A stretch of 64,000 nt of DNA. It comes from Piromyces finnis finn (taxonomy: Eukaryota; Fungi; Neocallimastigomycota). The translations under genes and the position numbers were made by a program. The notes under the pieces were generated by a model. That model did not search any database. It was not told the DNA's origin and was given only the letters and a program-made list of their open reading frames with translations. The stretch is from contig MCFH01000041.1 in assembly GCA_002104945.1 (NCBI GenBank), positions 1-64,000 on the forward strand, in the 5' to 3' direction. Below are positions 1-64,000 of this stretch, in pieces. Every line of letters starts with the position of its first letter. Position 1 is the stretch's first letter.

Positions 1-963
1 ATATTAGAATATAAAAAGACACTACCATGTAATTATTATAAAAATGGCTGGTGCTATCAAGGAAAAAATTGTCCATACAGTCATGACATTGAACAAAATC
101 CTTCAAGTCAAAGACGTCGTCAACCCATATGTGAATTTTATCGTTCAGGTGGATGCGTTAAAGGTAAAAATTGTCCATTTTCGCATGAATTAAAACTTTT
201 TTCATGTAAATATTATTGGATGTATCCGCCATGTACTGCTGGTGATAATTGTCGTTATTCTCATGAAAATCCTTCTGATGAACAAGCTCGTGAAATTTAT
301 ATTGAGAATTCAATGGATAAAGAAGGTGTTCAATTTGAAGAATGGTTAATTCGTAAGCGTAAAGAGTGGAATTCTCCAAATTATGCATTAAAGAATATAG
401 TTTCCCAAAATAATTCAAATAATAATCGAGATTTAAATCTCGATGATTCAAATTTAATAATTCAAAATGATAACATCAGTATTAATGATAGTAATTATGA
501 TTCAGAATCGGTAAATTACAATTTAACAAATAATATTCAAGTTCCAATAATAATGAACAATAATATAATAAATAATAATATGATTAACAATACAAGTATT
601 ATTAATAATGACATAATAAAAAGTAATGATAATATGAATAATTATAATACTACTAATAATATACCCAATGATTATAATATGGATAATTCACGTTTTAATA
701 ATGCATGTAGCAACATCAATGATGAAAGTAACTATAATAATACCCAAAATTCAATATCTTATGTATCAGCAATGACATTATCATCAACAAATTCATTACA
801 ATCATCATTATCATCTTTCCCATCAATTCCATCTATTCCTTCCATCCCTTCAATTCCTTCTTTAAAAAAATCAAATTTTGATTCATTATCGTTATCAATA
901 TCAACTTATTATAAGAATAAGCCACTATCTAAATCATATACGCCTGGTAATGATAATGATTGA
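1..963 (+). CDS. 3' part of a CCCH zinc-finger protein (ZC3H4/6/8-like three-finger array) with an Asn/Ser-rich C-terminal tail; 5' end lies outside the window
   Basis: Frame 1 is open from base 1: CNYYKNGWCYQGKNCPYSH, CEFYRSGGCVKGKNCPFSH, CKYYWMYPPCTAGDNCRYSH (C-x7-C-x5-C-x3-H twice, then C-x8-C-x5-C-x3-H). Stop TGA at 961-963. Family call rests on finger spacing only. Confidence 0.8.
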   Translation: MLEYKKTLPCNYYKNGWCYQGKNCPYSHDIEQNPSSQRRRQPICEFYRSGGCVKGKNCPFSHELKLFSCKYYWMYPPCTAGDNCRYSHENPSDEQAREIYIENSMDKEGVQFEEWLIRKRKEWNSPNYALKNIVSQNNSNNNRDLNLDDSNLIIQNDNISINDSNYDSESVNYNLTNNIQVPIIMNNNIINNNMINNTSIINNDIIKSNDNMNNYNTTNNIPNDYNMDNSRFNNACSNINDESNYNNTQNSISYVSAMTLSSTNSLQSSLSSFPSIPSIPSIPSIPSLKKSNFDSLSLSISTYYKNKPLSKSYTPGNDND

Positions 964-970
964 ATTATTT

Positions 971-1180
971 AATAATAATAATAATAATAAGAATAAGAAT
1001 AAGAATAAGAATAAGAATAAGAATAAGAATAAGAATAAGAATAAGAATAAGAATAAGAATAAGAATAAGAATAAGAATAAGAATAAGAATAAGAATAAGA
1101 ATAAGAATAAGAATAAGAATAAGAATAAGAATAAGAATAAGAATAAGAATAAGAATAAGAATAAGAATAAGAATAAGAAT
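971..1180 (+). repeat. (AAT)6 followed by perfect (AAGAAT)32 microsatellite
   Basis: Read directly: AAGAAT units span 989-1180 (192 bp). This explains the NK-, RI- and LF-repeat ORFs in the track. Confidence 0.97.
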
Positions 1181-1414
1181 AATAACATTATAATTTTTTG
1201 ATAATATGTTAAAATTATGCTTTTTTATTTAATAATTAATCTAATAGAAAGAAATATAATAAAAAGAGAATAAGTAATAATAAAGATATAAAAATATTAT
1301 GTTTATTAGTATCTATATATATATATGTGTGTGTGTGTGTTTTTTAATAATTATAAAATATTGTTTTAAAATTATTAAAGTTCAGATTTAATAAACTATA
1401 TATTTCTTAGATTA

Positions 1415-1421
1415 TGATTGG
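1415..1421 (-). promoter_or_regulatory. CCAAT box (GACCAATCA on minus strand) about 85 bp upstream of the HIS6 ATG
   Basis: TGATTGG in otherwise nearly GC-free DNA; matches the NF-Y/HAP consensus. Function is inferred. Confidence 0.45.
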
Positions 1422-1505
1422 TCTGTTGATATTTATAAATAAAAAAAATTATATTACAATATAATTTTAAAATTATTAATTATTATAAGAATAAAATATA
1501 AAAAA

Positions 1506-2917
1506 ATGACCTTATTTAAACCATGTATTGATCTTCATAGTGGACAAGTTAAGCAAATTGTCGGTGCTTCTTTAAGTGATAGTGTACCAGATAACTTAAA
1601 AACCAATTTTGTTTCAGAGTAATTATTTCAACTGTTGTTGTAGAATAATAATTGTATTTAATTTTATAAAATAAAATAAATAATAATATTTATGTTCCAC
1701 TTAACATAGAAAACCACCTTCATACTATGCTAATTTATATAAACAATATAATATCCAAGGAGCTCACGTTATAAAGTTAGGTCCAAATAATGATGAAGCT
1801 GCTAAAGAAGCTTTAAGTACATGGCCAGGTTAGAAATTAAAAAAAGATATAAATTTGAATTTGAAAAATTTATATTTTTAAAAATAATTATTAATATAAA
1901 TTTGATATGTAAATATAAATATGTGATATAATTATACTAATTGTAAATAAATAATAAAGGAAATTTACAAATTGGCGGAGGAATTAATATTGATAATGCT
2001 CAAGAATGGATTGATAATGGTGCCAGTAAAGTTATTGTTACAAGTTGGCTTTTTCCAGATACTAAATTTAGTGAAGAACGTTTAAAACAACTTTCCGAAA
2101 AAATCGGTAAAGATAAAATAGTTGTTGATGTTAGGTAATAATTTTTAAGAAATTATAGTATATTTTCTTTTTTAAATTTAAAAAATTAATTATTATATTA
2201 TATGAATTATATATTAGTTGCAAAAGAGTTGGTGATAAATGGATTGTTGCTATGAATAAATGGCAAACTTTAACTGATATGGAAGTCTGTAAAGGTAAAT
2301 TGTTATTTTTTATTTATTTATTTTTTTTGTTTTTCTTTTTAAAATATAAAATAATTAATAAAAATCAATATCTTTCCATACATTTATTATATAATACAGA
2401 AACATTAGATATGCTTTCTCAATACTGCAGGTATATATAAATATTATAAATACATCGCTTATTATTATCTTTTTTTATAAATTAATTTAATTAATATAAA
2501 CAAAAGTGAATTTTTAATTCATGCTTCTCATGTTGAAGGCTTATGTCAAGGAATCGACGAAGCTTTAGTAGAAAGTAAATAGATATTTCTTTTCTAATTA
2601 ACATTAATTCAGTAATAACATATATAACTATTTTAAATAAATAGAATTAGGTGAATGGACTACTATTACTTGTACATATGCTGGTGGCGCTAAGGGTATT
2701 ATTAAAAAGTAAGATTAAAAATTTTAAATTCATGCATACTTATATATATATATATATATATTAAAAAAAAATAGACGTTACTGATTTAGACTTAGTAAAT
2801 AAGTTATCAAATGGTAAAGTTGATTTAACATTTGGTAGTGCCTTAGATATTTTCGGTGGAAAAACTGTTAAATTTATGGATTGTGTTGCTTATAATCAAA
2901 AGGTTTTAGGTCAATAA
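1506..2917 (+). CDS. HIS6: ProFAR isomerase (histidine biosynthesis), 8 exons, 258 aa
   Basis: Exons 1506-1618, 1710-1828, 1960-2134, 2218-2294, 2400-2430, 2507-2574, 2645-2695, 2775-2917 total 777 nt, all with GT-AG introns. Motifs [70 protein letters not shown] match yeast His6. Confidence 0.96.
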
Positions 2918-3211
2918 ATAAAGTTGTATGAAGCATAAATTTGTGAAACTGTTTTATTCATGAATATTAAAATAATGAATGAATGAATGAATAAATAATA
3001 GTAAAAATAAAATAAAATAATATAAATATTCAAACATTATATATTTATAAAATTATATTAATTTTTTTTTTTTTTTTTTAAATTTGTTTCTTTTTTCATT
3101 TATTATTTTTTTTATTTTATTTTCACATTTTGATTTTTTCTTTAAAAATAATTTACATTTAAAAATAAATTAATTTTATCCTTCATTTACTATCCTATTA
3201 ACATTTTATTA

Positions 3212-3264
<53 letters not shown>

Positions 3265-3652
3265 GAATTATAAAAAAAAATGAATCTACACTAATAAATT
3301 ATTGTAATATAGCATAAGATATTATTAACTTATTTAATATATATAATTAAAAATATAAAAACCAATTCTTATTTTTAAAATTTTTTATTTAAAATAAATT
3401 AAATTTAAACTTAAAAAAATTATATAGAATTTGATATTATTACTATTGTTAAAATAATTTATTTATTTTAATTTTCTTTATAATATTAGTTAAGTGCAAT
3501 AAGGTGTATTGATAAAATATATTTTAAAAAGTATATATGTATTATTATTATTATTTATTACTGATATTAATTATTAAAATCAACTAAATAATTAATTTTT
3601 TTATAAATAAAAAGAGTTATAAATAAATTTATTTTCAAAAATTCTCGATTCT

Positions 3653-6386
3653 TTAAATAAGTTCTTCCTTTTCTTCAACAACTTCTTCAATCCATTCTTC
3701 AACATATTCAACATCTTTTTCGACCTTTCTACCTTCACCATCACTTTCATATCCAGATAATTCGTAACGTAAAGCCTTGTCTTTCTTGTATTTTTCTTGG
3801 CATTGGGCACGGTATTCCTTCCATTCTTTGTAGAGCTTCTTTCTTCTTTCAACAATTTCACGAGAAACCTTGGTCTTTAATAATGAATCTTCTTCTTCGA
3901 ACTTAGCAGTGTAATTCTTTAAGTTTTTACGAATCTTCTTCATTTGTTGTGTAGTGAGAAGAGATTCTGGACGTGGACGCCAGATAATTTGCTTGAATGC
4001 TTGCATTGGTTGCTTAAAGAGTGGTTTACCGTTGAATTCCCAGAGTTGGTAACCAGTATCATTCTTTTATTATTTTATTATTAAAATAAATTATTAAATA
4101 AATATTTTATAATAAAAACATAATTTAAATATTCAATAAAAATTCTTACCTTAACCTTCCATGCACTAACACTACTAATTAAATAACGACCAGTTGGATC
4201 CCATTGAATATCAGTGCATTGGAAGTGTTCACCTTCAGCTAATTCACTTAAATCATTACAATCGTAGAAACTTAATTCACCTTGACCCTTTAAGTTAGCA
4301 AAAACAATAAATCTACCCTTTGGATTCCAACAAATGGTATTAGCACCCTTCTTTTCTATGGTGACAAGTTCTTTAGCACCCTTATTTATATCTTTACCGT
4401 CTGTAACTTGGAAAATATGAATACCTGATTGTCCGTTTTTCATACCCATGAAAGCAAATCTCTTACCATTTGGTTCCCAGGAGAAGATATTAACGGTTTC
4501 ATTTGGATCAATTTCAACAACATCAACTGGAATATCTTTTTCCCTAATACGGAATAATTCAAAGTTAGTGAAAGTTGATTTCTTTGTCTTTTTGTATCTG
4601 TCAACTCTCACAAGAAGGTAATCACCCTTAGATTGCCAATATAATTTACAATCAGTAACATTGAAAAGATTTTTAGTTTGAACGATAGATCTTGATGGAA
4701 TACTTAATAAGGTAACACGAGCTGGAGTGTTATCGTTTTCTGGAGTCCAATATGCAAGAACATTATCAGATGGAGACCATGAGAAGGCCTTTAAGTCTTT
4801 TACCTTTATACTCTTTTTATCTAATAAATTCATAGATGGTAATTCATAAACACTGATAGCTCCCTTTGGACCTGGAGTCATTCTAGCAATATATTTATCA
4901 TCGTGTGACCATTTAAAAACTGGCCATTCAATCATTTTACTCTTTTCATTTATATTTAATTGTTCATTAGTAACAGCGAAAGAACGAAGAAGAGTACCAG
5001 TGTTAACATCCCAAATAATTAAATTCTATTTTTAATATTAAATAAGCAATAAAATATTATTACTTTAGTTAATTTTTATTTGTAAACAAGCTATTTAATA
5101 ATTTTATTATATTATATTTACATGTGGTTCACCAGTAGCAGACATAAATGGTTCATTACTCCAAGAAACCATGTAATTTTCGTTTGGACTAAAGTCAATG
5201 TATCTAACATCTGGATGAACAAATCTTACAATTTTATTCCAGCTATCACCACCCCATAAAGCAACACCTTGTCTGTGGAAAGTTACTAAATAAGTACCCT
5301 TTGGAGACCAACTAACATAAGTTTCTGTCCAGTTCTATTATATAAATTTTTATGTTAATATTTTTTATTACTTTTATATTTCAAAATTTTTTATTTTATA
5401 ATTAATATTTACGTTTCTGCTATGAATATGTTCTGGTTGTTCATCCTTGTTATTCCAGTAAAGACTAACAACATTATCTCTTAAAGTAACCCATTGGTCT
5501 CTATCTCTTTCATCTGTTAACCAACTCTTTAAATGTTCCTATTTAACAATTATTATTATTATTTATTTGAAAAATTAAAAGTAACAAAATATTCAATATC
5601 TATTCTAGCATTATATATTCTATTTTATTGTATTTTTTAAATTTAATATTTACTCTTTCTGTGAATTTTTCTAATTCAGGTTCTTTGAATTCATCTTCCA
5701 TTAAAGAGTACTTTTCAATATCTTCGAAATGATTTACAGCAAGAACGTGAGAACGATCAAGTTGATAACCATTAGCTTGTTTAACAGCAAGATCAGCTTG
5801 TTCTGGAGTTTCAAATTCAATAAATAAATAACTATTTTATATTTAAATTATATATATAAATTTAAATTAATTTTATTTCACTTCAAAAGTTATTGTATTT
5901 TTCAATATTAAGTGAAGTAAATTTTTTTAATTTTAAATTATTTTAGATTTACTATTTATTTTTATTTAAACCTAATGTTTATATAATATTCAAGAAATAT
6001 CAAATTTCCTATTTACTAGAATTTTTTATATTTTTTTCTTATATACTTCAACAGCTAAATTTAAATTCAAAAAATTTTAAATTTTTATTATATAGTTGTA
6101 AAATTTACCCCTTTGACATTCCAGTTTCTGGGTCTCTTGGCATATCAATACCATTTTCAACAATTTTACCAATATCCTTGAAAATCTTGTTGAAAACATT
6201 AAATAATTTTGTTTCTTTGGATTGGTCAATAATTGGTGCATTGTCAACAACAACAACAGAACTTAATGATGAAGCAAGACCTAAAGTCATTTCAAATTGT
6301 TTTTCAATATCAGAGAAATCAATTTCTGAGTAATCGATTCCAAGTTCTTCATCAGTGAATTCATCTTTACGATACTTAGCTGGCAT
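3653..6386 (-). CDS. PRT1: Translation initiation factor eIF3 subunit b (N-terminal RRM plus WD beta-propeller), 6 exons
   Basis: RRM VVVVDNAPIID...[36 protein letters not shown]; propeller motifs WTETYVSWSPKGTYLVTFHRQGVALWGG, EWPVFKWSHDDKY, WQSKGDYLLVRVDR, WDPTGRY; C-terminal WRPRPESLL. Introns end in AG. Confidence 0.96.
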
Positions 6387-7052
6387 GTTGAATTACTATA
6401 TGTATTAAAAAATATTCAAATTTTTGGATGAATAATGATACAAATTATTGATTTTAATTTCTATGAAATTAATAAAGCTCTATTTACACTATTATTGTTG
6501 TTATATAATTATGATATATAATTAATATATAATATGTATTAGTTTTATTTATTTATTTTTTAATTATTTTATAAACAAGTTTATAATTGTTATATTTAGA
6601 TTTATATTAACCTTTAAATTTTCAAATTTAATTTTTAATTTGATTATTTTATAATTTATTTTTTTTATTATTATATTTTGATGAATATATACAATAATAA
6701 TTTACAATATAAATTTAATTAGTATTATTATATTTCTTTATCAATTAATTTCAATTTGTTTTATTAATATATTTCACATCCTTTAAGAATGTTATATAAT
6801 ATATACCCTAACTTCTGCCTTTTTTTAAAAAAGATAAATATTAACAATAATAAATTATTTAAGCGCAAATCAACAATATAATATTTTCTGTTAACCTCAA
6901 AAGAAAAAAAAAAAAATAAAATTTAATTTCAATCAATTATAATATATTACATTAATATATTTTTTATATTATCCATATTTCTATATCTTTTATTATATAA
7001 ATATAAAAATATTAATATTGAATAGAATACTTTTAGTGGAAGATTGATCCAG

Positions 7053-7146
7053 CCAATCATGATTTTTAAAATAATATGGGCTGAAGGTATTAAAAATACA
7101 TTTTAGGTTTATATGTATTATCCACATAAAATAAATGTGACACGTG
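7053..7146. promoter_or_regulatory. CCAAT box (AGCCAATCA, 7051-7059) and E-box CACGTG (7141-7146) in the divergent PRT1/ILV1 intergenic region
   Basis: Both motifs are read directly and stand out in near-pure A/T DNA. Binding by NF-Y/HAP and a bHLH factor is inferred. Confidence 0.35.
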
Positions 7147-8534
7147 TATATCATCATCTTAAACTTTTATTTTTTTTTGGTATTGTTTAATGGGTAAAAT
7201 ATGAAAAAAATATATGTTAAAATGTATTGTAATATGATTATTCTATAAGCCACTCCTAATATAATTTATAGATAATATTAATAATAAATCTAATTAATAT
7301 AATAAAGTTGTTTATATCAAATTAATATTGCTCTAAATCTATAAAACAAAAAATGTAATAATAGCAAATGGAGTAAAACCAGAACAGTGGTTGTAAATAA
7401 CTGGAGTAAAATCTTATAAGAAGAATTGTGTTTTAATATATGTAATATAAGAATATAAGCTAATAAGCATTTAAATAATTAATAATAACAAGTAATATTT
7501 TTAAAGAATTATGAATCACTCAAAAACTAAAGGTTTATTTACATGGAGAAAGTAAATAATAGTATAGTTAAATGAATAACAATTGCTTATTTAAACTAGC
7601 AAATATATTATTCTAATAGTGTAACTATAAAATATATATTAAATGTACTAAAAGATATTGTAGTAAAGATATTTTACAAGCTATCAGCCAAAATATATTA
7701 GTACGGAATATGTAAATCATTAATTTAAACAATTACAATTAAAAACATTAAAATTTTTAAAATTATGTGACTTTTAACTTGAATAATAAATTTACACATT
7801 AGATTTAAAAATGAAATGAAATGTTTTATTTAATATTTGTTTTTGTTTTTTTCTAGTTTATATATTGTTTTATGCAATTAATATTTAACAAAAATACATA
7901 AAGCTAATAAATTAAAATTTATTTAAAAAGAACTTATTTCATCAAATAAAAAAATTTGGGATTTATATTACAAATTTTTTTCTATAACCAAATAATAATT
8001 CATTCATAGCACAGTTAATATCATTTAATTAAAACATTTTTTTTTTTTTTTAAAGTAAAAAGGATATATACACCTAATTCATTTTTTAATCATATTTAAT
8101 ATTTAAAGTATATTTAAAAGAAAAAATCATAATTTTGGCTGTATAAATAACTTTACTAATATACAATAATTTAAATTTAAAATTTTACATCTTATTACAA
8201 TAAATTATGGCTTATAAAATATATTATACAGAAATATTTCAAATATATTATAACATATAATAACTATAATAACTAAAATTAAGATAAAAATTATTAATTT
8301 GATACAATACATTATTAATAATTATACATTATTGTTAAATATTTCATCTGATTTTTTTTTTTTTTTAATTTATTTTATTCTATTTTAAAATTTAAAAAAA
8401 TCTTTTTTTAAATATATAAGTTATTTTTTTTTAATATTTACTCATTATATATTTAATTTATTAAATAAAAAAAAATTATAATTTATTATAGATTAGAGTA
8501 GAATAGTTTAATAAAATAAAATAAATAATAGAAA

Positions 8535-10406
8535 ATGCCAAAAAGAGCTAATGATATTGAACAAACTTCTAATAAAAGAGGAAAGGTTACCGTTATAAAG
8601 AATGAAGAAATCAAACGTAGTTCCACTCCACCACCAATTTTTACCAATGTTAATGTTGTTAAAGATGAAAAAACTAGTCCGGTTCCAAATGAACCAGATT
8701 ATCTTAAACTTATTTTAACAGCTAATGTTTATTCTGGAAATGTTGTTAAAGAAACACCACTTTTCAAGGCTGTTAATTTATCTAATCGTGTTGGCAATAA
8801 TATTTTATTAAAACGTGAAGATCTTCAAGATGTATTCTCTTTCAAGATTAGAGGTGCTTACAACAAAATTTTACAATTATCTGAAGAAGAAAAGAAAAAG
8901 GGTGTTATTGCCTGTTCTGCCGGAAATCATGCTCAAGGTGTAGCCTTATCTTCTAACAAACTTGGTATTAAGGCTACTATTGTTATGCCAACAATGACTC
9001 CACCAATTAAAGTTAATAATGTTAAGCGTCTTGGTGGTAATGTTGTTTTACATGGTGTTGATTTTGCAGAAGCTAAGGCCAAGTGTGAAGAACTTACCAA
9101 GGTATAAATATTTAAAATATTTAATAATTTTTTTTTATTAAAAGGGAATAAAAAAAAATTATATAGAATTTATGATTAAATAATTATAAAATTTAATATA
9201 TATAGTAATATATAGTTTAATGATTTATTTTAATATTTTAAATATTTTCATAATTTATATATGAAATTAAATAATATTTAATGATAATAGGAAAAGGGAT
9301 ATGTTAATATTCCTCCATATGATGATCCATTAGTTATTGCTGGTCAAGGTACTATTGCTATGGAAATTCTTAGACAACATGACCCAAACACCATTCATAG
9401 TATATTCGTTCCAGTTGGTGGTGGTGGTCTTGTTGCTGGTATTGCTGCTTACGTTAAACGTATCTGTCCAAAGATAAAAGTTGTTGGTGTTGAAACCTAT
9501 GATGCAGATTGTATGTTCCGTTCTTTAAAAATGGGTAAGATTCAAAACTTACCAGAAGTTGGTTTATTTGCTGATGGTACAGCTGTACGTCAAGTTGGTA
9601 CTGAAACTTTCAGAGTTTGTCAAAAGTATGTTGATGAAATTATTTTAGTTAATACTGATGAAATTTGTGCAGCTGTTAAAGATGTATTTGAAGATACTAG
9701 AAGTATTCTTGAACCATCTGGTGCTTCCTCTGTTGCTGGTGCTAAGAAATATTTAGCTGAAAAGAAGCTTCATGGTGTTAATGCTATTGCTGTTACTAGT
9801 GGTGCTAATATGAACTTTGATCGTCTCCGTTTTGTTGCTGAACGTACTGGTTATGGTGAACAAAATGAAGCTTTAATTGCAGTTAATATTCCAGAAAAGC
9901 CAGGAAGTTTCCATAATCTTTATGACATTATTGAACCACGTGCTGTAACTGAATTTGCTTACCGTTACGGTGATGAAGAGATGGCCAAAATCTTTATGTC
10001 ATTCAATATTAAAAAGGGTACTACTCGTAAGCAAGATGTTAAAGATATTCTTACTCAATTAAAGAAACATGATATGAATGGTGTTGATCTTAGTAAGAAT
10101 GAGTTTGCTAAATTGCATGCTAGATATCTTATTGGTGGTAGAAAGAATGTTCCAAATGAACGTCTTTACCGTTTTATTTTCCCAGAAAGACCAGGAGCTT
10201 TAAAACACTTCCTTGACAGTTTAATGGGTAAATGGAATGTATCATTATTCCATTATCGTAACAGTGGTGGTGATGTTGCCAATGTTTTAGTTGGAATTCA
10301 AGTACCAAAAGAAGATAATGAAGAATTTGAAATATTCTTAAAAAACACCAAGTTCCCATATGTAAATGAAACAGAAAATGAAGCTTACAAGCTTTTCTTA
10401 CAATAA
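8535..10406 (+). CDS. ILV1: Biosynthetic threonine dehydratase (isoleucine pathway), 2 exons, 560 aa
   Basis: Exons 8535-9101 and 9291-10406. PLP motif [61 protein letters not shown], and two ACT-like regulatory repeats ([16 protein letters not shown]...LFHYRN). Confidence 0.97.
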
Positions 10407-11224
10407 ATAATACAATAAAAAATATTATAAAGGACATATTATCTCCTTTTTTTATAATAACCATATAGTTTAAATACTAATATTAAAGTAAATGATATCC
10501 TGTAAATGATCAATAGTATATTTTCTAATAACCATGAAATAGAAAAATATAAAACAAACATTTAAAAAAATGTTCAATACCTTAATATTATAAATTAATA
10601 TTTTTTTAAAAAAGAAAAGTATTACTTTACAAATAAAAGTTTTAATAAAACATAAATAAATTAATATCAATATGTCAATATATACATAAATAATTATAAT
10701 AAATATACCTTTCAATTAATAAAAAGGAGAGAGCTAATTTTATAAAGAAACAAAAAAAAAAAAAAATAAATAAAAAAAAAAAAAAATAAATGCTCCTTAT
10801 TCTTATTTAAAACAAATATAAAAAATTAGAAATTAATATACATACTAAAAAAATAAAAAATAGTTATTTATTTCATTCATATATAAATAAAATAAAACAA
10901 AAATAAAAAAGTTTTTCTTAAAAAAAGTACTTTTAAAAGAAATAATTCTAGTGTTAATGGTTATGTTATGTATTTCCTAAAAGCAATAATTTTAAATAAT
11001 AAAAAAATTTTGAATAATATTATTAATGGATTATTTATTAGATTTATTTCTTTTATAATGTGAAATGTGTTTTATTATTGTTAGTATTTTTGTTTTTGTT
11101 TTTTAAAGTAAAATTAACATTAATTATATAAATTAACTAATATATTAAAAAAAAAAAAAAAAAAAGATAAATAAAAATTGTCTTTCTTGTTCTTATTAAA
11201 TATATATATATAAATTTATTTCAT

Positions 11225-12479
11225 TTAAATTGGTAACTTTTGGTAACCTCTAATAACCCTGGTAAAATTAAAATAATTAATAAAAATAAATAAGAAACAA
11301 TACTTTTTTATTTTTCTATTAAACTTATACATATACTATTTATACTTTATAATACTTACTTAGTAATATATAAATATAAGAAGTCTGAATAGAGTAAAGT
11401 TTGCACAATACCAGCAACAACAGCAATCCAATCAAGAACACCTTCAGCAAAGAAACGATATATCCAATTAAATATATATAAAGCTCTGTAAGCACCTAAT
11501 GCAAATAAATAGTGACTTGTAATAGTTTCAGCTTCACCCGTTCTTTGTAATTGGAATAATTGTGGTAATATAGCAACGGATTCTAAATAAATTGAAAATG
11601 TCCATAAAATCTATTATTAAGATGAATACAGTATATTAGTGCTTAATATTATATTTAATTATTTTCTATTTAATTATAATTTTCTGTTAAATTTTTGTTT
11701 CATTTTAATTTATTATATATTACTACATTGTAATATATGATAAATATAGTTTCACAAAACCTACTTCCATTATAGTAAATTTGTGGTTAATAATTAAAGC
11801 TAAAATAGCAGATGGAATAACTAAATATTCAATTTTAAATGTATCAAGTGAAGCTTGCCAAGTGGCCTGAAGTTTGAACTTCATTAAATAGACAATATAA
11901 ATTGAAGAAGAAATAAAAAAAATCTTCATTATTGTATTATAAACTGAGACAAAGTTTGTAAATAAATCCAAGTATCTTGTCAAGAAAACAACGACATATA
12001 ACACTTGTGTTTTGAATGAAATACCTAAAAAGTAATATATTAATAAATAGCTTAGTTTTATTTACATTAACATAATACAAGATTTGTATTTTAAATTAAT
12101 GTTTATTTAGAGTAAAATTTACTAATAAAAATCTTTCACTGTTAAAATTACTTTTTTAATTATTTCATTATTATTTTTAAAATACAACTAATTTATAATT
12201 GCAATTAAATTTTGTTTTTCTTTAATAATACTAAAAAAGAGAAGAAAAAGAACTTTTAAATTGATATAATATATTTTTGTCTGCGTAATTTTTTTATTTA
12301 TTTATATAAAATTAAAATAAAAATAAAAAAGCTATCTACAGAAATAATTGATTCTCAATGTGTTGATAAATAGTTCATTAAAAATTACCTGATGCTGATT
12401 TAGTTTTATAGATTTTAATAAGAAGAATAAAGATTGATGCCAAGTGCATCAAATCAGCAACTAAACGAAAAATATTCAT
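11225..12479 (-). CDS. ERD2: ER lumen protein-retaining (KDEL/HDEL) receptor, 4 exons, 211 aa
   Basis: Exons 12479-12389, 12024-11765, 11610-11360, 11258-11225 total 636 nt. [74 protein letters not shown]. Confidence 0.97.
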
Positions 12480-13301
12480 TTTTTAGTATTTTAAAAACTA
12501 AATATTCGCTATTTCGTTTTATATATATATATTGTTTATTTATAAAAAAAAAAGAAAAAGAAAAAAAAAGTATCTTAGTTTAACTAAGAATTCCTTTAAG
12601 TAATTTTAAAAATTTAGAAACAAAAATAACAGAAAAAAAGTATAAATATATATTAATTTTTGACGGTTTATTTACTTTTAATATAATTACACTATACAAT
12701 TTTTTAATTTGTAATATAATTGTATTGGTAATATTAATATATAAAAAAAACTTAGTGAAACATGGAATAAAATTTAAAATTTTTTAAAAAAGTTTAAATT
12801 TAATTATTAATTCTTTTTTTTTTTATTATTATTATTATTAGGATTGGATTATTATTAGGATTAGGATTAAAATGAAATGAATATTAAATATACTTCATCA
12901 TTTCATATCAATACTGATGTTTTTTTTTTTCTTTACTACTAATATTTTTATTATTTTACTAATAGTTTATTTTCATTCTTTTTTTTATATCTTGAATTCA
13001 AACTTTAATTAATCCTTTTTTATTGCTTAATACAATATTAATATCATTTTATAATAAAATATTTTTTTTACTAATAAAGATAATAAAGATAAACAAATAT
13101 AAAACATAAAAAGTAAAAAATTATATTATATCATATATTAGATTATATTTAAATATTTATATTGAAATAAAAAAAATAAAAAAAAAAATCTTGGTAACTT
13201 TAAACATGTATCAATAAAATATTGGTGTTTATTTACAATGTTAATAAATATTTAATAATAATAATAATAATAATAAATTTTTTTTTTTTTTTTTTTTTTT
13301 A

Positions 13302-13441
13302 ACTTCCGAGTGCATTTCTCCCATCGATCAGAGTTAGCTCCAATGGTGGTTCTTAGAGAAACGTTGGCTCATTCCTATTGCTAGGTGGTTGTGACCCTCC
13401 TGGTCTGTCATACTGTTTCTTCAGCTTCGACGCTCACATAA
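13302..13441 (+). ncRNA. Probable structured ncRNA with box H/ACA snoRNA-like layout
   Basis: About 140 nt at roughly 50% GC inside about 10% GC DNA, with no long ORF in the frames I translated. ANANNA box (AGAGAA, 13355-13360) lies between two foldable halves, and ACA sits at 13436-13438 at the island's 3' edge. Stems CCAT/ATGG, GAG/CTC, CGTTG/CGACG, TGTGAC/GTCATA. Confidence 0.6.
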
Positions 13442-14220
13442 TAATAAATACTTTTAAAAATATATAAATTATATATTTTTTTGAAATAATAAATTATAAT
13501 ATTTAAAAATAAAAAAAAAAATAAAAAAGAAATATAAATAAAATTAAAAAAAAAAATATATATATAATATTAATGCAAAAAAAATAAAAAATTTAATACA
13601 ATTTTATAAAATTAATAAATATATTTGGGCAATATAATAATTTGTCAGATATAATAATGTGACTTCAGTCAATATCATTATTCTTATATTATTGACTTAT
13701 TCTATTGTTTTATTAACATTAATCACCCATTAATTATCTTTCTTTCTTTCTTTCTTTGCTACAAAATGAGTTAAATATAATTAATCACCTAAAAATAATA
13801 TAAAAGAATATAATGAATCATAAAGAATTAATAAAAATAGTAAAAGATACTAAATATAACTTTATTAATTTCTAAAATTTATCAAGATCACTAAATAATG
13901 CTTTAACATTTATAAAGTTAGATTATTTAAATATATTTAAATATAATTACAATTTTATTATTTTATTATTTATTATTTTTCTTAATTTGATTTATTTATT
14001 TATCATCAATTTCTTTTGCTTTTAATATTTTTATTATATATTTTTAAGATGTTCTTTTCTTTTTCTTTTTATCTGGAATTATTAGCATTTTATATCTTTT
14101 ATGAAAATTAATTAATTGGACAAAGTGTAACTATAAAATAAATTTTTTATAATATTACTATAAATTAGGTATATCAAATAAAAATCATTATTTTATATGT
14201 TCAAATAATTATTTGAATCT

Positions 14221-15174
14221 TTAGTCTCTTTCAGTTTCAAAATCAATTAAACGCTTGCGAATTTCAGCTAGAATTTCATTTTGCTTCTTTGGACCTTCAG
14301 CAAGTTGTCTTATACAAAGAACATGTCTATTTAAAATATCAAACTTTTCATTAATAATATCAATGTCTTCTTCGTTTCCAGTTTTTAATTTCTTCTTATC
14401 TGGTTCTGTGGTACTCTTATATGGCTTCCAACCAACAACAACACCACCAGACTCTCTTAAAATACAAGTAGCTGCACAAACATCCCAAGCATGAATACCA
14501 ATTTCATAATAAGCATCACATGAACCACGAGCAACATAACACATATTTATAGCTGCTGAACCGAATGAACGAATACCATGAACCGGATATGAAATAACGT
14601 CATGTAATGTATCAAGTTTAGCTTTAATTGATTCTTCACTACGGTTAGCCCCATATTCAGTAATAATAAGTGATTTTTCTAGTGTTTCGAGTGGTTGTAT
14701 TGGACGAATCGTTGGTAATGGTTTTCCATTTAAGAAAGCACCACCATTCTTACTAGCAGTATATAAATCATTTAAGATTGGGTTGAATATAACACCAATA
14801 ACAGGTTCCTTTTTAATTAATAAACCAATTGAAATACAAATGAATGGTAAACCATGAACAAAATTAGTTGTACCATCAATTGGATCAATACACCAGGTTG
14901 GTTCATCAGTTAAGTTACAACTAGCATTATTGTTAGCAGCTGTAGTTTCTTCACCAATGAACGAGTGAGTTGGAAAAGTCTTATTTAAATGGCTTTTGAC
15001 CATCTTTTCGACATATTGGTCAGTAGCAGTAACAAGATCTGAAGAATTGTTTTGTTTTATATTTAAATTTTCGCTAATAAATTGTCTATTTTCAAAAGAT
15101 TCTTTAATTATCTTTCCCGCAATTTTAGCAATCTTTACAGCTTCATCTAAGTATTGTTGATATTCTGAAGACAT
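14221..15174 (-). CDS. Inositol monophosphatase, single exon, 317 aa
   Basis: DLVTATD, FIGEET, WCIDPIDGTTNFVHG, IRSFGSAA, YYEIGIHAWDVCAA are the eukaryotic IMPase signatures. Confidence 0.95.
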   Translation of the reverse strand: MSSEYQQYLDEAVKIAKIAGKIIKESFENRQFISENLNIKQNNSSDLVTATDQYVEKMVKSHLNKTFPTHSFIGEETTAANNNASCNLTDEPTWCIDPIDGTTNFVHGLPFICISIGLLIKKEPVIGVIFNPILNDLYTASKNGGAFLNGKPLPTIRPIQPLETLEKSLIITEYGANRSEESIKAKLDTLHDVISYPVHGIRSFGSAAINMCYVARGSCDAYYEIGIHAWDVCAATCILRESGGVVVGWKPYKSTTEPDKKKLKTGNEEDIDIINEKFDILNRHVLCIRQLAEGPKKQNEILAEIRKRLIDFETERD

Positions 15175-15967
15175 TTTTCATTTAATGTATTTTCTTTTTA
15201 AATTTCTTATATAAATTAATTATTTATTGAAAATATTGAAAATTTGTTATTATAGAATAAAATTCAAAACTATAAATAAAATAATGATAATAATAAAATA
15301 ATATAAAATATTTAATATTTTAGTTATTTTAAAATGCTCCTAATTTTAAATTTATACTTTTATATATTATATAATTTCAAATTTTATACTTTTTTTGAGT
15401 TATCTTAAAAATTATTTTATTCCAATATAAATAAAAAAAAAATAAAAACTACTACTTTTCTTTCATTAAATATAAAAATATAAAAATTAAAGCTTTTAGC
15501 CAATAACTTTTAAATAGATTAACTTTACATATTTAATAAATTATTTAATAAAAAGAAAATTTTAAAAATTATTATTATATAATTATTGGCGATTCATTAT
15601 AATTTAATATTTAATATGAAAATATAGTACAATTTAAATAATAATGATGATGTATTATATAATGGATAAAACATTCCTTTTAATTAACCACTCTATTAAT
15701 ATTCTAATATTTAATGATTTTAACATTCTCTTTTTTTAAAAAAAAAAAAATAAAAAAATAAAAACTTTATGAATAAATAATATCAAGCAATTATTTTTAT
15801 TATTATTCAATATTTATTAATAAATAAAATAAATTAATAATAGTTAAACAAAATATATTATTAAAATTGACTATATTAAATTAAGTTATGTATTGTTTTT
15901 AACGCTTTATTCTAATCAGATAAAATTATAAAATAAAATAATTTAGACTATTATTCTATATAAATAT

Positions 15968-17420
15968 TTAATGATGTCTTTTTTTTCCTTTTCCTTTCTT
16001 TTTACCACCACTTCTTGCTCTTCTTAAACTATTGTCAGTACTTGCGATACGACCAAAAGATGCCGAACGTGTTTCATTTGTATTCATATGAGCCGCTTGT
16101 GCTTTTGAAATAGTAAGAATACCATTTTTATAATGACCAATACTTCCATTTAAACCTCTATCTTTTTTGGCGGGTGTTTTAGTCTCAAGTTTCCATTTAT
16201 TTTTAATAGATGGGTCATATAAACCATTATCTTTAGCATTTTGTAAATCTTTAGCATTTTTCGCTATTTGACTTTGTTTTACTATTAATCTTTGTTTAAA
16301 TGGCATTTTAGGGGCTTTTGATTGCTATTATTATTATTATTATTATTATCGATTTATATATTATTAAAAATTATATTATTAAAAATTATATTATTAAAAA
16401 TTGTTTTTTTTTTTTTTTAATATATTAGAATTTTTTATATATCTTACCTTAATACCTAATTCTACTAACTTTCTTTTTTTATACCTTCTTAAATCCTCCC
16501 CAGTTAATTCTTGTGAAGCTATTATTAATATTACAAAAATACAAGTTGATAATGAAAATTAAAATACTATATTAATTAAAATTTTAGGAAAATATAAATA
16601 ACATATTATATTTATACCATAATTTTCAACTAATTTAGTTGCTTCCAAAATATTCATTAATTCTTGGTCATTCATATCGTCTTCCCTATTGTTTTTTATA
16701 ATTTTAAAATAAAAAAAAAAATTAGAGATAATTTTTTTTAATTTAATATAATTTTTTATAAATTATTTTATAACACTTACTTATCTTGATCTATTTCTTC
16801 TTGTGTTCTCTTTTGTTGTATAACTTTTTTCTTTCCATTAATATCACTTACTTTTGAAGACTAATAATTTCAAATTCATAAATATATATTTTAAATAAGC
16901 CAATTTTTTATTAATTATTAATATTTATCAAAATTTAATCATTTTTATTTGTATTCTATTTAAAAGCTACCATAAATTGCTTCCAATCTTGCTTTGAATT
17001 TTTTCCTGAACCTCTCATACTTGTATCATTGAAAACAACAACTTCGGGTTGTTTAACTACTTCCGGATTTTTGATAGTTTTAGATGTTGCAATTGGTATA
17101 ATGTCTTTATTTTATTTGTTATAATTACATTATATTTAGTAAAAACAATTATTAATTATACATACTATATATTATATATAATTATAATAAAATAAATAAT
17201 GTAAAGGTTTTTTTTTTTTATTTATTTTTAAGGCTAATTAAAAATATATAATAATTTAATTATTTATCAACATCACACCTTCAATATTATCTCCTTTAAT
17301 TTCAATAGGTATTAAATCTTTATTTGCATTCTTATCTTTAAAACCTTTTTTACTTAATAAGGCTTCTAATTTTAAATCTTCTTCATCTTCTTCAGTCCAT
17401 TGAGTTAACCTTTGCTTCAT
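15968..17420 (-). CDS. Faf1/C1orf131-like 40S ribosome biogenesis factor, 6 exons
   Basis: ATG at 17420 (MKQRLTQW). Spliced exons give DDMNDQELMNILEATKL...LTGEDLRRYKKRKLVELG...KMPFKQR...KKDRGLNGSIGHYKNGILTISK, resembling the recalled Faf1 C-terminus (KRERGLKISSVGRSTRNGLIVSK). Basic tail. Confidence 0.7.
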
Positions 17421-17650
17421 TTTGTATATTTTAATTAATTAATTTAATTTTAAAATAATATATAATTTATTTTGATTTTGATTTAGATGTATATTTATAT
17501 GCGTTTTTTTAACTATAAAATTTCACAATTTAATTATTAAAGTTTATTTCATTTTCTATAACTAATTATTAATTCGAAATTTACACTACTTCAAATTAAT
17601 ATTTTAAAATTTTTAATAAAATTTGGTGTGTTTATGGAAATTTTAATAAA

Positions 17651-17657
17651 TGATTGG
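17651..17657 (-). promoter_or_regulatory. CCAAT box (AACCAATCA on minus strand) about 230 bp upstream of the FAF1-like ATG
   Basis: TGATTGG read directly; it is in sense orientation relative to the gene. Confidence 0.4.
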
Positions 17658-17841
17658 TTAATTTATTTATATATTTTTATGTTTATTATTATAAAATAAA
17701 AGCAAATTTTGAAGGTATATTTTTTATAAAATAAAAACTAATATGAATCATAAATAAATTAAGAATTTGAAAAGAGAAAATACATTCCCTTTTTTAATAT
17801 TTTTAAAAATAGAAAATAATAATTAAAATAGATTTTTATTA

Positions 17842-23318
<5,477 letters not shown>

Positions 23319-23739
23319 TGTTTTTATTTATTTATATATCATTTAAATAATTTTTAAATTAAAGAAATTAAAAATTAGAAATAAAAATTACTAACATAAG
23401 CGTACAAAATATTTATAAATTTATTAATTTATTTATTATTCAATTTATAAATGATTTAATTTTTTAATTAGTTTCACAAAATAAATTTTTGTGTATAGCT
23501 TCCATTTTAAATTCATTACTTATATAATTATCAAAATAATTATAAATTATAATATATTCTTTTAATTATTTATTTGTTTTTGAGTTTTTTTTTTTTTTTT
23601 TTTATTTTTTATTATTAAATTCAGTATTATTGAAAATATAATTATTAATAAATAGAAAAATTACAAAAAAAAAAAAAAAATTATCTAAAATAAAAAATAT
23701 ATATAATGAATTGAATAATATAAAATAAAAAAAAAAAAA

Positions 23740-23786
<47 letters not shown>

Positions 23787-24041
23787 AAAGAGTAAAAGTA
23801 ACAATATCTCATTGTTTAAAATAGTGAACTTAAAGCAATATAATTAAAAATAATAATAATAAATAAGAAAAATATATGTAAAAAAAAAAAAAAAAAAAAA
23901 AAAGACCATTATATAATAAAATTAAAAATACTCATTAATTAAGCATTTATTAAATATTTGATATAATGATCAACTTGTAATAAATAATAAAATATATGCA
24001 ATATTATACTATTGGTAATGGTAATATAATATAATTTTTAA

Positions 24042-26919
<2,878 letters not shown>

Positions 26920-29900
26920 TTTTCCTTCTAATTTTTTCTAAATTTTTTCTAGTAATATATCAATATCAACTTTTTTTTGATATTTTTTTATAATTAAAGA
27001 AAATAAAATAAAATAAAAAAAAACTAAAAATTATTTTCTATTATATATTCTTTTTTTTTACTTTTTCTATTTCCTTAAGTTGCTGTAATTATTTATTATT
27101 TATTATGTACTTTCTTTTATAAATGTTTGATTTAAACCAAACATTTAAAAAAATATATATTTTTTAATTTTGTTTTATATTTAAAATAATGGTTTGTTAA
27201 TTTTATTTTATAAAATTATATTAGAATACCAAAGAAAAATGTTTAATATCTTTCTTTTTTATATAAATAAATTATTATTTTTTTATTAAAGTTTTAATTC
27301 ACTTTTTATATTTAAAAAAAAACTTCATATTATCAAGTATAAAAGTATATAATACTTATTTCTATTCTTTTTATTTTATATATATTTATATATCCTTTTT
27401 TAAAAATAAGTATATTGATAATATAAATTCTATTTAGAATTTCTAGAACTTTTTTCCTTTCTAATTAATTACACTTTGCTTTTAATTAACAAAAAGAAAA
27501 AAAAATAATTATTTACTTAGTATAGAGTAATAAAAAAGTCAAAATTAAAACTTGTGTATATGAAATTGTTTTAGTGTATTAATTATAGTATTCCTTTTAT
27601 ATTGGAAATTTAAATAAATGAAAAAAATATATATATAATAAATTATGTGCGTATGCTTGAGAATTTAAAACGAATCGTACAGATTGATAAAATGCGTGAG
27701 TTATTAAATGCGTGTTATTTTTTTTTAAAAGAAAAAAAATATAAAAAAGTGCGAATATATGAAGCTTTACTAAAATATATGAAGTTTTCACATTATACAA
27801 TAAATATGATATTAAAGATATTTATGAATTCAAAATAAAATTGAAAACATTATTTTTTCTATATATTTGATATTATTATCACAATTATTTTGGTATTTTT
27901 AATAATTAATAATAATATTTAAATTATCATTAAATACCTATAATAATCCTTAAAAACTATCAAAAGTCAGATATTAATTTTTTTTTTTTTTAATATTCTC
28001 TTATTAAATAATTTTTCTTATATTCTAACATTACAAACCACAGATTTTTGGAGTTTAAAAAAAATTATTTAGGAATCTTTGTATTTATATATATATATTT
28101 TTTATACATATTATCTACAACATGATTTGTTCTTTTATTAAAAAAAATTTTTTTTATTTATATTACAAAAAATATATAAAAATAACATTTTAAGTAATTT
28201 TTTTAAATTTTTTAAATGGATCGATCACACAAATTATAAAATTAATTCGTACTTAATATATAACGAATTGACAATAGTTAAATAGTTTTAAATAATTTAT
28301 TCATTTATTTATTCATTTATTTATTTACATATCATGTAAACTAATATTTTTTTAAGACAGATAAAAAGATGAATACTTAAATATATCATAATATGTAGAA
28401 TAAATATTTTAATATATATTAGATTAAAATTTAATATGTTTAAATACATATTTTAATTAAAAAATTGGTTACATTATTTTTAATTAAAAATAAAATTTTA
28501 TTAAGATTTTAAATTTAAAATCGTAATAAAATAATGAATAAATAAATAATACATATATATTACTTTAATATAATGCATATACTACAATTTTTGTAAATTA
28601 TTGATTTAATTTAAAAAATAAATATGTTAAATATTAAATGTAATAATATTTTTAAAATAAAATACAGACATTTTAATTCATTTCATGTTTTCCATAATTC
28701 CATAATACTAATAAAGTTTTATATAAAGAAATAACAATCAATAGTAAAAAAAAAAAAAAACCAAAATTACATTCCACATTAAATTATATTTTATTTCTTT
28801 GTACTTATAGTAATTGTAAAATAAATATATAATTTTATCTATATACATATACAGAATTAGATCAATCTATCAATTCATTCTTTTATTACCATAAAATAAT
28901 GTTTGACTATTATTTAAAAATAATTATAAAAATATTACCAATTATAAATTTTAATAATAAATAGTATTTTATACAATTAAACAAAAAGTAAAGCCATAAT
29001 TCAATTTAATAAACTGAAATTAGATGATGATTACATATATAATTCATATTATTACAGTGTTTCAATTTTAGTAATTCAAAATACTATAATTATAATATTT
29101 TTCTAAAATAATGAAATAGAATTTGAAAATGCTTTTACAATATTAGAAATCTAAAAAAAAAAATCGTAATATCATTAGTGTTACAGAAAAATTCAAATAA
29201 CAATAATAATATAATAATAATAAATTTATATAAAAATATATGGAATATTTATTATATTATATTATATTATATTATATTATTTATATATTTTTTCTTATAA
29301 TTACTTAAAAGTAATATAACAATATTCTGCATAAAATAGTTTATTCATTCCCATATGATATACGAATTCTATATAAATATTTCTAATAAAAAAATTAAGT
29401 TCATTTAATATTATAACATTATTATTTCAACGTTACACAAAATATAAATAAATTCTTAATAGTAATAACAATTAAAGGTTTTTTTTCTATAAATGTCAAT
29501 AACTTTTATTATAATTTATTTAATCCAAATATAGAAAAATTTTTGTTCAACTTTCAATTTTATTTCCTAATTAGTAAAAATGAATAAAAATTAATCTAAA
29601 TAAAATTACACCATGTAGCCAATAGAATTAATTTTAACATTTATTTTTTTTTCATTAATATTAATAAAATTATTTTTATAATAAATAAGGTTTGTTAGAA
29701 TAAAAAATGATGGGAAATAAAAAATTAAATTAAAATAAAATCTAAATTACAATAATAGTAAAAATGACTCAGATTTCTATTATTTATAATATAATATAAA
29801 TAATTAGCAGAAGATATCATAAAGTCATTCCATATAATTAATATAAACTGTTATTAATATTAATATATAAAAATAATTAAAAGTTATGATAAATTTTAAT

Positions 29901-31033
29901 TAATATTTAAAGCAAAGTCATTTTATATCTTCTTTAAAGTTGAATCAATCCGTTTTAAATTGATTCGATTTTAAGTAATATTCTGGCCAATGGTTATTTA
30001 TATAAAAAATGTAACATTTCTAACATAAATATTATATATTTTCAATATATTCTACTTGAAAATTTATTAAATTAATGTTTTACATATGATTAACTGTGGC
30101 TATTGTTTATGCTATTTTATTTTATATATAACATATTAAAAATACTACCAAATTGGTTGTCCTCTCCTTACATATATAAATAGAAATTAACTATAAAATA
30201 AAGTTTTTTTTATGAACTATATTAAATGCATAAATTCAATCTCATTTCTGTAAAAATATGATAATAATAAAACATTGCAAAAAAAAAAAAAAAAAAAAAA
30301 AATTAAAAAATATAGGATTAAATTATAACATAATGTCGTTTATGTTTATTACTTTTTATTCAATAATTAAATTCAACATACTATTAAACTTTAAGCCATC
30401 TATTTCTTTTTAGTATTAATAATTAAAATAATTTTAACATATTAATATTATTATCTTTTTTTTTCTAAATTATATTTAACATTCATGTTAATATATTTAG
30501 CAAATATCAAAATAGGATTTTATTTAATATATATTAATAAAATACTAACATACATAATAATTGCAAATCTACATATAAAATTATATCTATATATATATTA
30601 AAATTAATGTTGATTAAATATCTATTTTAATGATATAAAATATATATAATATATATAATATATACCATAAGTATTAATTTTATATTGTTACAGATAATGT
30701 TCTCAGTAGTTTGGGTTACTTCTATAATCCATTTTTTAAGATATTGATATCTACTATATATAATAAAAATATATCAAAATATATTAATATATTTTAATTA
30801 TAAGGAATTCTATTTTATATAGTAACTACTATATATTTGTAATATTTATAAATATTATATAAACGATTTAAACTCATACACCTTTTCTATCAATAATGTC
30901 AATGCAATAATTTAATAGTCTATTATATATTATCCGATAATACTAAAGAATTTCATTTCTTTACAATTAAAATAAAACCTATAAAATATATCGTTTATTG
31001 TCAAATCTACAAGTAAAAATTATTATTAGTATT

Positions 31034-31083
<50 letters not shown>

Positions 31084-32307
31084 ATAAGTTACAATAAAGT
31101 TATAACAATCAGAGAGTTACAATAACATATGAACTTTTTCAGTATAATATATTTCCATTATTAGAACTGGATCATGCTCTCTGGAAGAAATAATCCAAAG
31201 TAATTTCAAATTTCATATAATAATGAATAATATTTTATATATAATATATTCTACTATAAATTAGATTTAATAAGTTCATATGCTTTACCCATAAACTAAC
31301 CACATGTATTATTCATTTTTATAAAGCAATATTAATATTAAAAAGTTTAACAAAAATATAATCATTTACAACCACATACTGAAATTATAAAAACTATAAA
31401 ATTCATATTGTAATAATAATTATTTATATTTTTATATTTTTTATATTAATGTGTTTTATATATTATAATAAAATGAATATTATTAATATATTAATATTAT
31501 TAATGAAAAAATATATATACTAACCATTGAGTAAATATATAAAATTATACAGCATATAATATTACCCTTTTTATAATGTATAATTCTATTTCTAAGTATA
31601 TATTTAAAACTAAGTATATATTTAAAATATTAAATATTTAAAAAAAATATATATATTACTATGTTATTAAATATAGTAATATATATTTTTCATCTATCTT
31701 TACTTCTAATCAAAAAATAAATTATGTAAATTTTTTTTATTATTATTATAATATTATTTTAACTACAATTTATATTATTTATATTAATAAAATTTTTGTA
31801 TCAAAATAAAAGAATATATAATAAAACTTTGATACTTCATTAGACTGTAATATAAAACTGGAATGGATTAAAACAAATCGAATTAAGATATTTAATAATT
31901 TAGTATAGTGCTGTATAAGCATTTTTTTTATCATTTCAATAATACTTTTATTACAGGATAATAATTATTATATAGTACTTGCATAATTTATTTATTTATA
32001 TTACAAATTCAAAAATTACATTAACCCTTAATTAAACAATAAAAAATTTATTGAAAATCTAACCTATTATAATATATATTATTTATATTTTTATTGTTAT
32101 TTATTATTGTTACATATATGCATAAATTGTTTAGTACTCTTGTTATTTCTATATTGATAGTATTATCCTTGTTAGTATATAACAATTCTAATGAAAAATA
32201 AATACTTATTAAAATACTAAATATATACATAAAAGTTTAAATTGTTTTTCTACTTTAATGTATTTATATATAATATTTATTAAATATTTATTTCAAAAAT
32301 ATGATTA

Positions 32308-34900
32308 AAACAGGATATGAAGAATAATAATCCTAAGAAGACCTGGAAATGGATCAAGAAAACTGCAAAAATTGGAAAAAATACTTTTTTTATTGCTCAA
32401 CCAATTAAAAATATGAATGGAGATTTAGTTATTGCTACAGAAGAACGACTAGAGGTGTGATATGACCATTTCAAAAATCTTACATATGATCCAAGTGTTG
32501 TAAGTTTTGATTTGGAGCATTGGTATGAAGAACCTACGAATAAGCGTTTTTCACTCCCTATACTTAATGAATGGGATATCAACCAAGATATTAGTATTGA
32601 TGAAGTCAAGTCAACTATCCTCTCTACTCCAAACTATAAAGCATCAGGTTCGGATGGTATTCCTATTGAATTTTACAAAGCATTGATTCCTTCAAGTAAT
32701 GATTCTAATAATGCCACAGATAGTAATTCTTCTGGTATTGACACTTCAGATAATGATGCTCATGGTTTAAATTTTATTCTTAAATTATTCAACCGTATTT
32801 GGGATGGAGACCTCCCCAGCTTATGGAATGAATCTAGTATTGTTTTTATTTCTAAGAAGGGTGATTTGACAGATTGTGATAACTTTCGAGGTATATCACT
32901 TATCAATAATGGTATTAAGTTGATTTCAAAAATTGTCACCATTAGAATTTCAGAATATGGTTTTAAGAATAATTTCATTAGACTCGAACAATTTGGTTTT
33001 CGAAAAAAGGAAGAAAGTATCAGTATTTTCATTTCAATTCAAGAAATATGTCATAGGCGTCAATTAGATAATAAAGAGACATGTTAAGCCATTTTAGATC
33101 TCAGGAAAGCATATGATTCAGTCCCAATCAGTAATATTTTCCATAAATTAGATTGTTTAGGAATTAGAGATAAGAGTTTACACTTTATCAAAAATTATTT
33201 AACATCTAAAGCTAATGTCAAATTAGATGGGCAATTCTCGAAATCTTTTGATGTGAAGAAAGGAGTCCGTCAAAGTTGTCCACTTTCACCTATTCTTTTT
33301 AATCTCTTTATTAACAATATTTTTAAAGAGTGTGAAGATCTCGGAGTCAGTATAGGAGGCATTCGATGCTGTGATGGACTTTTAGCAGATGATATTGTTA
33401 TTTGTGCTTCATCAAGAAGATGCTTAAAAAAGATGCTAAAAAGAGTTAATGAATGGGCTTTGCATAATGCAATGAATTTTGGTATCCAGAAATGCTCAAC
33501 GACAGTGATTCGTCCTGAATCAGTAGAAAATCAGAACAAGAAAGATCCAACATTTTATTTAGCAGGAAAATATATTCCAACTACTGATTGCTACACTTAT
33601 CTTGGTGTTCCATTTGATAAGAATTTGTCCCTTAAACCAGTTATTAAAACTCTTAATAACAAGGTTTTGAAAGGATTTTTCTCAGTCAGTAAATTCTTAA
33701 GAAATCCTAATATTCCTATTCCTTTCAAAAAGCTAGTACTTAACTCACAAGTGATTAGCAGAGTTTCATACTTTGCACCATTACTTGGATCCAACAAAGC
33801 TAGGTCTAGGATTGCTCAGAAGCATGTTAACAAAGGAATACGATGGATTGCCGGAGTTCATAAAGTTGTATCGTTTATATCTCTATACTCTAATTCAAAT
33901 GATTTGAATATTCCTCCATTGTTAGCTAAGTGCGCATTAGCTCAGGTTAGATGTTTTAACAAGTGAAAAAACTCATATTGTATCATTCCATACCTAGTTA
34001 ATTATATTTATTATATTTCTAAATTTAGAAAATATACATGGTGCAAATCAAGTAGGACTTTTGATAAAAAATTAAAAAAGCATGAAGATGTTAAAGCAGT
34101 TAAAAACTTTTATTGGAAAGATCTCAAGGGAAATTCAATCAAAGCCCAATACTATGACAATAATAAATTTATTGAAACTAGGGATTCTATTAAATTATGT
34201 TATAAATACCCAGAATTTGCCTATGGTTTCTACTGGCTATTGAAAGAAAGAAGCGGATACAAGTTGGATGCTGGAGTTGTAAAAGCTGCTAAATTTGTTG
34301 ATCTAGTTTGTCCTAACTACTGTCCATATTGCAAGAGTGAAAATCAAAGTATTAAGCATTGATTATTAGATTTGTCCAACTTATAGAAATATCCATATTA
34401 AACATTACAATTCCATAGCCCAGCTATTAAATTTTTTCAATCAACGTAATTCCAACAATAATTATGAAAATGCTAATATAAGTAGAGATAGCAATAATAT
34501 TAATAGTAATAGTAACAATAGTAATAATAATAATAATATTAATAGTAATTCTAATAATAGTAGTAATATTAGTAATAATAGTAATAGTGAAGATAGTAAT
34601 TCTAATTTAGATAGTAATTTAGTTAATAGTAGTAATAGTTCTAATAATCCGGCCGGTGAATATTAATATGTAATAAAATATTTAAATTTCTTCTTGGGGA
34701 AGAAGTTTTAACAATATCAATTCCAATTCAAGGTTTGTAAGTGTCAAATTCAATCGGGCACTTACGAAGGAACACCATTCTTGACGGTAAAAACGGAACT
34801 TCTAACCAAAATCATGCCTTTTGCTATTGGTTAGCAATGGTCAATGTTCAAAAGGTTTGAAGCAACAACCAAGAACGTCAATACTGAAGAAATATAAAGT
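32308..34900 (+). mobile_element. 5'-truncated, decayed non-LTR (LINE) retrotransposon: RT domain plus C-terminal CCHC knuckle
   Basis: One frame with KASGSDGIP, KKGDLTDCDNFRGISL, EQFGFR, LDLRKAYDSV, GVRQSCPLSP, LADDIV, YTYLGVPF, then CPYC-x8-H-x4-C once a +1 frameshift near 34370 is corrected. In-frame stops at 32458, 33085, 33964, 34359. No endonuclease or ORF1 seen; ends are approximate. Confidence 0.92.
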
Positions 34901-35685
34901 CACATGACAAAATTTGATCTTTAGTATAATAGTGATTTTCTTTAATTAAAATTATTAGAATACATTATACTCAATTTTTATTCATTTGTGTTTATTTAAA
35001 TATATTCTTTTAATTTTTATTTTTTTATTTTTATTTTTTTATACCATGTATTATAATTTTAATTAAATTAATAATAAAGTTTAAAAATATTTGATACCTT
35101 TAAAAAAAAAAAAAATTCTAAAATCTGATGTGCTTAACAATTAATAAAAGATTTCATAACATATAAATATAAAAATACCTATACAACATTCATAATTATT
35201 ATTATTAAATTTATATCATAAAATTCTTTTTTAAGTTAAAAAAAAAATAAATTTAATAGATTGTCAAATATATACTATGTAAATATAAATATATTAAAGA
35301 GAATGATATTATGAAATTTTAAAAATTTTAAAATAAATGTTAAAAAATTATTAATAAAATGACTAAAACTTTAAAAATTATATTATTATGAGTCATTTAA
35401 AAAAGATATGATGAAAATGTTATGAGGTATATGATATATATGATATAATAAATTAAGGTTTATGATATTTACTACTTCTTCCTTTAGCATTATAAGAATA
35501 GTGTTTTAATTACATTACAATAAAAATAATTATATAGTTTTTATTATGTACTTCGATATAGTTGTATTCTTTTATTTTTAATTATATAATTTTTAAAATA
35601 TTACTTGTAGAGTTTATGAGATGATAATATTAAAATATTTAGTGAATTTAATGATTTGAAATTATGATTAAGTTGCTATTGAAAT

Positions 35686-35710
35686 AATAAATAAATAAAT
35701 AAATAAAAAA

Positions 35711-35754
<44 letters not shown>

Positions 35755-35793
35755 AATAGTAATAATAATAATAACAACAACAACAACAACAAC

Positions 35794-35868
<75 letters not shown>
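35686..35868. repeat. Compound (AAAT)n-(AAT)n-(AAC)n-(AAT)n microsatellite
   Basis: Read directly; source of the poly-I/V/L ORFs in the track. Confidence 0.95.
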
Positions 35869-35870
<2 letters not shown>

Positions 35871-38800
35871 CAGAATATAATATATACATAACATCAAAAT
35901 GACGACAATAGATAAAATATAAACATTTTTTTAATACAACTTATTAGTAATTCTAATATTCAACATGTATTAAATATAATAATCATACATGTAAAGTACA
36001 ATATAAATTATAATACATTAAAATGAATATAGGAAATATTATAGAATGTGTTTTCTAATATTTAATGCATATTAATTTAAAGGGTTGTTTCTAATAATAT
36101 ATATATATATATATAGATATTTTTATATTTATATTTTATTTTAAAATGATAACTTTTCTCTTGGTATAAAAGGATGTAACGACAGATTTTTCTGTGAATA
36201 GATAATGCATATAAATAAAAACAATTTTAAACTTTAAAAAATATAATTTTATAATATTAGATATATATTTCATCATATCTTTTATATTGCTCTTTCTCTT
36301 TTTTTTTATTTTTTTGATTATGTAATTAATTAAAACCATATATATATATATTAATATTATGCTTTTATGTTAGGAATAAATGACTAATACTTTTTATTTT
36401 ATTATTTAACTATAAAAGTATCAAATTAAAATTCATTAATATACACTATATTATAAATTAAAAAAAATATTTATGCATATATTAAAGTTAACTATTAAAA
36501 CATTATTAAATATATTATTACTATTTTAATTAAAGGATAGAATATGTATATATATTATATTGATTAATAAAAAAAATACAATAAAGATTTCAAAATTTTT
36601 ATATTATTTTATAAGTAGTTTAATTTGAAAAATATATTACAAGTACTATTATTTTATGAAATAGCTATAGTAGTTTAATAAATTACAATAAGTAATATAT
36701 TATAAATATATTGTTTTTACAGATTTTATTATGAACTAATACTAATTATTCAATTAGGATATTTAAATAAATTATTAAATAATGTTTTAATCCATATATA
36801 ATTTATATTTACTAAATTTAAACCAATAGTTCTTGTATCTAATAATTTATTATAAAAATATATATCCATTTTTATCCTTAATTTTTCCTAATAAATAGCA
36901 ATTAAACTAATTTAATAAAAACTAAAAAAAATATATATTAAATAAAAATATTAAATAAAAAACTATTTTCTACTGATATATATTTTTTATTTTATTAACA
37001 GTAGTGTAACTTTTTTTTTATATCGAAAGATTTTAATTTTAAAATTGTTTTGTTAGTTGAGTGTAAAATTTTGTATTTTGTGAGTGGATTTAGTTTATTA
37101 TGTAAAAATTTTAATATAAAAGTCATATAAAAACTAATAATGAAAATTTTTATGTAAAGCTTTAATATTTCTTTGAACTAGGAAATGATCAACATGATAA
37201 CAATAATAATATTAATAAAATCATAACATCACGTGAAATCATAAAATGGAATAATTCTCTAAAATATTATTAAATAAAGTTTAATTTTTCTAATTAACCA
37301 TTTTTTTAATTAATTTATGTAAATTATATAAATATAAATATATATATAATTTCATATATATTTTTTCCGAATTAAAAATAAACAAACAAAAAAATAAACA
37401 GATAAAACTATTTTAATATTATAATATTTTTTTTTATATAGAATTATTAATAATATTATGACTTTTTTTTTTATAAAGAAAATAGTGCTAACTATTATTA
37501 TTGAATTACTGAAAGAGCAATGATTTTTATTTGGTTAAATAGATAATTTTCAAAAAAACTTTTTTTATGTAACTCTATTCCGATTGATATTGAAGAAAGG
37601 AATATCAATATAAATTTCATTATTACTCATAAATTTATTTAATCTTTTCCTCACCCCTATATATTTTTATAAAAACCTTAGAATAAGAAGTATGTGTAAA
37701 GTGGAGCAGAAATAAATTAAACTAATTATGTTATGCTAGTACTTTTTTTTTTATAACAAATATATAAACGATGAAAAAAAGTATTAGTGTTATTTATAGT
37801 TTTTAAATATATATTATTGATTATATAAAATAAAGTAATCAATAAATGATGTATTTTAAAGAATTTTAAATAATTAAAAAAAAGTTAAAAGCCTTAATTT
37901 GTAATACATTTCACAAACATCCAAAATAATTTATTTTTTAATTACTAATTATTTTAATATTAATTAATATCCTTTTTATTTTATTATAATATAGGTTTTG
38001 CTATTTTTTATATGATTTCAAAAAATAACAAATGTGCTTTTTTCTTTTTAATAATAATTCACAAAATAAAATAATAAAAAAATGAAATATAAAACATGGT
38101 AAACATTATGTTTTTTTATTAATAAATGATTTTCAATTTTTTTTTAGAAAGGATACAATTGTTATGATTGGGTTAAGAACTTTATTTTATAATATTTAAA
38201 GTATATTTTTTCATATTTAAGAAAATATTTTTTTAATATTAAAAAAGTATAAAATCATGTTTTTTATTGTACTACAATTAATATAGTTACATAAAATTAG
38301 TTTGTGATATGTGATATATTATTTTATATAAAAATTTGTAATTATAATTAATAATTTATTATAATATATTAAATATAATTAGATATGATATATAATAATA
38401 AAATTTTTATTGAAAATCTTTTAAATTACAATTTTTGTAATACACAAAATCTATCCTATTTTATTTTATATTATTATTTAAAGTAATTATCATATAAATA
38501 CAATATATAATATATTAAATATAAATATAAAATAAATTATAAATATATTAATTATCATTGTTTAAACTAAATACCTACTTAATATTTAGTGCCATTATTA
38601 AAAAAAAATAAAAAGGTATACTTAATTTTTTCTTAAATAATTCTCTAAAATTTAATATTTTTTTAATATTAAATAGTCAATTGATTATATATTAATCTAT
38701 ATAATTTAATATATATAATAATGAATTAATAATAATTAAATTATAAACAAAAAACAACATAAAAAAATTTGCGGTTAATATTTATTTTTAACTACATTTG

Positions 38801-39131
38801 GAAGATTGTATTATATCAAATCAATAAAAATTTAACTTTATATATTATTATATAAGCGAGCTAATATCATATATCATATATAATATTACTTATAATATAT
38901 CATTTAATGTTATTTGTTAATATCTTTTGAAATATATATTCATATATTATGATGATCCTAAATATAATATATTTTTATTCATCACTACTTTGAATAATAT
39001 TTTGAAATTTTATTAAATATAATTAATTAATTAAATATTTTTATTAATTAAAGAATTTTACAAAAAAATATATAAATTATTTAAAAATATCATAATAATA
39101 TTAATATAAAAAATAAGATTAAAAATTTTTT

Positions 39132-39162
<31 letters not shown>

Positions 39163-40257
39163 CAGGATTAAGTTAAACTTTATTATTTAATAAAAGGATT
39201 TAACAATAAAAGATATAAAAAGAAACCTTTTTCCACCTTTTTTATTCCTTTTTTTTTTTAAAAATAAAAATAAACTAGTAAAAATATTTGAAGAAAATTT
39301 CATTTTTATTATTTTAAACACATGTATTACTTTTATTTTATTAATAGTCTTTAAAATATCATATCATACTATTTATTAATAAGATAACAGTGATAGATAA
39401 AATAATAAAAATGAAATTTCTTTTTTTTTTTTTGTAAAAGAAAAAGCAATTAATTATAATTTCAATCAAATATATTTTATATATTATTTTATTATAAATA
39501 ATAATATCAACACATAACAACTATATAACTTTTATTTATTAAAGAATAGTAATATAAAAATTATTACTTTTTCGTAAATTCACATAATTTAATATCATTA
39601 TAATAAATATATAACAAAGCATTTTTTTTTTTTACCAATTAAAGTTAAAATTAAAAAATAACAATTTTGAAAGAAAATTAAAAAAATAATTTTAAGAAAT
39701 AATAATTATTTAGTATTTCTTAAAATCGTTTAACATAACGATATATTCATTTTAAAAATTTAAAAATATAAATACCAAAAAACGAAAATATTATAATAAT
39801 ATATAAAAGAAAATTAAAATATAAAACTAAAAAATTTAATTAAATATTGTTATATTCAATGTTTATTTAAAACCAATTTTCATTTTTCATTTAGAATTAT
39901 TATAAAACATATTTTCAATAACAACAATCATATATAAAAGAGGAAAAAATAAAAAACACTAACATTTCTACAAAATTAAAAAATTACTAAAATTAACTTT
40001 ACAATATCAAATATCATTAATAATTCAATAATTTAAAATAATTTAAATTACTATTTGAAATCAATTAATATAAATGAATTATAATCAATATACATCCAAG
40101 TAATAATAATAACAATAATAGTAACAAAAGCAAGAAAATCAAAAAAAAAAAAAAAAAAACTTAAAAACTTAGTAAATTTTCTTATAACTATTCGCAACTA
40201 AAACATTTCTTCTACTTTTTTATTTTATTTATTTTATTAATTTTAATATAATTTAAT

Positions 40258-43182
40258 ATGAGTAAAGATATATACACATATTTTGATTTATTCCCCCATG
40301 AAAAGAATATGCAAAAATTTCCTGCTAGAATATCAAGTAAGGTACCTGTACAAATAGCAATGCACTCTAGAAATAATAGTAATGGTTATGAAGGCCATCA
40401 TTCTTATAAAAATGAAAAAATTTGTGATTATGATATGCCCTTAGTTAAACCAATTGCTATTAATACATTATCAAAAAAATCAAAAGATGAATCAAATTCT
40501 TATCAATCCTATTTCTCATTGGGACAAACCCCATCAAATTCATCAACTTCTTCAAACAATACTCAGAAAACTTTTAATAATAATAATAATAGTGTTATAG
40601 ATTATCAATTTAAATTTGATGAAGATGATTTTCCAAAAATTAGAAAGGAATCATTTGATAATAAAATGTCATTAAATTCAATAGAGTATAATGAAAGTGT
40701 AACATTTGCTGTATTAAATTCAGATATTTATGCTAAAAAGTCATATCGTGATTTTATTGATGGTAGTATTGAAGGCAATTATGACAGAGACTATAAAAAA
40801 TTATATAATGATAAGGATATAATGGATATTAAATCTATAAAAAATAAAGAAAATTTAAAGTCATTGTATACCCATGAAAGTCGTAATAACAACTCAAAAT
40901 TGAAGGAGGAAAAAGTACATAAAAAATTAATTGGAAATGAAATTATCTTTAATCCGGATGAATCACCTATTATTATTCCTGAAAAGCCTACTAATAATAA
41001 AGTTGATATGTCTAAAAGTATTCTTTTTAAAAACTCAAATTCATCTACTGATAGTTTGTCTTCTTCAGGTAGTCATTCTCATTCTGGAAAGAAGAGAGTT
41101 TCATTAAAAAAGACAAGAAATTCAATAAATATTTCAAGATCTAGAAGTAATAGTTTGAGTAAAAAGTCAGGTCATAAAAACGATTTTGATGATTATTCAG
41201 AATTCAATTTAGAAAGCTATTCTTCAGAGGTTCGCAGTTATTCACTTCCTAGAAGAAGTGTAGATTGTCATACAATAGATACTAGATCTCGTAGTAATAC
41301 TCTTCCAAGAAGTTTAATTATTAGTCCAGCAAAAGATGAAAAATTTCTTGTATACAGTTCCCCTAAAAAAGATTCTTATAATGTTCAAGATATCCCAGCT
41401 GTTAAAACAATGGAATATGAAAAAAAAAATAATTATAATTCATATGACGACGATAAAGGATCTTTCATATATAATCAATCCGATCTTATTTCACCATCCA
41501 TATGTGATGTTATAGAATACCGTAATTTTTTAAAATCAAAAAATTACGAAATGCCAGATTCTAAAGAAGAAAGAAGACATCGCTCCCTTTCTAGAAAACA
41601 TGAAAGTCGTTATAGATCGTTATCAAGAAGTAGTGATAATAATGATAAATCAGAAGGTAAAAGAAGGTCAAGGTCAAAATCAAAAAGAAAAAGCAAAAAC
41701 GAACATACAAACTTAACGGTAAAAAATGTAGATGATGAAAGTAGATATCGTTCTTTGTCAAGAAGTAGAAAAGATAGTCGGGATGATGAAAGAGTAGAAA
41801 AAATAGAAAAGGAAAGAGCAGAAAGAATGGAAAAAGAAAATAAAGAAAGAGAAAGAAAGCGTTCTACTTCTAGACATAAAAAATGTCACAGAAAAAATAA
41901 ATCTTCATCAAATCATGATAGCCCATTAGTGAAATCAAGTCCAATTGTGAGAAATAATAGCCACGGTAGTAATGTTGGAAGTCCTTTTAATAAAGGTAGT
42001 CCATTGGTTAGAAGAGATAGTCGTGGAAGTAATATTGGAAGCCCATTAACTAGAAAAGAAGGATATAGTAGCCCACTAGCTTCTAATAGTTTGGCAAATA
42101 ATAAATTTTCAACTGCATTTATTCAAAATGATTATAGTAAATCTCCTTTAGAAAGTAAATCACCATTTGAAAGTAGAAATTATCAAAATATTGAAAACGT
42201 ATTTCAAATCAATAAAAACGATTATCCAAATGTAAATATTAGTGATGAAGATGAAGATAATAAGAATAATTATTCTAGTACCACAACTGTTGGTAAAACA
42301 CAAAATAAGGATATCATTAATGAAATATGTGATCTTAAAAAGTTTTCTCAAGATTTCTCTTCTTTAAATGTTTTGGAAAGCATCCTTAATCGACCAATTG
42401 AAGATGATTTTGAATTTTTAAATTATAAAAGAATATCTGATGTACAAAAGTTGGATAATCATAAATTTTCTACTCTTACCAGATTGTCATCTCAATCCAA
42501 GCGTCGTAGTAAATCTCGTGAATTAGCAAGAAGAAATTCAGATATTGATTTTAGAAAAGGTCATAATAGAGCTAGTAGTGAGCAATTACGAAATGAAGAT
42601 GGTAGTAATGGTAAAGGTAATAAAAGAAATATTTTTAACTTTTTTTCTCATAAAAAGAGTAAAAGTTATTCCAGTTCATCTGATAAAAGTTTAAGTAATG
42701 AGAAGAATAAAGTATTAAATTTCGATAAAATGATTAAAGGAAATGAAACCATAAAAATAAAGTTACAATCTTCCAGTAAAATTGGATCACCATATATTAT
42801 TCCAAGATCAATGGATGATAATAGTAGTGATTCTGATATTAATAACGAGGAGTACAGTACAAGTTATAAAAACTTTTTAAAAGAAAAAATGATGAATCAA
42901 CAACAACAACAGCAACAATTTAATAAACCACCAATTAATAATATAAAAGATTATACTCCTCTTTTCCGAATAAATATGATTAATAATAATAGTATGAACC
43001 CGCATTTTAATAATATGGAATTCTATGGAGCCACAAAAGAAATGCCTACTAATCCATATGATCAATTTAATGATTTTAGTATGGATGAAATTGAAATTGA
43101 TAGAAAACCCGTTAATCATATTAAAAGAAATTCTTCATTAAGTAGAAACAATAAACATGGAAGTAAACGAATCATTTATTAA
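40258..43182 (+). CDS. Uncharacterised 974-aa Ser/Arg/Lys/Asn-rich, largely disordered protein, single exon
   Basis: A 2.9-kb open frame with higher GC than its flanks, which is implausible by chance at this AT content. Internal repeats are present and no catalytic motif was recognised. Confidence 0.85.
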   Translation: MSKDIYTYFDLFPHEKNMQKFPARISSKVPVQIAMHSRNNSNGYEGHHSYKNEKICDYDMPLVKPIAINTLSKKSKDESNSYQSYFSLGQTPSNSSTSSNNTQKTFNNNNNSVIDYQFKFDEDDFPKIRKESFDNKMSLNSIEYNESVTFAVLNSDIYAKKSYRDFIDGSIEGNYDRDYKKLYNDKDIMDIKSIKNKENLKSLYTHESRNNNSKLKEEKVHKKLIGNEIIFNPDESPIIIPEKPTNNKVDMSKSILFKNSNSSTDSLSSSGSHSHSGKKRVSLKKTRNSINISRSRSNSLSKKSGHKNDFDDYSEFNLESYSSEVRSYSLPRRSVDCHTIDTRSRSNTLPRSLIISPAKDEKFLVYSSPKKDSYNVQDIPAVKTMEYEKKNNYNSYDDDKGSFIYNQSDLISPSICDVIEYRNFLKSKNYEMPDSKEERRHRSLSRKHESRYRSLSRSSDNNDKSEGKRRSRSKSKRKSKNEHTNLTVKNVDDESRYRSLSRSRKDSRDDERVEKIEKERAERMEKENKERERKRSTSRHKKCHRKNKSSSNHDSPLVKSSPIVRNNSHGSNVGSPFNKGSPLVRRDSRGSNIGSPLTRKEGYSSPLASNSLANNKFSTAFIQNDYSKSPLESKSPFESRNYQNIENVFQINKNDYPNVNISDEDEDNKNNYSSTTTVGKTQNKDIINEICDLKKFSQDFSSLNVLESILNRPIEDDFEFLNYKRISDVQKLDNHKFSTLTRLSSQSKRRSKSRELARRNSDIDFRKGHNRASSEQLRNEDGSNGKGNKRNIFNFFSHKKSKSYSSSSDKSLSNEKNKVLNFDKMIKGNETIKIKLQSSSKIGSPYIIPRSMDDNSSDSDINNEEYSTSYKNFLKEKMMNQQQQQQQFNKPPINNIKDYTPLFRINMINNNSMNPHFNNMEFYGATKEMPTNPYDQFNDFSMDEIEIDRKPVNHIKRNSSLSRNNKHGSKRIIY

Positions 43183-43820
43183 TTATTAAATATAAAATCT
43201 TGCTATCTACTTTAATATTGCAAATTAATCCTTTTTCTTTTTAAAGGAAAACATACATTCAAAACATCATTAAATTAATTTTAAAGCATAAGCAATATTA
43301 TTATTATTATTAATGTTTTTTTTTTAAAAAAAGATAAATGAGAAAAACCAAAAATTTTTAATACTTAAGTTAATATGTATAAAAGATAAAATATTTTGAT
43401 AATATTTTATTATTTTATATAAAATATCAATCAATCAGACAAACAAACAAACAAACAAAAAAGTAGAAATTCTTAAATATATTTAAAATTTTTAGTGTTA
43501 TAAATACTTTTTTTAATCAAATAAATAAATATAAAGATGGTTTTTTATGATTAAAGACCATTTTTTTTTTTATTTTTTTAACTATTGTAAAATATTAAAA
43601 ATTTCTTTAAGTATAAAAAAAAAAAAAAAAATAAATATTAAAAATTTAAAGATGTAATCTCCAAAGTTAGCTTTTTAAGAAATACAATTGTAGAAATTTT
43701 TATGCTTTGCATTTAAAATATTGATGAATAGATTTATTATTATTATATAATTGTGAAAAAAATGTTTAATATTGAAATAATTAATCTTTAGCTTTTCTAT
43801 CTTTTTTTTTTTTTTTTTTT

Positions 43821-45834
43821 TTATTTTTTTCTTTTCATTGCATTTAACTATTATTGATATAAATATAAACATTTATACATTTGGATAATTAGTTATTTTC
43901 CTTTTATTTATATAGGATATTAAAATTGTATATATTTTAATCTGGAAAAATAAATTTTTATTTTACCTTTGCCTGTTTTCTTTTAAGATATGCTTTATAA
44001 AATCTTATAATAACCAATACGGCATGTTTTGTTTGAACAATTTTAAATGTTCTTTCCTGATTTATTTAATATAAATATGATAGTTAAAATAAATGAATAT
44101 AATTAAATATAATATAATATAGTTAAATATATATAATATTTATAAAAGCAATTAATTTCTTAAATATAAATAAAAATATTATGAAAATTTACTTCTTCTT
44201 GTATTCTCTTTAATTCCCTTATTTCTTTCTCCTTTCTAAATTCCTCCTTTAAATTAAAATACTTTTCTTTAAGTTCAACTAATGCTGTATGTTGCTCATC
44301 ATATTTTTTAGTTAAAGATTCAATTTCTTCTTCTTTTCTTGATACTTCATCATCATATTTATGAATCCAATTTTCAATTTCTGATTCTATTCTAAATTTT
44401 TTTTTTAAAAAATTATTTTCTTCTTCTTTATTTAAAATAATTTTTTCTTTTAATTTTTGAGTTAATAAGTCAATTTCTGTATTTATTTGACGTTTCTTAT
44501 ATAATATATTATTATTATTATTATTATTAATCATTAATTCAATAAATATATGTTAAATTACTTTTTTTTATTAATTTATATAGTGTTATTTAAAAAATTT
44601 ATATTACTTTATCTGAAGATAATTTTTTTTCCCTGTCTATAATTTGTTTAGAACTATTTTGAATTCTTTTAATATTACTTGAAGAAGCTATTTTACATTT
44701 TTCAAGTTCATCTTATGAAAGCGTTATAATAACCATTTAATTATAATTGAATTAATATTGAATAATATATGTAGTAAAATAATAAAATAAAATGTTAAAT
44801 GTTTATTTCATTCTACCTTTGTATTGTTCCATTTGTCTAGTTTTCTCGGATATATTTTCATATCTTTCATTAATAGCATTTTTTAATATAGATTGATATT
44901 TCTCAACTTTTTCTTTTTTTTTTAATTCTATCTCAGTAATTTCCTTAATTTCTTTTTGTTTTTTGATATCTTGCTCATAGGTGGTGTCTAACATATCATA
45001 TAAATAATTTAATATTTCGGTGACAGTCTTTTCGAAACTTTGAATTTCAACTTCTTTTTTTATTTTACTTTCTGTTTGATATTTCATTAGTCGAAGATAG
45101 GCATCAGGTGAAAATAAGAAGGCTCTGTATACATTTTTAATTGCTATTTTAAATCTTTTAGTGACTTCATTTAAATATAAGGAGTTTGTCTATTGAAAAA
45201 AGTTAAATTCAGTTATATTATAAATTATAAATATTTTATTGTTAATTTAAATAAATAAATAATATAAAGAAGAAAAATATTTAATATTGAAATTAATATT
45301 TAAATATTAATTCATTTCATAAAGATTAAATACCTCCCCATTAGATTTCCTTACTAATAAATATTCATTTTTAGTTTCAAAATATTTCTGTATATATATA
45401 AGTCATTGATTATGGTAATAGTAAATATTAATATTTTAAATATATAAAGGATAATCCAATATTAATCACAAAAAATATTTATTTTTTTTAATAATTTTAT
45501 TATATGTTATATAGTGTATTATTAAATATACTTTAATAACATTTGATACATTAGAGTCGAAAATATTTAAAAAATGCTTTTCTGCAGAATCCGGTAAAAG
45601 GCCAACAATAACTATTTTTTTGTAGAGTTCATTTAAAACTGATTTTATTCTTTGACGCTGAATGTAACATGGAGATCGATCACTTTCGGATATCATTAAT
45701 TCCGAGAATGATAATTCTTTTGAATGTTGATTAAGTATTTTTTTTCTTTCATTATTTTGATTTATTGGAGGTAACTGATTTTGATTTGAAGAGAGATTCC
45801 CGAAGAAATCATTTTTCATAACACTATTCATCAT
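43821..45834 (-). CDS. DRC10: Nexin-dynein regulatory complex subunit DRC10 (IQCD), about 7 exons, about 440 aa; start codon uncertain
   Basis: QRQRIKSVLNELYKKIVIVGLL, IKNVYRAFLFSPDAYLRL, and KKFRIESEIENWIHKYDDEVSRKEEE (recalled human IQCD [25 protein letters not shown]). An IQ-like segment and Lys-rich tail follow. Confidence 0.85.
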
Positions 45835-46555
45835 TATTAATGTATACAATGGAAGAAGGTATTTTAATATTTAATGAATTTATATTATCTTCTTTTTTTT
45901 TTTTAATCCAATATTATTTCCTTTCTTATCCTTTATATTCTACATAAAATAAGTATATAAAAATATTAATCGATTATATATCTTTAGTATTGAATTATAT
46001 AAACATTTTATTTTATATTATTTAAAATTAATTACATTTTCATTTAAATGAAAGAAGAAAAAGAAAACTTTAAATCTATTGAAAAAAATATTTAATTTTT
46101 TTCCCCATTTTCAAATTAAAATTACTTTAAATAATCTTATTCCCATTAATAGATTCGGAATATAACTTTTGGAATTTCTTGCTTCATTTTTATAAGATAA
46201 AAATGGTTTATATTATAAGGCTGTTGTGATACTTTTTTTTCTTCTTAATATTAATTTTAAAAAAATAATTACTCGGAAATTACCCTTTTTTTTTAAATAA
46301 TAAATTATACAATATTATTCTTTCCTAACTTTGCAATAATGAAATATAATAGTTGAATATTAGTAATATCAAATAAATATAAAAAACTATAGTTTTTTAT
46401 TGACTAATACTTTAAAATGTGAATAAATTTCAAATAGGAAGAGTTTTGTTTATCATGAAATATTTTATTGTACCATAAATTGTATTTTAATATATTTTAT
46501 TTTATAAAGAACAATATATATAGAAAAAAAATTTATTAAAAACATCTTTTTTTTT

Positions 46556-46768
<213 letters not shown>

Positions 46769-47489
46769 TTTTAAAAGATAAGGATAATGAATTGGCACTC
46801 AAAAATAGTAATTATATTTTATGCATAATAAAAATTTCGTAGAGTATTATGAAATTTATTTTCATATATATTATTTCATATATTTAATATGTAAGATGGT
46901 TTTTTTTTTTTTTTCACAAAATTAATAATAATTAAAATAATTTTTTTTCAATGAAGTTTACTCCATATTTATATTCTTTTTTTTTTATTTTATTGTTAAC
47001 TTTAATAATATATATGGTATAAATATGAATAATGTATGTAATATTAAATATTTTATATGTTTTTTTAAAAAAAATGATTGTTAAATTAATTAGTTATAAT
47101 TTAAACATATAAAAATTTTTGGATACTTAAATTATTAATAAATAAAATAAATTAATCATAACTTTAATTTATATAAATATATTTTAATTTGATTTAATTA
47201 TTATAAATCAAAAACTTAAATATATTGGTCGGAGTGAAGTTTTTTAAATAAAGTAAAAAAATAACATAAATAATGAATAAAAATTATATTTAATAAAAAT
47301 TTTCTTTTAATTAATATTTTATATTCTATCTTTGTACTTTTAAAATTATATATTTCCATATTTATATCATTATTATCATTATTTTTATAAATTGTATAAA
47401 ATATTAATATTATAAATAACATATTGGATATGATCATATAATAATAAAACAAATAAAAGTTACATAGAAATTAGAAAATATAATTTAAT

Positions 47490-50400
47490 ATGAATTCTAT
47501 TGAAAAAGTTGGTTATAATACTACTACTACTGCTACTACTATTACTACTACTACTAATAATAACAGTAATGATTTACAACAATTAAATTGTAATCAATAT
47601 GACTTAAATACTATCACAAATAAAAATATAGAAGAAGGGATAAATATTGGAAATAAGGATTATTTTTTAAAGGATGGAAATAATTTAAATTTAATAAGTG
47701 TTATACCAATAAATAAAAAAGAAAACGTTACAGAAGAAAATAGCATTAAGTGCAATATAGAAAAAATAGCAGAAAGTGAAGCAATTGATGAAAATGTTGT
47801 CATAGAAGATACACTATATAAATATGATTTAAAAATAGATAAAAATATACCGATAAAAACGGCGCAGAATTATTTTTATAAAACTTACTTTAATGAAAAA
47901 GATGATGAAAAACAAACAAAGGCTCCTTTTAAAATTATTAAAAAGAAAAATATTCCAATGCATATTCATATTAATCATTCTATTTTAAATAATATTTATA
48001 GAGACTCATCTTTAAAAAAAGATATATATGCTGATAATGGATTAGCTGATGCAGATGAAGAAGATCATATTTCAACTAATCATCTTCCATTAGAACTTTT
48101 TGATGATCCAGATTTTGAAATTTTTACTCCGAAAGAATGGTTACAATTAAGAAAAATATATTTAAAGAATTTTGATATTAATAAAGAACCAGAGATTCAA
48201 AAAAGCATTAAAAAGTTGAAAGATTTTAATTCTGTATTCCATCTTAAATTACAAAACTTAAATTACAGTAAAAGTGAAGAATATAATAACATTATAAATC
48301 GGATTTTAAATAATGAAAAAATTAAGGTTGATGAAGAATACTTAGGTTATGATGAAGAAGTTGTAAAATTTTTGATAGATTTAAAAAAAAAGGAAAAGGA
48401 ATACTTTGATAATAAAAGAAAAGAATACTTTAAAACAAAAGAGTTTGAAATTGAACTTGATAAAGATGATACAACACAAGAAATTAAAGAACTTAGAATT
48501 GTTGCTAAATATTTAATTGATGCTAAAGAGAATTGTACTATATGTGCTAATTCAAAAGATTGTATTGGGGTTAAAGCTTTTTCTAGATACTTTTATCATC
48601 ATAAATATAAACCAGAAGTTTTATGGGATTGGGAAAGATGCTGGGTTATTGATTATGATGAGGATACTAAATTGTATACAATTCATTGGGCTAAAACACA
48701 TATTAATAAGAAAGTTAAAAGATTAAATCTTTTCTTTGAAATAGAAAATAAAGAATATTTTTATAAAAGGGTAGATACTGCAAATTTAAATAGAGAAACT
48801 TTTGAAAAAGATAAAGAGTATTATAATATGATTGATACTCAAACTGATTCCAGCCAATTTGGTTCTTTACCTCAATTTCTGATTAATGGTATTATTAAGA
48901 GAGTTAACATTCCTATATGTGAAAGTCAAATTAATTATATGAAATATTTAATTAGTATTATTAATGAAGATTATATATTTAGTATGAAAAAAAATGATTA
49001 TGAATTTTATAATGGAAAATATGAATTAGAAAATAATCAAATTTCCAAAAAAAACCTAGTTTTTGCAAAACAGATAATGGATGCCGTAAATACACCCTTT
49101 GATGAAAATAATAAAGAATTTTTTTTCAGTATTGCTGAAAAAACAAAAGAACTTTCTCAGATATTTTTTGGTGCTAATGTTAAAATTCAAAGTATTATCA
49201 TAGATATTTTTGGAAAATTACATAATAAAATTATAAATCTTATGCATTTTAATAAAGAAACCAAATTTCCAATATCCTTTCTCTCTTACGAAAAAAAAGT
49301 TAAAGCTTTACTAAAAACAGAACAGATGCAATTAAGTACTAGTTGGCCTAATGCTATTGCAAGTTATATAGAAACAGATTTAAGTGATATATTTAATTTT
49401 AATATGATTGATGAAAAAGAATACTTAAATAGTCGTTGTAGAAGCTTTTTATCATTAATATCTTTAATTATGGAAGAAGAGCTAAAAAAGTTTATAATTC
49501 ATGGAATTCATCGACTCACAGAATTATTCGGAGGGTTTTTATTTTCAGATTTTAGCAATTCATATAGCCTTGATACAATTAATGAACAAACTATTAGAAA
49601 AACGTTTATAATTAATATTCATGTTTCTAATCATGATATTGATGAAAGAAAATTAAACAATGTTGATAAAAATAATAAAATTGTATTAGTTCCTTCATAT
49701 GAATATATTGAAGAATTTTTACATGATTTAATATATTCTCCTATTACTATTACAAAAAATGTCGTTCCTAATATCGAAACAATTATACTTTTAGGCATAT
49801 ACAATAATAATAATAGAAAGAAAAATAGATGGGTGAAAATAGATAAATTTAATGAAAATGAATACTTTAAAAAAAATGTTGCAATGCTGAATTATATACT
49901 TAGAAAAATTAAGGGACCTATGGAAGAGTTAGTAAAACATTATGAAAAATATGAATTTTTGATTCAAGAAGAATGTGAAAGCTTAATAAATAAAGACAAC
50001 ATTGATAATATTGATGAAATATGTAAAATAGTTGAAAAATTTTATAATGTTTCAAAAAGTATTAATTCAGCTGAATATGATACTTATGAAATTCTTCCGT
50101 TTATAATAAATGGGGAAAGTTTAAGAATTCTGTTGTATAATAGAACTAAAGCTATTTTGAACAATTTTAATAAGATATTATGTGAAAAATTAAAATCATG
50201 TTGTATAACGCTATCGAAGAATTATGAAAAAAGACATAGTCATTTACTTCTAAACCCAGGTCAAGATGTTGATCAATGGGTTATTCTTAGAGATACAATT
50301 AAAGAATGTACAAATGATTATCAATGGTATAATAAAGATTTAACTTATATTAAGAAACTTTGGGATATCCTATATTGTTATAATGTAAATATTAATACTG

Positions 50401-53400
50401 ATATTAGTGATCTTTATTGGATAACCATTGCCTGGCCAAAGAAAATTCTTGAAGAATTAGACGTTTCAACCAAAATATTAATGTCATCTAAAGAAGATAT
50501 TATTAATAGTATTAATAATAACCGTGAATATATCCAAAGTTCTATTACAGCATATTTAAATGAGATCCAAGAATATAATAAATTAGATAAATATTATGAA
50601 TATGATATGTTACAAAAAATGATTATTTTTAGAGAAAGAATTAATAACATTAAATCAAAAATTAAAAATGTAATTGATCAAGAGAAAAAGTTAGAGTTAG
50701 AAGTTACAGATTTTTCTAATTTCAATACATTATATTATTATTTTGACGGTCATGAAACATTATGGTCATTCTGTGATGAATATAATAAAACAATGGATAA
50801 ATGGAATGAAAGCTTTTTTTGTGTTATTAATGCAGATGAGGTAATATGTACAGTAAATAAATGGAATAAAACTATTTGTAAAGTTTGTTCTATTTTTGAA
50901 GGTTGCAATAATCCAATGATAGTAATTAAAAAGTATCAAGAGCAACTTAAAGATTATTATCAGTTTTTACCCATTATTATTTCATTGAGAAATCCATCAC
51001 TTCAACAAAAACATTGGGATAAAATTTCTCAAACAATAGGTCTTAGTCAAACTGATATTAATACCCTTCATTTAAAAGATATTTTCATGATGAATTTTGA
51101 ATTAGTTCAAGATATTTTAATTGAAATTAGTCAAAATGCTACTAATGAATTAAAATTACAAAAAAAGTTAGAAGCGTTTAAACAAAAATTAATGTCAAAG
51201 AGTTTTGTTGTAAATAAAAAATTTAAACCATATATTGTTATAGAAAATTTTCATTATATATCACAGGTATTTGAGGATTATCTTATTAAAGGTGAAAAAT
51301 TAGGTCAGTTATTAACAACAGATAGTGAACAATTAATTGAAAATTTGGCTCAATGGAATAAAAAAGTTTTACAATGTTTAAATTTTTTAAATCAATGGGA
51401 ACATCTTCAAACATATTATCTTAAAATTTATTCATTTTTCCAAAAATATAAAAGAAATATTTTTTATGAACAAAATGTTTTGAATGAATATGATCATATA
51501 TCTAAACTAATGTCATTGATTTCAGATATTCTAGATAAGAATATTAAGTGTATGATGATATTAGGAAGAACAGATATTTATGAAATGATAGTAAGCTCAA
51601 TTCCTCGTATTGAAAAAATTATAACCTTATTAGGTTCATATATTAATGATATAAGAGATAAATTTCCTCGTTTTTATTTTATTCCTGATAAAACACTTGT
51701 GAAAATAATTACTAATTCTTCAAGCATTGATTCAATAAATCATTATATAAATAAGTATTATAATAGTATATTGAAATTAGATGTTGAAGTTAAAGAATCT
51801 GAAAATGAAATAATAGTTAAAAATGATGATGTAAAAAGTGATGTAATAAATTATAGTGGGGTCTATAATAATTCATTATTAGAAGAAAAAAAATTTGGTA
51901 ATTTAAATAATTCTAAAGAAAATGATGATTTAGCTAATGAAAAAATATCAAATGTTGTTAATAATAAAGCATCAAATAATGAAGTACTGACTGGGGATGA
52001 AAACATTGGTAGTAGTAATGATATATTAAATATGACGTCATTTAATTTTGATTCATTTAATCAAAATGATAAAATTACTATATCACATGATGAATTAAAT
52101 ATTGATTATAAAAAACAGAATATGTTGAATTCCTCTTCTGATTATAGTGATAAAAGCAATACATTAATATCAAATAGTAAACTAAATATATTACCATTAA
52201 ATAATAATAATAATTTTAAATCTACAAGATCTCTAATAGTTAGTAATGAAAAAGTTAATAGTTCTACATTAGAAAGTATTAATAATGATATGTATAATCA
52301 ACATGAAAGTATAGATAGTATTGAACAAAGTATAAGTGAAGAAATACCTATTAATAGTTATGTTACAGGTATTTATAGTGTTAACAATGAATTTGTTAAG
52401 TTGAAAAATGATATAAAAATCGAAGGTCATTTATATGAGTGGTTAAAATCTCTTGATACGGAGATTATTCATTCGTTGAGAGAGTATTTATTTGAGGTAG
52501 TAAAAAATAAAGATTATGAAGAAGACATTGATAAATGGATATTCTATGCTCCATCTCAAATTATAATTTTAGCTATTCAAATAATTTATACAAAACTTAT
52601 AGATAATTCTTTAGAATCATCAAGTTGTAATTATATGAAACAAATAACACATGTTAGTTCTAAGTGCAATACTGATACTTTAAAACTTGTAAATTTATTA
52701 ATCAAAAATGAATGTAATATTTATCAACAATATATGATTGAAATAATATTAGGTTATTTAAATTATTACAGGGAAACTATTAACAATTTAAAAGGTGCTG
52801 ATAATAATGGAACATTATTAAAATATGAATGGCTAGAAAAAATAAGATATTACATTGAAGGAACAAATGTGTATGTTAAAGTATTTAATTATAAGGTATC
52901 TTATGAGTTTAATTATGTTGGCACATATCAAAGATTAATATTATCTAATCAGCAAATTGATTTTCGATCAACTTTAATTACTTCACTAAATTTTTCCAAT
53001 TTTAATACATATATTTCATCAACAGAATCTGGAAAAACAGAATCATTAATAAGTTTTACAAAATCATTAGGTCGTGAATTAATCATTTTAAATTGTACTA
53101 AATATACTAATCCTGTAAATATTGCAAGAATATTTAAAGGTTATTTATTGACAGGTTTTTGGATTTTATTCAAAGGTTTACAAAAATGCTCAAATGATTT
53201 TTTATCTGTTTTTCTTCAATATATAAAATCATTAAAGCAGGGAATCGATGCTAATATTAATTCTAATAAATCGACTATTGTATATTTTAATAAGGAATAT
53301 GAATTAAAGCCGTATAATTGTATTTTTACAAGTCTTTCTCTCCAAGAAAAAATGGAATGGTCACCAATACATTCATCACTTAAAAGACTTTTTAGAACTA

Positions 53401-56400
53401 ATAGTATACAAATTCCAGATATTACTAAAATATATGAAATAATTTTACAAGGATATGGATTCAAAGATTATATACTTTTAAGTAGGAAAATTGTACTTTT
53501 CATGAATCTTTATGCCAGTTATTTCTGTGATAATAGAAAATATACATGCAATCTGAAAACAATTAAAAAAGCATTATATAGCAAGTTGAAAAAACTAAAT
53601 AAAAACCGTGTTCATGATGAAAATTCAATTATTGCTCGTATATTAAACGATATATATTTACCTCAAATACAAATCAAAGAACTAGTTTTATACCGATCCT
53701 TACTTAAGGAGATATTTGGTTTTAATGAAAAGAATAATTCTGCAGAATTAACAGAAAGAATTGAAGAATCATGCAATGCTTTGAATTATAGTCCAATAAA
53801 AATATTGACACAGAAAATTGAACAACTATATAACTCAATTGATTCTGGTAAAGTTATAGTATTATTAGGACCAACTTTGTCTGGTAAAACAACATCATTA
53901 AAAATTTTAGAAGATATAATGAAAAGAAAATTTGAGATAAATAATGAGAAAATTAGAGCTCATAATATTGAAATTATAAAAAAATATAAACCTGAATTAG
54001 ATAAAAAAGATAGCAATGTTATAGATAGTAAAATAATTTCAAATATAAATAATAACAATAATAATAATGTTAATGAAAATATAGATAGTATTTATTATAT
54101 TGATAATAATTCAGATATATCTGATAACTCAGAGGATGAATTAATTTATGGATCAAATAATAATAAAGTTGAAGAGCCATTTTTAAAAGAAACAAAATTA
54201 AAAATTCATTATATTTATCCGAATGCTTGTAAGCCAGAAGAAATATATGGTTGTTATAATGCTGATACAAGAACATATTCTAATGGTATTATTGAATCAA
54301 TCATTGAAAGTGTTAATGAGAATGAAAATGATGTTTCGTATGCAATGAATAATTTAAATCCAATTGAAAAGACTTGGATTTGTTTAGATAATAATGGTTA
54401 TCCATACTGGTTAGATAGTTTATTTTCTCAAGTTGAAGATAAAAAGTTAGCGTATTCAGTAGAGATGAATGATATTAACATTTCAAGTTCAATCACATTT
54501 ATTTGTGAAACAAATGATATTAGTACCTTCACCCCTTCCTTCTTTTCGAAATCATTCATAATTAGCTATAGTGTAAGTCAAAAAATTTCAGATAGCATTG
54601 TCGTTCGTCGTGTTAACCAACTTGATGAAATATTTAAGAAGCAAATTGACTTATTCAAAATTCTGTATCATTTATTTATGAAACCATCTATTTCGTTTAT
54701 TACCAACAATTGTAATGCAGTTTTTGATATTCATCCATGTATATATATTGATAAAATATTTGGATTATTAGAATCATTGATTGATGAAATGACGGTAAAA
54801 TCTTTCTATAGACTAACAACAGAGGAACAAAAGTGTTGGATTATTATTACAACACTCTTCTGTGTTATTTGGGTTATTGGAAGTCTTGATGAAAATAATA
54901 TGAGAAAAAAATTTGATGAATTTGTTAAAAGTGAACTTTTGAAACAAGAGACCATTATGAAACTTCAAAAATTTAATTCTTTGTCAAGTTTCTGCTTAAA
55001 AAATATGATTATTTTCCCATATGAGGGAACTGTATATGATTATTATTTTGATAATAAATTATTAAGATGGAAAAAATGGGAAGCTAAGGAATTAGATACA
55101 TTTTTATTCCCAAGCATATATATTGGATGTGATAACATTATAAGAACAAAAGAAACATTACGTGTATTATATATAAATAGACTGTTATTAAAGAACAATA
55201 AAATACCTCTTATAATTGGTAAACACGGCGTTGGTAAATCAATAACAGCATGGACAAGTATAAATTATAAAAGAAAAGAAATTGCTGAGAACTCTGAGGC
55301 CTTTAGTATTCATTTGAATTCTAATTATACTATTGATATGTTTAAAAATTTTATAATTCAAAATCTATACAAAAAAAGACCAGATGCTTATGGTTTATCC
55401 AAAAATAAAAAAAACCTTGTATTAATAGATGATTTAAATAATATTGAATGTAATTATATCAAACATAGTAGTATCATTGAATTACTTCGCCAATGGTTTG
55501 AAATTGGTGGATGGTATATTAAAAATAAGTTTTGTAATATAGAAGATGTCATTCTTATTTTTACTGCTTCTACCTGTAATTCCTTTAAAAGTATTAATCA
55601 TAGGTTATTAAAAAAATTTCATTGTATTTCTATTGATGATGATATCGATTCATCCTTTAAAAGCATTATATCAAGTATATTGGATAATAATTTTAGAAAT
55701 GTCAAAAGTTTTAAATCTGCCTTTAATCTTTCTCTTACTGAAGCAATGAAAAATGTTTTCAATGAATCTAGATTAAAATTTCCTCAAACAGTTACAAATC
55801 CACATTATATTATTAGATTAAAAGACGCTGTAGATATTATCCATGGAGTAATTGAATATTCAAAAGAGGATATTGAGCAAATTAATATTCTAAAAATTTG
55901 GAATTATCATTGTAATAGAGTAATTAAATCAAAATTAAATACATTGGAAGATCAAGAAGAATTTTATAAAATAATGAAAACTGCAACAGAATCAACCTTT
56001 GATATTAAATATGAAGATATTTGTAATGAAAATGAGCCATATTATTATTTCCAATACTCAATATATAAAGAAAATGAAAAAGAACAAAAAACAGTTATTT
56101 TACAAGTTGATAATATTAATAAGTTCTTTAAAATATTTATGAATAAATTATTAATGGATAAATTAAATCCTTTCTCTTTTCGTAATAGTAAAGACTTATT
56201 TAAATGGCTTTATCCTAATGCTTTAAAATCAGCAATTATTTTAAGTAGATATTTAGAAATTTCAGGAAGTCATATTTTGTTAATTGGTAATAATGAATTT
56301 GATCATTCAAAAATTATTCGTTTAGCTGCTTCACTTAATAATAATAATTATATCAAATACGAAGGACCTGAATTGAATGAAGAAACATTTGATAATTGGA

Positions 56401-59400
56401 GAGAATTTATTAGAGATGTTATTATAAAGATATTAATTGGTGGTAAACCAATATTTTTGTTTATTCCTGAATATTATATAAAATACCAATACCAAGTTAA
56501 TGATATAGATAGTTTAATGACTGTAGGATTTATTTATGATTTATATGGTAACAATAATATTCCATTATTTGTTGTAACTAATTTAGTTAGTCAATTAAAT
56601 AAAGAAGGCTATGATGAATCAATTATTATTGATAATTTACCAGCAACATTAATATTACTTATCAAACGGAATTTACATATTGTTATTTCAACAAATATTA
56701 ATAATCCATTAAGAGAACTTGATTATTTCAGAAGTCATTCCTCTTTTCTTTCAAAATGTTCACCATTTTTAATTGGTTCTTTTGATAAAAGTACTCAATT
56801 ATATATATCTTCTAGTATTTTGGGAAATTTAAAGGATGAATTATCATCAAATATTGAAGATATTCAAACTGTTTCTATTGATATCTACAATTCCATTGCA
56901 AAAACATTATCTGTATATAATAAACAATATAAACAAAATATTAAATTGTCAAACAAATATTATATGTCTTTTGTCGAATACTTTTCCAAATTTTATAAAT
57001 TAAAAAATAGTGATATTGAAGGAAAACTTTCAATGTTTACTAAATTAATTGAAAAAATAGAACATATTTATGATTTAGGAAAAGATATTAAAAATGAATA
57101 TTATCAATGGGTTAAGAATTATGAACAACATACAATTAAAATCCAATTATTTTTGAAAGAAATTGAAAGTGAAAACGGAAGATTATCTAAAGTTTCTCAG
57201 CAAATTAAAAAGGAAGATAATACAGTAAGTTTAATCAAGAAACAAATTACGAAATTACAGGATGAATTAGAAAATGATTGTAAAAAGCCATTAGATTTAA
57301 TTGATGAAGCTATAGATCAAATAGAAAATTTAACTGATGATTGTATTAAAGATCTTAATTTTATTTCAAAACCTTCTGAAAATGAAAAAATTGTTATTCA
57401 AACTTTATGTATTGTTTTAAATATTGAACCTAATGAAAATGAAACTCTTTGGAACGCCGGAAAAAGAAATATTTGTGAAAAGGAGTTAATTGATAAAATT
57501 AAATATTTTGAAACTGATACAGTTACCCAGACTGTGATTCATTATATTGATATTATGATTTATTCCAAAAAATTCGACTTAGATGATTTATTAGAAAATT
57601 CAGTAGCTGTTGGTGCTTATGCATCATGGATTTTGGCAATAAGATCATATTGCCATCTGTTTCATATTATTCTTCCAAAAAAGAAAAAGATAACAATTTG
57701 GGAACAGAAATTAGAGATGAAAAATAAACAAATCAATGAGTTAAGGGAGTATGAAAATAAACAAAACAATCAACTAAAAGATGAAAAGAATAAATATGAT
57801 TTATTAATAAAAGAAAAAGAGAAGATATTAGAAAAATTAAAGAATAAAGAAGAAAATTATATGTCATCAAGAAAAATAATTAAAGCATTGACATTTATAG
57901 AACAAAACATAAGAAATAAAATACTAAAACTGAGAGAAAATAAAGAAATGTTAATTGGTGATTGTTTATGTGCATCATTTATTATTACTTATACAGGCAG
58001 ATTTCCAAGAAATATTAAAAATAAGATTATAAAGCCAATGCTAAATATATTATCATCTAATGAAATTTCCTTTTCTACTAAACATTTTTCTTTAACAAAA
58101 TTTACAAAAGGAAGTCGGTGGATAGATATACCAGCAAATACTGAAATACCAGAGAGTTTATCTTTCTTGGATAATTTATTACAAGTAAAATTGAATGATA
58201 ATTGGTGCATTATTTCTGATAAGCATTTAGTTTTTCATAAGTATTATTGTATGTTTGATGAAAAAGAAAAGGTTGATATTTGTTCAATTAAAGATATTGA
58301 ATTAAATAGAAAATTAATTTTTGCTTTAGAAAAAGGACATACTTTTATTTTATTACTTCATGAGAAAACTACAGGTGACCTTCCATTTTTTATAAGAAAA
58401 TTAATTAAGAGTAAGTATTTTCATAGTGAGAAATATAAGAATAAGCATAATTTTTCATTTTCTGGTATTACAGAAAATGTGATTATTTCTCCTGATTTTA
58501 GACTTCATTTATTAATTACAAAGCCAATAGAAATGGTAGATCCTAAATTTTTAAAATTCCTCGAGCCAATATATATTGATGTACCTGAAGAATTGATAAC
58601 AAATATATTAGTTAATAACTATTTCAATAAATTTGATCCTGGATTTAATAAAAATAGAAAAGAAAATACTAAAAATATTTCAAAAATATTTGATTTAATT
58701 AATAAAAACATTCAAGAGATGTATGAGATTATTAATACACTTGAGAAAAAAGACTTATATATTGGTCAAAATTATGAAAAATTAAATAAAAAGAATGAAG
58801 AATTTATTGAATTAAATCAAAAGTATGAAAATGAATTAAAAAATAAAGAAGAATTCAATATAAAATTGAAATGGATAACGAATTTATGTAAACATGGTTC
58901 ATGGCTTTTCCAACTTATGTCAAAATTCTCAAATATCGATTCAAGTTATCAATTCAATCTTAATAATTATTTAGAGTTAGTCGTAACTACATTTACAGAA
59001 TGTCCAGTAAATGATGAAGAAACACTTCAAGAAATTCGAAAGAGAATAACAAAAGCGTCATATGACATTATGTCTTTAGTATTGAAATATCATGATAGAA
59101 TAGTATTTGCATTTATTATATCACTAACAAATGTTTTTTATAATAAGGTTGAAGAGTATTCAATTTCTGAAAAGCTATGGAATTACTTCTTAAATAAAAA
59201 TGAAAATACCTTTTATCAAATAAATGAAAACGTAAAAAAAGAAAGATCTGATAAAGTAATTGTAAGACCAAATTCTATTTATAGTGACGGAACTGATCTA
59301 GATTTAATTGCTGCTAAATATGATGAAATTAAAAGAAATATTCCATGGATTACTGAAGAGAAATGGAATTTATTATTAAATTTATCTAAACTAGATCAGT

Positions 59401-61860
59401 TTTCTAAAGTACCATTTGATATTCTTAAGTCATTAAATGTAATGAATAATAACTCAAGAAATGATATGATTTCTTGGGATAGTATTTTAAATTATGATAT
59501 ATCTTCTATAAAATTACCACAAAGAATTGATAATTCATTAAAAGCTTTTGAAAAAATACTTCTTTCTTATTATATTCGACCACATTCTCTTAGTCAGTCT
59601 ATAGAAAGATATATTGAAGCTATATTAGGAGAAGAATATACGGATATAGATCAAAACATATTTGAAATAGCATATAATACATCAACACATCATAGACCAA
59701 TTATTATATATATAAATTTTGATGAGAACAATGCCGACTACTATATAAGATCATTCTCATATAAAAAAGGAATGACTAATAAAATTAAATACATCGTATT
59801 TAATAATAATTTAGATGAAGTTAATAATACTTTAGATGAAGGTATGGCAATGGGATATTGGGTAATATTCACTAATTGTGAAAACTATACTGAATGGTTT
59901 AAAGAATTTGAAGAAAAGTTTACCATGTTTAAATGTAATAATAATTGTAGAATTAATCCATATTTTAGATTATGGATAATATTTAATAATAATAGTGAAA
60001 AGCAATTACCTTATAATTATGTGCAAAATTGTGTTAAAATTATTAACAATAACACTGATGATTTTAGATTTCAGTTTAATGAAGCGGTATCTTTAATTGA
60101 TAATATATTTTCACCTGCTAATATTGCATCTTTGAACACCTATCAAATAATTCTCTATAAATTATGCCTTTTCTACACAATTATAACCCTTTCAATAGAC
60201 AGTGGCTCTATTATCTTAAATAATAATTTATTATTTAAAATGAAAGATTTAAGGGTTGCTGGTCAACAACTAAATGAAATATTTTCTTCATTTATAAAAA
60301 ATTCTGGAAGTATAAAAACTGTCCAAAATTTTGTAAAAGGAATGATATTTTATAAGAATTTCCAAATACAAACTTCATATATTGAGGATGTAGAAATATT
60401 AAGTAGTTATTTTGATGATATAATGAATATTCCATGGAAAACACAAAATTCCAATTCAAAGCAATCTTTCTTTACTGTTAAAATTAATCCAATTATTAGT
60501 AATATAATGAATCAAGATCTTCAAAATGCATTTGAATCTTTACAAAATCATGACATTGATAAGGTTCATAAAATTATTCTATCTATGAATAAAAAGAAGA
60601 ACTTATCTTCATGTTTTGGCATTGGAAATTATTTAAAGAAAGAAAAAAACAAAAATAATAGTATGAATATTATGAAAACTATTAAAAAACTTTATATTGA
60701 AGATATTAACGAACCATGTGAATTCTTATGGACATCATATGATAAAATCAAAAGTATTTTAACTTATTATTTGGATTTATTAAATAAAAAATTAATGAAT
60801 ACTATATTTAACTCCGAAAAATATAGTTTAGAGGATTTAGAAAAAAATTTAAAAATTACAAGATATTTAGATCATGTATTACTTGATAATGTAAAGCATT
60901 ACTTTAATTTATTACAAATTGTTAAAGAATACTTTAATAGATGGCTAGATAGTGATTATATCTTTAATCCTAAATATAATGATTTTGCAAATAATATAAT
61001 TAATAATATCTTACCATATGAATTTAAAATTGAAAATATTGGATATCCAACTCAACTTAATTTAAATTCGTGGATTGATGATTTTATTAGTAGAATGTCT
61101 TTTATTCAATCTTGGTATGAAAGAGAAGCTTATCAGAACCCTTTGATTGCTTATGATTTATCAAAAATATATAATCCTGGATTATTTATTATAGGTAGAT
61201 ACAATAATAATTTCAAAGAAAAAAAACTTTTTATTTATTTATTTATATTATTTATTTATTTAGCAATATTACAGGATTACGCTAGACAGACACATTCATC
61301 ATATGAAAATGTAAAGTTTGATATTATGCTGATTAATGTTGATCAAATAAAACCACCAGATCGTGGAATATATATTAAAGGTTTAAAATTAGTTGGTGCA
61401 AATTGGGATTATTCAAGAGGTATTTTAACAGATAATCTACCACATGAATCCGTAAACTTAATTCCTTGTGTAAAAATCTATATAATATATTCTATCCATT
61501 AAAATATTATATATATTATGTTATTAATTATAAAATTTTTTATTGCTCTAATATTTACTTTTATTTTAATAGATTTGGTTACAACCTCATATTAAATTTA
61601 ATAATCATGATTTTGTAGAAATCGAACCATCAAATACTACATCACAATTCCAAAGATATCGATGTCCAGTATATTTATTTATAACTAAAAATGGATATAC
61701 TAATGAATTTAATTACAGTAGTTTATATATTACTACTTTAGAGCTTTCTATTGACAATTCAACAACATATTGGTCAGAAAAAAATGTTTGCATGATATGC
61801 GAATATGCTGAAGATGAAGAAGAATTTAATATATTAAAACTTGCTGATAAAAATAACTAA
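47490..61860 (+). CDS. Highly divergent axonemal inner-arm dynein heavy chain, DNAH1-type N-terminus, 3 exons, 4732 aa
   Basis: Exons 47490-61194, 61264-61469, 61573-61860 total 14199 nt. DNAH1-type tail motifs LPLELFDDPDFEIFTPKEW and VIDYDEDTKLYTIH; LRNPSLQQKHWDKI; FPRFYFI; P-loops GPTLSGKT (AAA2) and GKHGVGKS (AAA3); stalk/MTBD; C-terminus GIYIKGLKLVGANWD and YRCPVY. Confidence 0.9.
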
Positions 61861-64000
61861 ATAAATATATAGTATATATATACTATAAAAGACTAGTGTA
61901 TTATATTAATATCAAATATTTAAAAATCTATTATTTCATTAAAAATAATACTATAAAAAAAAAATAAAATAAATGAAATAAATTTTTTATTTATTTATTT
62001 ATTAAAATTTTAATCTAAAATTTCCCTAAAATTTAAATTTTATATCCTTCACATAAAATTATTATAACTTTAATTTATTTGCTCTATTTTATTATCTCCA
62101 AAAATGTTTAAATTTTAAAATTCTTATTTTTTTGTCATATAAAAAAAAAACAACTAAATATCTAAATTATTTTCAATGTAAAATGATGTTTGAAAATTAA
62201 ATTAATTGCTATGCTATAAATTAAGTATTAAAATAAGGAATATAAAAGTGTCTTTTTATATATATGTATATATATATGTTCCATATTTATTTAAAGTTAT
62301 ATATTTTTTTATTTACTAATAATAAACCAGACAATAACAATTTAAATTAATAAGTTTATTAATTATTCTTTCATTCATTAATTTAAAGGCATATTAGAAA
62401 TTAAAATTAACAACTTTCCTTCAATGTTCTTCAATAAATAAATGTAATAATGATATTTAAAAATACCTATTATAAATACTAAAAAAAAAAATAAATATTT
62501 GATTTTATTATTTATTATACTTTTGACTCATTTAAATAAATTATTCTTTATATTCAAATTTTAAAGATATTAAAGAAAAAAATAGTATTTTAAATACAAT
62601 TATAAATATTTTATTTTATGTTATCTTTTAATAATATTTTATAAATATATACTTATTAAAGACTTTCAATATTGTACACTATTCGTTATTGTTTATTAAA
62701 TCATTATTATGATTGGTGAAGAGTAATTATTAATATGTAAGAATAAAAAGGTATTATTGGCTAAATACAGATATATTTCCTTTATTATTTCTCTATAAAA
62801 TAAAGTTAATGGAGTTTTAAAATATTATTTATTAAATAAATTAATTTTAATTTTGAATTATTTAAATAAATCTCCTTTAAAATATATATAAAAGTTTAAA
62901 TTAGTGCAACATGTTTTTTTCATTTTTATATTATTAAACTTTAAATTAAAAACAATAAAAAAAAATTAAAAGTTATAATATCATAATTAATTATAATTTA
63001 TCACTATTTAACATGCAACATTAATTATATTAAAAAATTAAAATTTAGAAAGAATGATATAATTCATGATACTTAAAAAACCAACAATTAATTTTCTTTA
63101 CATATATATCATATTTTATCATAATTTTTATAAATGGTTTTAAATTTGATAAGATTTTTATTATTAAAATTAATATCTTCATTTTTTTTGAATCATTTTT
63201 CTATGATAAATTCTAATTTAATTTTAAAATATATTTATACTTAATTATAATAAATAAATTATGATAAAATAAATCATTTCAAAAAAAAAAAGAATTTATT
63301 TTGTGTAAATCTTTTTTTTTATAATAATACTTTATTATTGTGTTACTTTATCATAGAATATGATTTACTTTGGTAACTTTTTTAAATTTTATATATGAAT
63401 ACTAAAATATTATATTTCGTATTATATTATATATGTGTTATAATATAATATATTATTATATTTATTATGTTATAAATAATACATTGATTATATTATATTA
63501 AAAATTAATATATATTATTAAATAGTATTCTTTTTAATCTATTACTCATTTATTAAATTTTTAAAACTGTCCATTCATCTTTAAACCTGCTAATATATTG
63601 AAATATATTCCTTCAATTGTTTAAATATTTACTAATAGATATATTATTAACCAAAATCAAATTCATATAATAATATTTATATTAAATAAAGTTTTCTATT
63701 TAATTTTTTATATTAATAAATTGTAGTATTATATTATTTCATTTATTAGTATATACAATATAATATAATAATTATAAACTTTTTTGTTTTTTGTAAAAAA
63801 TAATTTTTAATAAACTAATTTTCTTAATATAGATTTTTTTTCTAACTTTTTTCTTTCATTTTTCTATTACTAAATAATATATTTATTTATTTATTTATAA
63901 TAAATCTAATTTAAACATATTCTTAATAACAAAAATTAGATTAAATATGGAATTATCAAAGAATTAATTTCAAATTATAAATAAGTGATATTTAATATAA

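What the first reader, a model, noticed from the sequence alone, without database searches (positions are those of the whole stretch)
52900..54560. Candidate pseudo-motor: full-length DNAH1-type dynein with all AAA1 catalytic elements substituted
Seen versus the canonical axonemal consensus: Walker A GPAGTGKT is SSTESGKT (53016-53039); Walker B CFDEFNR is LFKGLQK (53169-53177, both acids lost); sensor I ITMNPG is FTSLSL (about 53325); sensor II MRAVK is LKTIK (53556); the AAA2 arginine finger SRCG is SKSF (54549). Known: hydrolysis at AAA1 drives the power stroke, and mutating the Walker B Glu alone abolishes motility. Yet 4,732 codons stay open in a genome where stops arise easily, and tail, linker, ring, stalk and C-terminal domains are all kept. 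Inference: a selected, catalytically dead dynein acting as a structural tether, brake or spacer in the zoospore flagellum.
Basis: partly seen in the sequence, partly recalled or inferred. Interest (0 to 1): 0.85.

Follow-up and report, generated by a model that had tools for sequence, protein, structure and literature searches.

The report
Dead-engine dynein of zoosporic fungi
This Piromyces finnis gene encodes a complete, expressed, evolutionarily conserved dynein heavy chain whose main ATP-burning site is broken, and it belongs to a whole class of such "dead-engine" dyneins in flagellated fungi, similar in kind to the non-motile dyneins recently described in animals.

Summary
The gene (Piromyces finnis BCR36DRAFT_414609, + strand, 47490-61860, three exons, 4732 aa) is a full dynein heavy chain. 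In AAA1 the Walker B acids, the sensor I Asn, the sensor II Arg and the AAA2 arginine finger are all replaced. Only the G-K-T core of Walker A survives.

It is not a decaying gene:
- The frame has 0 stops in 4670 codons.
- dN/dS is 0.07-0.20 against three gut-fungal orthologues, and 0.19-0.22 in AAA1.
- Transcript contigs from three runs show both introns spliced out.

It is not a DNAH1 orthologue. It sits (100/100 support, tail E 1e-118) in a divergent dynein class found in Chytridiomycota and Neocallimastigomycota. All 16 sampled members lack the AAA1 Walker B D-E and the AAA4 P-loop. They keep the AAA2 and AAA3 P-loops, a 298-aa stalk/MTBD and a single-headed inner-arm-type tail.

Kollmar (2016) catalogued such fungal classes (probably class-17) without examining the ATP sites. 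Non-motile dyneins (DNAHX, DNHD1) are known in animals. Canonical IAD3 dyneins with intact motifs coexist in gut fungi.

Best reading: a selected non-motile axonemal dynein that still binds microtubules. That role is inferred, not shown.

The parts
47490..61860 (+). Whole gene BCR36DRAFT_414609 (4732 aa). Exons are 47490-61193, 61263-61469 and 61573-61860.
   Evidence: 100% match to P0001. Exon mapping. Both introns are absent from transcript contigs of runs X1, X2 and X3.
61194..61262 (+). Intron 1: 69 nt, in frame with no stop, so the raw ORF reads through it.
   Evidence: Contigs in X1 and X3 jump from 61194 to 61265.
61470..61572 (+). Intron 2: 103 nt, GT..AG.
   Evidence: A joint 61469->61573 is seen in all three runs.
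47490..50744 (+). N-terminal tail (residues 1-1085). From about residue 380 onward it is homologous to single-headed inner-arm dynein tails and strongly homologous to the tails of the chytrid divergent class.
   Evidence: Tail profile vs PDB: Leishmania IDAa heavy chain E 2.5e-12, T. brucei 9e5c_6a 2e-11, Chlamydomonas 8glv_JG 4.8e-10. Against chytrid class members E is 1e-118 to 1e-36. dN/dS 0.18-0.19.
50745..51803 (+). Linker (Pfam DHC_N2, residues 1086-1438).
   Evidence: Pfam E 1.1e-43.
51846..52364 (+). 173-aa low-complexity insertion in the linker (residues 1453-1625). An insertion at this position occurs across the class (40-190 aa).
   Evidence: Full-length alignment against five canonical DHCs.
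52902..53891 (+). AAA1 module (residues 1805-2134). The fold is kept but the catalytic residues are lost.
   Evidence: Pfam AAA_6 matches 1-327 of 327, E 2.1e-47. AF2 model pLDDT 78; best PDB matches are dynein AAA1 modules, E 1e-17. dN/dS 0.19-0.22.
53016..53039 (+). AAA1 Walker A: SSTESGKT (canonical GPAGTGKT). The G-K-T core is kept.
53166..53186 (+). AAA1 Walker B: LFKGLQK (canonical CFDEFNR). Both acids are lost, and these positions vary among orthologues (KG, EN, NN, KD).
53325..53345 (+). AAA1 sensor I region: FTSLSLQ (canonical FITMNPG). Asn is replaced by Ser in all four orthologues.
53550..53567 (+). AAA1 sensor II: NLKTIK (canonical GMRAVK). Arg is replaced by Lys in all four orthologues.
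53868..53891 (+). AAA2 P-loop GPTLSGKT, intact. G..xSGK[ST] is kept across the class.
53955..54185 (+). Asn-rich insertion in AAA2 (residues 2156-2232), specific to the gut-fungal members.
54540..54557 (+). AAA2 arginine-finger region: FFSKSF (canonical TVSRCG). Arg is replaced by Lys, Tyr, Lys and Lys in the four orthologues.
55218..55241 (+). AAA3 P-loop GKHGVGKS, intact.
55416..55442 (+). AAA3 Walker B LVLIDDLNN. The D-D matches canonical axonemal dyneins. The downstream GPPGGGRN motif is not kept.
56286..56312 (+). AAA4 P-loop position: GNNEFDHSK (canonical GVGGSGRQS). It is invariant in the four orthologues, and the class shares a G..[GF]D[HR] replacement.
57084..57977 (+). Stalk coiled coil plus microtubule-binding domain (residues 3199-3496, 298 aa). 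The length is conserved across the class, there is no IAD3/4 flap, and the hallmark Pro/Trp residues are kept.
   Evidence: AF2 pLDDT 89.6. Best PDB match is the human inner-arm dynein d stalk-MTBD 8i3j, TM 0.74/0.79. dN/dS 0.13-0.17, and the highest identity of any domain.
59703..60044 (+). AAA6 region (Pfam Dynein_heavy D6, residues 4072-4185). The C-terminal domain (Dynein_C) follows to the end of the gene.

Best explanation
The gene encodes the gut-fungal member of a divergent dynein heavy chain class restricted to zoosporic fungi (Chytridiomycota plus Neocallimastigomycota). This is most likely the class Kollmar 2016 called class-17.

The class arose from a single-headed inner-arm dynein of the IAD3/IAD4 group. 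It kept the inner-arm-type tail, linker, six-module ring, stalk and microtubule-binding domain. It lost the residues that hydrolyse ATP at AAA1 (Walker B Asp-Glu, sensor I Asn, and in most members the AAA2 arginine finger and sensor II Arg) and the AAA4 P-loop. AAA2 and AAA3 keep their P-loops and probably still hold nucleotide.

Without AAA1 hydrolysis there can be no canonical power stroke. The protein therefore most likely works as a non-motile dynein. Its tail would anchor it in the zoospore axoneme, and its intact stalk/MTBD would contact the neighbouring doublet as a passive or nucleotide-modulated cross-bridge (brake, spacer or regulator). Less likely, it acts as an assembly or transport partner of active dyneins.

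Shown here: gene structure, expression, purifying selection, class membership, the state of the motifs, and retention of the AAA1 and stalk/MTBD folds.

Inferred: loss of motility, axonemal location, microtubule binding, and the tether or brake role.
For: Gene and architecture
- Full DHC architecture by Pfam.
- Motif states read against solved and canonical dyneins.

Selection and expression
- 0 stops in 4670 codons, against 244-855 in the other frames.
- Intact orthologous ORFs on four metagenome contigs, with the same 3' exon layout.
- NG86 dN/dS is 0.07-0.20 for the whole gene and 0.12-0.31 in every domain. AAA1 is 0.19-0.22 and the stalk 0.13-0.17.
- Spliced transcript contigs identical to the window in three runs.

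Class membership
- An exhaustive profile search drops from 2181 bits (own clade) to 340 bits. The next hits are chytrid DHCs from Spizellomyces, Quaeritorhiza, Borealophlyctis, Geranomyces, Nowakowskiella and Batrachochytrium.
- The clade of gut-fungal plus chytrid divergent DHCs has 100/100 support under LG+C20 PMSF, and groups with IAD3+IAD4 at 82/100.
- Tails are homologous at E 1e-118 to 1e-36, evidence independent of the motor domain.

Class-wide features
- All 16 class members lack the AAA1 Walker B D-E. The AAA4 P-loop is replaced in every member examined there, and AAA2 and AAA3 P-loops are kept.
- The stalk/MTBD is 298 aa in the class, the hallmark residues are kept, and the confident model matches the DNAH1 stalk-MTBD crystal structure.

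Contrast with canonical dyneins
- Canonical IAD3 orthologues in Neocallimastix californiae, N. lanati and Piromyces sp. E2 keep all five AAA1 motifs. They are 93% identical between genera, against 66-74% for this gene.

Established knowledge
- AAA1 hydrolysis drives dynein motility.
- The DNAHX preprint (10.1101/2025.01.18.633724) shows a dynein with degenerate AAA1 motifs, including sensor II Arg->Lys, that is non-motile.
Against: - No biochemical, localisation or proteomic data exist for any member of the class.
- G-K-T in AAA1 and an intact AAA3 Walker A and Walker B leave room for some nucleotide-driven cycle.
- Strong constraint on the linker, the whole ring and the exact stalk length is more than a simple spacer would seem to need. 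It hints at retained allostery.
- dS is saturated for most pairs. The RNA runs are coded and the life stage is unknown, so zoospore-specific expression is not shown.
- Identity with Kollmar's class-17 rests on elimination: no WD40 tail, so not class-10.
- The canonical paralogue was seen in three other gut-fungal genomes but not directly in P. finnis.
Confidence: 0.6

Rival explanations
1. It is still a working motor. ATP turnover has moved to AAA3, the only site with both Walker A and Walker B intact, or AAA1 hydrolyses with non-canonical residues. The conserved linker and stalk would then still perform a power stroke or an ATP-gated microtubule release.
For: - The AAA3 P-loop and D-D Walker B are conserved across the class.
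- AAA1 G-K-T is invariant, and two orthologues have a near-canonical P-loop.
- The linker, ring and an indel-free 298-aa stalk are under purifying selection.
Against: - The AAA1 Walker B positions are not merely changed. They vary freely among close orthologues (KG, EN, NN, KD), which is not the behaviour of a catalytic site.
- Sensor I, sensor II and the arginine finger are also lost.
- The conserved AAA3 GPPGGGRN motif is lost, and the AAA4 P-loop is gone.
- In studied dyneins AAA3 regulates motility but does not drive it (established knowledge).
- A 40-190 aa insertion sits in the linker.
Confidence: 0.1
2. It is a non-motile dynein that does not act as a cross-bridge in the mature axoneme. 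Instead it serves as a chaperone or 'phi-particle template' that pairs with active single-headed dyneins, keeping them inhibited during intraflagellar transport and assembly. This is the role proposed for DNAHX.
For: - The DNAHX preprint proposes this role for a dynein with a degenerate AAA1.
- The tail is of the single-headed inner-arm type and could share light chains with active inner-arm dyneins.
Against: - Unlike DNAHX, the stalk/MTBD carries no disrupting insertion and is the best conserved domain. That argues that microtubule contact matters.
- The class descends from inner-arm dyneins, not from OAD-alpha.
Confidence: 0.15
3. It is the fungal orthologue of animal DNHD1 (Kollmar class-11), an ancient orphan dynein that also lacks Walker B, rather than a fungus-specific invention.
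For: - DNHD1 also lacks the AAA1 Walker B residues and has disordered insertions.
- A 2026 atlas of fungal flagellar proteins lists a 'DNHD1' orthogroup with 14 fungal proteins.
- From my own memory, unchecked: the sizes are similar, about 4750 aa.
Against: - Kollmar 2016 separates class-11 (HD1, metazoan only) from the fungal classes 10 and 17, each with 100% support.
- No DNHD1-named protein appeared among the 150 best profile hits or the named clusters.
- The tail is closest to single-headed inner-arm tails.
Confidence: 0.07
4. It is a decaying or recently dead gene (pseudogene), or an annotation artefact.
For: - The catalytic motifs are lost.
- The protein is only about 25% identical to canonical dyneins in AAA1.
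- It contains long low-complexity insertions.
Against: - 0 stops in 4670 codons in a 23% G+C gene.
- Four intact orthologues with dN/dS of 0.07-0.20.
- Correct splicing in three RNA data sets.
- Relatives across the chytrid fungi.
Confidence: 0.01

Closest known systems
Kollmar's fungal dynein class-17 (DHC17), specific to Chytridiomycota and Neocallimastigomycota (Mol Biol Evol 2016, PMC5100056)
   Same: - The taxonomic range matches.
- The motor domain is divergent and falls outside the nine canonical classes.
- The tail can be aligned to a canonical axonemal class.
- The domain order is standard, with no WD40 tail. That excludes the other fungal class, class-10.
   Different: Identity with class-17 could not be checked sequence by sequence, because his lists are not held. 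That paper states that the ATP hydrolysis sites were not analysed, so the class-wide loss of AAA1 catalytic residues and of the AAA4 P-loop is not described there.
[quoted passage not shown]
   Same: - A full-length dynein with poorly conserved AAA1 motifs that vary within the subfamily.
- Sensor II Arg->Lys.
- Extra insertions.
- The same concept of a selected non-motile dynein.
   Different: - DNAHX descends from outer-arm alpha, keeps Walker B, and has insertions that disrupt the stalk/MTBD and lock AAA4.
- The fungal class descends from single-headed inner-arm dyneins, loses Walker B and the AAA4 P-loop, and keeps an uninterrupted 298-aa stalk/MTBD.
- The fungal class is an independent origin in fungi.
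DNHD1 (dynein heavy chain domain 1; Kollmar class-11)
   Same: An orphan dynein lacking the AAA1 Walker B residues, with disordered insertions, and required for flagellar axoneme integrity in mammals (as reported in the DNAHX preprint and in the MMAF papers listed).
   Different: Kollmar reports it as metazoan-specific. Orthology to the fungal class was not testable here.
Canonical single-headed inner-arm dyneins: IAD3 (DNAH3/7/12) and IAD4 (DNAH1, Chlamydomonas dynein d)
   Same: - These give the best sequence matches in the PDB (DNAH7, DNAH3, DHC2, DNAH12, DNAH1).
- The tail is of the same type.
- The stalk-MTBD model is closest to the DNAH1 crystal structure.
- They group together at 82/100.
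   Different: - Identity is only about 25% in AAA1, where canonical fungal and animal members share 60-80%.
- The AAA1 catalytic motifs and AAA4 P-loop are lost.
- There is no MTBD flap.
- There is a linker insertion.
- It lies outside both clades.
Insect DNAH7-like / DNAH12-like paralogues with degenerate AAA1 (for example Chrysoperla, Phlebotomus, Ischnura, Polistes)
   Same: Also full dyneins with substituted AAA1 Walker A, Walker B, sensor I and sensor II.
   Different: They nest inside animal IAD3, so they are a separate and younger origin.

Membership tests
Dynein heavy chain superfamily | Linker, six AAA+ modules, stalk with MTBD between AAA4 and AAA5, and a C-terminal domain, in canonical order. 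| tested here: met
   Pfam finds DHC_N2, AAA_6, AAA_lid, AAA_7, MT, Dynein_heavy and Dynein_C in order. The AAA1 and stalk-MTBD models match solved dyneins.
DNAH1 / IAD4 (Kollmar class-8) orthologue | Falls inside the IAD4 clade in a motor-domain tree. | tested here: not met
   The IAD4 clade is supported at 99/98 without it. The fungal class forms an unresolved trichotomy with IAD3 and IAD4.
DNAH1 / IAD4 (Kollmar class-8) orthologue | Canonical AAA1 catalytic motifs (GPAGTGKT, DE, N, R, R-finger). | tested here: not met
DNAH1 / IAD4 and IAD3 | An inserted flap of about 10-15 residues in the MTBD, shared by the sampled IAD3 and IAD4 members. | tested here: not met
   The stalk/MTBD segment is 298 aa, against 304-310 in the sampled IAD3 and IAD4 members. 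The gap lies at the flap position.
Fungal divergent dynein class (Chytridiomycota + Neocallimastigomycota) | Monophyly of motor domains with the chytrid divergent DHCs. | tested here: met
   100/100 under LG+C20+F+G4 PMSF. The same clade has 100 SH-like support in FastTree on 151 rows.
Fungal divergent dynein class (Chytridiomycota + Neocallimastigomycota) | Tail homology within the class, independent of the motor domain. | tested here: met
   The gut-fungal tail profile hits Spizellomyces at E 1e-118, Quaeritorhiza at 4e-95 and Batrachochytrium at 7e-79. Canonical DHCs reach 1e-21 at best.
Fungal divergent dynein class (Chytridiomycota + Neocallimastigomycota) | Shared derived states: AAA1 Walker B acids lost, AAA4 P-loop replaced by G..[GF]D[HR], and an insertion in the linker. 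| tested here: met
Kollmar class-17 by name | Being among the sequences he assigned to class-17. | not testable with these tools
   No supplementary files are held. The assignment is inferred from the taxonomic range and from exclusion of class-10.
Kollmar class-10 | A C-terminal tail of about 1500 aa with seven WD40 repeats, and a long unique region in place of AAA5. | tested here: not met
   No WD40 is found in P0001, P0026, P0028, P0179 or P0041, and all end in Dynein_C.
DNAHX subfamily | Descent from outer-arm alpha heavy chain. | tested here: not met
   It groups with the single-headed IAD3 and IAD4, away from the OAD and IAD1 rows.
DNAHX subfamily | Insertions in the stalk/MTBD that abolish microtubule binding. 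| tested here: not met
   There is no insertion. The length is conserved, the hallmark residues are kept, and the model has pLDDT 89.6.
Non-motile (pseudo-ATPase) dyneins as a functional kind | AAA1 unable to hydrolyse ATP, with the gene under purifying selection. | tested here: inconclusive
   By sequence the catalytic residues are absent and selection is strong. ATPase activity and motility cannot be measured here.
DNHD1 (class-11) | Orthology to animal DNHD1. | not tested
Kollmar reports class-11 as metazoan only.

The most novel reading that the evidence does not exclude
Zoosporic fungi carry an ancient dynein class that has been rewired rather than merely disabled. AAA1 is a dead site, possibly permanently nucleotide-bound. 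The intact AAA3 site and the exactly conserved stalk would then form an ATP-gated microtubule clamp. That would be a switchable inter-doublet brake built from an inner-arm dynein, and a dynein mechanism not centred on AAA1.
Probability: 0.12. Interest if true: 0.85.

Novelty: new member of a known kind. Interest (0 to 1): 0.55.

Why it matters
Dynein research has only recently recognised that some heavy chains are selected non-motors (DNAHX, DNHD1), and what they do is still open.

This fungal class is an independent, old and well-conserved example, and it differs in one useful way. It keeps an apparently functional stalk and microtubule-binding domain while AAA1 and AAA4 are dead. That makes it a natural experiment on what a dynein ring does without its engine.

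It also occurs in chytrids that can be grown, and from my own knowledge Spizellomyces punctatus can be transformed. Its location and function are therefore directly testable.

For gut fungi it adds a lineage-specific component to the zoospore flagellum.

Tried and rejected
Calls that failed or returned nothing useful
- the first MAFFT run timed out. It was repeated with faster settings.
- The look-up of sequencing runs was busy. The repeat succeeded.
- Kollmar's supplementary lists are not held, so class-17 membership could not be verified by name.
- a Pfam call exceeded the size limit. It was split into.
- the ESM Atlas search returned only generic dynein fragment clusters and gave no lead to DNHD1.
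- a search with a 1071-aa piece, meant to catch fragmentary gene models in other named gut-fungal genomes, found nothing at E 1e-40. The candidate list was probably swamped by Asn-rich words, so this blank is uninformative.
- earlier notes of this scan hold nothing on dynein heavy chains of this genome.

Readings rejected
- FastTree joined all degenerate dyneins (fungal and insect) into one group. I rejected this as long-branch attraction, because the site-heterogeneous careful tree puts the insect group inside animal IAD3 and leaves the fungal class separate.
- the quick tree placed the fungal class next to the long IFT-dynein outgroup. The finished careful search did not.
- Pseudogene reading: rejected.

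Not established
- P. finnis's own canonical inner-arm dyneins were not seen by name. The canonical orthologues of Neocallimastix and Piromyces sp. E2 are 93% identical, so the P. finnis copy may be hidden inside a 90% cluster.

Full report
**What is there**

The window is very AT-rich. It holds one giant ORF on the + strand, 47490-61502, of 4670 codons. Its translation is 100% identical to Piromyces finnis BCR36DRAFT_414609, a 4732-aa protein.

Comparing that protein with the ORF shows three exons:
- exon 1: 47490-61193
- exon 2: 61263-61469
- exon 3: 61573-61860

The introns are 69 nt (in frame, so the ORF reads through it) and 103 nt.

Pfam finds the complete dynein heavy chain order: DHC_N2 linker, AAA_6 (AAA1, 1-327 of 327, E 2e-47), AAA lid, AAA_7, the MT stalk, D6 and Dynein_C.

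**The observation**

phmmer against all PDB chains aligns the AAA1-AAA3 region to human DNAH7, DNAH3, DNAH12 and DNAH1 and to Chlamydomonas DHC2, with E 1e-59 to 1e-54.

| Element | Canonical | Here |
|---|---|---|
| Walker A | GPAGTGKT | SSTESGKT |
| Walker B | CFDEFNR | LFKGLQK |
| Sensor I | FITMNPG | FTSLSLQ |
| Sensor II | GMRAVK | NLKTIK |
| AAA2 arginine finger | SRCG | SKSF |

The Walker A G-K-T core is retained. The AAA2 P-loop (GPTLSGKT), the AAA3 P-loop (GKHGVGKS) and the AAA3 Walker B (DD, as in canonical axonemal dyneins) are intact. The AAA4 P-loop is replaced by GNNEFDHSK.

**Is it a live gene?**

With the gene's base composition about 10% of random codons are stops. The coding frame has none in 4670 codons (P about 1e-216), while the other five frames have 244-855.

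Three orthologues, 66-74% identical to one another and to P. finnis, were found in metagenomes (P0002, P0003, P0004). Their DNA was fetched. All are intact ORFs followed by the same small Dynein_C exon.

Nei-Gojobori dN/dS is 0.07-0.20 over the whole gene. For the least saturated pair dS is 0.78 and omega is 0.19. Every domain is constrained (0.12-0.31), including AAA1 (0.19-0.22). The stalk/MTBD is the most conserved domain.

Runs listed as RNA (the kind is a guess by the tool) hold the locus. Contigs from three of them match the window without mismatches and skip both introns: GT..AG 61469->61573 in all three runs, and 61194->61265 in two. The gene is therefore transcribed, spliced and under purifying selection. 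The pseudogene reading is excluded.

**What class is it?**

Outside its own clade the best word-based hits are only about 25% identical in AAA1. An exhaustive profile search with AAA1-AAA3 of the four orthologues falls from 2181 bits to 340 bits.

The next proteins are chytrid dyneins of 3900-4600 aa, from:
- Spizellomyces
- Quaeritorhiza
- Borealophlyctis
- Geranomyces
- Nowakowskiella
- Batrachochytrium dendrobatidis (BDEG_22814 / BDV3_004356)

These have ordinary dynein architecture without WD40 repeats.

Their AAA1 is degenerate too. None of the 16 clade members keeps the Walker B D-E, and sensor I is lost in all. The arginine finger and sensor II are lost in most, and Walker A ranges from near-canonical to destroyed. 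AAA2 and AAA3 P-loops are kept. The AAA4 P-loop is replaced across the class by a related G..[GF]D[HR] motif. A linker insertion of 40-190 aa sits at the same place.

FastTree lumped all degenerate dyneins together. A careful IQ-TREE search with LG+C20+F+G4 (PMSF) gives a different picture:
- It separates an insect DNAH7-like degenerate group, which nests in animal IAD3.
- It recovers the gut-fungal plus chytrid clade at 100/100.
- It places that clade in an unresolved trichotomy with IAD3 and IAD4 (82/100 for the three together).

Independent of the motor, the gut-fungal tail profile hits the chytrid tails at E 1e-118 to 1e-36, and canonical dyneins at 1e-21 at best. Against the PDB it hits Leishmania 'IDAa heavy chain', a T. 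brucei inner-arm chain and Chlamydomonas 8glv_JG at 1e-12 to 1e-10, but dynein d only at E 1.2.

So the ancestry is single-headed inner-arm dynein, but the protein is not a DNAH1 orthologue.

**Paralogy**

Batrachochytrium, Quaeritorhiza, Borealophlyctis and Nowakowskiella each have both a canonical IAD3-type dynein and a divergent-class member.

Gut fungi have canonical IAD3 orthologues: Neocallimastix californiae, N. lanati and Piromyces sp. E2, each 70% identical to the chytrid protein. All five AAA1 motifs are intact in them. They are 93% identical between genera. AT bias therefore does not explain the motif loss, and the divergent class evolves several times faster.

P. finnis's own canonical copy was not seen by name, probably because it is merged into a 90% cluster. 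A 2026 atlas of fungal flagellar proteins lists all canonical heavy-chain orthogroups in the minimal flagellum of flagellated fungi.

**Stalk and microtubule-binding domain**

The stalk-MTBD segment is exactly 298 aa in the four orthologues and 288-298 aa (mostly 297-298) in the class members. It is 304-310 aa in the sampled IAD3 and IAD4 members, which carry a flap. The five nearly universal residues (two Pro, two Trp, one Ala) are kept.

An AlphaFold2 model from a 29-sequence alignment has mean pLDDT 89.6 and the expected layout: CC1, a bundle of short helices, then CC2. Its best solved match is the crystal structure of the human inner-arm dynein d stalk and MTBD (8i3j, TM 0.74/0.79).

The AAA1 model (pLDDT 78) matches dynein AAA1 modules at E 1e-17.

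**Literature**

Kollmar 2016 (PMC5100056) defined 17 dynein classes. [quoted passage not shown] Class-10 has a WD40 tail. The new classes have tails alignable to canonical axonemal classes. The paper states that the ATP hydrolysis sites were not analysed.

Chai et al. 2025 (bioRxiv 10.1101/2025.01.18.633724) describe DNAHX, a non-motile outer-arm-derived subfamily with degenerate AAA1, and note that DNHD1 lacks Walker B.

A text search for non-motile, inactive or degenerate dyneins found no fungal case.

**Interpretation**

The evidence supports a selected, expressed dynein whose AAA1 cannot carry out canonical hydrolysis. It belongs to an old fungal class in which this loss is universal.

The AAA1 Walker B positions vary freely among close orthologues, while the G-K-T, the Ser at sensor I and the Lys at sensor II are fixed. 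The pocket is therefore no longer catalytic, but it may still bind nucleotide in some members. In P. finnis a Glu inside the P-loop makes even that uncertain.

The conserved inner-arm-type tail and the restriction to zoosporic fungi argue for an axonemal location. The conserved MTBD argues for microtubule contact. Taken together, these point to a non-motile cross-bridge, brake or regulator (confidence about 0.6 for the whole chain of inference).

Rivals are a DNAHX-like assembly or transport partner (0.15), a rewired AAA3-dependent machine (0.1), DNHD1 orthology (0.07) and decay (0.01).

**Verdict**

The gene class was catalogued before, and non-motile dyneins are a known kind, so this is a new member of a known kind rather than something categorically new. 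The class-wide catalytic loss in fungi, combined with an intact microtubule-binding stalk, appears unreported in the literature searched, and it is experimentally accessible.

Noticed in passing
Proteins P0016, P0044, P0052, P0055, P0057, P0156, P0165, P0169 (not in the window): Insects (Chrysoperla, Phlebotomus, Ischnura, Brassicogethes, Gonioctena, Phymastichus, Polistes) carry DNAH7-like or DNAH12-like heavy chains with degenerate AAA1 Walker A, Walker B, sensor I and sensor II. In the tree the sampled ones (P0044, P0052, P0055, P0156) form a clade inside animal IAD3. This is a second, independent candidate lineage of non-motile inner-arm dyneins.
   Followed up: partly
window 61194-61262: The first intron is 69 nt, in frame and free of stops. 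The raw ORF reads straight through it and adds 23 spurious residues. Transcript contigs show it removed.
   Followed up: yes
window 57566: One transcript contig of run X2 carries an extra A after 57566 inside the coding region, which would shift the frame. X1 and X3 do not show it. It is probably an assembly or homopolymer error, or a strain difference.
   Followed up: no
P0036, P0179-P0188 (Batrachochytrium dendrobatidis): The B. dendrobatidis member of the divergent class is annotated very unevenly across assemblies. Pieces range from 164 to 4540 aa, and some are named 'dynein light chain binding'. Inventories of chytrid dyneins that rely on single assemblies may miss or split it.
   Followed up: no
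P0041 (JGI metagenome contig of 107 kb): An unnamed 4519-aa dynein is the nearest relative of the gut-fungal clade in both trees. Both branches are long. It has a canonical-looking AAA1 P-loop (GPAGVGKT) but no Walker B acids. Its organism is unknown.
   Followed up: no
window 9360-10406 (+), 14221-15174 (-), 24042-25985 (-), 40258-43182 (+): The neighbouring ORFs are unrelated to cilia: a threonine dehydratase piece, an inositol monophosphatase, a C2H2 zinc-finger protein, and a 974-aa ORF with no Pfam match.
   Followed up: partly
PMC13358043, supplementary table: A 2026 atlas of fungal flagellar proteins lists a 'DNHD1' orthogroup with 14 fungal proteins, not restricted to flagellated fungi. 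These might include members of the class described here. The accession lists were not examined.
   Followed up: no
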